A stretch of 64,000 nt of DNA from an uncultured Acidobacteriota bacterium (GTDB lineage: Bacteria > Acidobacteriota > Blastocatellia > RBC074), in NCBI GenBank assembly GCA_963796275.1, contig CAWCKY010000001.1:288001-352000 (forward strand), written 5' to 3'. Below are positions 1 to 64,000 of this stretch, piece by piece. The first letter of the stretch is position 1, and the number at the start of each line of letters is the position of its first letter. The notes beneath the pieces were generated by a model, which made no database searches, was not told where the DNA came from, and was given only the letters and a program-made list of their open reading frames with translations. Made by a program: the position numbers and the translations under genes.

Positions 1-982
1 TGATGATGACGGGAATGCCGGCGTTCGCATAATTCATCGCGATGCCGCCCCCCATTGTCCCCGCCCCGACGACGGCGGCCCGTTTGATGTCGATCTGCTT
101 GGTATCTTTCGGTATGTCGGGGATCTTGGTAACCTCGCGCTCACCGAAGAAGACATGGATCAAGGCCTTCGATTGATCGGAGAAGAGACATTCCTTGAAC
201 AGCTCCGCTTCCTTCGCGCAGCCTTCTTCAAAAGAAAGCTTCGTCGCCGCCTCGACCGCATCGATGGCGGCTAGCGGGGCGATCATCCCGCGCGCACTCT
301 TTCTGGCGCCCGCGCGCGCGGTTTCGAAGATCGCGCTATTCGCCGTTTCCGTGCCGAGTTTGCCGTTTCTTTCCCTGGTTTTCTGCGGTTTTTCCGAGAT
401 TTTCTCGCGCAGGAAAGCGATTGCGCCCTGCAGGAGATCGCCTTCGATAATGCGATCGACGATGCCGCACGAGCTGGCCTCTTTAGCGCTGATCGGGTTT
501 CCTTCGACGCACATCTGTACAGCCTTGGCTACGCCGGCGAGCCGCGGAAGTCGCTGAGTGCCGGCAGCGCCGGGGATCAATCCGAGTTTAACCTCGGGCT
601 GGCCGACTTGCGCCGAGAGCACGGCGACGCGGTAATGAAAGGCCATCGCGACCTCGAGTCCGCCGCCGAAGGCAGTCCCATGAATTGCAGCCACGACCGG
701 CTTGGGACAATCTTCTATGGAGAGGAGCATATTGAGGAATTCAATACCTCTCTTTCGTTCACCGGAGGTTATCTTTCCGAATTCGCGGATATCGGCCCCG
801 GCGATGAAAGTTTGTCCCGCGCCGATCATCACTGCGCCTTTGAGCGAAGCATCATTCCTCACCTGCTCGATAGCTGCGCTGATGCCTTCGGGAACGCCGG
901 GGCTGAGCGCGTTGACTGGTGGGTTGTTGACGGTGATGATTCCGACTTCGCCGTCCCTGGTCAGTGTTACGAGTTCACTCAT
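1..982 (-). CDS. Enoyl-CoA hydratase / 3-hydroxyacyl-CoA dehydrogenase fusion (FadB/FadJ-like), runs off window start
   Basis: Not in the ORF track. Manual translation from ATG at 982: MSELVTLTRDGEVGIITVNNPPVNALSPGV, crotonase motifs AFGGGLEVAM and GQPEVKLGLIPGAAGTQRLPRL, then Rossmann VVGAGTMGGGIAMN. Confidence 0.9.
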   Translation of the reverse strand, partial: MSELVTLTRDGEVGIITVNNPPVNALSPGVPEGISAAIEQVRNDASLKGAVMIGAGQTFIAGADIREFGKITSGERKRGIEFLNMLLSIEDCPKPVVAAIHGTAFGGGLEVAMAFHYRVAVLSAQVGQPEVKLGLIPGAAGTQRLPRLAGVAKAVQMCVEGNPISAKEASSCGIVDRIIEGDLLQGAIAFLREKISEKPQKTRERNGKLGTETANSAIFETARAGARKSARGMIAPLAAIDAVEAATKLSFEEGCAKEAELFKECLFSDQSKALIHVFFGEREVTKIPDIPKDTKQIDIKRAAVVGAGTMGGGIAMNYANAGIPVII

Positions 983-985
983 TGG

Positions 986-1546
986 TCATTGCTCCTGTTG
1001 TTTGTTCTTCATTTTTTCGATCATCAACTGGTTGATCTTTTCCGACATCCCGCGCGGGACGCTGAGAGTATTCCATTCAGATGATTTCAGGTGCTTCGCC
1101 AGGAAGACGATCTGGCCGATGTGCGAGGCATAGTGCGTCAACTGGCGATTTATAGCTTGAACAACCGTATGCGGTTCGTGCCGGATCATGACTGTTAGCA
1201 TTACGTCTTCCGGCTGAAGCCCTTCAATAGCATGGAAGACATATTGCCAGCCATTCTCCCACCACTGCATCACTTGAGCCCGAGTGGTGTTTTCATCAAT
1301 TATGAACTCCTGGTCGCGATGGCGATCGGGTTTTTCGCCGTCGCTGGTCAAAAAATCCTCCCATCTCGACCGCAAATTACCCGCCAGGTGTTTGACGATG
1401 ACCGCTATGCTGTTGCTTTCGCGATCGAGCGCGACTAGGAACTGTGAGCCGTCGATCTGCTCGAGGGCGCGGTCGCCGAGCTTTTTGAGTTGGCGGAATT
1501 CCGCGAGGGCATTTTCGAGGTAGTGTTTTGATATGTCGCCAGGCAT
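986..1546 (-). CDS. DUF1572 / DinB-superfamily protein
   Basis: Motifs SNSIAVIVKHLAGNLRSRWEDFLTSDGEKPDRHRDQEF and HYASHIGQI; start placed at MPGDISK. Confidence 0.85.
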   Translation of the reverse strand: MPGDISKHYLENALAEFRQLKKLGDRALEQIDGSQFLVALDRESNSIAVIVKHLAGNLRSRWEDFLTSDGEKPDRHRDQEFIIDENTTRAQVMQWWENGWQYVFHAIEGLQPEDVMLTVMIRHEPHTVVQAINRQLTHYASHIGQIVFLAKHLKSSEWNTLSVPRGMSEKINQLMIEKMKNKQQEQ

Positions 1547-1619
1547 AGTGGTGAAGAGCCCTTCTGCCGCTAGGTGCAGAGGGACGTCCGATATCAAATC
1601 TCAAATTTGAAACTCAGCG

Positions 1620-3104
1620 CTAGCCTAATATTTGAAACCAATCGATCAATCCCCTCGCGACCGCCAACTGCAATAAACCGCATATAAAAATGATTACCAC
1701 CGGGTTCAGTTTTGCGCGCAGCATCAGCAGGAACGCGAGAGTCGCCACTCCATAACTGAGCGGCGTGTTCAAACCATTTTTCGCCAGGCTCACTCCCGCC
1801 GCCGCGAGCATTCCGACCACTGCGGGAGCGACGCCCGCGAGAAAGGCCTGAAAGAAGAAGTTGGTCCGAAAGCGATTGATCGATGTTCCGGCGATTACTG
1901 TCATGACGAATGATGGCAGAAACGCGGCCACCGTAGCTGCAATTGCGCCGGTCGCGCCGGCAACTTTGTAACCGATGAATGTGGCAGTGATCAAAACCGG
2001 ACCGGGGGTAATCTGTCCGAATGCCATCCCATCCGCAAACGTTTGCCGGTCCATCCATCGGTTTGTGTCAACTATATCGGTTTCGATCTGCGGGATCATG
2101 ACAAATCCGCCGCCGAAAGTCACTGTGCCGACGCGCAGAAAGATAGTCATAAGCTGCCAGACCGTGATCATTTTCGAGAGAACAGGCCAGGAGAGGATCA
2201 GAAGCAGCAGTATGGGCGCAATGGAATGAAGTTTGCCGCTCCCTTTACCCGCGGCGGGAGTGGTCAGCCCATCGCTCTTAGCTTCTGTCTCGGGTGAATT
2301 CCTGTCGGGCAGGGATACCTCGACTTTATAATCGCCCGATAATTTATCGGGGCTATCCATAATTTCAGCGGCTTGCTGGCGAGCGTGCTGTTCGACTACT
2401 TTGGTTCGCACGGTGGTCTGCCGCTCTTTGCGCAGGCGTTGCCGCACACGGTGGCGGACGCGTGTCTTATAGGTTTTGATGAAAACGCCGATCATCCCCG
2501 CCACCAGCACCACTTCGACAACCGTCGTTTGCGTGAAGATGAGCATAAAAGCGACGGCGACGCCAAGTTCTAGGTGCCACTGCTGCTGTACCGCCGTCTT
2601 CCCGAGCCGTGAGATGGTAGCCGCGATGAGCCCGACGACTGCGGCGTTGAAGCCCTGAAAGACGCGTTGCGCGTCGGGCAACTGGTGCAGGTAGGTGTGC
2701 GCAATGGTAAGCGCAATCATGAAAAGAAAAGACGGTAGGATGAAACTTCCGGTCGAGACGAGCGCGCCGCGCACGCCGCCGAGTTTGAGGCCGACATAAG
2801 TGATGGCATTTGCAGCATTCGCCCCGGGAAGGCTTTGTGCCAGAGAGACGGCGTCGAGAAACTCTTCTTCCGAAAGCCAGCGCCGCTCGCGCACGACCAT
2901 CCGCCGGACTTGCGCTATTACTGTAATTCCGCCACCGAACCCCGTGGCTCCCAGCTTGAGGAACGTCCTGGCCAATGCGCGCCAGTTGACTTTCGCTTCT
3001 TCCGGTGCGAATTGATCAGCCACCCACTCACGTATTTGTTTAAAATATGTAACAGAAATGACTTTTAACTCATTGATATATCTTCTCTCTCTCACTGCTC
3101 GCAT
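1620..3104 (-). CDS. chrA: Chromate efflux transporter, long-chain CHR family
   Basis: Two CHR repeats: FLKLGATGFGGG...AQSLPG and FLRVGTVTFGGG...GQITPGP. Confidence 0.9.
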   Translation of the reverse strand: MRAVRERRYINELKVISVTYFKQIREWVADQFAPEEAKVNWRALARTFLKLGATGFGGGITVIAQVRRMVVRERRWLSEEEFLDAVSLAQSLPGANAANAITYVGLKLGGVRGALVSTGSFILPSFLFMIALTIAHTYLHQLPDAQRVFQGFNAAVVGLIAATISRLGKTAVQQQWHLELGVAVAFMLIFTQTTVVEVVLVAGMIGVFIKTYKTRVRHRVRQRLRKERQTTVRTKVVEQHARQQAAEIMDSPDKLSGDYKVEVSLPDRNSPETEAKSDGLTTPAAGKGSGKLHSIAPILLLLILSWPVLSKMITVWQLMTIFLRVGTVTFGGGFVMIPQIETDIVDTNRWMDRQTFADGMAFGQITPGPVLITATFIGYKVAGATGAIAATVAAFLPSFVMTVIAGTSINRFRTNFFFQAFLAGVAPAVVGMLAAAGVSLAKNGLNTPLSYGVATLAFLLMLRAKLNPVVIIFICGLLQLAVARGLIDWFQILG

Positions 3105-3150
3105 TCTTTCTTCAATAGTTTGGTTACAGGGGGGATGTTACAATTCGCAC

Positions 3151-3837
3151 ATGTCCAAGCAACAGATTGCTATTATCGGCGGGACGGGCGATCAGGGCAA
3201 AGGCCTCGCACTCAGATGGGCGCGAGCGGGTTTTTCGATCACTATCGGCTCACGCTCTGCCGAACGCGCGATGAGCTCAGCGGCGGAATTGCGCGCGTCG
3301 CTCGATAGTGCGGTCGAGAATAATGGCGCAATCGAGGGTTCGATCAATGGCGAAGCGGCAGCGAATGCATCGATCATCGTTTTGACGGTTCCATTCGACG
3401 CTCAGATATCGACCATGAAGGAGATCAGCGGGAGAATTCAAGCGGGAGCGGTGCTGATCGATGTCACCGTGCCACTCGAGACCGCAATCGGCGGCAGGCC
3501 CGCTCGCACTCTCGGCGTTTGGGCCGGGTCGGCGGCGCAACAGTGCGCGGAGCTTGCGCCCGCAGGCGTTCACGTCGTCTCCGCATTCCACAACGTAGGA
3601 GCCGCCGCTTTGGCAAAGATCGATCATGAAGTGGAGTGCGATGTCATCGTCTGTGGCGATGACAAAAGCGCGAAAGAACGGATTAGACCGCTCGTCGAGG
3701 CGATCTCCGGTTGCCGATACATCGATGGCGGAGCGCTCGCCAACTCCCGCACAGTCGAGGCGATGACCGCCCTGTTGATCGGCATCAACATCCGTTACAA
3801 GGCGCACAGCGGTATTCGAATCACAGGAATAAGTTAA
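3151..3837 (+). CDS. npdG: NADPH-dependent F420 reductase
   Basis: IAIIGGTGDQGKGLALRWA, IGSRS, VVSAFHNV, LLIGINIRYK-GIRITGI; start at MSKQQ (3151). Confidence 0.88.
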   Translation: MSKQQIAIIGGTGDQGKGLALRWARAGFSITIGSRSAERAMSSAAELRASLDSAVENNGAIEGSINGEAAANASIIVLTVPFDAQISTMKEISGRIQAGAVLIDVTVPLETAIGGRPARTLGVWAGSAAQQCAELAPAGVHVVSAFHNVGAAALAKIDHEVECDVIVCGDDKSAKERIRPLVEAISGCRYIDGGALANSRTVEAMTALLIGINIRYKAHSGIRITGIS

Positions 3838-3937
3838 TTGATAATTGATAAGGGATAATTGATAATTTGCAATTTCGAAAGGAACAAGTCGGTAACGGAA
3901 TAAACATTATCAATTATCAATAATCAATTATCAATTA
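3836..3937. repeat. Heptamer (TAATTGA)n inverted repeat
   Basis: aattgataattgataa...ttatcaattatcaataatcaattatcaatt. Confidence 0.8.
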
Positions 3938-3943
3938 ACATCT

Positions 3944-4870
3944 ATGTCTCCCTATATTGAATTAACGAGAGATCAATGGAGCCTGTTACGCAATTCTACT
4001 CCTCTGACTCTCATCGAAGATGATCTCGTGAAACTACGAGGCATCAACGAAAACGTCTCGCTGCAAGAGGTGGAAGAGATTTTTCTGCCGCTTTCGCGCT
4101 TGCTCAATCTCTATGTGGGAGCGACGCAGAACCTGCACAGCGCATCTGCCACCTTCCTCGGCGACAAAACTGAGAAAGTGCCATACGTCATCGGCATCGC
4201 CGGCAGCGTAGCAGTCGGCAAAAGCACGACGGCGCGCATTCTGCAGGCGCTGCTCGCCCGTTGGGCCAATCATCCGAAAGTCGATTTGATAACGACCGAC
4301 GGATTCCTGTTTCCCAACGCTCTGCTCGAAGCCCGCGGGTTGATGAAACGAAAGGGATTTCCGGAGAGCTATGATCGACGGCGCCTGGTGAAGTTTGTTG
4401 CGAATGTAAAATCGGGTAAGACCGAGGTGAGCTGCCCGGTCTATTCGCATCTCGCTTACGATATTCTGTCCGATCAGGTTCAGCGCGTCAGGCAGCCGGA
4501 CATCGTGATTCTCGAAGGGTTGAATGTTTTGCAGACGGGAGTCGGAAGCGCAGACCGATCGCCGGTATTTGTCTCTGACTATTTCGATTTTTCTATTTAT
4601 GTCGACGCGGATGAGCGGCACATCAGGCAGTGGTATATCGATCGCTTTCTGACCCTGCGGCGCACGGCCTTTCGCGATCCCGCTTCATACTTTCACCGGT
4701 ACTCTAAATTGACTGATGATGAGGCGCGCAAGACGGCGTTGAAGATATGGAATGAGATCAATGGTATCAACCTGAAAGAGAATATTCTCCCGACTCGCTC
4801 GCGCGCGGATTTGATCCTCGAGAAAGGTCCCGATCATTCAGTGCGGCGTGTCAGGTTGAGGAAATTGTGA
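3944..4870 (+). CDS. coaA: Type I pantothenate kinase
   Basis: [52 protein letters not shown]. Confidence 0.96.
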
Positions 4871-4876
4871 ATAATA

Positions 4877-4968
4877 AGTTTTCAGTTTTTAGTTGGGAAC
4901 GATCAAACAATTTTAGATCAAATCTAAAATCTAAAATCTAAAATCTGAAAACTATCAACTATCAACTC
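4877..4968. repeat. Mixed heptamer tandem repeats (AAATCTA, AACTATC, GTTTTCA) between convergent genes
   Basis: aaatctaaaatctaaaatctaaaatctgaaaactatcaactatcaact. Confidence 0.7.
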
Positions 4969-6257
4969 TCTATCGCATCCATCTTCCCCGTAATGAGGGT
5001 GAGGTAGGCGATGATCCCAACGATCAGTACGACGCCGGTCAGTCCTAAGGCCAGGGCGAACGATCCGGTACTGTGAGCGATAAAGCCTGTCAATGCGGGC
5101 GCGATTATCCCGCCCAGATTGCCTCCGAAGTTTTGAATACCTGACACGGTGCCGACGATCTTCTTGTCGCAGACCGCTTGCGTCAATGTCCAGGTGTTCG
5201 GTGAGGCGATACCTATGCCGCCTAGTGAAATGGTGAGCAACCACACGGCTGTCATCTTATCTTCGACCATACCCGCAGGCACGATGAGGCAGCCTATGAA
5301 CAGCCCCGTGACGATAAACATTTTACGAACCTTCGTCTCTTCGTATCCGCGACGGACTAGCCAATCGCTCAGTATGCCTGAAATCAGGATGATGACCGAC
5401 ATCGTGAGGTAGGGCAGGGCGCTATAGATTCCCATCTCGCTCGCGGTGAACTTGCGTTCCAGCCTCAGATAACCTGGCAGCCAGGCTACATAGACGAACC
5501 AGGCATAATCATAAGCGAAAAAGCCGAGGAAGATGCCGAAAACACTGCGATTCTTAAGTAACGAAATGCTTTTGAGAAATGATGGCACCTGTGACGGAAC
5601 TGGCTCAGCGGTGACGGCAGGCGTCTGTTTAACCTCCCATTTCCCTAAAAACCATGTCCAGGGGAAGAGCCAGATCAGAGGTATTGTGCCGATGACCAGA
5701 AAAAATAGCCGCCAATCGTATTTGCTCAGAAACCACGCTCCGACTATGTTGATTAACGCCGTGCCATATCTCACGCCTGCCAGATAGAGGCCCGTGACGG
5801 TTCCCCGCTCTCGCTCCTGAAACCAATTGGCCACCGCCCGCGCGCTTGCCGGAAAGGCCACCGCCTGTCCGATGCCCAGGGAAATGCGCAATGAAATGAG
5901 CGCCGTCAGATTTTTCGCCAGACCCGTCAAAATTGATGAGATGGACCAGAAAAGAAAACCTAAGGCATAGGCCCGCCGAACGCCGAATCGGTCAACCAGC
6001 CAACCCATTGGCATCTGCATGAAGGCGTACATCCAGAAGAATGCCGAGAGCAAGATACCCATCCCCGCCTTTGACAGGCTGAGGTCTTCGATCATGAATG
6101 GGGCAGCAACGCTTAACGCTCCGCGATGCCCATAACATATAAGCATCGCCGTGATGAGCAGGATCATTAGCCACCATCGCTGCCGGGAGTCTTTCAGCGC
6201 AGGTCGAGATTCTTCTGTCGCTGCTTCGGGGGCAGTCTTGATTTCTACTGGTGTCAT
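4962..6257 (-). CDS. MFS transporter, ACS family (sugar-acid permease)
   Basis: About 12 TM helices; GWLVDRFGVRR; AVANWFQERERG; divergent from a sugar-acid dehydratase. Confidence 0.9.
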   Translation of the reverse strand: MTPVEIKTAPEAATEESRPALKDSRQRWWLMILLITAMLICYGHRGALSVAAPFMIEDLSLSKAGMGILLSAFFWMYAFMQMPMGWLVDRFGVRRAYALGFLFWSISSILTGLAKNLTALISLRISLGIGQAVAFPASARAVANWFQERERGTVTGLYLAGVRYGTALINIVGAWFLSKYDWRLFFLVIGTIPLIWLFPWTWFLGKWEVKQTPAVTAEPVPSQVPSFLKSISLLKNRSVFGIFLGFFAYDYAWFVYVAWLPGYLRLERKFTASEMGIYSALPYLTMSVIILISGILSDWLVRRGYEETKVRKMFIVTGLFIGCLIVPAGMVEDKMTAVWLLTISLGGIGIASPNTWTLTQAVCDKKIVGTVSGIQNFGGNLGGIIAPALTGFIAHSTGSFALALGLTGVVLIVGIIAYLTLITGKMDAIES

Positions 6258-6488
6258 TTGTCGCCTCAGGTTGTTGGGATGAACTGCTATGTGGCGGGTA
6301 TCCTCTCACGTTCCGGAGGGGCTTGCAATTATGTGTAGTTTGAATGCCCGCAGACCTTAATTTGGAATTTTTATAGCGAACTTCCCCGTCCGATTGTTCA
6401 ATCAGGCCCATTGAAGTAATAATTGGGGCAACTTTCTCAACGAACTAATAAACAATATCGCAATTCGCATTCGACCAAGGAGAACAGC

Positions 6489-8216
6489 ATGCAAAACAAA
6501 CGAACTCCTGAACAACTGCGCAGTCATCGTTGGATGGGCCTCAATGACCTGCGTTCATTCACTCATCGGTCGCGAGCCAAGCAGATGGGCTATGGGCGCC
6601 AGGATTATGCGGGTAAACCGGTCATCGCGATCGTCAACACGTGGAGCGATCTGACCACTTGCCACAGTCACTTTCGCGAGCGCGCCCAGGAGGTCAAGCG
6701 CGGCGTGTGGCAGGCGGGCGGGTTCCCGGTAGAGATCCCGGCATTACCACTCAATGAGACTTTTATGAAGCCCAGCCCGATGATGTATCGCAATCTGCTG
6801 GCGATGGAAGTCGAAGAGCTCCTGCGCTGCCAACCGATAGACGGGGTAGTCCTCATGGGCGGTTGCGACAAGACTACGCCGGGGCTATTGATGGGAGCTA
6901 TCACGATGGACTTGCCGGCGATCTATCTGCCCGCCGGGCCGATGCTGCGCGGCAACTGGAACGGCCGGATACTCGGCAGCGGAAGCGATGTCTGGAAGTT
7001 CTGGGCTGAGAAGTGCGCCGGCAATATCAGTGATGCCGAATGGAACGAGATGGAGGACGGCATCGCGCGTTCGCCCGGTCATTGTATGACGATGGGTACG
7101 GCCTCGACGATGACGGCGATCGCCGAAACGCTCGGGTTCACTCTCCCTGGCGCCTCGTCCATTCCGGCGGTCGACGCCAACCATTCTCGTCTGGCCGCGA
7201 GTTGCGGCCGGCGCATCGTCGAGATGGTTTGGGAGGATTTGAAGCCCAGCAGTTTTCTAACGGCGAACTCGTTCGATAATGCGATCACTGCCGATATGGC
7301 AATCGGTGGCTCGACCAATGCAATCATTCATCTGGTCGCGCTCGCCGGCCGCGCGGGGGTCAAGCTGGAACTGAAGAAGTTCGATGATATCTCCCACCGC
7401 ACCCCGATGATCGCCAACCTCCGGCCATCCGGAAGTTTTCTGATGGAGGATTTCTATTATTCAGGCGGATTGCGCGCGCTGCTCTGGCGCATCAGCCATC
7501 TGCTTCACCTCGATTGCCTGACCATAAACGGGAACACGATCGGTGAAAACGTCAAAGGCGCAGAGGTCTATAACGGGGAGGTGATCCGCGGGCTCGATGC
7601 CCCGGTCGCACCGCAGGGTGGGACTGCGATCCTGTACGGCAACCTGGCACCCAATGGGGCGGTGATAAAACCGACGGCGGCGGAAGAACGGTTACTGCGG
7701 CATACTGGAAAAGCGGTGGTCTTCAAAGATTACAACGATATGGCGGCGCGGATCGATGATGAGAGTCTGGCTTGCGATGAGGATTCGGTCATCGTCCTGC
7801 AGAATGCCGGGCCGCTGGGCGGACCCGGGATGCCGGAATGGGGTATGCTACCGATACCCAAAAAGCTCTTGAAGAAGGGCGTGCGCGATATGGTCCGCAT
7901 CTCAGATGCGCGCATGAGCGGCACTGCCTATGGAGCATGCGTGCTGCACGTCTCACCGGAGAGTTACATCGGCGGACCGCTGGCTTTTGTATGCGATGGG
8001 GATCTCATCGAACTTGATGTCCCGAACCGCAAGCTGAACCTGCGGATTAGCGATGAAGAGATGGCGAAGCGGCGGGCGGCATGGGTGAAACCCGAGCGGC
8101 ATTACCAGCGGGGTTTCGGCGCTCTCTTCAGCGAACATGTGACGCAGGCGGACCAGGGATGCGATTTCGATTTCTTGCATGCGGGAGCCCGCACACCCGA
8201 GCCGGAAATTCATTAA
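6489..8216 (+). CDS. araD: IlvD/Edd-family sugar-acid dehydratase (L-arabinonate dehydratase-like)
   Basis: [52 protein letters not shown]; RBS AAGGAG before ATG 6489; substrate uncertain. Confidence 0.8.
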
Positions 8217-8450
8217 TGCCTGAGTGAAAGCGAGCCATAGAGTTGTAAAAAAGACGCGGGAGGATGGAAAGAAGAAGACAAGATTCCAAATGCACAATGC
8301 AAAAGGTCCCCTTGTCTTCTTTTTCTCTTGCGCTAATCTCCTTTTCTCTGTTTCTCCGTCTCTCGGTGGCTAGTTTCCTCGCTAGCTGTTAAAGTGAAGT
8401 CACCCCTTGAAGATTCTTTTCCCTTCAAATATTTACGAGGGACATAGATT

Positions 8451-9719
8451 ATGCAAATTAAGAAGACGCTTCGTCGCGTCGTCATCACTGGTATCGGGTG
8501 CGTCAGCCCTATTGGTATCGGGAAGGAACAGTTCTGGCAATCAGTCAGAGAGGGTCGAAGCGGTATAGGCGGAATCACGCGTTTTGACGCCTCTGATCTT
8601 CCTGTACAGATAGCGGGCGAAGTGAAGAACTTCGACCCTGATCTTTATATAGCTCCCAAAGACCGGCAACACGTCTCTCACGCCGTCGCACTTGCCGTCG
8701 CGGCAGCTGATCTGACATTTCTCGACGCCGGATTGAAACCCAGAGAGATGACTCTTGACGAGCGCCGCGATGTTGGGGTTGTCCTCGGCAGCGGCGGAGC
8801 GAGCCTCGGCTTTATCGAGAAGCAATACCGGTACTACTTCGCGAACGAGGCGAAGAGAGCGAGCGTTTATACGATCCCGACGGCGACTCCGGGATCGCTT
8901 CCCAGCGAAATCTCCATGTCTTTGGGATTGAAAGGATTCAGCCACCTTCTCTCGACCGGATGCACTTCTTCCACGGATGCGATTGCCTATGCTTCGCAGA
9001 TGATCGCGCTCGGCCGCATCAATCGGGTGTTGGCCGGTGGAGTCGATGCACCGCTGACTCACAGCTTTATGCTCGCTTTTTGTGTGATGAAGGTGTTGAC
9101 GCCGTCCTGGAACCACCAACCGCCGCGTGGTTCTCGCCCTTTCAGTAAAGACCGCGACGGGTTCGTGCTCGCTGAAGGCGCCTATTTTTTTATCCTGGAA
9201 GACCTCGGGAGCGCCCTCGATCGCGGCGCGAGAATCTATGCCGAACTCGCCGGCTACGGTTCCACGTGCGATGCGTATCATCGAGTGCGGTTGGACGAGA
9301 CCGGCGAAGAGCCGGCGCGTGCAATGGGACTCGCGCTGGATGATGCCGAGCTCAAGCCAGAGGAGATAGATTACGTCAACTTGCACGGCACCTCGACCGA
9401 ATTGAACGACCGGATCGAGACGCGTGCCATCAAAAAAGCCTTCGGCAATGCGGCTTACCGGGTTGCGGCGAGCGCAACCAAGTCTATGATCGGACACCCA
9501 CAGGGAGCATCGGGAGCTGCGGGGCTGACGGCGACGCTCGGTGGGATGGCCCTTGGCTTTCTACCGCCCACGATAAATCTGGATATCCAGGATCCCGAAT
9601 GCGATCTCGATTATGTCCCGAACGTGGCGCGTCCGGCCAACATCAGGCATGCTCTGTGCAATTGCATTGGGTTCGGGTCAAAAAATTCGGCACTGGTTGT
9701 AAAAAAATGCGAAATCTGA
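8451..9719 (+). CDS. Beta-ketoacyl-ACP synthase (FabF / type II PKS KS-alpha-like)
   Basis: RRVVITGIG, STGCTSS, SRPFSKDRDGFVLAEG, HGTST, KSMIGH. Confidence 0.88.
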   Translation: MQIKKTLRRVVITGIGCVSPIGIGKEQFWQSVREGRSGIGGITRFDASDLPVQIAGEVKNFDPDLYIAPKDRQHVSHAVALAVAAADLTFLDAGLKPREMTLDERRDVGVVLGSGGASLGFIEKQYRYYFANEAKRASVYTIPTATPGSLPSEISMSLGLKGFSHLLSTGCTSSTDAIAYASQMIALGRINRVLAGGVDAPLTHSFMLAFCVMKVLTPSWNHQPPRGSRPFSKDRDGFVLAEGAYFFILEDLGSALDRGARIYAELAGYGSTCDAYHRVRLDETGEEPARAMGLALDDAELKPEEIDYVNLHGTSTELNDRIETRAIKKAFGNAAYRVAASATKSMIGHPQGASGAAGLTATLGGMALGFLPPTINLDIQDPECDLDYVPNVARPANIRHALCNCIGFGSKNSALVVKKCEI

Positions 9720-9832
9720 CCGGGAAACAAAAGGCAAATGGCAAAGCTCAGGAATTTGTTCATCTTTTGTTACTCGCCCTTTTTGTTTCTTCTTTTGGAT
9801 GATCGGTAATTTGGAATAGTTGGAATAGATCG

Positions 9833-10543
9833 ATGTTCGCTAATTTCATTGCCAATTTTGAAAAAAGGAGCAACGAGGCTGAACTGATGGACGGCTCGGA
9901 TTACAGCCTCGATGAGCTCGTTGAAAACCTGGCCGATCTGCGGCGCGTCAATCGCTACCTGGGCGGACAGCACGCCCTCACTAAACGTCTGTTCCCGATG
10001 ATCGAGAGCCTGGGAAGAAGAAAGGTTCGATTACTCGATATCGGTACAGGTTCAGCAGATATTCCGCAAATGATAGTCAAATGGGCGCGCTCTCGCGGAA
10101 TCGACATCGAATTCGTCGTCCTCGATCTCAACCAGATTGCGGCGCGGGAAGCGCGGACGCAGACATTAGGATATCCCGAAATCGATGTCATACGCGCCGA
10201 TGCACTGCGGATGCCGTTCGCTGACCACAGTTTCGACTTTGTGATAGCTTCTTTGTTCCTTCACCATTTCGAGAATCGTGATGCCGCGCGATTGCTTAAG
10301 GCGTTTGCCAGGGTGGCGCGCGTCGCATTCCTCGTTAACGACCTACGCCGCCACCCGGTGGCCTATTACTCAATTAAACTCCTAACGCGCGTCTTCACTC
10401 GCAATCGCCTCGTTCGCAACGATGCCGCCGTATCAGTATTGCGGGGCTTCTCCCCATGCGATATAGATGAGATCGAACGAGAGTCGCGGATTAAGCTGCA
10501 AACTTATTACCATTTTCCTTATCGCATCATATTGATTGGATAG
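9833..10543 (+). CDS. Class I SAM-dependent methyltransferase
   Basis: ELMD...DLRRVNRYLGG, LLDIGTGSAD, SLFLHHF, NDLRR. Confidence 0.85.
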   Translation: MFANFIANFEKRSNEAELMDGSDYSLDELVENLADLRRVNRYLGGQHALTKRLFPMIESLGRRKVRLLDIGTGSADIPQMIVKWARSRGIDIEFVVLDLNQIAAREARTQTLGYPEIDVIRADALRMPFADHSFDFVIASLFLHHFENRDAARLLKAFARVARVAFLVNDLRRHPVAYYSIKLLTRVFTRNRLVRNDAAVSVLRGFSPCDIDEIERESRIKLQTYYHFPYRIILIG

Positions 10544-10551
10544 GATTTGTT

Positions 10552-11130
10552 ATGAACGAGAACGATGTCCTGCAAATCTTTGAAGAAAAAGGGGCGCTGC
10601 TCAGCGGGCATTTTCTCCTCACGTCCGGGTTGCACAGCCCGCGCTATTTGCAATGCGCGCTGGTGCTTCAGCATCCGGAGATCGCAGAGGAGCTATGCTC
10701 TGCATTGGCAGTCAGGTCTGGTGCGGATGATCGCCTGGGAGAAATCGATCTGGTGATCGCGCCCGCGCTGGGAGGCGTGATCGTCGCCCACGAAGTTGCG
10801 CGCGCTTTCGGCGTGCGCGCAATGTTCGCCGAGCGGCAGAATGGAACGATGACGCTGCGACGCGGATTCCGGATCGATCCGGGAGAACGGGCTTTCGTCG
10901 TCGAAGATGTCGTCACCACCGGCGGCTCGACTCGTGAGGTGATGAGGGTCGTAGCAGAACACGGCGGGAAAGTGGCCGGCGCGGGATCATTGATCGATCG
11001 GAGCGGAGGTAAGATCGATCTGGGAGTGACATTGTACTCGCTGTCCGTGCTCGAAGTGCCCGTCTATAAACCTGAAGTTTGCCCGCTCTGCCAGGAAGGT
11101 TCGGTCGCGATCAAACCTGGAAGTAGGTAA
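10552..11130 (+). CDS. pyrE: Orotate phosphoribosyltransferase
   Basis: GHFLLTSGLHS, VVEDVVTTGGS, KPGSR C-terminus. Confidence 0.95.
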   Translation: MNENDVLQIFEEKGALLSGHFLLTSGLHSPRYLQCALVLQHPEIAEELCSALAVRSGADDRLGEIDLVIAPALGGVIVAHEVARAFGVRAMFAERQNGTMTLRRGFRIDPGERAFVVEDVVTTGGSTREVMRVVAEHGGKVAGAGSLIDRSGGKIDLGVTLYSLSVLEVPVYKPEVCPLCQEGSVAIKPGSR

Positions 11131-11137
11131 TTTATAA

Positions 11138-11223
11138 AATTGATAATTGATAATTGATAGTTCGAAAATAGCTCTTGTAACAATTTATACGAATTATCAA
11201 TTATCAATTATCAATTATCAATT
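11138..11223. repeat. Heptamer (TAATTGA)n inverted repeat
   Basis: aattgataattgataattgatagttcg...cgaattatcaattatcaattatcaattatcaatt. Confidence 0.85.
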
Positions 11224-11237
11224 GTTTTCAAATCCCT

Positions 11238-11977
<740 letters not shown>

Positions 11978-12010
11978 TCTGCCTGTCCAGTACCCGACGG
12001 CGAGAGGAAC

Positions 12011-12817
12011 ATGCATCAAGATTTTACCGGAATGATTGAGCCCGGCTCGCGTGATGAGCAATTGCTCAATCAAATCGAATTCAACCGATTACCGAGTCAC
12101 ATAGCAGTAATTATGGACGGCAATGGCCGGTGGGCGAAGCGCCGCCATCTCCCGCGAATCGCGGGGCATCGAGCAGGCGTCGATGCGGTGCGCGCTACCG
12201 TCGAATCGGCGGCGCGCCTCGGCATTGGCGCTCTGACGCTTTACGCATTCTCGGTCGAGAACTGGAAGCGCCCTCCATTCGAGATCGAAGCGTTGATGAC
12301 ATTCCTGAAGGAATATCTGCGCAAAGAGCTGGAGAATATCCATCGCAATAACATCCGTTTTCAAACTATCGGCCGGACGGTCGAACTCGATGAATCGGTT
12401 CAATTCGAACTGCGTTCCGCGGTTCGCAAAACGGCCGGCAATACCGGCATGATATTAAACGTGGCCTTGAATTACGGTGGCCGAGTCGAAATGGTGGATG
12501 CCTTCCGTAAGCTCTTGGAGAGGTGCCAGCGCGAAGGCCGCTCTCCCGAATCGATCAACGAAACCGATATCGCGCGTCAGTTGTACACGGCGAATCTGCC
12601 CGATCCCGACCTCCTCATCCGAACCAGCGGCGAGATGCGGGTGAGCAACTTCCTCCTCTGGCAGATCGCCTATTCGGAGATTTACGTGACAGACCTTCTG
12701 TGGCCCGATTTCCGCCGACCCGACCTTTTCGCCGCCATCATCGAATTTCAGAAGCGTGAGCGCCGTTACGGCGGTTTGAGCGATAGCGCACAACGGGCCG
12801 TCGTCAACGCCTCTTAA
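12011..12817 (+). CDS. uppS: Undecaprenyl diphosphate synthase
   Basis: HIAVIMDGNGRWA, YAFSVENWKRP, LNYGGR, RTSGEMRVSNFLLWQ. Confidence 0.96.
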   Translation: MHQDFTGMIEPGSRDEQLLNQIEFNRLPSHIAVIMDGNGRWAKRRHLPRIAGHRAGVDAVRATVESAARLGIGALTLYAFSVENWKRPPFEIEALMTFLKEYLRKELENIHRNNIRFQTIGRTVELDESVQFELRSAVRKTAGNTGMILNVALNYGGRVEMVDAFRKLLERCQREGRSPESINETDIARQLYTANLPDPDLLIRTSGEMRVSNFLLWQIAYSEIYVTDLLWPDFRRPDLFAAIIEFQKRERRYGGLSDSAQRAVVNAS

Positions 12818-12873
12818 GATTTGAGATTTGAAATCGACCTCAAATATCAAATCGCGAATCTTAAAATCTCTTT

Positions 12874-13680
12874 ATGGCTCGTGTTCTAACTGCAATTGTC
12901 TTTCTGCCGATACTCTTCGCCGCCTTGTGGGCTGGCTCGCCCGTTTGGTTTGCCGGATTGGCCATGGCCGGCATACTTATCGGTCTGTTCGAATTCTACG
13001 CGCTGACAAAACATGGGGGCGAGACTCAGGGAGTAATCGCGGCCGCCTCTATCCTCGCCGCCTTTTATTTTCAACGTCACGACCTGATCCCCGCGATAGT
13101 GGCCTTTCTGGTGATCGTTGAATTGGTCGTGCAACTTGGAGTCAACGCCAAAAAGGAAGATTTGAGCGATGTTCTGACAGCGGCGTCTATCAATGTCTTC
13201 GGTGTGCTCTATACGGCTCTTCTGGGCGGTTATATTATCGCGCTTCGTGTGATCGAGAGCCCGATATCCAATCTGGCCGCGAAACTCCTGACGCTTTTCT
13301 TCATAGTTGTTTTTGCAGGCGATACTGCCGCATATTACACGGGCCGCGCATTCGGGCGGATCAAGCTGGCACCCAAGATCAGTCCGGGAAAAACCATCGA
13401 AGGAGCATTTGGCGGACTATTCGGAAATGTGCTCGCCGCGTTGATCGCGTCTCTGACGTTCTTTCCCGAGTTGAATGTAACCTTGGCGGTTCCTCTCGCT
13501 TTGGTTATGGGCGCGGCCGGCATAACCGGCGATCTGTGCGAATCGATGATCAAGCGAGGCGCGAAAGCGAAAGATGCGAGCAAGTTGATTCCCGGTCACG
13601 GCGGTTTGCTCGACCGGCTGGATAGCATGCTCTTCAATGCGCCGTTGTTATATTACTTTTATTATATTTGGATGAAGTAA
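12874..13680 (+). CDS. cdsA: Phosphatidate cytidylyltransferase
   Basis: DTAAYYTG, ISPGKTIEG, GDLCESMIKR, PGHGGLLDRLDS. Confidence 0.96.
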   Translation: MARVLTAIVFLPILFAALWAGSPVWFAGLAMAGILIGLFEFYALTKHGGETQGVIAAASILAAFYFQRHDLIPAIVAFLVIVELVVQLGVNAKKEDLSDVLTAASINVFGVLYTALLGGYIIALRVIESPISNLAAKLLTLFFIVVFAGDTAAYYTGRAFGRIKLAPKISPGKTIEGAFGGLFGNVLAALIASLTFFPELNVTLAVPLALVMGAAGITGDLCESMIKRGAKAKDASKLIPGHGGLLDRLDSMLFNAPLLYYFYYIWMK

Positions 13681-13682
13681 AT

Positions 13683-14849
13683 ATGAAACGGATTGCGATT
13701 CTCGGTTCAACGGGTTCGATCGGCTGCAACACGCTGCGCGTCGTCGAGACGCTCGCGCGTGAATTCGGCGTGGCTGCGCTCGGCGCAGGATCCAATGTTG
13801 AATTGCTGGCCGAACAGATCGAACGGCACCGTCCCGAAGTCGTTTCCGTTTTAGATGAAGAGAACGCGGAAAGACTGCTCTTCGAGCTCAATAGGCGGAG
13901 CGTGACCGCCAAACCGAAGATCGGCGTCGGCATCGATGGTTTGAGCGATGTCGCCACTTGCCCGGGCGTCGAGATCGTGATCGGAGCCCTGGTCGGGGCG
14001 ATCGGATTGTTACCGACCTACCGCGCCCTCGAAATGGGGCGCCGTGTCGCGCTGGCCAACAAAGAGACGATGGTAATCGCCGGCGAACTCATGACGCAGG
14101 CCGCCGAAAAATCGGGCGCTGAACTGTTGCCGGTCGATAGCGAGCATAATGCCTTGCACCAATGCCTAAATGGCGTGAAGCGTGCGGAGCTGAAGCGGTT
14201 GATATTGACCGCTTCAGGAGGGCCTTTCCGATCGTCCGATAAGGAAAATATCGAGAATGCGACGCCGGCCCAGGCGCTCAAACATCCGACCTGGCAAATG
14301 GGGGCCAAGATCACGATCGATTCGGCGACCTTGATGAATAAAGGTCTGGAGGTGATCGAAGCACATTGGCTCTTCAAATGTTCCGCCGATGAGATCGATA
14401 TAGTCGTTCATCCGCAATCGGTCGTGCATTCGATGATCGAACTGGTCGACGGCTCGATCATCGCTCAACTCGGCATGACCGACATGCGGCACGCCATTCA
14501 ATACTCGTTGACATACCCCGACCGCCTTCCATCCCAGCTCCCCAGGCTCGACCTGATGTCGTTGGGGAAACTCGAGTTTTTCGCTCCCGATACAGAAAAA
14601 TTCCCATGTATAACAATAGCCTACGACGCCTTACGGAATGGAGGCACGATGCCGGCCGTTTTAAATGCGGCCAATGAAGTTGCGGTCGCCGCATTTTTCG
14701 AAGAAAAGATCAAATTCGGTGACATCCCGCGGTTGATTCGCGCTGCATGCGAGGCTCATGCGCCGCAGCCGGCAACTAGCCTGGAGACAGTGCTCGCCGC
14801 AGATAAGTGGGCGAGGGAATGGGTGAGAGGGAGAACAGAGAATGGATGA
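13683..14849 (+). CDS. dxr: 1-deoxy-D-xylulose 5-phosphate reductoisomerase
   Basis: ILGSTGSIG, ALANKE, LPVDSEH, TASGGPF, KITIDSATLMNKGLEVIEA. Confidence 0.97.
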   Translation: MKRIAILGSTGSIGCNTLRVVETLAREFGVAALGAGSNVELLAEQIERHRPEVVSVLDEENAERLLFELNRRSVTAKPKIGVGIDGLSDVATCPGVEIVIGALVGAIGLLPTYRALEMGRRVALANKETMVIAGELMTQAAEKSGAELLPVDSEHNALHQCLNGVKRAELKRLILTASGGPFRSSDKENIENATPAQALKHPTWQMGAKITIDSATLMNKGLEVIEAHWLFKCSADEIDIVVHPQSVVHSMIELVDGSIIAQLGMTDMRHAIQYSLTYPDRLPSQLPRLDLMSLGKLEFFAPDTEKFPCITIAYDALRNGGTMPAVLNAANEVAVAAFFEEKIKFGDIPRLIRAACEAHAPQPATSLETVLAADKWAREWVRGRTENG

Positions 14850-14949
14850 TAATCAGACAAATTGGCAAACGGCAAAGAGTCCTGAGGAGGAGGCAACCGA
14901 TAAAATACAGAGTTCTCTTCACCTGCCCCTGGCCGTACCACTGACTACT

Positions 14950-14978
14950 TTGACACATCAGATCGCCTGCAATACACT
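14950..14978 (+). promoter_or_regulatory. Sigma-70-type promoter upstream of rseP
   Basis: TTGACA-N17-TACACT. Confidence 0.65.
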
Positions 14979-15038
14979 TAGATATAATTATAATGATATT
15001 TGCTGTTGGAGTGGACCAGCCAAAAAAGGAGTAATAAG

Positions 15039-16421
15039 GTGGGTATAATTGCGTTCGTCGTTATTCTATGCGCGATGATAGTTATTCACGAATTTGGTCA
15101 TTTCATCGTCGCAAAAATGCTGGGAATTGCAGTTGAAACATTTTCTGTCGGCTTTGGGCCGCGACTTCTCGGGTTCAAGATCGGCGATACAGATTATCGC
15201 CTGAGCGCGATTCCTCTGGGAGGATATGTCAAATTTCGCGGCGAGAACCTTGAAATGCTGCAAGGCAAGAGTGAAGGCACGATTGACGAATTCCTCGCGC
15301 ACCCGAAATGGAAGCGCTTCCTCGTTGCATTCGCCGGCCCTGCATTCAACATCGCCACTGCTCTCTTGATTCCGGCAATCGCGATAATGATCGGTTTCCG
15401 CGGCATCTCCGATCAGATTCCCAAACCGGTCATTAGCTATGTCGGCACCGGTTCCGCGGCCGAAAAAGCGGGTTTTCAACAGGGCGATCGTATCATCGCT
15501 TTCCACGGTATCAGTAATCCAACCTGGCGCGACGTCGAGTTGGACGTCTATTTGCACCCGAATGAAGATATCCCGGCCAGAGTCGAGCGTGGAGAAAAGG
15601 TGCTCGATCTTACACTCACGCCTCAGGCCCGACAAATTGAAAGAGAAGTCATCGGCGATTCGGGAATGAGCGCGGATACCAATCTCGATAGCGTTCGTGT
15701 AGTGGAAGTGACTTCCGGCTCGCCGGCCGAGCAGGCGGGTCTCAAAGCCGGGGATAAGATTCTTGCGATTAACGGCCAGCCGATCAAAGCATGGAGTCAG
15801 TTCAAAAATCAATTACGCGACAGCAACGGCCAGCCTGTGACTCTCGGGCTGGTGCGCGATCAGGGCACGTCGGAGATTCGGGTCACTCCGTTCATGCAAT
15901 CGGGCGAGTATCGCCTGGGATTCAGACCGGATCTTACAGTCACCATCAAAACAAATTCCATCATTACGGCCTTGCAATACGGTTGGGATTTCAACTGGAT
16001 GATCGTGCGTGTGACCGGCGTTGCGCTCCAACAGATATTCAACGGTCGCCGTTCGGCGCGGGATGCTCTCGGTGGTCCGGTCAGAATCGCGCAGGAGACG
16101 GTAACCACTTATGACGCCTTCGGCTGGGCCGGGATTATCAACTGGATGGGCATGCTCAGCCTCAATCTGGGCCTGATCAATCTGCTTCCCATACCGGTTC
16201 TCGATGGCGGGGTGATAATGCTGATTATCGTCGAATGGATCATGGGGCTCGTCGGATTGAGCCTTACAATGAACGTTCGCGAGCGCATACAGCAAGTCGG
16301 ATTCGTTATGGTACTGCTGTTGATGGGATTTGTGATTGTTAATGATTTCGTGAACCTTGGTAAAAGGTGGTTGAGCGATCCCCCGGCGCAGGAACAACCT
16401 GCATCACAACCTACTAAGTAA
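15039..16421 (+). CDS. rseP: RIP metalloprotease RseP (2 PDZ domains)
   Basis: HEFGH, FSVGFGP, IPLGGYV, NLLPIPVLDGG; GTG start after AGGAG; synteny with dxr. Confidence 0.95.
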   Translation: MGIIAFVVILCAMIVIHEFGHFIVAKMLGIAVETFSVGFGPRLLGFKIGDTDYRLSAIPLGGYVKFRGENLEMLQGKSEGTIDEFLAHPKWKRFLVAFAGPAFNIATALLIPAIAIMIGFRGISDQIPKPVISYVGTGSAAEKAGFQQGDRIIAFHGISNPTWRDVELDVYLHPNEDIPARVERGEKVLDLTLTPQARQIEREVIGDSGMSADTNLDSVRVVEVTSGSPAEQAGLKAGDKILAINGQPIKAWSQFKNQLRDSNGQPVTLGLVRDQGTSEIRVTPFMQSGEYRLGFRPDLTVTIKTNSIITALQYGWDFNWMIVRVTGVALQQIFNGRRSARDALGGPVRIAQETVTTYDAFGWAGIINWMGMLSLNLGLINLLPIPVLDGGVIMLIIVEWIMGLVGLSLTMNVRERIQQVGFVMVLLLMGFVIVNDFVNLGKRWLSDPPAQEQPASQPTK

Positions 16422-16558
16422 GCTTCTTTTCAGGAAATAGTCGGGATTAACGGGAATACTCCGGATTTGCGGATCGAGGTAAATCTGGATAATTCCTGTT
16501 AATCAGGACTGAATCTCATTAGCTTTAAGGCGTCGCCCCCCTAACCCCCCCCCCAAAT

Positions 16559-18070
16559 ATGGCGCAAGAAGAAAAATTCGTTCGCGGTCTGGGCCTCTTC
16601 GATTCAACAATGATCGTCGCGGGAGCGATGATCGGTTCCGGCATCTTCATCGTTTCTGCCGACATAGCTAGACAGGTTGGCGCCCCGGGCTGGTTGCTCG
16701 TGGTCTGGGTGGTCACCGGTCTGCTCACGCTGATGGCAGCTCTCAGCTATGGCGAACTCGCAGCTATGATGCCCAGGGCTGGCGGGCAATACGTTTATCT
16801 GCGCGAGGCCTATTCGCCGCTATGGGGGTTTCTCTACGGCTGGACTTTGTTTCTGGTGATTCAGACGGGCACGATCGCAGCGGTGGCCATCGGTTTCGCG
16901 CGTTATCTCGGCATACTATGGCCGGCAATTTCCGAGAACAATTACATTATCAGTCCGATTCATCTGAGTTCCGGGTATGCGATCTCGCTTTCCACGGCGC
17001 AGCTAGTCGGGGTTTTGATAATCGCCCTGCTGACGTGGATGAATACGCGCGGGTTGAAGCTGGGCAAGCTTGTCCAGAATGTATTTACGGTTTCGAAGAC
17101 TGGCGCCTTGATCGCTTTGATCGTCCTGGGAGTGACGGTCGGTTATCAGGCCGTTGCGGCGGGCGCCAACTTCGGCGACCTGTGGACTGTTCGCGGTCAA
17201 TTGCAAGATGTCGGTCAGGGGCTCACGGCAGCCACAGCATTCGGATTGTTCGTTGGCATTTGTGTAGCTCAGACCAATTCCCTTTTCTCCGCCGATTCCT
17301 GGCATAACATCACATTCACCGCGGGCGAGGTAAAAGAACCGAAACGCAATATCCCGCTATCTCTTGCGCTCGGCACCGGTTTAGTGATCATCCTTTATCT
17401 GCTGGCGAACATCGCTTATCTGGCGTCATTGCCGTTTTCGGAGATTCAAACGGTGGCGAGCGATCGGGTGGCTTCGGCGACAGCCGAGGTCATCTTCCCC
17501 GGCTACGGCGCGACGTTGATGGCAGCTGCGATCATGGTCTCGACTTTCGGCTGCAACAATGGGTTGATCCTGGCGGGCGCGCGCGCTTACTACGCGATGG
17601 CTCGCGATGGGCTTTTCTTCCAACGGGCCGGGCAACTCAATCGCTTCGCGGTTCCCGCCTGGGGACTGGCGATTCAAGGTATCTGGGCGGCATTTTACGT
17701 GTTGCCCCGAACAGTAAGGCGGGCGGCAGATGGCACCGTCAGCGGCTACGGCAATCTTTACGGCGATCTGCTGACCTACGTCATCTCGGCTGCATTGATC
17801 TTCTACATCCTGACGATCACCGGAATTTATGTTCTGCGCGTCAAACAACCGCATGCGGATAGGCCGTATCGTGCGTTCGGTTATCCGGTGGTTCCTGCGC
17901 TATACATCATCGGCGCGTCTGTGATACTAGCGGTTCTCTTCATTTATCAAACGGCGACCACTTGGCCGGGATTGGTGATAGTGATGACCGGCGTCCCTGT
18001 CTATTTCCTCTGGCGTGCCTTGGCGCGCAAACGCGGAATTGCACCTGCGGAAGCGATCGAAGTGAAGTAG
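16559..18070 (+). CDS. APC-family amino acid permease
   Basis: GAMIGSGIF, LSYGELAAMMPRAGGQY, GEVKEPKRNIP, RPYRAFGYP. Confidence 0.93.
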   Translation: MAQEEKFVRGLGLFDSTMIVAGAMIGSGIFIVSADIARQVGAPGWLLVVWVVTGLLTLMAALSYGELAAMMPRAGGQYVYLREAYSPLWGFLYGWTLFLVIQTGTIAAVAIGFARYLGILWPAISENNYIISPIHLSSGYAISLSTAQLVGVLIIALLTWMNTRGLKLGKLVQNVFTVSKTGALIALIVLGVTVGYQAVAAGANFGDLWTVRGQLQDVGQGLTAATAFGLFVGICVAQTNSLFSADSWHNITFTAGEVKEPKRNIPLSLALGTGLVIILYLLANIAYLASLPFSEIQTVASDRVASATAEVIFPGYGATLMAAAIMVSTFGCNNGLILAGARAYYAMARDGLFFQRAGQLNRFAVPAWGLAIQGIWAAFYVLPRTVRRAADGTVSGYGNLYGDLLTYVISAALIFYILTITGIYVLRVKQPHADRPYRAFGYPVVPALYIIGASVILAVLFIYQTATTWPGLVIVMTGVPVYFLWRALARKRGIAPAEAIEVK

Positions 18071-18195
18071 CGACGATTAGGGATTGACCGATTTAATGCT
18101 TAGGTTTAGAGTTAGCCGCCTCTATTTTGGAGATCCATTACATCGCATCACCCCTGTTTGGACTAATCCAAAAATTCTCTACCTGGAGGGTATAG

Positions 18196-19698
18196 ATGTC
18201 ATTATTTGCGATCAAATCGATAGATAAGATCAAGGCTGAAGCCGAATCCAGCGGCGAACATTCGCTGAAGCGCGCGCTCGGCCCGGTGAACCTTGTGACG
18301 CTCGGCATCGGCGCGATTATCGGGACAGGCATCTTCGTGTTGACCGGCCAGGCGGCCGCATTGCACGCGGGCCCGGCCATCGTAATTTCAATGATCATAG
18401 CGGGCCTGGTCAGCGCGCTCGCAGGGCTTTGCTATTCTGAGTTCGCCTCTACCGTACCGATCGCCGGTTCGGCATACACCTATGGCTATGCGACGCTCGG
18501 GGAATTCGTCGCATGGATTATCGGGTGGGACCTCATTCTCGAATACGCGCTGGGCGCAGCGACAGTCGCGGTCGGATGGTCAGGATATCTCATAAGTATC
18601 TTCAAGGATTTCGGCATTCAGTTTCCCGCCGCACTCAGCGCCGCGCCGGGCACCCCCGTTCAGACGCTGGGAGGAGAAGTCACTGCCGTATTCAATCTGC
18701 CTGCCGTGGTGATCACCGCAATCGTGACGACGCTGCTCGTCATAGGTATCAAGGAATCGGCAAACGTCAACTCCGCCATTGTGATCATCAAAGTTGCGGT
18801 CATTATCATGATCATTGCCCTCGGCGCGATCTTCATCGACTCTGGTTTATGGAGTCCGTTCATTCCCGAAAACACCGGCAAATTCGGAGAGTTCGGTTGG
18901 AGCGGGATTATGCGCGGAGCAGGTGTGATCTTTTTCGCTTATATCGGATTTGACGCGGTATCGACGGCGGCCCAGGAAGCAAAGAATCCGCAGAAGGATA
19001 TGCCGTGGGGGATTCTCGGGTCACTCGCCATCTGTACGGTACTATACGTCCTGGTCTCCGGCGTTATGGTGGGACTCGTGCCCTATAAAGAATTGAGCGG
19101 TGCTGCGCCGATGGCGACCGCCGTCAATTATGCTCGCCAGCTGTCGACGGGAACGGTATGGGAACCGATAATGAGATTCATGCCGTTTCTGGTGAAGCTG
19201 GGAGCCATTGCTGGATTGAGCTCGACGATGGTGGTTATGATGCTGGGTCAGCCGCGTATCTTCTACTCGATGGGGAAAGATGGGCTACTGCCCGGCTGGG
19301 CGAGCAGAGTTCATAAGAAGTACCGTACGCCGTACATCACCACCATCGTAACCGGTGTGGTGGTCTCGATAGCTGCGGGCTTCACGCCGATAAATGTGCT
19401 CGGCGAGTTAGTCAGCATCGGTACTCTGTTCGCTTTCGTCATTGTATCGATCGGGATTATTTTCATGCGCTACCGGCGTCCCGATATGTACCGTCCGTTC
19501 AAGACGCCACTCGTGCCGCTTGTCCCTATACTCTCGGCGGTTGCGAGCATTGCGTTGATGGCAAGTCTGCCGGGTGAGACCTGGGAGCGGCTGCTCATCT
19601 GGATGGGCATCGGATTGATTATCTACTTCGCGTATGGCTACCGGAAAAGTAAACTGCGTCACCAGGAAGCTTCTAGCGACTCCATAGCAGCGGACTGA
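18196..19698 (+). CDS. APC-family (CAT-like) amino acid permease
   Basis: GIGAIIGTGIF, YSEFASTVPIAGSAY, FFAYIGFDAVSTAAQE. Confidence 0.93.
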   Translation: MSLFAIKSIDKIKAEAESSGEHSLKRALGPVNLVTLGIGAIIGTGIFVLTGQAAALHAGPAIVISMIIAGLVSALAGLCYSEFASTVPIAGSAYTYGYATLGEFVAWIIGWDLILEYALGAATVAVGWSGYLISIFKDFGIQFPAALSAAPGTPVQTLGGEVTAVFNLPAVVITAIVTTLLVIGIKESANVNSAIVIIKVAVIIMIIALGAIFIDSGLWSPFIPENTGKFGEFGWSGIMRGAGVIFFAYIGFDAVSTAAQEAKNPQKDMPWGILGSLAICTVLYVLVSGVMVGLVPYKELSGAAPMATAVNYARQLSTGTVWEPIMRFMPFLVKLGAIAGLSSTMVVMMLGQPRIFYSMGKDGLLPGWASRVHKKYRTPYITTIVTGVVVSIAAGFTPINVLGELVSIGTLFAFVIVSIGIIFMRYRRPDMYRPFKTPLVPLVPILSAVASIALMASLPGETWERLLIWMGIGLIIYFAYGYRKSKLRHQEASSDSIAAD

Positions 19699-20090
19699 GT
19701 GAGAAATACTCACCACACGGAACACTAAAGAAGGAGATCAGGCGGTACAAAGAGCAGGTGGAAAGGGGAACCACGGGTTCGACTTCTTCCCCATCTTTGT
19801 GCAGATTGATCTCCTTTTGTACTATTTGTGGTGAATTTCCGATTCCCTTGACTCATCGATATCCGGCATTGTATTGTGATTTTTTCGCAGATTCTATCTA
19901 TATATCTCATGGCAAGCCTTCCTAAGAATTATTCCCAACACTGGCGATGCGGGCGCGACCGTTGTCGATTCGACTAGCGTCCTGACCATTGCTACATCAA
20001 AGCTGCAGCAGTAATTACAACTAGAATATGCGAATGTAATAATCTTTCCTGCTGTAGAGTTCATCAATACCAACATAAGAAGGAGAAAAG

Positions 20091-20726
20091 ATGTCATTAC
20101 GTATTGGCGAAGTCGTCCCTGATTTCACGGCGGAAACGACCGAGGGCACGATAAAGTTTCACGAATGGATTGGCGATAATTGGGCGATTCTCTTCTCGCA
20201 TCCGAAGAATTTCACTCCGGTTTGTACGACCGAGCTCGGTTATATGGCCGGTCTCAAACCAGAGTTCGAGAAGAGGAAGGTCAAAGTAATCGGGCTGAGC
20301 GTCGATAATGTGGACTCGCACAAGAAATGGTCGGAGGACATTAAGGAGACGCAGGGCAACGCGCTCAACTTCCCCGTCATCGCCGACTCTGACCAGAAAG
20401 TAGCGAAGCTTTACGATATGATCCATCCCGAGGTGAGCGATATCTTCACCGTTCGTTCAGTATTCGTGATCGGGCCGGATAAGAAGGTTAAGGCGATGCT
20501 CACCTATCCGGCGAGTACCGGCCGCAACTTCGATGAGATTCTGCGCCTCGTAGATTCGGTGCAGCTCACCGCTAAACACAGCGTCGCAACCCCTGTCAAT
20601 TGGAAGCAGGGTGATGATTGCATCATCGTCCCTTCACTCTCCGACGAGCAGGCAAAGGAGAAATTCCCCGGCGGGTGGAAGACGCTCAAACCATACCTGC
20701 GCATCGTTGCGCAACCCGGGAAGTAA
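20091..20726 (+). CDS. 1-Cys peroxiredoxin (Prx6)
   Basis: FSHPKNFTPVCTTELG, YPASTGRNFDE, ATPVNW; RBS AGGAG. Confidence 0.95.
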   Translation: MSLRIGEVVPDFTAETTEGTIKFHEWIGDNWAILFSHPKNFTPVCTTELGYMAGLKPEFEKRKVKVIGLSVDNVDSHKKWSEDIKETQGNALNFPVIADSDQKVAKLYDMIHPEVSDIFTVRSVFVIGPDKKVKAMLTYPASTGRNFDEILRLVDSVQLTAKHSVATPVNWKQGDDCIIVPSLSDEQAKEKFPGGWKTLKPYLRIVAQPGK

Positions 20727-20804
20727 GGTGAGATAGGGCGACGGGGTGAATCTTCGTAGGCGAAATCGCTTCGTCGCTCATCAGCTCCGTCGCCCAGTCC
20801 CGTT

Positions 20805-21839
20805 TCAGACTGTTTTCGTCACTTTTGACAGCATCCTCGGGTTATCCGGACTTAAACCTTTAGCCTCGGCCAGATAAGCGGCGAAGAGTTGCGCTGGTAT
20901 GATGTATGGGATCGGCGAGAGGATTTCGCTGATGCGCTGTGGAATTTTAAGGGTGCGCGACCCTGCTTTGAGCGCTGACGCTTCGCTTGAAATCACCACG
21001 GTCTCGGCGCCGATTTCGCTCAGTTTTTCCAATAATTCCTTGGTTCCCTTCATGGTAGGCCCGGGGGGCGCGAACAGGAAAACGGGAAAACCTCTATCGA
21101 CCATTGCAATTGGCCCATGCAGAAAGTCAGCGCCGGAAAACCGCTCAGCCACGACATAACAGGTCTCCATCAGCTTGATCGCAAATTCGTAAGCGTTGGC
21201 GTAATTCAAACCGCGGCCGACGACGACGCAATTCTCCATAAAGGCATAACGCTCGACTATCTCTTTCACCTGCGGCTGAATCTTGAGCGATTCCGCCGCC
21301 AGTTGCGGCAGAACCTCGATCTCCGCTTCATCTTTGTTCCGGCTGAGAGCTCGCGCGAGCATATGAAAGATCAACAATTGTCCGGTGTAAGTTTTGGTAG
21401 CGGCGACGCTGCGTTCGCGTCCGGCGTGGATCAGGAATGTTTCGTCCGCTTTCTTCGCCATCGATGACTCAGCCTCGTTAGTGATAGCCAGAGTTGTCGC
21501 TCCGCAGCGTTTGGCATTTTCAAGGACAATGTTGATATCGACTCCTTCTCCTGATTGCGAGATGCCGACGACGAGGGTGTTTTGCAAATCTAGCTTTGCT
21601 TTATAAAGTGTATGAATCGCGGGGGCGGCTAGCGATACCGGGATCCCGGTTGTCATCTCGAGCAAATAACGGCCGAAAAGTGCGGCATTATCCGAGCTGC
21701 CGCGCGCGACCAGTACGATCAAGCGCGGGCGATGATCGTTCAACGTAGCTCCGAAACGCGCTATCTTCTTAGCTTCTCTTTTGATCGTCCGTTCGATGAC
21801 GCTCGGCTGTTCTTCGATTTCCGTTAGCATTAAGGACAT
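20805..21839 (-). CDS. SIS-domain amino-sugar isomerase/deaminase (GlmS C-terminal-like)
   Basis: ARGSSDNAA, ISQSGE, SVAATKTY, FLHGP, LSKVTKT. Confidence 0.9.
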   Translation of the reverse strand: MSLMLTEIEEQPSVIERTIKREAKKIARFGATLNDHRPRLIVLVARGSSDNAALFGRYLLEMTTGIPVSLAAPAIHTLYKAKLDLQNTLVVGISQSGEGVDINIVLENAKRCGATTLAITNEAESSMAKKADETFLIHAGRERSVAATKTYTGQLLIFHMLARALSRNKDEAEIEVLPQLAAESLKIQPQVKEIVERYAFMENCVVVGRGLNYANAYEFAIKLMETCYVVAERFSGADFLHGPIAMVDRGFPVFLFAPPGPTMKGTKELLEKLSEIGAETVVISSEASALKAGSRTLKIPQRISEILSPIPYIIPAQLFAAYLAEAKGLSPDNPRMLSKVTKTV

Positions 21840-21892
21840 ATGAAATAAAGAAATTTTGATGACTGTCGATGTTCAGGATATTGCATCCACAG

Positions 21893-22040
21893 CCCCCCGG
21901 AAGGGCGGGATACTTCTAAAGTATTCGATTTAGGAATGTATTGCGCTCCGTCAGGAGCGAAATGTGATGCGTCAGATATCGCCCTGCTGAGGCTGGAATC
22001 GATGGTGGACGTTGATCTAAAATCTGGGCCCCGCTGAGGG
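21893..22040. repeat. Degenerate REP/REPIN-like palindrome cluster
   Basis: gccccccggaagggc; gctccgtcaggagcgaaatgt; atatcgccctgctgaggct; gccccgctgaggg. Confidence 0.5.
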
Positions 22041-22086
22041 AATGAATTCCACATTCAGCGTTTGCCTCGATTTCTCCTGCCAGCCT

Positions 22087-24831
22087 CTACTCTTCCTTCT
22101 TGGTTGAGTTCCCGCCATGCAGCGCCTCTTGCACGCGGGTTACGAATTGTGCGAGCTCACCCCGTAAGAGCCCGCGCTCCCTGGTACCGCTGATCGATTC
22201 CAGCGCAACCTGGAGATCCGCTAGTCTTCGTTCGATCAGCTCGCGGTTAATATCGCTGATGTTTTTCGTCTTACGGCAATCTTCGAAATGCTGCACCCAG
22301 GTCCGCAATCCGGTGCGCGATTTTTCATCATAGAGCAGGTTCAGCGCGCTGTTCCATGCCCGGCCGGCATCGTAGCTGCTACCATTCCAGGCCTGTTCCG
22401 AAGCTTTCGCGGCTATTAGTTTGGTGATCTGCAGTTGGTCCGCGGCCGCGATCAGATAAGCAGACTGATTTTCACCCGCGACCGTCCCGCTCCAGGGCTC
22501 GTGACAGAGTTGTTCGGCGGGATCGAAAACGATTCTCGGCCGATTTTTATTGGGGGCGCCCGCCTCGTGATTCGGCCAAAATGACAATTCAACATTGGTC
22601 GATCGATTAAGGTTCTCGCGGATACGACTGATGATGCGGGTCGGCTCGAGAGGACCGCCGGCGTGCTTCTCCCGGTCATTCGAGAAACCGATGACGAAGC
22701 TGCGGGCGCCGAGCGCGGCCAACCGATCGAGTTCGCGCGCAATCGATGCGATGCTTCGGTCATCGAAAGCAGAGTCAGATAGGATGAATCCGAAAACCAA
22801 CTGCACAAAGTTTTCATCAGCCGCACGCAGCAGCTCGCTCACATTATCGTCGCTGTTCTCTGCCTCTCCTTCGCTAACCGCAGCATCGAAATGCCGGAGA
22901 TAGTGATAGCGGTTCATGCGAATCCGGCCGAGAAAGCGCAGCATCTCAATGCGATCGCGGTGCGACCAATAAGAAGACCTTTCGACGAGTCCACGCTGCG
23001 CGACCGCCGGCTTTTCGTCGATCTGAAAATCCCGATTGAGCTGGCCATCTGCGCCCATCCGTTCTAGCTTGCCGATAGCGTAGAAGGCGCCCCGAGGCGT
23101 CGTCGCGGTGATCTGGACCCGGCGGGTTTCTCCCGAGCGTTTGCTCGCGATCGCGTAGCTTTGTAACGTGTCGGGATGTGCCGAGGATGGAGATGCAACT
23201 TTAATAGTCATTTCAACAGATTGTGCGTCGGTTTTAAATAACGGCCAGTCGACCGCATTCCACCGCTTCCCAACGCGCTCGTCCAGCTCATCGTTGATGA
23301 GCTCCCAGTACTTTTGCGTTCGCATCTGCGGCACAATCTCATTTCCATGATGAAAATTATAGATCGAGGGTTTTATTTCAACCTCGAAAGATTGTGACTT
23401 GGAGGGGTATAACCGGACCATCAGCCGCTGCAGCAGATGAACCTCGAAATCGGCGCGTTCACCGTGGCTGAGCAGATAAGAGTGGGCATTACGTTTGAAC
23501 TGCTCTAAGAATATCTCATCGGCCAGCGGCTTCAATTGATTGAGCGCAAATGTCTCGGCTGCTTCCCTGTTATCGCCGCTTTTGATCCCCGCGGTATCGG
23601 ATGACTGTAATTTTGGACGGACGTAAAAAGGAAATGCCCAATCGCTCAGATAACGGCTGAGCAGGAGGGCAGCCTGCGCGCGATCGATGCGCCGGACGCG
23701 ATCGAGATCATCCCGGAGAAATCTGATTCCCGCCTGATATGAGGAGGCCTGCGCGATCGCGCGTGTGATAACCTCCGCCGGACCGTCGTTTGCGGGATCT
23801 ACGGCGGCGAATGTGCCCAGTCGATCGAGCAATTTGCGGCGGCGCAGGTTCGAGATGAGCGCGTCGCCGCTTTCGCGCATCCCCGTAAGATCGACGAGCG
23901 CGATCCTCACATTTTTTTCAGATGTTTGAGCGATCGCATCAATAAGAGCATTCCGCTCAGAATCGCGCGATTGATCGGTATGAATGAAGAGAGCGATATC
24001 GACGCTTTTTGCTCCATCGGAGTTCTGACGCACCTCAATCCCGCCCGTCTTTTTGATCAGATCCCGGACGAGTTGATGAAGCGGGAGCGATTGGCCGGAA
24101 AGCGTCGCATCACGGGCCGCGTTCGAAGAATAGACCGGCAGTATCCTGGGAGCGAAACCGAAGCGCTGATTGAGCATCCTCACCAGCAACGAGATGGCAA
24201 CCGAGTCTGGTTCACCGGAGAATAGGACTCTGTTTACGAGCCTGCGCGAAGCGGCCTTCTCCTCGATGCTTTTCTGCCATTCATCAGTTGATTGATCTTG
24301 AGCGCTGATCGTTAATAAATTGATTAATTTTTCATCGCCCAATTCAGCTAACAGGCCATCGATCTGAGCCGACGATTCTTTTAAATTTATATATCCGTAG
24401 ATGGGGATGTGGGGGCGCTGCGATCGGATGATTTTGATGAGCTCCAATTGATCGCGCGGTTGCTGCTTACGCTGCCGTGGTGCGTGCCCTTGCCCCTGCG
24501 GGTTTTCAGACTGTTTTGGTGGGGCGTCCAGATAAACGATGGCACCGTCGATCCCGTCGAAATCGACAGATTTAGCCCAGTCGATGATCTGATCGGCATT
24601 ACCCAGAATTCTTGCTGGAGGCGTGATCAGCTCGTGATCGGCAATAGCCGCTATCATCTGCGGCTGCTGGTACGAGGATGGGCGATCATCCCGGGGGACC
24701 AGGAGAAATCTGCCCGCGAAATAATTGCGGTTCATGGGGCGCAGTTTGGGCCGCTGGGTCGCCTGGATAAAAATGGTGGAGAGGAGAATGAGCAGGGAGA
24801 AGAGGATTGCTATCTTTTTTTTATCTTGCAT
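22087..24831 (-). CDS. Secreted DUF4127-like protein fused to a degenerate GH84 (beta-N-acetylglucosaminidase) module
   Basis: Signal peptide; LLVPRDDRP...ITPP N-terminus (DUF4127-like); RGAFYA...IDEKPAVAQRGLVE...WSHRDRIEMLRFLGRIRMNRY (GH84-like). Confidence 0.6.
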   Translation of the reverse strand: MQDKKKIAILFSLLILLSTIFIQATQRPKLRPMNRNYFAGRFLLVPRDDRPSSYQQPQMIAAIADHELITPPARILGNADQIIDWAKSVDFDGIDGAIVYLDAPPKQSENPQGQGHAPRQRKQQPRDQLELIKIIRSQRPHIPIYGYINLKESSAQIDGLLAELGDEKLINLLTISAQDQSTDEWQKSIEEKAASRRLVNRVLFSGEPDSVAISLLVRMLNQRFGFAPRILPVYSSNAARDATLSGQSLPLHQLVRDLIKKTGGIEVRQNSDGAKSVDIALFIHTDQSRDSERNALIDAIAQTSEKNVRIALVDLTGMRESGDALISNLRRRKLLDRLGTFAAVDPANDGPAEVITRAIAQASSYQAGIRFLRDDLDRVRRIDRAQAALLLSRYLSDWAFPFYVRPKLQSSDTAGIKSGDNREAAETFALNQLKPLADEIFLEQFKRNAHSYLLSHGERADFEVHLLQRLMVRLYPSKSQSFEVEIKPSIYNFHHGNEIVPQMRTQKYWELINDELDERVGKRWNAVDWPLFKTDAQSVEMTIKVASPSSAHPDTLQSYAIASKRSGETRRVQITATTPRGAFYAIGKLERMGADGQLNRDFQIDEKPAVAQRGLVERSSYWSHRDRIEMLRFLGRIRMNRYHYLRHFDAAVSEGEAENSDDNVSELLRAADENFVQLVFGFILSDSAFDDRSIASIARELDRLAALGARSFVIGFSNDREKHAGGPLEPTRIISRIRENLNRSTNVELSFWPNHEAGAPNKNRPRIVFDPAEQLCHEPWSGTVAGENQSAYLIAAADQLQITKLIAAKASEQAWNGSSYDAGRAWNSALNLLYDEKSRTGLRTWVQHFEDCRKTKNISDINRELIERRLADLQVALESISGTRERGLLRGELAQFVTRVQEALHGGNSTKKEE

Positions 24832-24845
24832 TCTCTCCTCAAATT

Positions 24846-24917
24846 GTTTTTAGTTTTCAGTTTTTAGTTATCAGGTGTCGATCGAGACAATCCACTGAAA
24901 CTAAAAACTGAAAACTT
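24846..24917. repeat. Heptamer (AGTTTTC/T)n inverted repeat
   Basis: agttttcagtttttagtt...actgaaactaaaaactgaaaact. Confidence 0.75.
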
Positions 24918-24927
24918 CCATCACATT

Positions 24928-25821
24928 TCAATTGCGCGGACGAACACGGCGCGGGGTGATGGGTGCCGGCGTTGTCCCTTTTATACGTTGAAATTCTTCT
25001 GTGTTAGATATGCCGCGCTGATCGGTGCCACGCAGCTTCTGATCGATCTCGACACGCGTGTTGCTTGCTCGCTCCGTCGGAGCCGGATGGCTGGCCATAA
25101 TCGAGCCCAGCGTGTCAGGCTGGCTCTGACTGATTTTCCCGAGGATCTGGAACATTTCAACCATCCCAACAGTGTTGTAACCCGCCCGATTCATATTGTA
25201 GAGGCCGAGATAATCGGCTTCGCGTTCCGCATCCCGGCTGTGCTTCATCAATTTGCCGCCCAGAACCAGATTGCCTGCGAGATTGCCGAGGCTCGCGCCG
25301 CCCTGACCGCCGAGTACGGCCCCGGCAATAGTTGCGATGCCTGCCAGAGTGCCGTATCTATTGGCTTTTTTGACGTTCTCGAGTCCATGTCGCCCGACAA
25401 TATGCCCTATCTCATGACCCATCACGCTGGCCAATTGCGCCTCGCTATTGGCTTTCGCTATCAACCCGGTGTGGACATAAACACGGCCGCCGAGCGTCGC
25501 GAAGGCGTTGATCGCGCCGTCGTCGACGACGTAAAACTTCCACGGTATGTTGGTGCGCCTCGAACTTTGCGCCAGCCTGTTCCCCAGCGTTTCGACGTAT
25601 GTGTTGAGGGCGGAGTTTCGGATAAATTTCACCTGCCCCGATAGTTGCTTGTGAACCTCTTCAGCCAGCTTCAGTTCCTCTTCTTCAGAGATATAGCCCT
25701 TATTAGAATACTCGCGTTCTCGGAACTTGTCGTATACATTTTTATCTGCAAATGCAGTTATAACCAGCAAACCGACGATCGCGACTGCCATCGTACGTTG
25801 CCAGGTGACTAGGAATTTCAT
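24928..25821 (-). CDS. M48-family zinc metalloprotease (BepA/YfgC-like)
   Basis: INAFATLGG, HEIGH, SRDAEREAD, SHPAPTER; signal peptide. Confidence 0.92.
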   Translation of the reverse strand: MKFLVTWQRTMAVAIVGLLVITAFADKNVYDKFREREYSNKGYISEEEELKLAEEVHKQLSGQVKFIRNSALNTYVETLGNRLAQSSRRTNIPWKFYVVDDGAINAFATLGGRVYVHTGLIAKANSEAQLASVMGHEIGHIVGRHGLENVKKANRYGTLAGIATIAGAVLGGQGGASLGNLAGNLVLGGKLMKHSRDAEREADYLGLYNMNRAGYNTVGMVEMFQILGKISQSQPDTLGSIMASHPAPTERASNTRVEIDQKLRGTDQRGISNTEEFQRIKGTTPAPITPRRVRPRN

Positions 25822-25832
25822 GAAACGTCCTC

Positions 25833-26300
25833 CTATTCTGATAATAACGAAACCGCATGAGTTAATGTACGTATGATTGCGGCCAGGTTTTCTCGCGCTC
25901 CGCGAACGCTGCCGGGAAGGTTGATGATCAACGTTCGCTTTCTAGCGCCGCAGACCGAACGCGACAGAGCGGCCAGCGGTGTGATCTTCAGACTCTCGGC
26001 GCGCATCAACTCTGCGAGTCCCGGCGCTTCGCGTTCGATCACATCTCTCGTAGCTTCAGGCGTTACATCGCGAGGGCCGAGCCCTGTTCCGCCGGTAGTC
26101 ACGATCAGGTTCGCCAGTCCTTCATCGGCGTAATATCTCAATCGAGCCGCAATCTCGCCGCGTTCGTCCGGCACTATCTCCGTTGCAACTATATCCGCCT
26201 TCAACGCTCGCAACTCCGTTACGACCGCCGGCCCGGACAAGTCTTCACGTTCGCCGTGCGAGGCTGAATCACTAACAGTAATTACCACAGCTCTGATCAT
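25833..26300 (-). CDS. mog: Molybdopterin adenylyltransferase MogA/MoaB
   Basis: ITVSD, DLSGP, TTGGTGLGPRDVTPEA, INLPGS. Confidence 0.9.
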   Translation of the reverse strand: MIRAVVITVSDSASHGEREDLSGPAVVTELRALKADIVATEIVPDERGEIAARLRYYADEGLANLIVTTGGTGLGPRDVTPEATRDVIEREAPGLAELMRAESLKITPLAALSRSVCGARKRTLIINLPGSVRGARENLAAIIRTLTHAVSLLSE

Positions 26301-26512
26301 TAACTCTTGTCTTTGCTAATAACATAAGGGGGCGCCAAAATTCTAATTCCTCAACTCTCGCGATTCAACCTTAGATCAAGAGTATTAACCACGGATTAAT
26401 ACGGTTTCCCAGGATAGATGCGGATTTCTTTAGCGAAAATTAAGTTGTTATTCCTCTGAATGTGCTGAATCGCGTTGACGACAATCAATCTGTCTCGAAA
26501 TTATACGAGACT

Positions 26513-27652
26513 CTATGAATGATTCTTTTGAATGATTCTTTCATAAAGATTTTCATACTGCGGTATGACGCGGTCGGTATTGAAGCGCTCGACCGCCCAT
26601 GCGCGACCGCGCTCTCCCATCTCGCGTCTCTTCCTGTCATTGGAAATAATGGAGATTGCGCATTCAGCCATGGTCTTGGTATCTCCCAGATCGACCAGGT
26701 ATCCGGTCTCGCCGTGGAGCACGACTTCCGGCAAGCCGCCGGTTCGGGTCGCAATTACGGGCACTTCGCAGGCCATCGCCTCGAGCGCCGCCAGGCCGAA
26801 AGATTCGGTCTCGCTCGGCAAGAGCAGAAGATCGGCTACCGAAAGGTAGTCGGCGATGTTGGGAACCTGGCCGACAAACAGCACATCGTTATCCAGACCG
26901 TAATCTCGCACCAGGATTTCTGCGCCCAGCCGTTCCGGGCCGTCACCGCACATTACCAGCCGGACGGGCAGATCGCTCCTCTCGCTTCTGATCCGTGCCA
27001 ACGTGTGAATGCAATCGGTGATTCGTTTGACGGGGCGGAAATTCGAGACATGGATCAGCAGCTTTTGGCCGGCCGGAGCGAGGCTCGATCTCAGCTCATC
27101 ATTGGTGCGCCGCCTATAATCTTGCGCGTTGATGAAATTCGGGATCACTTCGACCGCACAGTTGCCGAACGTGCGGCACGTTTCATCAGCCAGATATTGC
27201 GAGATGGCAGTGACCGCATCCGACTGCGCTATTGAGAAACGAGTGATGGGGAGAAAGCTTTTCCTCGACCCAACGAGTGTGATGTCCGTTCCGTGGAGCG
27301 TCGTGACGAATGGCAGATAAACCCTGGGCTTGTACATCTCGCGCGCCAGATAGGCGGCGGTAGCGTGCGGGATAGCGTAGTGCATATGTAGCACATCGAG
27401 TTTCCGGCTTTCGGCGACTTCGAGTATCTTGGAAGCCAGCGCGAGATCATAGGGCGGGAACTCGAAGAGCGGGTAATCGAACAGATCGACCTGGTGAAAC
27501 TGCATGCGCTCATTCAGCTCGCAAAGGCGCGTCGGCAGGGCATAGCTGATGAAATGCACGGTATGTCCGCGTTCCGACAACTCGCGACCCAGTTCCGATC
27601 CAACGATCCCGCTACCGCCATAGGTCGGGAAGACTGTAATGCCGATGTTCAT
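26513..27652 (-). CDS. bshA: N-acetyl-alpha-D-glucosaminyl L-malate synthase
   Basis: [49 protein letters not shown]. Confidence 0.95.
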
Positions 27653-27721
27653 ATAGAGAAGTTTTCAGATTTCAGGTTTCAGTTTGGAGTCGAAAATAAG
27701 AACAGAAAACTTAAACTTTGC

Positions 27722-28471
27722 TCAAGAATACATGTTCATCTGCCGCGTCAGCAGTTCGACAGGGTCGGCGACGTTGAGCGCTTCGCGAACATAGAAGGCT
27801 TCGCCGTACTGAGCCCCGATCAGAGCCCCGAAATAACGGTCGCGCGCGTCGATCTCAAGCAAAAAGGCCTCCGTGCTCACGCGCGATTGCGGCTCCGTGC
27901 TGTTCGCATTAAAAAATTGCGAAGCGTGAGCCTGTATCGCTCTCCGTTTTTGCTCTCTCGTTTCGCTGACATCGACGATAAAAGTCGGCGCGACGGTGCG
28001 CGGAAAAAGGAAATAGCCTACGCAGGAGGGCCGCCATCGGCTCTGTCCGGCTTCGCCGTCATATTTCATTAGTCCGGAGATGTGCGCCGCTTCACGTACG
28101 AGTTGCGAGGTGTGAGCGTGATCGGGATGAGGGTCCTCCCAGTACTGAGTGAATACGATGCGCGGCCGAATTCGCCGCAGAGCGCGCACGAGCTTGACCC
28201 GCGACTCTTCGTTAACCCAGACGTGCGAATCGCCCAGATTGAGATTTTCGCGCAGCGACAAGCCAAGAATTTGCGCGGCTCGCGTCGATTCGATGGCGCG
28301 CATCTCCGGCATCCCGCGAGTGGCGGCTTCGCCGCGCGTCAGATCGAGTATTCCGATTTTGTAGCCTGATTTTGAGAGCCTGGCGAGCGTTCCGCCGATC
28401 GAGAGTTCGGCGTCATCCGGATGAGCTGCTATCGCCAGGACATCGAGCAGCGCTTTTTCATTTTCGGACAT
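27722..28471 (-). CDS. bshB1: Bacillithiol biosynthesis deacetylase
   Basis: [17 protein letters not shown]; adjacent to bshA; start at MSENEK. Confidence 0.9.
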
Positions 28472-28570
28472 GATGACGAAAGAGTAGCACAGACCGATCC
28501 GCAAATGGTAATTTGCCTCGTTTTGTTTTACTCTAATCCCGCATTGTTCGATTCAACTCGTGAATTATCC

Positions 28571-29518
28571 GTGAAGACCAAAATCACACATTCATCCACC
28601 ATTGCCGCACGCTTTATTCAACACGGTGAAATCGTCGCTTTCCCGACGGAGACAGTCTATGGGCTGGGCGCGCATATCTTCAACGAAAGTGCAATCAGGA
28701 AAGTTTTCATCGCGAAAGGGCGACCATCGGACAACCCGCTGATCGCACATATTTCTGATATCTCGCAGCTTGAATTCATCACGAGCATGGTTCCGTTGAT
28801 CGCGCAGAGGCTGATCAGCCGGTTTTTTCCCGGGCCGCTCACCCTCGTCCTGCCTAAGAGCGATAAGGTCCCAGCGCTTGCTACGGGAGGTCTGAAGACG
28901 ATAGGCGTGCGGATGCCGCGATACCCGCTCGCACAGCAGTTCCTCCGCGCATGCGGTGTCCCTGTCGTCGCTCCTTCGGCCAATATCTCGGGCCGACCGA
29001 GTTCGACCACCTGGCAGTCGGTGCGAGCAGACCTCGACGGGCGCATCGGCTGCATCCTGAGAGGGGATCAGTGCCAGGTTGGCATCGAATCGACGGTCGT
29101 TGATTGCACTACCCGAACGCCGATAGTGCTGCGCGCGGGAGCAATTACGCTCGAACAGCTGAGAGAAGTCAGCCTCGATGCGAGAGTCGCCGAGCGCCGG
29201 CTCCCGATCGCGCCGCGAAGTCCGGGCCAAAAATACCGTCACTACTCGCCCAGGGCCAAGGTCATCATCTGTTCCTACCCGCAATACACCATTGCTTCGC
29301 CCGATGCGGCTTACATCGGACTGGAGCCGACCCCGCACGTCGATGTATTCAAAAAACATCTCATCTGCAATAACCTGGAAGATTATGCGAAATCGCTCTT
29401 CAAGTTCTTTCGCGAGTGTGACGAAGCGCTGGTGAGAACCATCTACTGCCAGCTGGTCAGCGAAGAGGGGCTAGGCCTGGCGCTGATGGAGCGGCTCGAA
29501 CGAGCCTCTGAGGATTGA
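28571..29518 (+). CDS. sua5: L-threonylcarbamoyladenylate synthase (Sua5)
   Basis: AFPTETVYGLGA, KGRPSDNPLI, APSANISG, SPGQKYRHYSP; GTG start. Confidence 0.95.
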   Translation: MKTKITHSSTIAARFIQHGEIVAFPTETVYGLGAHIFNESAIRKVFIAKGRPSDNPLIAHISDISQLEFITSMVPLIAQRLISRFFPGPLTLVLPKSDKVPALATGGLKTIGVRMPRYPLAQQFLRACGVPVVAPSANISGRPSSTTWQSVRADLDGRIGCILRGDQCQVGIESTVVDCTTRTPIVLRAGAITLEQLREVSLDARVAERRLPIAPRSPGQKYRHYSPRAKVIICSYPQYTIASPDAAYIGLEPTPHVDVFKKHLICNNLEDYAKSLFKFFRECDEALVRTIYCQLVSEEGLGLALMERLERASED

Positions 29519-29745
29519 ATAGTCTTCAGCCCAGGCATTTACTAAAAACTAGAAACTAAAATCTATCGCAAAAAACAAAAGCAGCAGGAATAGCCAAATA
29601 TATTGCCTCTCTGGTCTTTTCTCACCTTTGTTTTCTCTTAGTTTTTGCTTCCTTGTTTTCGTTTCCTCCGGAATTCGGTATTATTACTATTCTTGTTCTA
29701 CTTAATTTTAAATATAAATTAAGCGAGTTATCGCTTTAGGCTGTT

Positions 29746-29970
29746 ATGATTCGGCAGTGCCCGTTATGTCGTCGCGAGACGAACTGGGAAGACAATCTGT
29801 GGCGCCCTTTTTGTTCTGAGCGATGCCAGACCATTGATTTGGGGAACTGGGCGAGTGAAGAATATCGCGTTCCTTTGACCGAACCTCCCGAAACGCCAGA
29901 GACTTCCGATACATCCGACGAGTTGAATACAGAATTAGATCTCGAGGTGAATAGAGATGAGCAAGTTTAG
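29746..29970 (+). CDS. yacG: DNA gyrase inhibitor YacG
   Basis: CPLC...RPFCSERCQTIDLGNWASEEY. Confidence 0.92.
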   Translation: MIRQCPLCRRETNWEDNLWRPFCSERCQTIDLGNWASEEYRVPLTEPPETPETSDTSDELNTELDLEVNRDEQV

Positions 29971-30559
29971 CAATTCAATCCCGTTCAACATAATGACTGC
30001 TGCGCTGGTGATGACGGCGTTTTTTTCGATTGCTTGCAATTCGACGCCGGAGACGCCCGTCTCGAGCGCCGCAACCGCCAAAGACTTGCGTTTGTCGGCT
30101 AACGAAAAAGCGATGAACGATGCCTTCGATGTTCCACTAGCGAAACTTGACGGAACGACAATGAAGCTCTCCGATCTCAAAGGCAAGGTTGTAGTGCTGG
30201 ATTTCTGGGCTACAGATTGTGCGCCTTGCGTCAAGTTGGTGCCGCAACTGGCAAAGCTTTATGATCGGTATCGAGATCGGGGGCTTGAGATCGTCGGATT
30301 GACTTCCGATGAGAAATCGGATCAGAAACTGGTAGAAGATTTCATCAGACAAAGAGGGCTCAATTACACGGTCGCATATGGGAACACCTGGGTCTCTCGC
30401 GCATTTCTCAAAGGGAGTGAAGACGAAACCGGCGCCCCTCCCATCCCACAGCTCTACGTGATTGCACGTGATGGACGCGTGGTCGAACATCACACGGGTT
30501 ACGATGGCGAGAAGGATATGGAGTCGATCGAAAAAGCGATCGTGCAAGAATTACGGTAA
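29957..30559 (+). CDS. TlpA/ResA disulfide reductase, probable lipoprotein
   Basis: Lipobox-like SIAC; LKGKVVVLDFWATDCAPC; IPQ. Confidence 0.88.
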   Translation: MSKFSNSIPFNIMTAALVMTAFFSIACNSTPETPVSSAATAKDLRLSANEKAMNDAFDVPLAKLDGTTMKLSDLKGKVVVLDFWATDCAPCVKLVPQLAKLYDRYRDRGLEIVGLTSDEKSDQKLVEDFIRQRGLNYTVAYGNTWVSRAFLKGSEDETGAPPIPQLYVIARDGRVVEHHTGYDGEKDMESIEKAIVQELR

Positions 30560-30637
30560 GCGGTAATCGATTGCCGGCAATAATAGTCGGCAAACCAGGC
30601 AACGGATTATAGATTAATAGACTAAGGAAACATTGCT

Positions 30638-31306
30638 ATGTCACGAACCCCTATTAAATCACTCTTTATACCCGGCCTGATTCTTCGCGCGTGGATAACG
30701 TGCTGTGCCTTTGTTCTCCTCTCGTTCGCCGGAACGATCCGGCTCGGGACTTCAGACGTGCCTGAATTACCGACCGGAGACGGCACCGGAGACACGCCGG
30801 ATATGTTCATCAAGCTGGTGCCGAACACGCTGGCGCCGGCAGGCAAAGGCGATGAATTGAGACTATCGAGTTTACGCGGCCACATCGTTCTGCTCGATAT
30901 GTTCTGGTCGCAATGCCCTCATTGTGAAGAACATGCGCCGCACGTCGTCGAATTTTATAACCAATATCGGCAGCGCGGTTTCACCGTGCTAGGTCTCGCC
31001 ACCGACAGGCCGGAAAGATCCGACGATGTGCGGTCGTTTATAAAGAAGACAAAAATCAACTATCCAGTTGGCTATATCACCACTGAAGTCATCGCTTATT
31101 ACGCCGACAGCCAGAATCAGGGTGTGCCCCAGATGATACTCTTCGGGACCGATGGCAAAATGTTCAAGCGTCTGATCGGATGGAATCCGGAGATCAGTAA
31201 AGAACTGAAGCTGGCGATCGAAGCGCTGATGGCTAAACAGCCGACGGTCAAACCCGGTAGCAAAGCCAGCAGCAAAGTCAGCCCGCGCAAAATTAAACAG
31301 GCCTAG
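30638..31306 (+). CDS. TlpA-family disulfide reductase
   Basis: [18 protein letters not shown]; GVPQ. Confidence 0.88.
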
Positions 31307-31397
31307 ATCAAACATAGAGAAATAAGTGGCAGATTTATAATCTGCTCAATAAAGAATCGGGCGGGTCCAACCCGCCCTACTCATTCGGAGGAGGAAT

Positions 31398-31979
31398 ATG
31401 ACGAAAACAAGCCCCAATAATTATCGACGCTCCAATTCTCGCCCGGCACTCCTCCCGGCAATTTCTTGTATCTGTCTGGCTTTCGCGCTCCTGTTACCCG
31501 GAATGGGAACAGAGGCTCAAGTGAAAGTCGGTAAATCTCCCAAAGATTCGGTGGCAAAACGTCAAATTCGCACGCTCGATGGAAAGCAGTTCACTATCGC
31601 CGGATTACGCGGACAGGTGGTCGTGCTCGATTTCTTCGCTGTCTGGTGTGGTCATTCGAAGAAACATATCCCCACACTCACTCAGTTCGGTGATGAAGAA
31701 CGGCAACAAGGTCTGCAAATCATCGGATTTGCTGTGCAGGATAATGAATCAACCGCTGAGCGGATCGCACAATTTATCAAAGACTTCAATATCACCTATC
31801 CGGTGGGTACAGTGCAGGACGCCGACTTCTCGAAGTATGTTCAATCGCGCGACGTTTCAGTCCCGCAGACCCTGGTCTACGGGCGTGACGGACGTCTGGT
31901 TGCACATTTCGCCGGGCATGACTCCAAGATCGATGCCGATCTGACCGAGACTATCAAACGCGAATTAGCAAAACAGTAA
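31398..31979 (+). CDS. TlpA-family thioredoxin-fold protein with CxxS site
   Basis: [18 protein letters not shown]; SVPQ; RBS GGAGG. Confidence 0.85.
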
Positions 31980-31982
31980 TGG

Positions 31983-33422
31983 ATGAGAAGAGCTAAGATT
32001 GTCGCGACGATTGGGCCCGCCTCAAGTTCTCCCGAGCAATTAAACGCATTAATTCGGGCGGGGATCGATGTTGTGCGCGTGAATATGTCCCACGGCGCGC
32101 ACAACAGCCATGGAGAGACGATTAAAAACGCCCGGAAAATTGCCGCGGCCCTCAATCGACCGATCGCAATCCTCCTCGATCTTTGCGGCCCGAAAATCCG
32201 CACCGGGCAACTGAAGGATCACAAACCCATCGCTCTCAATGCCGGAGAACGACTGATCATCACCACCCGTAATGTGGCTGGCGACGCGTCTATTATTTCG
32301 ACAAATTATCTGAATTTGCCTAGAGACGTGGGCGAGGGTGACCGTCTGCTATTATCCGACGGCCATATAGAATTGCGGGTAGAGGGGATCGGAAAAGATG
32401 AAGTAGTTTGCCGTGTAATCAATGGGGGCGAGCTGGGTGAGAATAAGGGAATCAATCTTCCGGGGATCAACATTTCCGCGCCTTCGCTCACCGAAAAAGA
32501 TCGCGCGGACCTGCGCTTCGGACTGGAACAGGAAGTCGATTACATCGCACTATCATTTGTTCGCAGCGCGCGCGACTGTATAGACGCCAGGAACATCATC
32601 TCATCGCACGGCTCCAACGCGTTGCTCATTGCAAAGATTGAAAAAGTCGAAGCCCTCAATGATCTGGATAACATCATCAACGCTTGTGATGGTGTTATGG
32701 TGGCGCGCGGAGACCTCGGAGTGGAGACCGCGGTCGAGAGCGTTCCCTATTATCAAAAGCAGATCATCGCGAAGGCTAACGCGGCCGAGAAACTGGTGAT
32801 CACCGCGACGCAGATGCTCGAATCGATGACCCACGAACCGCGCCCAACGCGTGCAGAAGCTTCGGATGTCGCCAATGCTGTCCTCGATGGCTCGGATGCG
32901 TTGATGCTTTCGGCGGAAACAGCGGTGGGCGATTATCCCATGCAGGTTGTCGAAACGATGTCGCGCATAATCTGCTTCACCGAGACATCGTGCAACAGTG
33001 AGGCCCGTTATCGGGACCTGATCCATGACCACCAGACCGGGCAGGAGGGACGCGCCATCGCCGAAGCCGCGATCTTTGCCGCCCAGGAAATGCGCGCAAA
33101 ACTCATCGTAGTCTACAGCAAATCGGGGACCATGGCGCGTCACATCGCCGCGCTCCGGCCGGTCCAACGGATAATAGCCTTCACTCCGCATGAGAAGACC
33201 TATGCCAGCCTCGCCGCTGTATGGGGCATCGAACCGCTCCTGCTTGACTTCAGCGGACGGGCCGTCGAGTTATTAGAAAGAAGCGATGAGACACTGCTAA
33301 CAAGTGGCCTGGCGAGTTCCGGCGAGACGGTAGTCGTCATGGCGGGCCGCATACCGGAGCAGCCGAGCATCTCATCGATGATGAAGCTTCACCGTATCGG
33401 GGGGATAGAGGCGGCCGACTAG
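31983..33422 (+). CDS. pyk: Pyruvate kinase
   Basis: [45 protein letters not shown]. Confidence 0.97.
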
Positions 33423-33536
33423 CGCCATCAAAATCGTGGATCATTTCAGCGGATAGTGATATAAAGGAGCCCCGTTCATATCCAACTCGTTAATCCAAAT
33501 CAGAAAAACCCAAGTTTGAAAGGAGATATCCCTAAT

Positions 33537-33932
33537 ATGAAATCCGGTGTATCGCAGGTGCCTGTCCCAACCGATCTTCGAACCCTCCTCGGTGAAGGCA
33601 CATCGCTGACTGGTGAAGTGAAATTTACTGAAATAATGAAGGTAGACTGCCGGGTCTCCGGCAAAATTTCATCAGAAGACGGTAGCCTCATTGTGAGTGA
33701 GAATGGCGAAGTTCAGGCAGACATCGATGCGGGATTTGTCGAAGTAATTGGGTTGGTAGAGGGGAAAATTAACGCTAAGTACAAAATTGAGATCCGCCCC
33801 GGCGGGCGCGTTTATGGCGATATCATTACACCTACTCTGACCATCGAACAGGGCGCAATCTTCGACGGAAAGTGCCATATGATCGATGAAAGCCAGAAGG
33901 CAAGTAAACTTTCCCAGGTTGTTAATATCTAG
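33537..33932 (+). CDS. Bactofilin (polymer-forming cytoskeletal protein)
   Basis: LLGEGTSLTGEV...VEGKI...VYGDIITPTLTIEQGAIFDGKC. Confidence 0.9.
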   Translation: MKSGVSQVPVPTDLRTLLGEGTSLTGEVKFTEIMKVDCRVSGKISSEDGSLIVSENGEVQADIDAGFVEVIGLVEGKINAKYKIEIRPGGRVYGDIITPTLTIEQGAIFDGKCHMIDESQKASKLSQVVNI

Positions 33933-34068
33933 CATCCAATTTTCATTGGGACGTTCGTCTCACGCAACGGCGCAAAAATAAGGTGGGGAAAAGTGAAAGG
34001 GATGGACTTCCTTAAAATCTTTCGCTTCTCGCCCTTTTTGTGCCCTGCGTGAGCTTGCCGTCTTCTCT

Positions 34069-35622
34069 TCATTGCAATCTACTTTTGACGGATTTACCGA
34101 TTGCGACGTGAAAGATCGCGCTCTTGCCTGCTGCGTGCGGCGAGAAAAATTTGATTACGTCGTCGTCATAAAACGTAAGTCCGGTCGCTCCGAACCCCTG
34201 GCCATAGGCTGCCAGGTACATCTTCCCTCCGATAATTCCGGCCTCAAGCTGCACTGCCCGATATCCGCGATTGCCATAGCGTTCAAGCACCGATTTCAAA
34301 TCGGCGATTAAGAACGCGGTCGCGCTCGCGTCTTCAGGCAGTTTCTGTTCGAGGCCGAGATACCCTGCCTCCTCGCGAAACGAACCTGCTTTGAGTAACT
34401 CCAATGCCCGGGCATCGCGGTGGAATACATAAGCACCTGGCTGCAACCCTTCTATCGCATGCACAATCAAATAAATTTCATTGAGATGCGTATGCGAGGG
34501 ATCGAGGAAATCGGCTGGGATCGTTTGCAGGGAGCTGAGAAGCCAGGTTGAGAATTCCCCGAAACTGATCGCCTCGCCGCGTGCGAAACGCCGCGTCGAT
34601 CCGCGCTTTAAAATTACGTCCCCGAGCTGCGTGGGCGACGCATCTCCATCGCTCAAAGGCACGAGCGGGATCATATCTCCTACCGGATCAGGGAGGAGTT
34701 GCTGCGGTGTGTCTCCGCGCCATTCCCGGACTTCGGTCTCTGTAACGAGCGATGATGAGTTATGAATCTGGCGCATCACGGGATAGTCAATTTCATTTGG
34801 TGAAAGAGGCACGGTTTCGAAATTGAGCTGTTCGAGCTCCGCCGGCGGTTCCGGCGGCGGGGCTGAAGTACGCCCCAGCGCCACGAGCGAAAAGGCAACT
34901 TCGCGCGCAGAATCGATGCTGAGCAGCCGGTTCACCTGCTCATCCACAAAACCCATCACGACACGCGCCGGAAGGTCGAGCGCCGCAGCCGTTGCGAGCA
35001 AGTTAGCGAGGATAGTGCCATTGTCCCATCCGAAATGCCGATAAGTTCGCGCTTGATATTTCCAGGCATTGCGCCAGTAAGTGCCAGTGCAGATTATCGT
35101 TACAGGAGCAGCGGCAATGGCGGGCTCATTCCCCGTCGCCCTGGCGATCAAGCCGCGATAGTCGCCAGCCCGCAACCGCCGCAAAGACAAGTCCTGAGGG
35201 TTATAGTGATAAATGCCGGAGGACAGATCGGGCAGATCGCTGCAGACAAGATACAATTCTATTTCGTAGAGCGCACCTGTGCAGGAGGCCGCGCGAAAGA
35301 GCATCTCTCCGCCCGGATTTTTTTTGATCTTTGTGATTCCGGCCGAATAATAGAGCAATTGAACGAGCGTGCTCAGATCGGGGACTGTTCCGGCTGCGAG
35401 GTCGGGGTAGGTCGTTGAGATTGCCGCGAGCGCCGGCATCGCTAACGGCGGCGCTTCGCGAGGCAGTACTATAGGACTGAGCGTTGAATAGATTTTAAAT
35501 GGCAGGGGTTTGTTGGACCAATCGAGGAAATGAGCATTTCGGCGAATGCTCCAGAAGGAATGTTTCGTTCCGTCGTGATAGGTCCAGGCCGCTACCAGAT
35601 CGCGGTTATTCATACCGCTCAT
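34069..35622 (-). CDS. SagB/ThcOx-family dehydrogenase with two nitroreductase-like domains
   Basis: YHDGTKH, RAASCTGALYEIELY, WKYQARTYRH, RYGNRGYR...EAG. Confidence 0.88.
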   Translation of the reverse strand: MSGMNNRDLVAAWTYHDGTKHSFWSIRRNAHFLDWSNKPLPFKIYSTLSPIVLPREAPPLAMPALAAISTTYPDLAAGTVPDLSTLVQLLYYSAGITKIKKNPGGEMLFRAASCTGALYEIELYLVCSDLPDLSSGIYHYNPQDLSLRRLRAGDYRGLIARATGNEPAIAAAPVTIICTGTYWRNAWKYQARTYRHFGWDNGTILANLLATAAALDLPARVVMGFVDEQVNRLLSIDSAREVAFSLVALGRTSAPPPEPPAELEQLNFETVPLSPNEIDYPVMRQIHNSSSLVTETEVREWRGDTPQQLLPDPVGDMIPLVPLSDGDASPTQLGDVILKRGSTRRFARGEAISFGEFSTWLLSSLQTIPADFLDPSHTHLNEIYLIVHAIEGLQPGAYVFHRDARALELLKAGSFREEAGYLGLEQKLPEDASATAFLIADLKSVLERYGNRGYRAVQLEAGIIGGKMYLAAYGQGFGATGLTFYDDDVIKFFSPHAAGKSAIFHVAIGKSVKSRLQ

Positions 35623-36017
35623 CCCATCGTGCTGGTGCGTTCCGGTTTGATCTTGTAGAGAATCCGCACTTCGCCCTGATTTCGGTAAGGATATACATCC
35701 ACGCCGAGATATTTCTTGGCCATCTTGTTTATGTGGTCGTCAGCGCCTTCATGCGTACGTTCAACGACGCGGCCGCGAACCTCGAGATATCGATAAGGAT
35801 TGTCAGGATCCAGGATCGATAGTGAAACTCGCGGCTCTCGTTGCAGGTTCTGATCTTTCACTCTGCCGGCCGCGGTATTGATCAGTACGTTTTCTCCATC
35901 GTAATCGCACCAGACCGGTGTGACCTGCGGCGATCCGTCCGGCATCAGAGTGGCTAAATTGGCGAACGCTTTCTTTTTGAAAAGATCTAGATATTTGTCC
36001 GGAATTGTTTTTGCCAT
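35619..36017 (-). CDS. PPOX-class F420-dependent oxidoreductase
   Basis: LATLMPDGSPQVTPVW, NTAAGRVK, DPDNPYRYLEVRG. Confidence 0.9.
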   Translation of the reverse strand: MAKTIPDKYLDLFKKKAFANLATLMPDGSPQVTPVWCDYDGENVLINTAAGRVKDQNLQREPRVSLSILDPDNPYRYLEVRGRVVERTHEGADDHINKMAKKYLGVDVYPYRNQGEVRILYKIKPERTSTMG

Positions 36018-36166
36018 CGCTTATACTCCCTCAGAACTACTTGATAGTCTTTAATTGTTAGTTTTTAGTTGTTAATGGCAGTTTGTGAAAATTGCCGTCA
36101 CAACTTCTTGCTATCAACTATCAACTATCAACTATATATTATCAACTGTTTTTTCTTGTTTCATTT

Positions 36167-37192
36167 TCATAATACTAACTCTGCCATGGTACGCAGAGCA
36201 TTGATATCCGATAGACCACAAATCATGGTGGTCGTTCCGCTGTTCCGCCAGACCTGAAGCCGTTCCGCGATCCTTTGGCGTGGTCCACATAGGGCGACAT
36301 CGTCAACCAATTCGTCTGGGACGGCATGGGCCGCTTCCTTCTTCTTGCCTGCGAGGTAGAGGTCCTGAATCTTGTGCGCAGCTTCCTCGAAGCCGTATCG
36401 GCACGCGATGTTGAAGTAGAAGTTTTTATCGCGCGCACCCATACCACCGATGTAGAGCGCGAGGAAAGGTTTTACTGCGTCGCGACAGGCATTCACGTCA
36501 TCACCCATACTGACCGTCACGGTCGGAGCGATATCGAAGTCCTTTATCGATTTGCCGCCCCCCGCCTGCGCGAGACCTCGATCGAGCCACTCGCGGTAGA
36601 TGTCCATTCGCGCCGGCGAGAAAAAGACCGGCAGCCAGCCATCGGCGATCTCGGCAGCGAGCTCGACGTTCTTCGGGCCAACAGCGGCCAGATAGATCGG
36701 GATGTTGGGACGCAGCGGATGAAAGATAAGCTTGAGAGGCTTGCCGAGGCCGGAGCCATCCCTGGAGGGGATATCGTAATGTTCGCCGTGATGCTCCAGC
36801 GGCTGCTCGCGCTTCCAAACCTTGCGCATGATCTCGATATACTCCCGCGCGCGCGTGACCGGCTTGCCGTAAGGCAGGCCGTGCCAGCCTTCAACGACCT
36901 GGGGGCCCGAAGCTCCGATGCCGGCGAGCATGCGACCTCCGGTGAGCAGGTCGATCGTTGCCGCAGTCATGGCCGCCACCACTGGCGCTCTGGCGGTCAT
37001 CTGCATAATAGCCGTGCCGACATTGATCTTTTCTGTTTTTGCCGCCAGCCAGACGAGTGGAGAGATCGCATCTGAACCATAGGCCTCCGCAGTCCAGACC
37101 GAGTGATATCCGAGACGATCGGCTTCCTGGGCAAGAGCGATGTAATCAATCGGTGATGATCCCCAGTAACCGAGATTCAAGCCTAGTCGCAT
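36167..37192 (-). CDS. LLM-class F420-dependent oxidoreductase
   Basis: [44 protein letters not shown]. Confidence 0.92.
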
Positions 37193-37507
37193 TGGTTCTC
37201 TCCTTTATAATTAGACTGGGTTGACGGGATTATCCAAGATCAACGGGATTTCCCGGCCCGGCCCATAAAATACAGGCGATCAATGAAATGTCATCAACCA
37301 TATTATCAGCAGTCTGAACCATATCTTCGATCAGACTGTTTCAATATGCGCAATCTTACTTGAAATGACAGGTTTCGACCGAGGTATCATTCGCCGAATC
37401 TATTTTGCCGCTCCGGAATCTAGCCTGCCGCTCTCAACTCTCATTCATTCTCCAGACCATCGATGCTGAAAGACAGGTTGAGTTGAGATATCGCCAACGA
37501 CGATGAC

Positions 37508-39251
37508 TCAGAGTGTCGCAGAAATCTCCGCGATCTCCTTCAAATAGTCCGATAATTCTTTAAACCCGCCGTTTTCAATCTTCATTTGCCACAGCCAGTC
37601 AACAGAAACGCGTTTCCCAGTCAGCCGGCCGTTCACCTCTTCCCATGCACATTCGCGAGCCAGACATGCCAAATAGAACAACCAAATCATTCGTTGCGCA
37701 AAAGTTTTGAACACTACGCCGGCTGCGGATTCGTCGAGGAGAAGGAGGGAATCGAGCTTTGCCCGCAAATCCTCGACGTGCTCCAAGCCCTTGCTCTTCA
37801 TATACCCGTCATCCAGGCCCTCGAACCATTCAGTCAGCACCGCGCAGAAAGCATCGTGTAGTCTGTAGCGGTGTAGATCACGCACAGACTGTGCCAGCAG
37901 CGTATTGTGCGCCCCTTCCCATGTCTCGAAGATCACGCTGTCGCGCAACAGACGCGGCAATACCGAAAAATTCTCCATAGCGCCATTCCCGCCCAAAATC
38001 TCGATCCCACGTCGAATCACATCGGTGCCCAAGCTCGAACTGCAATACTTATTCAGGTTGACGACAAGCCGGAAAAACTTCTGGCCCTTTTCATCCGCTT
38101 CGCCCGCTTCGATCTGGTCACGCAGATGCGCGAGATGAAGACTGCCCGAGGTCAGCGCCATTGTGATGGTGCGCATCTCGGCGAGAGTCTCCTGCACCAG
38201 TGGGAAATCCTTGATCGCCGTTCCAAAAGCCTGCCGATGCTGCGCGTAGGTCCATGCGATGAGGTAAGCCCGCCGCGCGGCTGCAGCCGACCCGGCCGAA
38301 TTGTATAGGCGCGAGGTATTGATCACATAATCCATCGCGTGCTGAAAGCCGCGCCCGGGCCCGCCAATCTGATAGGCGATCGCATCACGGAAATCCACCT
38401 CAGCGGTCGCAAGAGACTTTGTTCCGAGTTTGTCCTTCAAGCGGCGGATGAAAATCCCGTTCGTAGCCCCACCGTCGAGCAGACGCGGTACCAGGAAGAG
38501 AGCCAGACCTTTTGTTCCCGCGGGAGCATCTTGTGGGCGCGCAGTTACCAACGCCAGAATCTGCGGTTACATTTGAGCAAAACCACTTCTCGCCGTTTAT
38601 CGCCCATATATTTCTTTTTTCATCCAGCAAAGTAGCGCTAACGGCATTGGTCCCGACATCGGAGCCTCCCTGCACTTCGGTCAGAAATTGGGCTCCATGA
38701 AACTTCGTCGAGTAATTCGGATCGAGCAATTTCGGGAGATATTTCGCCTTCAACTCGTCGTCCCCGGCGTATTGCAGAGTTTTGATGACCCCTGCGGTAC
38801 AGGCGAGCGGGCAGTTATGACCTGCCTCGCCGTTATAGGAGGACAGATAAAAGAGCGTTAGTGCGAGCAGGTTGTTGCCGGGTTCCGCATAAACTGACAT
38901 CGCCCCCGACCCATAAATGTATTTACCGGCAAAATGATGATCGGTGCAGTGCATGACACCTTCATTGCGCTCGCCGATGGCCGAATAACGATCTAGCCGA
39001 GGCAGATTATCGGCCTCATTAGCGCTTCTCGCGGCCTGATCGACGATCGTCGCCGCTTCAAACCCGAACCTTGAAAGTCTTTCAGTATGCGAGCGCAAAC
39101 GATCGGGGCCCCAATAAAATTCGAGGACGTTTTGTAGATGGCGATCCGACTCATAGAAATTTTCCGGCTGGCCGCGGTCCCATTCCGCCAGCGCGCGCCG
39201 GCCTTTTTCGAAGGCCTGGGTTTGTTCGGGTTCTTTGATCGGTACGCTCAT
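37508..39251 (-). pseudogene. AidB-like acyl-CoA dehydrogenase split by a 1-nt frameshift near 38558
   Basis: N-half GAQFLTEVQGGSDVG...NGEKWFCS and C-half RRLKDKLGT...ETWEG lie in different frames. Removing one base restores NVTADLALVTARP. Could be a sequencing error. Confidence 0.85.
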
Positions 39252-39271
39252 TAAATGACTCCTCAGAAAAT

Positions 39272-39323
39272 AGTTTTCAGTTTTCAGTTGGGAGGTCCCG
39301 ATCGTCAACTGAAACTGAAAACT
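39272..39323. repeat. Heptamer (AGTTTTC)n inverted repeat
   Basis: agttttcagttttcagttg...caactgaaactgaaaact. Confidence 0.75.
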
Positions 39324-40167
39324 ATTTCGCCTTTTCCAACAGTTTCTTGGCCGCCGTGAGATGCAATTGATCGACCATCTTTCCCTCCAGCAATACAACA
39401 CCGCGGCCTGCCGCGTGTGCGGCTTCGAGAGCGGCTACCACGCGCTGAGCTTCGGCAATTTGTTCCGCGGTCGGCGCGAAAACCTCGTTGACGATCTCAA
39501 TATGAGAGGGATGGATGATCGTCTTGCCGTCATAACCGAGATTGCGCGATGCATGGCACCTGCGGCGCAGACCCTGCAGATCAGCAATCGCGAAATGCGG
39601 TGAATCGTAAGCCGCTACTCCCGCTGCGCGCGCCGCCATCAGAACCTGCGAGCGGGCGACGAAAAGTTCAGCTTCGTCATCGCTCAACAAACACCCAATT
39701 TCGCGCGCCAGATCCGCTGCGCCGAAGAGAAGACCGACCACCAGTTCGTTAGCTTGCGCGATCTCACGACTCGCGCACACACCGCGGGGCGTTTCAATCT
39801 GACAAAGTATCTTGTTGCGGGGCTCGAACGCGCGCTGGTGGTAGCGGCTTTTGATGACGGGCGCGATCGTCGTGACGTCATCTACACTTTCGATCTTGGG
39901 GATGACGATGCCGGGCACACCGCTGGCAGCCACCGCTCGCGCATCTTCCAGTCCCCATTCCGTTTGAAGTGAGTTGATGCGTACGTAAACCTCCCGGCCG
40001 CTAAAGTCCATTTCGCGCAGCATCCCCGCGACCGTCGCCCGCGCTTCGATCTTCTGCTCGGGCGCGATCGCGTCCTCGAGGTCCAGGATCAATGCATCGG
40101 CTGCCGAATCGTGCGCCTTCAAAATCATGCGCTCCGAGATGCCCGGAACGTATAGCAAGCTACGCAT
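39322..40167 (-). CDS. citE: CitE-family (HpcH/HpaI) CoA-ester lyase
   Basis: RSLLYVPG, LDLEDAI, YVRIN, IETP, GKTIIHP, GKMVD. Confidence 0.9.
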   Translation of the reverse strand: MRSLLYVPGISERMILKAHDSAADALILDLEDAIAPEQKIEARATVAGMLREMDFSGREVYVRINSLQTEWGLEDARAVAASGVPGIVIPKIESVDDVTTIAPVIKSRYHQRAFEPRNKILCQIETPRGVCASREIAQANELVVGLLFGAADLAREIGCLLSDDEAELFVARSQVLMAARAAGVAAYDSPHFAIADLQGLRRRCHASRNLGYDGKTIIHPSHIEIVNEVFAPTAEQIAEAQRVVAALEAAHAAGRGVVLLEGKMVDQLHLTAAKKLLEKAK

Positions 40168-40658
40168 TACCGTTCACCCCCATTAAAACCTGGGGGAGCG
40201 TAGCCCTCAGAGCCGCTTTTCGGCACGAGCACACGACGGCGGAAGGTCAGTACCACTTCATCGTTTTGATTGCGCGCCCGCGTTTCGACGTAGATGATGC
40301 CACGGTCAGACTTGCGATCGGATTCGCGTTTATCGAGTACCTCGGTCTCGGAATAGATAGTGTCTCCGTGAAAGGTAGGTCCGAGATGTTTGATGTATTC
40401 GTACTCAAGATTGGCAATGCAGCGACCGCTGACATCTGCGACGGACATTCCGACTGCGAGTGCGAAAACGAAAGTCCCATTGACCAACCGCCGCCCGTGT
40501 TGCGTGCTCTGCGCGTAATTTTCATCAATATGCAGCGGATTCTGGTTCATCGTCATGAGACTGAACCACGTGTCGTCGAACTCAGTAATTGTGCGTCCCG
40601 GCCAGTGCCGATAGACATCGCCCACCGTGAACTCCTCAAAGTATCTTCCGTAACCCAT
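40167..40658 (-). CDS. MaoC-family dehydratase
   Basis: GRYFEEF...PGRTITE...TMNQNPLHID, PTFHGDT. Confidence 0.92.
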   Translation of the reverse strand: MGYGRYFEEFTVGDVYRHWPGRTITEFDDTWFSLMTMNQNPLHIDENYAQSTQHGRRLVNGTFVFALAVGMSVADVSGRCIANLEYEYIKHLGPTFHGDTIYSETEVLDKRESDRKSDRGIIYVETRARNQNDEVVLTFRRRVLVPKSGSEGYAPPGFNGGER

Positions 40659-40664
40659 ATTCCC

Positions 40665-41822
40665 TCATTTAATAGGATATTTTGCGATCAGCCCCCTGGC
40701 GATGATCAGCCGCTGCAGCTCATTCGTTCCGCCGCCGATGATAAGCAGCGGCGCATCGCGATAATAACGTTCGACGCGCAGGTCTTTCGAATAACCGGCA
40801 CCGCCGTGGATCCGCAAAGACTGAAGCGCTACGTCCTGAGCCGTCTCGGTTGCAAACAGTTTCGCCATTCCTACTTCTAGATCGCAGCGCTCGCCGCGGT
40901 CCTTCTTCTCTGCCGCCGAATAGACCAATAACCGGGCCGCCTCGATCTTCGTTCCCATCTCGGCCAACATATTCTGAATAGTCTGATACTCGCCGATCGG
41001 TTTGCCGAATGTGTAGCGCTGCTGCGCGTATGATATCGCGTCTTCGAAGGCGGCTCGCGCAAGCCCGACGCCCCGCGCGGCCACATTGATGCGCTCGCTC
41101 TCCAGGCCGGTCATAATCTGTTTGAAACCATCGCCTTCGCGCCCGCCGATCAGGTTCTTCGCGGGTACGAAGAAGTTATCGAAAAACAGCTCGCACGTCT
41201 CGACGCCGCGGTAACCCAACTTGTCGATATCCCGCCCGACTATGAACCCCTCGCCGCCCTTCTCAATGACAAATGCCGAGATGCCTTTATATGGCGGCTC
41301 GGCGTGAATATCGGTCTTTGCCGCAAGGACAAAGGTATCGCCATAACGGCCATTCGTGATCCACATCTTGGAGCCGTTTATCAGGTAACCGTCGCCTTTG
41401 CGCACCGCAGTCGTCCTGATACGTTGCACATCCGTGCCGGCATCTGCTTCGGATAAAGCCAGTCCACCGCGGCGTTGGCCACTTGCGAGTCCCGGCAGAA
41501 ATTCGCGCTTCTGCTCGGCGGTGCCGAAGCGAGTTATGATGTCGCAGATTACCGAATGCGTTCCGATAGGGCCGACGAGGCTCATCCATCCGCGCGACAG
41601 TTCCTCGACGATCAGCGCAAATGTCGTATAGCTCAATCCCAGCCCGCCATATTCCTCGGGGACGTTGCAGCTGAAAAGTCCCAGATCTTTCATCACTCCG
41701 ATGATTTCGTGAGGATATTCGTGATTGTTCTCGATTTGGCTGGCGAGCGGAATTACCTGGCGCTCGACAAACTCGCGGATGCTGTTGAGAATCTGCTGCT
41801 GCACTTCGTCGAGCGTAAACAT
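40665..41822 (-). CDS. Acyl-CoA dehydrogenase
   Basis: PEEYGGLG, LSEADAGTD, NGSKMWITN, KLGYRG, IHGGAGY, GGTNELQR. Confidence 0.95.
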   Translation of the reverse strand: MFTLDEVQQQILNSIREFVERQVIPLASQIENNHEYPHEIIGVMKDLGLFSCNVPEEYGGLGLSYTTFALIVEELSRGWMSLVGPIGTHSVICDIITRFGTAEQKREFLPGLASGQRRGGLALSEADAGTDVQRIRTTAVRKGDGYLINGSKMWITNGRYGDTFVLAAKTDIHAEPPYKGISAFVIEKGGEGFIVGRDIDKLGYRGVETCELFFDNFFVPAKNLIGGREGDGFKQIMTGLESERINVAARGVGLARAAFEDAISYAQQRYTFGKPIGEYQTIQNMLAEMGTKIEAARLLVYSAAEKKDRGERCDLEVGMAKLFATETAQDVALQSLRIHGGAGYSKDLRVERYYRDAPLLIIGGGTNELQRLIIARGLIAKYPIK

Positions 41823-41849
41823 AGTTTAACCCTTTCCGGTAGTAGTTTA

Positions 41850-42599
41850 TTATGCCAACTTTGAGAGTCTATTCTCCCCCTGTGACGATTGTCTACGGCG
41901 CCCCAACCAACGGCGCAGAGTGATTACCCAGGAGAGCGCGAAGTAGTAGACGGGGAAAGCAAGCGAAGCCCATACTAGTGGTCTCGCATCTTCGAAGACC
42001 TGGGCTACTATCAAGATCAATGATAGACCCCACAGGAGACAAAGGACGATGGTCAGCTTATTCAACGGTCCGCCGCGCGAGGGATAGAGATAGAGCGATG
42101 GGACAAACGTCAGGAGCGCCAGGATGAGAATGATCCCCACAGAAATCCAGACCGGCAGCTGCATCCAATACAGGTAAGCCGCCACGACATTCCAGTACGA
42201 AGGAAAACCAAGAAAAAAGTTATCCGCGGTCTTGGCGTTCGTCTGAGAGAAGCCATAGATGCTGGCGAGGAGCGGCACCAGCAACAATAAATTCATACTC
42301 CCTGGCAAAATCTCCGCGCGCCAGATGAAGAGAAGAGGCAGTGATGTATATGTCTGGAAGTCTATGATGTCGTCGAGTCGCCGGCCATCCAATTGTGGGA
42401 CAAATTCTTTAACGCGCGCCTGTCGGGCCAACCAGCCGTCGGTCGTATCGATAAACGTGGCAAAGATCATGAGCGCGATCAACAGGCGGAAAGATTCCTC
42501 ATCGCCGCGCACAATGAGCACAGCCATACCTGCCGCTGCTATTAGTCCGAGCGTGGTGTAGCAATGAGCACACCATGCGAACAATTTCTCCTGGAACAT
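41850..42599 (-). CDS. pcs: CDP-alcohol phosphatidyltransferase, phosphatidylcholine-synthase-like
   Basis: HCYT, DTTDGWLAR, LDGRRLDDIIDF, AKTADNFFLGFPSYWN. Confidence 0.8.
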   Translation of the reverse strand: MFQEKLFAWCAHCYTTLGLIAAAGMAVLIVRGDEESFRLLIALMIFATFIDTTDGWLARQARVKEFVPQLDGRRLDDIIDFQTYTSLPLLFIWRAEILPGSMNLLLLVPLLASIYGFSQTNAKTADNFFLGFPSYWNVVAAYLYWMQLPVWISVGIILILALLTFVPSLYLYPSRGGPLNKLTIVLCLLWGLSLILIVAQVFEDARPLVWASLAFPVYYFALSWVITLRRWLGRRRQSSQGENRLSKLA

Positions 42600-42775
42600 T
42601 CTTTTTGTTAAATATTGATTTTAAGATAATGAATCTTCACCCCATGAAGATGAGAGAAAGCAGCCGGGATAATATCCTTTTCCTTACCCATTTTTCGCAC
42701 GTTATGCATATTTCTTCAACGCTTAGCGAAGGAAGAGATGCGTCTTCGGTGCAAAGATCTGGAGAATTGAAGGAG

Positions 42776-42929
42776 GGAGCGCAGCACTACCCCTCAAGAC
42801 CGATCCGAGAGTTAAACACATCCTGTCTGGATGTGAAAGACTGGGGCTCTCATATTCTTTCAAGGGTGGAAGGGTTCCGTGGGCTTAATGCCGCACTCCG
42901 ACCCCGGCCACCCCCTGGCCACGCGGGTC
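42776..42929 (-). ncRNA. Candidate structured ncRNA (5' hairpin plus long rod-like stem-loop)
   Basis: 13-bp closing stem GGAGUGCGGCAUU/AGUGCUGCGCUCC with 3 G-U pairs on the - strand only; apical CACAUCC/GGAUGUG; 5' hairpin GACCC-GGCCA/UGGCC-GGGUC. Confidence 0.45.
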
Positions 42930-42947
42930 AAGATGGAGCACGATTTC

Positions 42948-45179
42948 TTATTTTCGCCTCTTTCCCTTTCTCTCTTGCGTTTTCATCTCGCGCATCAACG
43001 ATTCGACGCGAGTAATTTCTTCAGCTGTCAAAGATTCCCTGCCGAACCTTATGCGCGTATAGAGGCGGGTGATCTCGGTAACACCCGGCATCGCCAGGCG
43101 AGCGGCAAATTCCTGTGGGGTCTGATACGGTTCGCGTTTAACCCCCCGGCGTTCGAGAGTTCGCAGCATCTCCTGATAGAACGCCACCGCCGAAACGGTT
43201 GCGTCTGTCCCGATCTTTCGCCGCCATGATGAGCGATGTTTATGCCAGGCGACAGCCATAGCTAACAGCGCAACCAGAGAGAGTACTAATAGAGCCAGCG
43301 GATGTACGAGGAAACGCCTGGATATATCGGATTCCGGTCCGGCCGCAGGCATTCCACCGTCGACAGTTTTGTTATCTACCCAATCGAAGTCTATCTTCCG
43401 GGCCAGGTCATAAGCCCAATCGAGCCAGCGCGACGAGGCGTTGCGCTGGTACGACCACAACCAGCGCTGCAGGGCGATGGCGATTGAGAGTTGTTTTCCG
43501 GTGTCGAAGCCGACGACGTGCTCGAGCCAGAACATTTCAAAACTCTCTCCGTAATTGCGAAACCATGCCATTACGCCATCATCGTACACGCTGCGCCCGG
43601 CCGGCGGCGTCGGGTCGAATGCGACCCAGCCATTTTTCGGAAAAAATACTTCAACCCATGAATGGGCATCGGATTGGCGTACCGTGTAAAAATCCGACGA
43701 ATCGTTATACTCGCCCATTTGAAAGCCGTTGACCAACCGCGCGGGCACGCGGCGCGAACGGAGCATCAAGACCATCGCCGAAGCAAAGTACTCACAATGG
43801 CCGGCTCGGTAATTGAACAGGAAATCAGCCACCGGATCGCCATCTTCGACACGCCGCAGGTCTAACGTATAACTGTATTCCGTGCGCAAATGCTCTTCAA
43901 TGCGGCGCGCGATTTCGAACTGAGTAGTAGCACCGCGGGTAATTTCCACGGCAAGATCGTCAATTCTTCGATCGAAATCCAGGGGTAGCTGCAGGTATCG
44001 CCGCCTGACATCGATCGGATAGACCCGCGTATTATCGGCAGCGAGGTCTTCGCTGGCAGGCGCTCTGGTGTCGGAGGCCACGTAATAGTCGATCTTGTTA
44101 AAAGGATGTGATTCGGTCCAGAGTCCATCGCCGCTATCGCGCGCGAGTTCCGGCAATCCCGTTAAATATAGCGGACGAGGCGCGACAAAAATCGTATTGA
44201 TGCTGAGCGGCTCGACATAGAAACGCTGATAGGTGTACCCGGCCGCTGCTGGTCTCTCGTCGACCCGGAAACTTTCGGCCACCTTTTTAAGCGGTTCCGG
44301 GCCAGCTCCCGATTCGCTCCACGTTCGCCCGTCATAGTAATCCAGCGTGACACCTCGCCACATGAGAGAAGTTTTTCTCTCATCCCTCGGGAATTTAACG
44401 CGAACCCTCATCACCACTTGAGGGTTGAGCTTGATCTCCCCCACCTCGCCTAAGCGAACTATGTCGGAGAATCCTGAAAGCTTCTCCGTCGCCAGCAGCC
44501 CGTTGCGCGAAAAGCCACGCGTCAACCTCGGCATGGCGAGAAAAACAGGGACCGACAGTAGCAAAATCAGAACGAGTACGCCCGCCGAAAAGTACGATAA
44601 TGTGCGCCAGCGCGGGGTGATCGGGTGCAACTGCGCTTTTTCGTCCTCACCGAAGAATTGAATTTCCGGGGATTGGGTCGACCCATTCCATGAAGCCAGA
44701 TTCGCTTCAAATACCTCCTTCGAACGGCGAATTTCATTAGTGACGAAAGTCGATATGGCTGCGAAAAGATAGAGGACCAACAGCAGGAGGAAGGTAGTAC
44801 TGATTATCATCCCGGCTGCCATCAGGACCTGGCAGAAAGATACGATATAGAGCCAGAGCCAGTCACGGTTTGTCTTTTTGCGCAACAGCTTGAGCGATGA
44901 AGCGAAGAATATGAATTGAATGATCAGAGTGACGGGAGATATACCCAAGATTTGCCACTCGATTATTGCGAAAGGCAGATAACCGGGCAACATCCAGTTG
45001 GCTATCTTCGACGAAATAGACCATTGCAATTTGTCCGTATCGATGAGCCACCCCGCGGCCAGCACCCCTAAAAACAGCAGGCTGATGAGGACGTGAATCT
45101 GTCCGGTCGCCGCGAGCATCACGAAACTCATCGTGAAGAGCGCGTAAGATGAAGCGGTAAAGTAACGATTGAAACTCAT
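42948..45179 (-). CDS. DUF3488 + transglutaminase membrane protein (TgpA-like)
   Basis: N-terminal TMs; GHCEYFAS, PARLVNGF, DAHSWVE, FDPTP. Confidence 0.93.
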   Translation of the reverse strand: MSFNRYFTASSYALFTMSFVMLAATGQIHVLISLLFLGVLAAGWLIDTDKLQWSISSKIANWMLPGYLPFAIIEWQILGISPVTLIIQFIFFASSLKLLRKKTNRDWLWLYIVSFCQVLMAAGMIISTTFLLLLVLYLFAAISTFVTNEIRRSKEVFEANLASWNGSTQSPEIQFFGEDEKAQLHPITPRWRTLSYFSAGVLVLILLLSVPVFLAMPRLTRGFSRNGLLATEKLSGFSDIVRLGEVGEIKLNPQVVMRVRVKFPRDERKTSLMWRGVTLDYYDGRTWSESGAGPEPLKKVAESFRVDERPAAAGYTYQRFYVEPLSINTIFVAPRPLYLTGLPELARDSGDGLWTESHPFNKIDYYVASDTRAPASEDLAADNTRVYPIDVRRRYLQLPLDFDRRIDDLAVEITRGATTQFEIARRIEEHLRTEYSYTLDLRRVEDGDPVADFLFNYRAGHCEYFASAMVLMLRSRRVPARLVNGFQMGEYNDSSDFYTVRQSDAHSWVEVFFPKNGWVAFDPTPPAGRSVYDDGVMAWFRNYGESFEMFWLEHVVGFDTGKQLSIAIALQRWLWSYQRNASSRWLDWAYDLARKIDFDWVDNKTVDGGMPAAGPESDISRRFLVHPLALLVLSLVALLAMAVAWHKHRSSWRRKIGTDATVSAVAFYQEMLRTLERRGVKREPYQTPQEFAARLAMPGVTEITRLYTRIRFGRESLTAEEITRVESLMREMKTQERKGKRRK

Positions 45180-46496
45180 CTACAGTTCTTCGAAGCTGAT
45201 AATATGCGCAGCCTGATGAAACTGAGCCATCTGCGTATTGGAGAGAGACGACCCGATCAGAACCCGCAACTGCTCCTCTGCCTGTGTAAACCGGAAAAGC
45301 ATATTATCCGGCATCTCTCTCAAACCGGTATCGATTAACTCGGGTGCAAGCGGCGCTAGTTGCCGCAGAAGCGTAAAACAATGGGTCCGCCCGATTCCGA
45401 ACCCCGAATCAAGATCGCCTGTCAGCAAACGCACTTCGGCGCCTTCATTAATAAAGTAATTGATCAAGCTGACGGCGAGCGTAATTCCCCGCTCGAACTT
45501 ATCGGTGAAATCCGGAAGCTCGGTGAATTCCTGGTCGACCTGGGAGTCGAAGGCGATCGTCACACGCCAATCGTCATCGCGCGTGAATTCACGCACCATC
45601 AGGCGAGCAGTCTTGGCAGTCGCCTTCCAATTGATGTGGTGATGATGATCGCTCGAAAAATATTGCCTGATGGCGTAAAGGTCGCTCCCGCTCCCTTTCA
45701 AACGGCTCTCGACGCGCCCTTGATTGACGGGTATATGCTGGAAGAAATCATCGAGCGGTTGCGGTTGCGGGTAGATCGCGATCTCCCTGGGCGCCTCGAT
45801 GAACCGGCGCTGCTCGATAAAACCGAAAGGGAACTTGGTGCCGATCAGGAATCCGCCTACCGGATAAACGCCGCGTTTAGCGAAGCCGCGTTCGATCCGC
45901 ATGCGGGCCTGCGATCCGGCTGGTACGATGGGGAAATAGGCGAGTTCCGTCAAATCACGTGCGGGACGCGAACGCTGTTCGGAAATCGCCACCGCCAGCG
46001 AGAAAGCCGGAAATAGCCGCCTGCGATTGATGACCGTCACGTCGAAGGGGACAGCGTCGTCGACGAAGTTATGGTCGGGAAATCTCAAGTACACATTGAG
46101 GCGTCCCAGGCAAAGGCGCGAGGCAAGCCAGGAGACGAACAAGGTCGCCAGCAGCACGGCAAGAACGAGGTAGAGCAGGTTATTCCCACTGCTGAAAGCC
46201 AGGATCGTCACGGTCAGGATGACTGCGCAAAAGACCAGACCGGCATTTGGTATATGTATCGAATAGTCTGAACGAAGATATTCGAGGCGTACGCCCCGGG
46301 CGAGACGCGGCACGACATAACCTACAATGATCAAGGCCAGCCCGAGCGCGGCTTTCGATCCGATCGAGGCCAGTTCGTGTTTGCCGATCTGCGTCGCCGC
46401 CGCTGATATCATGGCAGCCCCGATCGCCGCCACTGTGAGCAGAGCCGATATCAGAACAAATCGGAGCGACTTCTTTTGTTGGAGTAAGCGAAACAT
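45180..46496 (-). CDS. DUF58 domain protein
   Basis: SGNNLLYL, FPFGF, IRQY...HHINWKATAK..LMVREF; start uncertain. Confidence 0.9.
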   Translation of the reverse strand: MFRLLQQKKSLRFVLISALLTVAAIGAAMISAAATQIGKHELASIGSKAALGLALIIVGYVVPRLARGVRLEYLRSDYSIHIPNAGLVFCAVILTVTILAFSSGNNLLYLVLAVLLATLFVSWLASRLCLGRLNVYLRFPDHNFVDDAVPFDVTVINRRRLFPAFSLAVAISEQRSRPARDLTELAYFPIVPAGSQARMRIERGFAKRGVYPVGGFLIGTKFPFGFIEQRRFIEAPREIAIYPQPQPLDDFFQHIPVNQGRVESRLKGSGSDLYAIRQYFSSDHHHHINWKATAKTARLMVREFTRDDDWRVTIAFDSQVDQEFTELPDFTDKFERGITLAVSLINYFINEGAEVRLLTGDLDSGFGIGRTHCFTLLRQLAPLAPELIDTGLREMPDNMLFRFTQAEEQLRVLIGSSLSNTQMAQFHQAAHIISFEEL

Positions 46497-46498
46497 CT

Positions 46499-46573
46499 GA
46501 TTGCGGATTGCGTTTGCGGATTGCGATATATAAAAGGTATTTCCTCTTAAATCCGCCTTCCTCAATCCGCAAT
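46499..46573. repeat. Heptamer (GCGGATT)n inverted repeat
   Basis: gattgcggattgcgtttgcggattgcg...aatccgccttcctcaatccgcaatc. Confidence 0.6.
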
Positions 46574-47520
46574 CAAAGAGGTACTTTCACACCTCTGATG
46601 ATCTCCGCGAGCACCGTATCGGCATCTTCGCCTCCTCGCAGACGATTGGAATAACGGGAATTGATAACAATGCGATGACCGAAAATCGGGATAATCAGGC
46701 GTTTGATGTCGTCCGCGATGCAATACGCGCGGTCTTCCGTAAAAGCCAAAGCCTGCGCCGCGCGATAGAGTGCGAGCGATGCGCGCGGACTGACGCCCAG
46801 ATCGAGCATTTCGGAATTGCGCGTCACCGTCACGATCTCCATCAGGTAATCGAGCAGGACATCATCCACCCGCACATTCTTCACCTCTTCCTGCAGATCC
46901 AATATGTCATCGCCGCTCATCAGCGGAGTGATCTGCTCCAACGGATGATGGCGCGCCTGTTGCCGCAATATCTCTTTCTCTTCTGCGGGGGACGGATACC
47001 CCATCCGGACGCGCATCAGGAACCGGTCCAGCTGCGATTCGGGCAGTGGATATGTTCCGTGATGTTCGATCGGGTTCTGCGTGGCGAGCACCAGGAACGG
47101 ACGCGGAAGCTCGTAAGTCTGGTTTTCAACCGTCACGTGGCCTTCTGCCATCGCCTCGAGCAGACTGCTCTGCGTCTTCGGCGTAGTACGGTTTATCTCA
47201 TCAGCCAGGATGACGTTTGCGAAGATCGGACCTGACTTGAATTCGAACTCCGTGCTGTGCTGGTTGAAAACCGATACGCCGACGATATCGGATGGTAAAA
47301 GATCGCTCGTGAATTGAATACGCTGAAAGCTGGAGTCGAGACAGCGCGCGATAGTATGCGCGAGAGTGGTTTTACCAACTCCCGGAACATCTTCGACCAG
47401 GAGATGCCCACCGGCCAGCAGCGTCACGATGGCCAGGTGAATGGCCTCCGTCTTACCGCGTATGACGGTTTCGATTGTCTGTTGAAGTTCGCGAAGGCGG
47501 TGAGTGGTGCTGGTTATCAA
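46573..47520 (-). CDS. moxR: MoxR-family AAA+ ATPase
   Basis: HLLVEDVPGVGKT, RIQFTSDLLPSD, ADEINR, ATQNP, LPESQLDRF. Confidence 0.95.
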   Translation of the reverse strand: MITSTTHRLRELQQTIETVIRGKTEAIHLAIVTLLAGGHLLVEDVPGVGKTTLAHTIARCLDSSFQRIQFTSDLLPSDIVGVSVFNQHSTEFEFKSGPIFANVILADEINRTTPKTQSSLLEAMAEGHVTVENQTYELPRPFLVLATQNPIEHHGTYPLPESQLDRFLMRVRMGYPSPAEEKEILRQQARHHPLEQITPLMSGDDILDLQEEVKNVRVDDVLLDYLMEIVTVTRNSEMLDLGVSPRASLALYRAAQALAFTEDRAYCIADDIKRLIIPIFGHRIVINSRYSNRLRGGEDADTVLAEIIRGVKVPL

Positions 47521-47637
47521 GCTTCCCCTCTCTTCATCTCGAGATTCTTCGTCATTTGAAAGCTGGAGCTATCAAACAACCCCACGAATTTAGCATATGG
47601 CTGCGGTCGTGGACAAAAGGCAAGCACCGGTGAATAT

Positions 47638-49506
47638 CTACCACCCGATAGCATAGCGGCCGCGCCGCACATCGGCGCCCCCCTGAATCACTTTATTTCG
47701 GGGATCGTAAATGACGATCGTCGGTGCCGCGCTCGTACCGAAATCACCTCGGAGATCGATCTTATGGCCGCGCGATTTCAATTCCTCTATCACCGTCTGC
47801 TTTATGCGCATTTCCACCTGCAGCGCCCCTGGATTGAATTTGTGATCGTCAAAAGAACTGACGAGATGTGAGGTTTCAAAACGCGGCGCTTCGACCGCCT
47901 CCTGCGGATTCATTCCGAATTCAATGACGTTGAGCAATACCTGGAGCAGAGCCTGCTCCTGATTATCTCCTCCGGGACTCGAGAGCGCGGCGAATGGCTT
48001 CCCATCCTTCATCACCAGTGTCGGCGTGAGCGTTATGCGCGGACGCTTGCCCGGTTTGAGCTCGTTGGGATGACCGGGCGTCAATAGAAAGCTTTGCATA
48101 CGCGACGAGATCGGGATGCCGGTATCGCCGGCGATGAATGAAGGCAACCACGCTCCGCTCGGAGTAGCGGAAAAAAGGTTCCCCTGCGCATCGATGACAT
48201 TGACGCACGTCGTATCGTGGGCTCGCTCGGCCTCAGGTATCTCCGACGGTCCCGTTTCGGCCATACCGATCATCTTCGTCAATGATTTTTTATTGACCGG
48301 GTCACCGGGACGCTGCTCCAGAGAGGCAGCTTTGGGATCGATCAAACCGCGCCGCATCTCGGTATAGTCTTCTGATAACAACTCAGTCCCCGGCACTTTC
48401 ACGAAACGCGGATCGCCGTAGTACCGATCACGATCGGCAAACGCGAGCTTCATCGCTTCTGCTACCGTATGCAAATAGTCCGTCGTATTGTGTTGCATCG
48501 CTTTCAGGTCGTAACCTTCAAGCAGGTTGAGCATCTGGAGCAGCGCCGGCCCCTGGCTCCAAAAACCGACTTTATATATCTCGTAATTGCGATAGTTGAC
48601 CTTGAGCGGTTGCTCTATCTCCGCGCGAAAAGAAGCGAGGTCGCTCGCTCTCATCAATCCGCCGGCCTGTTCGATGGCAGCACAATATCTTTTTGCGATA
48701 GGCCCGCGATAGAAATAGTCGCGCACAGCCTCGAGCGATGCACGGCGCCCGCGGCTGAGATTCTTTTTTTCGACCCCGACCAGCTCGCGCAACGTTTTGG
48801 CCAGGTCTTTCTGCACGAAGATATCGCCGATCTTAGGCTCCTCGCCGTTGGGTAAAAAAACCGCGCGCGATGATGGCCATTGCTCATAGACTTTGCGCGT
48901 GTTGCGAATGTAATTCACACGCAACTCGTCAATGGGAAAAGCGTCGGCCAATTCGATGGCGGGCTGTAAAACATCGGCGAGCTTCATAGTGCCGAAATTT
49001 TCAAGTGCAACAATCATGGCATCCAGCACTCCCGGCACGGTAGCCGCAAGCGGGCCGGTCGAGGGAATCGCACCGGGCGCGTTGTTATTGCGCCCAGATC
49101 CATCTTCTCTGTTTACCAAGTTGGCCGCACGGTCTTCAAAGAACCCCCTCGTCGCCAGCGCGGGCGCCGTCCCCTGCCCGTTGATCGTGATGACAGGTTT
49201 ATTGACGGGCTTGATGATTACCGGCACCTCACCACCGAAACCGAAATGTGAGAATTCAATCACGGATCCCGCAAAGACCGCAGCCACCCCCGCATCAACC
49301 GCGTTGCCGCCGCGATGCAGCATCCGCAATCCCGCTTCGGCCACGAGGGGATGACCCCCGGCTACAACCCCTCTGGAACCGCGTACTACTGGCCTGAATG
49401 TATCAGTTCGCAAAGGAGCCTGACCGAACGCTGCGCAAACCAATGAAAATATCATAAGAAATATTACCCCCTGCGGGCTCCGGATATAACCGTATTTCTT
49501 AACCAT
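47638..49506 (-). CDS. ggt: Gamma-glutamyltransferase
   Basis: GGNAVDA, DTT nucleophile site, PGKRPRITL, SPGGDNQ, GADVRR. Confidence 0.93.
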   Translation of the reverse strand: MVKKYGYIRSPQGVIFLMIFSLVCAAFGQAPLRTDTFRPVVRGSRGVVAGGHPLVAEAGLRMLHRGGNAVDAGVAAVFAGSVIEFSHFGFGGEVPVIIKPVNKPVITINGQGTAPALATRGFFEDRAANLVNREDGSGRNNNAPGAIPSTGPLAATVPGVLDAMIVALENFGTMKLADVLQPAIELADAFPIDELRVNYIRNTRKVYEQWPSSRAVFLPNGEEPKIGDIFVQKDLAKTLRELVGVEKKNLSRGRRASLEAVRDYFYRGPIAKRYCAAIEQAGGLMRASDLASFRAEIEQPLKVNYRNYEIYKVGFWSQGPALLQMLNLLEGYDLKAMQHNTTDYLHTVAEAMKLAFADRDRYYGDPRFVKVPGTELLSEDYTEMRRGLIDPKAASLEQRPGDPVNKKSLTKMIGMAETGPSEIPEAERAHDTTCVNVIDAQGNLFSATPSGAWLPSFIAGDTGIPISSRMQSFLLTPGHPNELKPGKRPRITLTPTLVMKDGKPFAALSSPGGDNQEQALLQVLLNVIEFGMNPQEAVEAPRFETSHLVSSFDDHKFNPGALQVEMRIKQTVIEELKSRGHKIDLRGDFGTSAAPTIVIYDPRNKVIQGGADVRRGRYAIGW

Positions 49507-49789
49507 ATTGTTTCCTCGTGTCCCTATGCTTTAGTTTCTGTGGCTGGCCTTTTTCTCATTAGCGCCTTGCCCAGTACACATTCCGGTAAAGGCCTCAATA
49601 TTAATTTAATTGCGTTTTTGAAATTTCGCTCCTTTACCTTCTATCAAATCTGTGGGTACGCGGCAATCTCAAATCACAAAAGTCAAATCTTAGATTTGAA
49701 ATTTGTCCGAACTTACAAATTTGTGATAAATTTTATGGGAATGATTTCTAAGTCCAAAATGAAATTTTGCAGGAGGTAGAGAAGAGGCT

Positions 49790-50077
49790 ATGCCTATTTA
49801 CGAGTATGTTTGTGAGAAGTGCAGTCACCATCTGGAAATTCTGCAGAAGATGAGCGACAAGCCTTTGACCAAATGCCCGGAGTGCAAGGGCAGACTCGAA
49901 AAGATATTTTCGCAGACCAGTTTTCAGCTCAAAGGTTCCGGCTGGTATGCAACCGACTATACGAGCAAGTCTAAAACCGAAAAAGGGGACAAAGTCGAAA
50001 AAGGGGAAAAGAAAGAAACCTCAACGACATGCGCTACGACCGGTGGCGCCTGCGCTACCGGCAATTGCGATAATTAG
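49790..50077 (+). CDS. FmdB-family zinc-ribbon protein
   Basis: MPIYEYVCEKC...CPEC...LKGSGWYATDY. Confidence 0.92.
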   Translation: MPIYEYVCEKCSHHLEILQKMSDKPLTKCPECKGRLEKIFSQTSFQLKGSGWYATDYTSKSKTEKGDKVEKGEKKETSTTCATTGGACATGNCDN

Positions 50078-50095
50078 ATTACTGGGAGCTGAACA

Positions 50096-51076
50096 ATGAA
50101 GCGGTCAAGTGATTCATCAGCGAACGGCGCAACCATGATGAGAACTATGGCATTCGCGCTTCTTCTCTGCGTCGTTACTGCAATTACGCTCGCTCAATCC
50201 GGACGCAAGTCGACTACGGGCCGGCGCACACTTGCTGTCCCGGTCATCGCACAACGCGTCGATGATCCGAACAAGCCGAAGCCGCTTCTTTCGCGCGCTA
50301 AACAGGGCGAAGAAGAAGAAAATGCCATTCCGAAGAGCGCGCTCGAGCTATTCGACGGCGGCGTTCTGCAAAAGATCGAAGCATTCGTGCAAGACCCTAC
50401 GCCCGCGCGCATCGTCGTCCTCTTAGACAATTCATCTACGCTACTGACCGAAGTTAAAAAACTGGCATCGGTGCCTGCCGCGTTTGCGCCGGAGATTTAC
50501 GAAGGCGACAAGGTGATGGTCATTGGATACGATCTGAAACCCGAAATCATCACCGATTTCACCGATGACCCCAAACTTTTACAGAACACGCTCGGCTTGC
50601 TTCGCAAAACCGATACGCCGCGGCTTTTCGACGCCTTAAACGTCGTCGTCGAGGATGTAATGAGACCCGAAGTGGGTTTTTCGAAGCGGGTGATCGTGAT
50701 AGCTGGGGACGGGGTCGACCGCGACAGCAAGATTAAATTCGACGAAATTCTCGCCAAGCTTCAGAACGAAAACATTACCGTATATGCCATCAAAGTGCGT
50801 GATCGCACGCGCGGCGCATTGCGCAGAGACTCGCCAAAACCTGCCGATGTCCTGGAAAAGTTGACCACCGGGACCGGCGGCAACATCTATTCTATCGATG
50901 GGGAAATCAAACAGTCTGTCAAAGAGATATGCGACGAACTACGCAAGGATCGCTATCAGCTTACCTACTTTCCAGAGGGCATAAATCCCGTCAATAAACG
51001 TCTTCTGCTGATCTCTTCCTCGTATCCGACTATCACTTTGCGCTATAAAGGCTGGCATCCCCCACAGCAGCAATAA
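50096..51076 (+). CDS. VWA-domain protein (Acidobacterial VWFA-related), secreted
   Basis: Signal peptide ending AQSGR; LLDNSST, LFDAL, KRVIVIAGDG, TGG. Confidence 0.8.
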   Translation: MKRSSDSSANGATMMRTMAFALLLCVVTAITLAQSGRKSTTGRRTLAVPVIAQRVDDPNKPKPLLSRAKQGEEEENAIPKSALELFDGGVLQKIEAFVQDPTPARIVVLLDNSSTLLTEVKKLASVPAAFAPEIYEGDKVMVIGYDLKPEIITDFTDDPKLLQNTLGLLRKTDTPRLFDALNVVVEDVMRPEVGFSKRVIVIAGDGVDRDSKIKFDEILAKLQNENITVYAIKVRDRTRGALRRDSPKPADVLEKLTTGTGGNIYSIDGEIKQSVKEICDELRKDRYQLTYFPEGINPVNKRLLLISSSYPTITLRYKGWHPPQQQ

Positions 51077-51306
51077 CCGCACAATTCGAACCAACCGAAG
51101 CAACTGAAACAAAAAATGTTCCCGTTATTTGATTCGTACTTATCCAGTTCGTCTCGCGTGCCGATTTTCTGCCTCACTATTCCTGATTATTCAATCAACA
51201 TAAGTGCGCGACGGCGTCTATCGGAAATCGTGAGAATGTTATCATCGGCGTAATAAGCATCGGGGCCCTCTGGAGCGGCTCCGATGCGATTGATAACAAT
51301 AATATT

Positions 51307-51564
51307 TTAATTCTCGCGCGATTCAATTAATTCAACTCGAAAATCCTCGATCACCGGGTTCGAGAGCACCTCATGGGCGAATTTTTCGATCTGTGCGCGG
51401 GCATGCGCCGCATCCAGAGAGCTATCGAGCTTGATCTCAAAATATTTACCTTGCCGGACGTCGGCTATGCCCTGATAACCTATGGTGGTGGCTGCATGAT
51501 GAATCGCTTTGCCCTGCGGATCGAGAACTCCGTTTTTCAGTGTCACATAAACTTTAGCTATCAT
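51307..51564 (-). CDS. purS: FGAM synthase subunit PurS
   Basis: LKNGVLDPQGKAI, VRQGKYFE, LSNPVIEDF. Confidence 0.95.
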   Translation of the reverse strand: MIAKVYVTLKNGVLDPQGKAIHHAATTIGYQGIADVRQGKYFEIKLDSSLDAAHARAQIEKFAHEVLSNPVIEDFRVELIESREN

Positions 51565-51566
51565 CG

Positions 51567-52865
51567 TTATCTCTTCTTACCTCCAAAGACGCGCTCAAAA
51601 ATTCGATCGACATTCTTCAATCTTATTTCAAATCCCCTGGCAATTTGTTCCGGATTGAGCGTCCGTGAAATATCGGGGTCAGCGCTGACCAGCTCTTTAA
51701 AATCCAGCCCCTCGTCCCACGCCCTGATCGCGTTACGTTGCACCCAGCCGTATGCCTCTTCCCGCGCGACACCGGCTGCTGAGAGCTCGAGCAAAAGCTG
51801 CCCCGAAAAGACCAGCCCGCGCGTAGCGTTAAGGTTCTCCAGCATCCGCCAGGCATCGATGACGAGCGTATCGATTAGCGAAGCGGTCTTCGCCAGCATG
51901 TAATCGACGGCAATACAGGCGTCCGGCAGAATCACACGCTCCGCCGATGAGTGCGAGATATCCCGCTCGTGCCAGAGGGCATTATTTTCGAGCGCCGTCA
52001 CGGCATATCCGCGGACGATGCGCGCCATCCCGCAGATGCGCTCGGAGAGTATCGGATTGCGTTTGTGCGGCATCGCCGATGAGCCCTTCTGGCCAGGCTT
52101 GAAGTACTCCTGCGCTTCGCGAACTTCAGTACGCTGCCAGTGACGCACCTGGAGGGCGAATTTTTCCAGGGTCGAGGCGATGATCGCCAGCGTGCAGACA
52201 AATTCGGAGTAGCGATCGCGCTGGATGATCTGCGTCGAAATGCTGGCCGGACGTAAACCCAACAGGAAGCAAACGCGCTCCTCGATCTCGGGATCGAGAT
52301 TCGCGAAGGTGCCGACGGCGCCGGAAATTTTGCCATAGCTGATCCCGGCCCGCGCGCGCGTCATCCGGTCGATATTCCGGCGGTTCTCTTCGAACCAGAG
52401 GGCGAAGGTCAGTCCTAAAGTAGTGGGCTCCGCATGGACCCCGTGCGTGCGACCGATCATCGGCGTGTCTTTAAATGCGAGGGCGCGGCGTTTGAGCACA
52501 TCGCTCAAAGCCTGGAGCCTGGAAATAAGCAGATCTCCAGATTCGCGCATCAGGAGGGCATTAGCGGTGTCGACGACGTCTGATGAGGTCAGCCCATAAT
52601 GCACCCAGCGCGCGTCCGGTCCGATATTTTCGGCGAGGTTGGTGGTAAAAGCTATTACATCATGATCGAGAGTCTTTTCGAGCTCGTGGATGCGTGCGAC
52701 TGAAAAGGCGGCCTTCTGGCGAATAATCTCGACGGACTGCATCGGTATCGCCCCCGCCTCCGCATTGGCCTGGCAGGCGGCGATTTCTACATCGAGCCAT
52801 TTGCGGAACTTGTTCTCTTCCGTCCAGATCGCGCCCATCTCGGGCAAGGTATATCGATTTATCAT
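51567..52865 (-). CDS. purB: Adenylosuccinate lyase
   Basis: HYGLTSSD, GRTHGVHAEP, GSSAMPHKRNP, WHERDISHSS. Confidence 0.97.
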   Translation of the reverse strand: MINRYTLPEMGAIWTEENKFRKWLDVEIAACQANAEAGAIPMQSVEIIRQKAAFSVARIHELEKTLDHDVIAFTTNLAENIGPDARWVHYGLTSSDVVDTANALLMRESGDLLISRLQALSDVLKRRALAFKDTPMIGRTHGVHAEPTTLGLTFALWFEENRRNIDRMTRARAGISYGKISGAVGTFANLDPEIEERVCFLLGLRPASISTQIIQRDRYSEFVCTLAIIASTLEKFALQVRHWQRTEVREAQEYFKPGQKGSSAMPHKRNPILSERICGMARIVRGYAVTALENNALWHERDISHSSAERVILPDACIAVDYMLAKTASLIDTLVIDAWRMLENLNATRGLVFSGQLLLELSAAGVAREEAYGWVQRNAIRAWDEGLDFKELVSADPDISRTLNPEQIARGFEIRLKNVDRIFERVFGGKKR

Positions 52866-53080
52866 TTTTTAGCATAGAACGAAAAACAGATCACGCTCAA
52901 TGCAGCGGCGGCAATCGGGATCAACCATGGGACCGTATCCGTTTCTGAGATGTCCGAAAATAAAAGCACCGCCGTCCACGACGCTGCGGCGACTGCCAGC
53001 CCGATGGCGGCGCGTTTATATATGCGAGTCGGATTCTCTCGATCTTCACTCATCGGAAAAATTCGGTACTGCTGGGTCAA
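52862..53080 (-). CDS. Small 2-TM membrane protein
   Basis: Two hydrophobic helices; start and stop each overlap the neighbouring gene by 4 nt (ATGA). Confidence 0.6.
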   Translation of the reverse strand: MTQQYRIFPMSEDRENPTRIYKRAAIGLAVAAASWTAVLLFSDISETDTVPWLIPIAAAALSVICFSFYAKK

Positions 53081-54267
53081 TCTCTTCCCTCGTTGCCAAC
53101 ATAATAAGTGGTGCGCGAGTGTACGCTCAAACCCTGGCGCGCCGGGATGACTTGAATCGTCCGGGTGTCATCTAAGGCCGATGATTTAGGGTCGATCAAG
53201 AACGACATGCTGTACTGCGCCCCGATCTCGCTCACGAGCATTTTCGGAGAAGACGTCAGTTCGTGATGGTTCGGAGGAAGCCACAATTCTCCACCGCTCG
53301 ACTGCGCGAGTTCCCGCAACTCGACCGATGCATTCGCTAGCAATTGCAGGTAAATCGAAAGCTCAGCGAGCCTCTTGCGCTGGGTGCCGACGATCTGGAT
53401 CCCCGGTTTAGCCTCACCCCTATATTTTGCGAGCTGTTGAGAGACCTGATCCTGCAGAGCCCGCGCCCAGCCGATAACAAAAACAGTCGCCTGCACCTTT
53501 TTAACAGCTGTCAAGGCTTCCGCGAGCGACGTTTCGCTCGCACTGTCTATTCCGTCGCTCACGAGCACTATGATCCGCCGGCCGGTGGATCGTTCGCGCA
53601 GTTTTTCGGCGGCCAGCAAAAGGGCATCGTGATAGTGCGAGCTCAATCCGATGCGATATTTCGAGCGGAGCGCGCCAAGCGCCTGTTCGCGGTTGTTGGT
53701 CCAGTTCTGAATCAACTGGACCCGATCGGAATATTGAATGATCGAGATGTGATCCTGAGCAGAAAGGCGCGAGACGAAGTTGTCGGCGAATTCGCGGGGC
53801 GCCGGCCGCGCAACAATATCGTGCGTGCCGACCCATACCGGCTTCTCTCTGTCCGGCTTATTTTCTCCCTCGGGCGGGCCGAAGTAATGGGAAGGTCCAT
53901 TTTTGAATGTACCGAATTCATTGCAGAGATCTAGAACGAGCACGATGCTCGCCGGCTCGCGCTTGATACTGGTAACAACCCGCGGTTCGTTCTCTTCCAG
54001 CACAAGCACGTCTCGCGGCTGTAGATCATCGACGAATTTTCCCTCGGCGTCGTATGCGCTCAGTGGGATCACGACTTCGCGTGTATCGAGCCTGATGACC
54101 GGTTTCTCGTCCGGCCTTTGCCCCGGTTGCCCCTTCTGCTCCGATTGCTTATCCGGCGAACCCTGACCTTGAGATTTACGGCCGGACTGAGCGAACGCAA
54201 CCAGGCTCAGCGAGATCGTGATCGCTATGACAAAAAACAATATCGGCTTTTTGTAATTTCCTTTCAT
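53077..54267 (-). CDS. VWA-domain protein (Acidobacterial VWFA-related), secreted
   Basis: Signal peptide ending AQSGR; [30 protein letters not shown]. Confidence 0.82.
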
Positions 54268-55061
54268 AACTCGATCCATTCGCTTGGTCCATCATAACGG
54301 GCGATCTTAACGCGGCGGCCGGCGTCGGACGAGAAGAGCGGGAATCGCTCTTCCAGAGCCTGGATCGCCGCCAGCCGCACAATATCCGGATGATTCGTAT
54401 TGCGCGAGAGATGCGCGAGCACGATATGCCCAGCCCTCCCATCAAAATCTTCGCGAAGGAAGCGCGCCATCTCATCATTCGATGTATGGCCGTGCCGGCT
54501 TAGTATACGCTGCTTTAGCGCCCACGGGTAGAAAGTACAGGCTCGCAGCATTTCAATCTCATGATTCGCTTCGATGATGAGAACATCCGATCCGCGAAAC
54601 CGCTCAGCCGCCAGCCCATTGATATAGCCTAGATCGACGGCGATCCCCATTTTGACGCCTTTCGCTTCCACCGTGAAGGCCATGGGATCGACGGCGTCGT
54701 GCGGGATCATGAAGGGTCGGAAGCAAACCGACCCGATCTCGAATTCCTGCGATGGTCTGATCGCTTCTCCGCGGCGTACATCTCTGGTCTTATCGCCCAG
54801 ACCGCACGCATCGAGCGCCGCGGTGGAGACGAAAACCGGAACCTTAAGCAATCTTGAGAGCGCGGGGAATCCTCGCGCGTGATCTGAATGCTCGTGGGTG
54901 ACGACGATGGCGTCGAGTCGCGCCGGGTCCTCCCCGACCGCCTGAATACGCTTGATGGTCTCGCGCGCGCTCAGACCACAATCGATCAAGACGCGCGTCT
55001 CACCAGCGACGACCAGCGTCGCATTTCCGGAACTGCCGCTGCCGAGTATGCATATGCGCAT
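54264..55061 (-). CDS. MBL-fold hydrolase (YycJ/WalJ-like)
   Basis: [37 protein letters not shown]. Confidence 0.92.
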
Positions 55062-55331
55062 TTACCAGATGCCCGATATAAATTTTTACCCGGGGTGTGA
55101 AAGGAACGCGAATCTTACCACATCCGCTGAGATTTGAATTTGTGATTTGAGAGCAAAAAATCAGGCCGCATCTTCCTGGCGGCACTATACTGACATCTGT
55201 TCCACGCGAGCGGCAGTATTACATACCTACAATCGGGCGGGCACATATGTGGGCAATAGATCGCCGTATTCTCCATGATCGATTTGCGGAAACAAATCTT
55301 GATGTAAACATGGAAGATTCAAGAAGATGAT

Positions 55332-56156
<825 letters not shown>

Positions 56157-56165
56157 CTGGTTACT

Positions 56166-57782
56166 TCATCTATCGCTGGCTCCCGCAATCAGATTGATCA
56201 ATCGTTCGCGGCGTGATCTTACCGGGGCTTCCATAACCACAAACGAAAGGATATAGAAGCCCAGACAAAAGATCAAAATCAGACACGAGACCCACCAGTA
56301 ACGCATATGCATGGTCTGATCCAACCGATCGCTGAAAAAGACCGCCACCCAGAGCGGGACGCTGATCCCGATGATGACCACCAGATTTGCGCAGAATGAG
56401 AGGCGGCTGTTCCACATCGCGTCGAAATTCAATCTTTTCGGCGAGAAGACCGAAGTCCACAATCCGATCGCGTTGAAGAGAAAGAGGCTCGCCACCGCTA
56501 TGCTCAGTATCATGACGATCATTCGCCAGGTGATCGTTTCACCGGCATAAAATATCAGCCACAAGCCAAACGCGACCATGACGGTGATCGTGCGTAACAA
56601 CAGCGAAGCCAGGCTGCCAGCCCGCAGAGCTTCCGCCAATGAGATCGGCAGAATGGCATAACGGCGTATGCCGGCATCATCGTACCCGAAGAGGTTGAAC
56701 ATGAGCGCCGCTCCGGTCGCGCTGCTCAAAATGAAAAAGATTGAGAGCGATAACAGAAAAACTCTATCCTGCCAATTCCACGGTAAAATATATTTTCCCA
56801 TCAGCACGATGATCGGCGAAGTTATCAGGCTGAAGCGGATGATATTTGAACGCAGATGATAACGAAGGGATTTACTAACTATCGGCCCATATCTGCCGCT
56901 CATTAAATTCCCGAGTTGATCGATCAAATCGCTACGGATGACAGTACCCGGAGCGGCGGACCGCGTGCTCGGGGAGCGCCGCTCGAGTCTCGTCAGACTA
57001 TAAGCCAACGCCGCGCACCAGATGAACAGCAGGCCAGTGCCCCCCAATTTGAGGGAGCCATCGCCCGACATCATTGCCGCCGCTGCACCGGGAGGAGTCA
57101 ATTGCAAAAATTGATCGAGCATAAGCCATATATCGAATCGGTGGGCGGCGACCAGCGACGCAATCGCCAGCGGACCGAACGAGACCAGGAGAATCACCAG
57201 AGCGCTGAATAGAGCGGTTCCGCTGCGCGTCTCTACTATAACGCCGGCGAGCGATAGCAAGACCGAGGTCGCCAGGTAACTCACGATGATGAAGAAAATG
57301 GCGGCGGGGAATACCGTCACAATCGATCCATGTCCGGTCCACGCCAAGCCGATCGCCAAACCGAATGCGCCCGCAACAACGATCAACCATACCGGATCGA
57401 GCAACCCGATCGCGTGCCGCACCAAAAATCGCTCCTGAGAATTCAATGGATAATGGCGGAGGGCTTCTTCCGAGAAAGCCGAGCGCGCGCCCAGGCCGAA
57501 GAGAATGCTCAGCCCGACCCCGTTAAAGAACAGCATCGTCAGACCCCATCTCGCGATCGATTCTCCTTCTCCCAACTCAATCGCGCCTTGCGCCATGCCC
57601 CAACCGACGAGCGAAAAAAACAACAGGCTGATTCCGCCGAGCAGGTAAAGAGCGAAGAAGAGTGCCATCCGCCCATTACTGGTGCGGGCTTGCGCCCAGA
57701 TAAGACGATAGCGAAGCCGGATCAGTACCCCGAATTTACGCGGGAATCCTGCCCAATTGATATGTTGCGAATCTACGTGCAC
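56166..57782 (-). CDS. ABC-2-type permease (multi-TM)
   Basis: About 12 hydrophobic segments; immediately upstream of the ABC ATPase. Confidence 0.75.
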   Translation of the reverse strand: MHVDSQHINWAGFPRKFGVLIRLRYRLIWAQARTSNGRMALFFALYLLGGISLLFFSLVGWGMAQGAIELGEGESIARWGLTMLFFNGVGLSILFGLGARSAFSEEALRHYPLNSQERFLVRHAIGLLDPVWLIVVAGAFGLAIGLAWTGHGSIVTVFPAAIFFIIVSYLATSVLLSLAGVIVETRSGTALFSALVILLVSFGPLAIASLVAAHRFDIWLMLDQFLQLTPPGAAAAMMSGDGSLKLGGTGLLFIWCAALAYSLTRLERRSPSTRSAAPGTVIRSDLIDQLGNLMSGRYGPIVSKSLRYHLRSNIIRFSLITSPIIVLMGKYILPWNWQDRVFLLSLSIFFILSSATGAALMFNLFGYDDAGIRRYAILPISLAEALRAGSLASLLLRTITVMVAFGLWLIFYAGETITWRMIVMILSIAVASLFLFNAIGLWTSVFSPKRLNFDAMWNSRLSFCANLVVIIGISVPLWVAVFFSDRLDQTMHMRYWWVSCLILIFCLGFYILSFVVMEAPVRSRRERLINLIAGASDR

Positions 57783-57792
57783 AGTAACTTAC

Positions 57793-57857
57793 GATAGTTG
57801 ATAGTTGATATAAATAATTACCGCGGTGAATACGAGCTATCAACTATCAACTAATTA
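57793..57857. repeat. Heptamer (TAGTTGA)n inverted repeat
   Basis: atagttgatagttgata...ctatcaactatcaacta. Confidence 0.75.
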
Positions 57858-57858
57858 A

Positions 57859-59181
57859 TCAACATTGCAAATGCGAACGATCGATTGTGAAGCCGTCCAG
57901 ATCGCCCAAAACCGTAACCGCCATTTCAGCCGGTTGGAATATCTGGTTTGCCACCCGGCGCACATCCTGCGCCGTGACCGCGTCAACGTTTACGATGATC
58001 TCATCGGGTGAGATGAAGCGGCCCAATGTCATCTCCTGCTGCGCCAGCGAACTCATGCGTGAGGACGTCGATTCGAGATTGAGCATCAAGGATGCTTTCA
58101 ATTGATCCTTGTTGCGCTCTAATTCTTCTTCCTCAATCAATTCTGATTTGATCCGGACTAGTTCTTCCATCGTAGCTGCAACCGTTTCGTCAAGCTGTTC
58201 GGTCGAAGCGGCGGCATAAATGCTCATGTAACCGCAATCACTGAATGGGTTCGCGGAGGCGAAAATGGTATATACGAGCCCTCTCTCCTCACGTATCGCC
58301 TGAAACAGCCGCGAGCTCATTCCACCGCCTAGAATGACGGACAGGATAGTGGTTGTATATCGGTCTTCGCTAACCGACGAGGGGCATGGCGAACCTATCA
58401 CAAGATGCGATTGCTCGAGCTCGCTTTTGTGCCTGAGGGTTATCGGAGCGGCCGCGACTGGGGGCGTATAGCTCAAGGGAAAGTTGCGCGATCTCATATC
58501 TCCCAAATAGGTCTGCGCCAGATCGATCAACTGGTCATGTTCCAGATTACCCCCAGCCGCAATCACCAGATTGTCCGGCGCGTATAGTTCTTCGTAATAG
58601 GATCGCACGACATCGGGTTTAAATGTCAAAAGTGATTCCGGAGTGCCCAGGATCGGACGTCCGAGCGGGTGGTCCGGATAGAAGTTCTCGCAAAAAATGT
58701 CGAAGATGTAATCATCAGGCGTATCCTCAACCATTTTGATCTCTTCGAGGATGACATTGCGCTCTTTTTCCAGTTCGGATGGATTGAATGCCGGATCGGT
58801 AACCAGATCCGCCATAAGTTCAAAAGCCCGCGGAAGATGTTGATCGAGAACTTTGTTGTAGTAGCCGACGATTTCGCGGCCGGTGAATGCATCCAGATGC
58901 CCGCCAAGCGTGTCGGATTCGGCCGCTATTTGCGCCGCTGAGCGCCTGCGCGTCCCTTTGAAGAGAGCGTGTTCGATGAAATGCGTGAGTCCATGCCGGC
59001 GGTTATCCTCATTGCGCGAGCCTCCTCGTAAAAAAACGCCGAAACTCACCGAACGAACATGCGCCACTTTCTCAGAGACAATCACGAGACCATTATCAAG
59101 CCTCGTTTTGCGTACATCAAAATTGAGATTCGTTGATCTCTCCTGAGTCGATCTTCCATCAGTGCCTGATTTTGATTCCAT
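57859..59181 (-). CDS. M16-family zinc peptidase
   Basis: [11 protein letters not shown] (HxxEH), [25 protein letters not shown]; start uncertain. Confidence 0.95.
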
Positions 59182-59284
59182 TCGCCCATCATACGACAGC
59201 AACTCTTATCGCCCCAAACCTTTATTAACGGGACATAAAATCCCGATGCTTTTAAGTAGTTATACCTAGGAGGAATATGATTGG

Positions 59285-59335
59285 TGTCGTCAATTGTTGA
59301 CAGGGACATGCCTTCCATGTCCACAATATTAGACA
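59285..59335. promoter_or_regulatory. Two tandem TGTC-N10-GACA palindromes, putative bEBP upstream activator sites
   Basis: TGTCGTCAATTGTTGACA (59285-59302) and TGTCCACAATATTAGACA (59318-59335), 33 bp apart, ~100-150 bp upstream of the -24/-12 site. Confidence 0.6.
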
Positions 59336-59433
59336 TCGATGCTGGTGATTAGAAATCCAAAAAAATGAATTGGGGATGATAAATCACTCTGTTTTATTTA
59401 TTTATACATATTGGAGCTTTGCGGGGATGCTTA

Positions 59434-59449
59434 TGGCACGGTCATTGCT
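59434..59449 (+). promoter_or_regulatory. Sigma-54 (-24/-12) promoter
   Basis: TGGCACG-GTCA-TTGCT matches TGGCACG-N4-TTGCW; predicted TSS ~59461. Confidence 0.8.
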
Positions 59450-59648
59450 AAGAGTATATATCGTAAAACAAAAAGAACCGGGTAATCTTCAAGGTTCGAG
59501 AATTCATTTTGCAAAAATTAAACCAGACGGAAGGATCGTTACGGGCAGCTCGAGTTTACGGGTTTGACCTCACAATCGACACGGCTTCGACGCGCCGCGC
59601 GGTTCTTCCGAAACAGGTAGATGGTTTGGAGCGCTGCTCCCAAGGGAA

Positions 59649-59768
59649 TGTAGTGATCGGTTAAAGAAAAGGACACGGGGGTCGGATTTAGCCGGTAACT
59701 ACAGCTTCGATTCGCAGGTTACGCCACGCAGGGAACGGGGCACACTGTTTGGCGTAACTTGCGAATCG
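59649..59768 (+). ncRNA. Two-hairpin RNA module, copy 1
   Basis: Stem A TGTAGTGATCGGTTAAA/TTTAGCCGGTAACTACA with loop containing GGACACGGGGGTCGGA; stem B CGATTCGCAGGTTACGCCA/TGGCGTAACTTGCGAATCG with loop GGAACGGGGCACA. Confidence 0.75.
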
Positions 59769-59852
59769 GCCGAAAGGCTGGGCTACGAATAAATTCCCTG
59801 AGGTAGAGCCCAAGATTTTTGAGTTATTGTTCTTGCGGTTTTGAAAGATCTT

Positions 59853-59973
59853 TGATTCTCAGTCGGAAATACGGGATAGATGCTCTATTGGATTTTGAGA
59901 ATCACAAGTTTCGATTCTCAGGTTGCTCTGCCTGGAGAACGGGGCACGCCAGGTGGTGCGACCTGAGGATCGA
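59853..59973 (+). ncRNA. Two-hairpin RNA module, copy 2 (most divergent)
   Basis: Stem A TGATTCTCA/TGAGAATCA with AATACGGGAT; stem B TCGATTCTCAGGTTGC/GCGACCTGAGGATCGA, inner CCTGG/CCAGG, loop AGAACGGGGCACG. Confidence 0.7.
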
Positions 59974-60046
59974 TACCTAGAATTGAAAATTCTGTAATTG
60001 ATAATTCTTTGAAAGATAATCGTCGAGCGCATCGCTCCGATTTGAG

Positions 60047-60166
60047 ATTGTAATTGTCAGTTGGAAAAGACACGGGGGTCGGATTTTAGCTGTCAATTAC
60101 AATAGCGATTCGCAGGTTACGTCATTCGGAGAACGGGGCACACCGTGTGGCGTAGCTTGCGGATCG
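60047..60166 (+). ncRNA. Two-hairpin RNA module, copy 3
   Basis: Stem A ATTGTAATTG-CAGTTGGAA/TTTTAGCTG-CAATTACAAT with loop AAGACACGGGGGTCGGA; stem B CGATTCGCAGGTTACGTCA/TGGCGTAGCTTGCGGATCG with loop AGAACGGGGCACA. Confidence 0.75.
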
Positions 60167-60271
60167 AACAAAAGAGTTGAGAACACAGCAGTCTTTAGTC
60201 CGTAGTCTTTATACACAGCATATACACAGATATAGAATTTGACGATTTGGGAGCAGGGCTCTCAAAGGTAA

Positions 60272-60391
60272 TGTAGTGATCGGTTAAAGAAAAGGACACG
60301 GGGGTCGGATTTAGCCGGTGACTACAGCTTCGATTCGCAGGTTACAGCATACAGGGAACGGGGCACACTGTTTGGTGTAGCTTGCGAATCG
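60272..60391 (+). ncRNA. Two-hairpin RNA module, copy 4 (near-identical to copy 1)
   Basis: About 7 substitutions versus copy 1 by manual alignment, including a compensatory G-C to A-T pair in stem B. Confidence 0.75.
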
Positions 60392-60611
60392 GTTGCATTT
60401 TGAGCAAAGATTTTGGTAGAGCGCGGTCCCCACACTGCGCTTGTCACTCTTAAGGCTGAAACCCACTCAGCCCGAATGTGGCATCGAGCCCTCACAATCA
60501 TGTCCACAAATAATGTCTTCTCCCGCTACTAAGGGCTTCTCCTACTTGAGGCCCAAGGGCTCATGTGGTTTTTTCCGTAAGGCACTGATGTGCAGTGAGG
60601 GTCCTCACCCC

Positions 60612-60665
60612 AGCAATAATGGGCTGCTAGCAGTCTGAAAAGGCTACTGGCAGCCCAATGTTGCT
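60612..60665 (+). terminator. Long hairpin closing the non-coding locus (possible terminator or 3' stabiliser)
   Basis: GGGCTGCTAG-C-AGTC tgaaaa GGCT-A-CTGGCAGCCC with flanking AGCAAT/GTTGCT; U-tract weak. Confidence 0.4.
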
Positions 60666-60677
60666 TTACGGGCGCTA

Positions 60678-60686
60678 TGTTATACT
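60678..60686 (+). promoter_or_regulatory. Extended -10 promoter for the sbcD-like gene
   Basis: TGtTATACT ~55 nt upstream of ATG 60743. Confidence 0.45.
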
Positions 60687-60742
60687 GCCTTGCGCAATTT
60701 CAGCATAATGACTAAGTATAACGATTAAGCATTAATCACTCG

Positions 60743-62011
60743 ATGACTAGGTTTCTTCACATCGCTGACATTCATCTGGGCATCCGGCGTTACCGTTCCG
60801 AAGATCGAGCACGCGACTTCTTTCTCGCATGGCGGGACTGCATCGAACGCTATGCCCTCGCCGAAAAAGTATCGTTCGTGCTGATCGCCGGCGATCTCTT
60901 CGATGCCCGCAAGGTCGAGCCCCAGGCGATGAATCAGGCGATGTTCTGCCTCTCGAAATTGCGCGACGCCGGGATACCCGTCGTAGTCATTGAGGGTAAC
61001 CATGACTGTCACGAGGCCGAGAAGCGATTCAGTTGGTTGCGCAGCCTATCGCAATGGGGATTCATCCATCTGCTCGAACCGATATATGGTGAAAGCGGCT
61101 TGAGACTGCTCCCGTGGGATGCCGATTCCAGGACAGGATCATTCATCGACATAGACGGCGCGCGCATCTTCGGCTCGATCTGGTATGGATCGACTGTCAG
61201 TCAGGCGCTCCCAGGGTTGATCGATGAATTGCGCAACCACCACAGCGACCGCCATTTTAACATAATGATGCTCCATACCGATGTCGAGGGCCAGCTCAAC
61301 CGCCCGATTCCCGCGCTGACGGTGTCGAAGATCAATGAACTTCGGTCATATATCGACTACCTGGCTCTCGGTCATACTCACAAAAACTTCGAGATCGACG
61401 GCTGGGTGTACAACCCGGGTTCGCTCGAGGCTTGCAATGTTGACGAATATGCGAATGTGCGCGGGGCGTATCTGGTGGAAATCAAAGATGGCCGGCATAA
61501 CGCTCAACTCGTCCGCGATTATCATCAGCGGCCGGTAGTGCGGCTGAGTATCGATGTGAGGGGGCGCGCTACGCCTGAAGAACTGCACGAAGCCTTGTTC
61601 GATCAGCTTCGCTGCCAATTAACTCCTCATAATCCGGCTGAAAACGGTTCTCCCGCTCCGGTCATCGAGCTTTCATTACGGGGTCATCTCGGATTTAAAA
61701 ATTCGCTTCTCGAAATAAATCGCATTCGGGATGAGATCAAAGTAGAATTCAAACCGCTCCTCACGATCGTAAGAAATCAGACTATCCCCATCGAATACGC
61801 GGTCGCCGCGGGAATCAGCGAGCATATTTCGCGTGCCGAACGTGAACGCATGGTGATTGAAGATTTGATCGCACGAGACACGCGGTTCCGCGAGCAAACA
61901 ACCGTCATGGCCGGACTGGTACTTGAAGCCAAGCGCCTGGCGCTTACTGATGAGCTGCCTTCAAAAATTGTCGAACTGATCGAAGAACGTCTCGCTCAGT
62001 CTGGAAATTAG
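60743..62011 (+). CDS. sbcD: SbcD/Mre11-family DNA repair exonuclease
   Basis: [36 protein letters not shown]. Confidence 0.9.
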
Positions 62012-62049
62012 TCCCAACTTCGAGCACAATTGCCTGCCGCTTTCGTTTT

Positions 62050-63417
62050 ATGGATAGAGTATTATTGTTTTTAAGCATAGTGATTCTTTTGCAGAGCCTG
62101 TTCGCGCTGGGGGGCGTCGTCCGCTTCGCGCTTTACGCTTTGCGCCGTCAGCCCATACGTCCGAATCGCTATCAGCCGAAAGCCGCTCTCATAGTTCCCT
62201 GCCGGGGTCTCGAACACGATTTCGAGGATAATATCCGCGCCTATATGATTCAGGATTACCGAGATTACGAGATAATCCTCGTCACCGAGAGCGAATCCGA
62301 TCCGGCTTATCCGATTCTGATGAAATTGATCAAGTCTTCACGCCGGCCTGTCTGGATGGTGGTGGCTGGGGAGGCGAAAGCGCAGGGACAAAAGGTTCAT
62401 AATCTCTGTGCGGCAATCGATATGCTCAATTCGATCGACCGTCGCACTGAAGTCCTGGTCTTCGCCGATTCCGATGCGCACGTAGGGCGCAAATGGCTCA
62501 GCGAACTGGTCAACCCGCTAGGCGATAAGAAGACGGGCGCCACCACCGGATTTCGCTGGTTTTTGCCGGCGCATGAGCAGAGATGGATCGGAAACAGGTT
62601 CGCGTCGATTCTCCTCTCGATCTGGAACGCCGGCGCTCTGTCATTACTGGGCGAACGTTCCGGCTTCGCGTGGGGCGGTTCGATGGCGATCCGGCGCGAA
62701 ACTTTTGATAAACTGGGGATAAAAGACGGTTGGCACGGATCGGTCAGCGACGATTATGTTCTTACAGCCGCAATACACCGAGCCGGAAAATCCATAAAAT
62801 TTGTTCCCAGGTGCCTAGTTCCCTCCTACGCCGAATCAACCCTCAAGCAATTGCTAGAATTCACTACCCGGCAGATGCGCATCACCCGCGTCTATTCACC
62901 GAGGATTTGGAAACTGGCTTGCCTGACGCATTGTCTCTACAACCTCACCTTGTGGATCGGACTGTTCCGCCTCTTTTCGCAAGGTTTTGCAGGTGTAGGT
63001 AATCATCTGCTGGCCTGGTTACTTATCGTCATCTTCGCCCTCGGATCGATGAGCGGATGGATCAGAGTGGGAGTGGCGGCCGATTTACTACCGGGGGACC
63101 GCGAGCGAGCTCAGCGGATATGGTGGGCATTCGCGCTGCTGGGGCCTGTTATATCGGCCCTCTACCTCTACAATATCGTCGCTTCGGCCGGAACGAGGCG
63201 CATCATCTGGCGCGGCATCGAATATGACATGATCTCGCCGAGCGAAACGGTCATCCGGCATCGCCCGTCGGAATTGACTGAAGTCATAAACCAGGAATCT
63301 GAAGTCAGAACTCAAAAATCTAGAATCAAAAAACAGAAGTCAAGGATTAAAAAGCTGCAATTAGAAGACGGCAGCCAAGAGACGGGGATGGGTAGCAAAA
63401 AAAGACAAAACAGTTGA
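62050..63417 (+). CDS. GT2/GT21 membrane glycosyltransferase (ceramide glucosyltransferase / HpnI-like)
   Basis: [39 protein letters not shown]. Confidence 0.85.
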
Positions 63418-63442
63418 CACTTTTCCCTTAATAATCGACAAT
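63414..63442 (+). promoter_or_regulatory. Sigma-70-type promoter
   Basis: TTGACA-N17-GACAAT upstream of the ORF at 63585. Confidence 0.45.
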
Positions 63443-63584
63443 TTGGTGCGAAGCTCTAAAAATGGACACACCAAGCAAGCGCTGGGATTCGAGTTTAGTG
63501 ATTTCCTTCAGGAAGCCTTTTCTGTTCACTGCTGAAAAATGAGCGACCGGCAGTGGGCAATGGTCATTGAAAGGCAGAAGACTT

Positions 63585-64000
63585 ATGAAGAAAGCAGTAA
63601 ATCTTTTGATCGTGAGCTGCATGCTGGGCGCACTTTCGATCGCTCCCGCCTCAACTATCGGATTATCTCCCGGTCTGGTCGAGGCATCACCATCGCTGGC
63701 GCTCGTTACTGGCACAGTGAAGGATGAACACGGTTCGCCGCTGTTGGGAGCGGTTGTGGCCTTGCTCCAACCGCAGCCTCGTGGCAAAGAGCTGATGAGC
63801 GTCAAGACAGACGCTCACGGAAAATTCTCGGCCAATATCGCGCCGGGCATCTATCGCCTGCGCGCTACTGCCGAAGGGTTCGTTGCCAGACTGCTTCCGC
63901 GCATCAATATCGACCGACCGGTAAGAGTCATCTATGACTTTCAACTCAAACGCACCAATACCCTGGTGCAAAAGCGGGGCGACAGTGACGATTACCGGTG
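63585..64000 (+). CDS. Secreted protein with carboxypeptidase-regulatory-like domain, runs off window end
   Basis: Manual translation [17 protein letters not shown]...[20 protein letters not shown]...TDAHGKF...[13 protein letters not shown]. Confidence 0.8.

Follow-up and report, generated by a model that had tools for sequence, protein, structure and literature searches.

A modular structured RNA gene with a conserved sigma-54-type promoter in one family of Blastocatellia

The window, by which we mean the whole 64,000-nucleotide stretch of DNA that was analysed, comes from an uncultured Acidobacteriota bacterium of the class Blastocatellia, and its positions 59285-60670 form one orthologous, vertically inherited gene on the + strand, which specifies a structured non-coding RNA about 1.2 kb long (Table 1). 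We regard it as almost certain that this structured RNA gene is real, and its RNA makes up a new family whose general kind is already known. Along the gene, a pair of TGTC-N10-GACA dyads comes first and a sigma-54 -24/-12 element second; the leader that follows measures about 165 nt, the array behind it has four two-hairpin modules, and the structured, C-rich 3' domain, about 250 nt long, closes with an intrinsic terminator. It lies in the same direction as the SbcD-like gene downstream and ends about 70 nt before the start codon of that gene. The module array had been described in an initial annotation of this DNA and is real, but it turns out to be only the middle of the larger conserved unit; new additions are the dyad pair, the stem within the leader, the small hairpins at modules 1 and 4 and the 250-nt structured tail.

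Table 1. The RNA gene, its parts and its two neighbours, in coordinates of the window.
Feature	Position	Strand	Remarks
M16 peptidase gene	57859-59202	-	upstream neighbour
Dyad 1, TGTCGTCAATTGTTGACA (TGTC-N10-GACA)	59285-59302	.	presumed sigma-54 activator (bEBP) site
Dyad 2, TGTCCACAATATTAGACA	59318-59335	.	TGTC-N10-GACA
Sigma-54 -24/-12 element, TGGCACggtcaTTGC (TGGCAC-N5-TTGC)	59434-59448	+	read in sequence
Leader with long-range stem	59461-59627	+	8-locus alignment
Small hairpin GGAGCgctGCTCC before module 1	59628-59640	+	8-locus alignment
Module 1	59649-59769	+	-60.6 kcal/mol, z -7.1; covariance-model score 155 bits
Small hairpin GGCCgaaaGGCT after module 1	59768-59779	+	8-locus alignment
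Module 2	59850-59973	+	-57.6 kcal/mol, z -6.6; 56 bits
Module 3, second subtype (GGAAAAGAC-ACGGGG-GTCGGATTTT)	60047-60166	+	-59.7 kcal/mol, z -8.7; 134.6 bits
Small hairpin GGAGCaggGCTCT before module 4	60250-60262	+	sequence and 8-locus alignment
Module 4, 94% identical to module 1	60272-60392	+	-60.2 kcal/mol, z -9.2; 151 bits
3' domain	60420-60565	+	found by nhmmer beside the array at about 70 loci
T-run immediately behind helix T3	60570-60575	+	U-rich stretch there in most of 32 aligned tails
GCAC-tgat-GTGC hairpin (60583-60594), then nearly invariant GGGTCCTCACCCCAGCAA (60600-60617)	60583-60617	+	tail alignment
Terminator: outer stem CAGC/GTTG around GGGCTGCTAGCAG...CTACTGGCAGCCC, then TTTA	60612-60668	+	covarying helices
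Metallophos/SbcD-like gene	60743-62011	+	Pfam; downstream neighbour

The interval between the M16 and SbcD-like genes holds no open reading frame longer than 65 amino acids, and none of its eight frames of at least 50 amino acids matches Pfam at E<=0.1, which bears out the earlier statement that there is no credible coding sequence here. The annotation had likewise failed to recognise the RNA family, and so does Rfam 15: cmscan over 58500-61500 at E<=10 returned just two matches, one to a snoRNA model and one to a miRNA model, both with E >4 and attributed to chance, and the whole window gave none at gathering scores, a question that covered Acido-1, Acido-Lenti-1, 6C, CsrB/Rsm, Qrr, GlmY/GlmZ and, if in Rfam, NrsZ. 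ARAGORN found no tRNA or tmRNA, and a scan for sigma-70 promoters with terminators showed no enrichment over shuffled sequence.

Four modules, with the starts and the loops first proposed for them, are present in the sequence, and each folds on the + strand into two hairpins at -57.6 to -60.6 kcal/mol (z -6.6 to -9.2), far better than shuffled sequence and matched by none of 200 shuffles; the - strand of the modules folds at just -30.8 to -44.7 kcal/mol. In module 1, hairpin A (59649-59703) has the loop GAC-ACGGGG-GTC-GGA and hairpin B (59707-59769) the loop GGAACGGGGCACA. Eight ACGGG(G) loops had been counted; seven are intact ACGGGG, but the eighth is ACGGGAU, hairpin A of module 2 being degenerate (loop AATACGGGAT...) while its hairpin B is intact. 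In five of seven aligned relatives the orthologous module retains CGGGGGTCGGA, which has been lost from it in the remaining two (L010 and L012), the loci that belong to the genus of the window.

A covariance model built from three of the copies recovers 59 sense modules in the window and at the loci of 18 relatives. Across these 19 loci 94.4% of 2433 pair cells are paired, compared with 81.6% in shuffled and 27-39% in slid controls, and both sides have changed in 40 of the 42 module pairs (344 cells, against 92 when shuffled). The compensatory stem changes that had been noticed among the four copies thus extend, as strong covariation, over the whole set of homologous modules. The reading of the + strand from G-U pairs is upheld as well: since 347 cells are G-U pairs, pairing drops to 82.2% in antisense. 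Loop letters are near-invariant while the helices covary freely. Hairpin A keeps GAC-ACGGGG-GUC-GGA and hairpin B keeps A-ACGGGGCAC-R, with ACGGGGCAC itself retained in 58-59 of the 59 modules, so that the two ACGGGG loops of a module, which differ from each other, are displayed as neighbours on stems roughly 20 bp long. At eight loci the modules align position by position, and the spacers between them show no conservation.

Ahead of the array, the leader contains a long-range stem in which GGAAGGATCG (59529-59538) pairs with CGGTTCTTCC (59600-59609), enclosing a conserved CCTCAC (59568-59573). By inspection of the eight-locus alignment the stem is kept through changes on both sides, with CCTCAC and GCGC invariant; folded alone, the leader does no better than its shuffles (z 0.0). 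The small hairpin that precedes the first and the last module is conserved as GGAGCGNNGCTCC at all eight aligned loci. The GGCCgaaaGGCT hairpin is followed in relatives by RGTYGAGCGC, and variants of the form GGCC-loop-GGCC/GGCT, with GAAA, GTAA, TTAC or TTCAC as the loop, stand after modules 1 and 4 in those genomes.

The 3' domain opens with hairpin T1 (60420-60441, loop TCCCCACA) and a nested hairpin T2 (60443-60483), after which a long-range helix, T3, joins GAGCCCTC (60487-60494) to AAGGGCTC (60556-60563). T3 encloses a single-stranded CTTCTCCCGCTA (60518-60529) and hairpin T4 (60534-60555), the loop of which is TCCTACTT in the window and TCCCACTT in most relatives. In an alignment of 32 tails (A5), 94.5% of pair cells are paired (86.6% shuffled, 32-41% slid) and both sides have changed in 31 of 60 pairs. 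The T-run behind T3 could, from its sequence, act as a terminator inside the transcript or as an Hfq-type site. TCCTCACCC is invariant in all 32 tails, and the 60583-60617 segment is absent from the shorter tails of the extra single-module genes found in other metagenome-assembled genomes (MAGs). Helices 9-11, which form the terminator, covary with both-side changes in 10 of 18 pairs; the U-run that follows is weak in the window and reads GCTGTTTTT in most relatives. The tail carries invariant CCC-containing loops, several of them of the CCC/UCCC type, and every copy of the gene combines these C-rich loops with the G-rich loops of its modules.

The sigma-54 promoter that had been read upstream of the modules is conserved among the loci: GGCAY-N5-TYGC lies on the array strand at 70 of 72 distinct loci (17 of 19 in the first set). 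At 67 of these 70 at least one exact TGTC-N10-GACA dyad is found no more than 260 nt upstream, and 51 have two. In the window the GG of the -24 element lies 150 nt downstream of the start of dyad 1 and 117 nt downstream of that of dyad 2, which aligns with the second dyad of seven relatives, and among the loci the distances from dyad to promoter fall into classes in steps of about 11 nt. A dyad is combined with a strict sigma-54 motif at only two places in the whole genome. In the E. coli glmY sequence there are three dyads, at 230, 197 and 134 nt, and GlrR is reported to bind TGTC-N10-GACA at the sigma-54 promoter of this sRNA gene (PMC3045617). The genome of the window has one rpoN and 49 matches to Sigma54_activat, with no bEBP gene inside the window itself. 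A search for a unique GlrR orthologue gave no single candidate, as tblastn with E. coli GlrR returned about a dozen near-equal bEBPs (289-308 bits) and the C-terminal domain alone only two weak matches.

Judged from these motifs, transcription very probably depends on sigma-54 and an activator, with a start expected near 59460. An NtrC-class activator would bind the dyads from one constant side of the DNA helix and sigma-54 would drive transcription; the RNA would thus be made in response to a signal.

The RNA is confined, in our samples, to one family of Blastocatellia, where 35 of 38 genomes carry it; it was found in none of 112 genomes from nine other families of the class and in none of 149 genomes outside the family in a sample of the phylum. 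Five pattern matches outside the group (L034, L055, L067, L091 and L109) are treated as chance because none is matched by the covariance model. Nearly always there is one cluster per genome, and in the 9.46-Mb genome of the window module and tail each occur in one place only, a tail HMM finding no second tail. Relatives' loci have an SbcD-like gene downstream in 16 of 19 cases and an M16 gene upstream in 11 of 19. The number of modules is variable: among 63 complete arrays there are one (21 arrays), two (2), three (7), four (19), five (9), six (4) or seven (1).

Some MAGs have up to four separate single-module genes. Six of ten single-module genes that were checked belong to MAGs with several (four and two), each having its own dyad, promoter and terminator, and four of these six sit in unrelated gene contexts; the extra copies adjoin genes for cytochrome c assembly, ALAD and a FAD-binding protein. 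Even where such extra copies exist, one copy per genome stays at the SbcD-like site (loci L045 and L066).

Candidate partners were sought in the genome. CsrA (PF02599) has no match in the genome of the window, which is 94.7% complete, whereas the same profile matched E. coli, B. subtilis and T. maritima, three of the 14 named control genomes; with no CsrA gene found, the textbook sponge partner is missing. Hfq is encoded. A RapZ-like gene (PF03668, C3:1421067-1421531) lies beside rpoN, but its presence is not specific, as such genes are common elsewhere and occur in 7 of those 14 controls, and the genome has no match to the glmS ribozyme. Searches for base-pairing partners gave no specific target. 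Duplexes between module loops and the RNA's own leader or tail showed no consistent or specific site. Mimicry of a Shine-Dalgarno sequence was rejected, since loop A pairs with the 16S 3' end at -11.4 kcal/mol, a value reached by 227 of 1000 shuffles, and loop B pairs more weakly than the shuffle mean. Genome-wide, exact 9-mer complements of the loops occur 16-21 times where about 54 would be expected, and the exact loop 9-mers themselves are also under-represented, in neither case with a telling context. A 12-nt match between loop A and the second locus with a dyad and a sigma-54 motif is not conserved in three relatives, and pairing with glmS in the manner of GlmZ was dismissed when the duplex energies of six pieces of the RNA with glmS -150..+30 ranked 26-67 against those with 150 control 5' regions.

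Several known RNAs share parts of this design. Protein sponges such as CsrB/RsmZ and CrcZ, the latter sigma-54 dependent, present many loop copies of one motif, with copy number setting their capacity. The RNA described here resembles them in its many copies of one short loop motif, and differs in that the motif is ACGGGG rather than GGA or A-rich and is borne on long, regular two-hairpin units; its sole GGA is the invariant GUCGGA flank of hairpin A, which does not amount to the GGA pattern of CsrB-type RNAs. Qrr RNAs are Hfq-dependent, about 100 nt long and carry a long single-stranded seed. Qrr1-5 of Vibrio are reported to be sibling genes that each have a sigma-54 promoter and share one activator, and to that extent the MAGs with two to four single-module genes, each with its own sigma-54 promoter, are similar; no Qrr model matches the RNA here. 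Type III toxin-antitoxin RNAs of the ToxI kind are short tandem repeats directly before an endoribonuclease toxin gene. A ToxI-like array was rejected: the units here are about 200 nt, the next gene is Metallophos/SbcD-like and the extra copies stand before unrelated genes.

Closer in architecture is NrsZ of Pseudomonas aeruginosa, which is reported to be a sigma-54/NtrC-dependent RNA processed into three similar modules (PMC4253122). The likeness, a sigma-54-type promoter with repeated, similar stem-loop modules that share a conserved loop motif, is one of architecture only. The three NrsZ modules are about 60 nt with the loop motif ACAGGCAG (PMC4253122), whereas a module here measures about 125 nt and bears ACGGGG loops on its two hairpins; the present gene has one to seven modules and a 250-nt 3' domain, belongs to another phylum and shows no similarity to NrsZ in sequence or model, with no Rfam match at E<=10. 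The CcsR ('cuckoo') RNAs of Alphaproteobacteria are reported to be tandem two-hairpin units with one motif in both loops that are released by RNase E (PMC8034643). Tandem two-hairpin units, a motif common to both loops and a variable copy number are shared with the RNA here. In contrast, CcsR loops are C-rich (anti-Shine-Dalgarno CCUCCUCCC) where ours are G-rich ACGGGG, their stems are much shorter, and a DUF1127 gene shares their transcript, which is made from RpoHI/HII promoters, where our locus has no open reading frame and a sigma-54-type promoter (PMC8034643).

The sRNA genes of the GlmY/GlmZ system in Enterobacteriaceae likewise have a sigma-54 promoter and, over 100 bp upstream, TGTC-N10-GACA activator sites (PMC3045617), and GlmY is described as a protein decoy for RapZ (PMC4152352). 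The RapZ-like gene adds to the resemblance; against it stand the lack of any model similarity, the lack of a unique GlrR (QseF) orthologue and the unremarkable pairing with the glmS 5' region. The literature searched contains no described regulatory RNA for Blastocatellia and nothing resembling this RNA.

The RNA is probably a trans-acting regulator. Its best overall explanation, which we put forward tentatively, is a signal-induced, trans-acting, multivalent decoy RNA; that it is specifically a protein decoy we hold a shade more tentatively still. Under such a mechanism the RNA would act in trans with its invariant loops as contact surfaces, the modules would offer multivalent decoy sites to an oligomeric partner that binds RNA and is more probably a protein than another RNA, and the number of modules, from one to seven, would set the titration capacity. 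The 3' domain would terminate and stabilise the transcript, and its UCCC-type loops might add base pairing as a second activity. The main competitor, possible though rather unlikely, is that the transcript is a precursor that RNases cut into module-sized sibling sRNAs and a 3' tail sRNA, which would regulate mRNAs or other sRNAs by pairing of the G-rich loops with CCCCGU-like sites and of the tail UCCC with Shine-Dalgarno sequences. The closest architectures, NrsZ (PMC4253122) and CcsR (PMC8034643), are reported to be processed base-pairing RNAs, and the MAGs with several single-module genes under their own sigma-54 promoters recall the Qrr siblings. Hfq is encoded, RNase III would be well served by stems of at least 20 bp, and the tail offers, besides its terminator, C-rich motifs that are single-stranded and invariant. 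CCC/UCCC loops are used by the base-pairing sRNAs RsaE, LhrC and RNAIII, and the several tail loops of this kind favour such a precursor. Yet no target emerged from the searches of loop complements, leader and tail, 16S, the second locus or glmS, the loop complements are rare rather than abundant, the two different invariant loops of each module would need two classes of target, and G-rich seeds are, to our knowledge, unusual for bacterial sRNAs.

Large ornate RNAs such as OLE, ROOL and GOLLD suggest another model, in which the whole 1.2-kb RNA would be one folded machine or scaffold whose G-rich and C-rich loops make tertiary or intermolecular contacts. Its size, its many conserved helices (42 pairs per module, 60 in the tail), the presence of both loop types in every gene copy and the high word depth of contigs from RNA libraries would all fit, but one fixed architecture is hard to reconcile with one to seven modules and unconserved spacers, and the duplex searches found no specific loop-loop partner. 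Contacts between G-loops and C-loops also receive no covariation support, which they could not, because both sets of loops are invariant; we consider the model improbable. That the RNA is instead a cis-acting leader or attenuator of the SbcD-like phosphoesterase gene is very improbable: the shared direction, the short distance to the start codon, the linkage in 16 of 19 relatives' loci and the copy that stays at this site even where extras exist speak for it, but the extra copies have their own promoter and a strong terminator beside unrelated genes, a covarying terminator helix followed by a U-run is found in most of the 32 aligned tails, and we know of no precedent for a modular leader of 1.2 kb. 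Already contradicted, and left with hardly any credence, is the view that the locus has no RNA function and is either a repeat at the level of DNA (MITE/REP, CRISPR-like or satellite) or a short coding sequence. The copies are indeed tandem and related, and hairpins are possible in DNA too; however, they are not dispersed in the genome, as the annotation had considered they might be, but occupy one syntenic locus per genome, their G-U pairs suit one strand only, their stems change in a compensatory way around fixed loops between a conserved promoter and terminator, and the open reading frames are short and without Pfam matches. Tandem Repeats Finder sees no array either, the copies being too diverged.

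A more far-reaching version of the decoy proposal, which we consider unlikely but worth stating, is that the gene represents a new class of large signal-induced riboregulator, with a variable G-loop decoy array and a C-rich effector domain in one sigma-54-controlled transcript. The module array might then buffer or gate the effector domain or a partner such as the RapZ-like protein, and, if this were true, soil Acidobacteria would possess, through a GlrR-like two-component pathway, a tunable switch that works after transcription.

Few groups of bacteria are as abundant in soil as Acidobacteriota, and the RNA addresses a gap in regulatory RNA for this major phylum. The full gene model, from enhancer-like sites to terminator, defines a post-transcriptional circuit open to testing in a group most of whose members are uncultured, and would extend to a distant phylum the pairing of a sigma-54 promoter with TGTC-N10-GACA that is known from glmY/glmZ. 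Invariant G-rich loops on long stems together with a C-rich 3' domain are an unusual combination in one RNA and may point the way to a new RNA-binding partner. A new Rfam family could be founded on the covariance model and alignments, which could also serve to annotate soil metatranscriptomes.

Contigs from two soil metatranscriptome runs of one study show no cover at 59300-59605 and almost none at 60575-60800, which says nothing on transcript ends, as the flanks of relatives may be too diverged to align. They do cover 59628-59771, 59890-60139 and 60321-60562 at 85-99% likeness, and, although they are short and strandless and DNA carry-over is possible, their word depth reaches 453, for a contig of 148 nt.

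Here we show that the interval between the M16 peptidase and SbcD-like genes holds a gene for a structured RNA, whose sigma-54 promoter motif and dyads are both conserved. No ORF in this interval exceeds 65 aa, and its 8 ORFs of at least 50 aa have no Pfam match at E≤0.1, in agreement with the initial annotation, which had seen no credible ORF. The four plus-strand modules that it proposed begin where it placed them, and each folds on that strand into two long hairpins, A and B (-57.6 to -60.6 kcal/mol, z -6.6 to -9.2, with 0 of 200 shuffles folding equally well), as against -30.8 to -44.7 kcal/mol at best on the minus strand. Module 4 is 94% identical to module 1 and module 3 is 63% identical to it, while the kinship of module 2 is visible mainly through hairpin B. 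The quoted loops are present, though copy 2 has a degenerate hairpin A: of the eight ACGGG(G) loops claimed, seven are intact ACGGGG and one reads ACGGGAU; a whole-locus alignment shows this A loop to be lost solely within the window's genus. The sigma-54-type promoter motif was also correctly recognised (TGGCACggtcaTTGC). Directly downstream of the M16 gene, where a second M16 subunit might be expected, lies a 538-aa ORF (56166-57782, minus strand) with no Pfam match at E≤0.001.

A covariance model built from copies 1, 3 and 4 (131 positions, 42 pairs) and searched in relatives, as had been suggested, recovered 59 sense-strand modules at E≤1e-7 from the window and 18 relatives' loci, with antisense matches scoring far below these. 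Across the 59 modules 94.4% of 2433 pair cells are paired (81.6% in shuffled controls, 27-39% with partners slid), 40 of the 42 pairs change on both sides (24.4 in shuffles) and 344 cells do so (92 in shuffles); none of 500 shuffles matched any observed covariation measure. Although the alignment was fitted to the covariance model and is thereby biased toward the structure, the case for covariation is strong given the slid controls and the 120 further pair types seen. G-U pairs account for 347 of the paired cells and the opposite-strand reading pairs only 82.2%, in keeping with the plus-strand orientation first proposed. While the stems drift the loops stay fixed: each position of the hairpin B loop A-C-G-G-G-G-C-A-C is constant in 58-59 of the 59 modules, and ACGGGG-GUCGGA of hairpin A in 51-57.

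In an alignment of the window with seven relatives, with which the tail searches are concordant, the parts of the gene follow an identical order (see table). For 32 distinct tail sequences RNAalifold gave two hairpins (T1 and T2), a further hairpin, T4, inside the long-range helix T3, and a terminator. In its 60 pairs 94.5% of cells are paired (86.6% shuffled, 32-41% slid), and 31 pairs change on both sides, the cells concerned numbering 198 (61 in the control). The unpaired tail segments are C-rich and near-invariant (T1 loop UCCCAA, CUUCUCCCGCUA, T4 loop UCUCCCACUU, and GGGUCCUCACCCCAGCAA). The transcript is thus expected to start near 59460 and end near 60668, although transcription might already stop at a run of U that follows T3 (60570-60575). 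Between modules 3 and 4, the spacer (60210-60238, plus strand) carries 2.4 copies of an 11-nt repeat, TATACACAGA, and contains the region's only sigma-70-like match (9 of 12 positions), where shuffles would lead one to expect 2.6.

Features of the RNA gene, its flanks and a second dyad-promoter locus (window positions unless prefixed; L112 is a stretch of contig C3 of the same genome)
Feature	Position	Strand	Remarks
M16 peptidase gene	57859-59202	-	left flank of RNA interval
TGTC-N10-GACA dyads	59285-59302 and 59318-59335		part a of gene order
-24/-12 element	59434-59448	+	part b of gene order
Leader long-range stem	59529-59538 with 59600-59609	+	changes on both sides; invariant CCTCAC inside
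Small hairpin GGAGCgnnGCUCC	ahead of first and last modules	+	8-locus alignment
Module starts	59649, about 59850, 60047, 60272	+	related units, aligned position by position across loci; 1 and 4 one subtype, 3 another
Small GGCC-loop-GGCY hairpin	3' of modules 1 and 4	+	8-locus alignment
Tail	~250 nt	+	last part of gene order
Metallophos/SbcD-like gene	60743-62011	+	right flank of RNA interval; Pfam
Second-locus dyad	L112:1170-1187
Second-locus promoter	L112:1326-1341

Among 72 distinct evaluable loci (a further 11 lie at contig edges), 70 carry GGCAY-N5-TYGC on the array strand, at a median of 211 nt ahead of the first module, and an exact TGTC-N10-GACA lies within 260 nt upstream of the motif at least once in 67 of these 70 and twice in 51. 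Dyad-promoter distances are grouped at steps of about 11 nt (112-117, 123-129, 134-138, 145-151, 156-159, 167-171 and 180-183), which is what dependence on the face of the helix would predict. The 9.46 Mb genome has 71 such dyads and 63 strict sigma-54 motifs, and a dyad stands 40-300 nt upstream of a strict motif at two places only, the RNA locus (two dyads) and C3:1391826. The sRNA gene glmY has TGTCN10GACA as the GlrR (QseF) site ahead of its sigma-54 promoter, in a region that also has an IHF-type site (PMC3045617); the E. coli sequence shows three dyads, whose distances to the 5' end of glmY are 230, 197 and 134 nt. What is shared with glmY is the layout of the promoter and not the RNA itself. 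An A/T-rich block between dyads and promoter (59378-59410; ATAAATC...TTTATTTATTTA), partly conserved in relatives, may serve as an IHF-type, DNA-bending site like the one at glmY, its match to the quoted consensus being poor. Transcription would be signal-dependent, through an NtrC-class activator. A single rpoN is encoded in the genome, and all 49 Sigma54_activat matches lie outside the window. With about 12 sigma-54 activators scoring 289-308 bits, none can be singled out as the GlrR orthologue.

Within the samples searched, the RNA family is restricted to one Blastocatellia family. BLAST with 59400-60450 matched 18 of 24 other genomes of that family and, in 16 genomes beyond it, gave a single weak 27-nt match; by covariance model the module was present in 35 of 38 sampled family genomes and not found at E≤1e-5 in 112 genomes of nine other families of the class, nor in the other 149 of a phylum-wide sample in which the single family genome was positive (class and phylum searches used Infernal's stricter filters). 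An exact-pattern scan with one genome per species gave 83 stretches, nearly all from MAGs labelled Acidobacteriota, Blastocatellia or Blastocatellales; five from other groups lack a covariance-model match and were set aside as chance. Thirteen MAG records in which the array is complete bear the label Heliomicrobium or Heliobacteriaceae, of the Bacillota (L030, L031, L036, L041, L048, L053, L062, L068, L075, L077, L081, L092 and L099); L075 is the same contig as one assigned to the family (G011:C1), and these labels are probably wrong.

The 63 complete arrays have one (21), two (2), three (7), four (19), five (9), six (4) or seven (1) modules, and in some MAGs single-module genes occur separately, two to four per MAG, of which one copy adjoins the SbcD-like gene and the rest unrelated genes. 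Eight of ten single-module loci checked have dyad, promoter motif, module, tail and strong terminator. Of 19 loci from relatives, 16 have the SbcD-like gene 3' of the RNA and 11 have the M16 gene 5' of it, these loci being only 3 kb long. The gene is vertically inherited, occasionally duplicating. Dispersed copies of MITE or REP type, which the initial annotation had named as counter-evidence, were not found, module and tail each occurring at one locus in the genome; this, the conserved flanks and the pattern of duplicates argue against a mobile repeat.

Searching all 4227 Rfam 15 models against 58500-61500 at E≤10 (cmscan) gave two chance matches alone, both with E above 4, so the claim of novelty stands; the whole window has no Rfam match at gathering scores, and ARAGORN gave neither a tRNA nor a tmRNA. 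No such RNA from Blastocatellia or Acidobacteria was found described in open-access full texts and bioRxiv. The family is real and well supported, and seems to be undescribed so far. It falls within an already known general class, that of modular regulatory RNAs whose promoter is of sigma-54 type; it has an unusual design and a complete gene model. Two soil metatranscriptome runs of one study, each with a small share of matching words, yielded contigs of 61-386 nt, 85-99% alike (threshold at least 85%), covering 59628-59771, 59890-60139 and 60321-60562. Close relatives of the RNA are thus present in soil RNA libraries, with word depths of up to 453 (148-nt contig) and 334 (88-nt contig); the contigs reveal neither strand nor transcript ends, levels are unreliable and DNA carry-over is possible, and they point weakly to transcription of the gene.

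The RNA would act in trans, as indicated by extra copies in unrelated contexts, by the terminator that the gene itself has and by the lack of a conserved ORF. The free drift of the stems beside frozen loops points to the loops as its working parts. Since each module presents two different ACGGGG loops on adjacent stems of about 20 bp, and module number varies seven-fold, the best-fitting reading, tentatively held, is that the modules would offer multivalent decoy sites to a partner that is oligomeric. The usual decoy partner is unavailable, as no CsrA gene was found in this genome (94.7% complete); Hfq is encoded. A GlmY-like decoy of RapZ is a lead, because a RapZ-like gene adjoins rpoN and no glmS ribozyme was found in the genome, though RapZ-like genes are common.

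The main rival, which we consider somewhat less likely, is that the RNA is a precursor of sibling base-pairing sRNAs. C-rich seed loops target ribosome-binding sites in known sRNAs, and the C-rich tail loops resemble such seeds. Precedents for such processing are NrsZ (PMC4253122) and CcsR (PMC8034643). Crude tests for pairing partners were all negative or non-specific, whether against the RNA's own tail and leader, the 16S 3' end, genome-wide complements of the loops, the second sigma-54 locus (C3:1391826) or the glmS leader; pairing may still occur. The heptamer CACGGGG, the core letters of the hairpin B loop, also occurs in short tandem runs at C2:411668, C6:734434, C6:2108871 and C7:778428, which may be simple repeats. 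An identical 33-nt string with ACGGGGGTC at 13 sites (e.g. C1:494863, C3:263548, C4:243627, C6:308390 and C7:347871) probably belongs to an insertion sequence or some other dispersed repeat, and is unrelated to the modules because its flanks differ.

The sole other dyad upstream of a strict sigma-54 motif lies outside the window (C3:1391669-1392120; L112:1170-1620). The 350 nt after its promoter hold no plus-strand ORF of at least 80 aa, the stretch folds with z -3.2, and it has no Rfam match. Of 40 family genomes, 18, among them the unpublished G004, conserve a piece of 70-150 nt (about L112:1535-1620), with GACCGCAACCUCC within a long-range helix; in three relatives the promoter is followed first by a small ORF, Flp-type pilin-like by eye. 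This locus may be another RNA of the same regulon. On the same contig, glmS (C3:1188330-1190194, minus strand) is split into two overlapping frames (model positions 1-243 and 235-607), which suggests a frameshift or assembly error, and a GlmS-C-terminal-like (SIS) ORF lies in the window at about 20820-21839 (minus strand).
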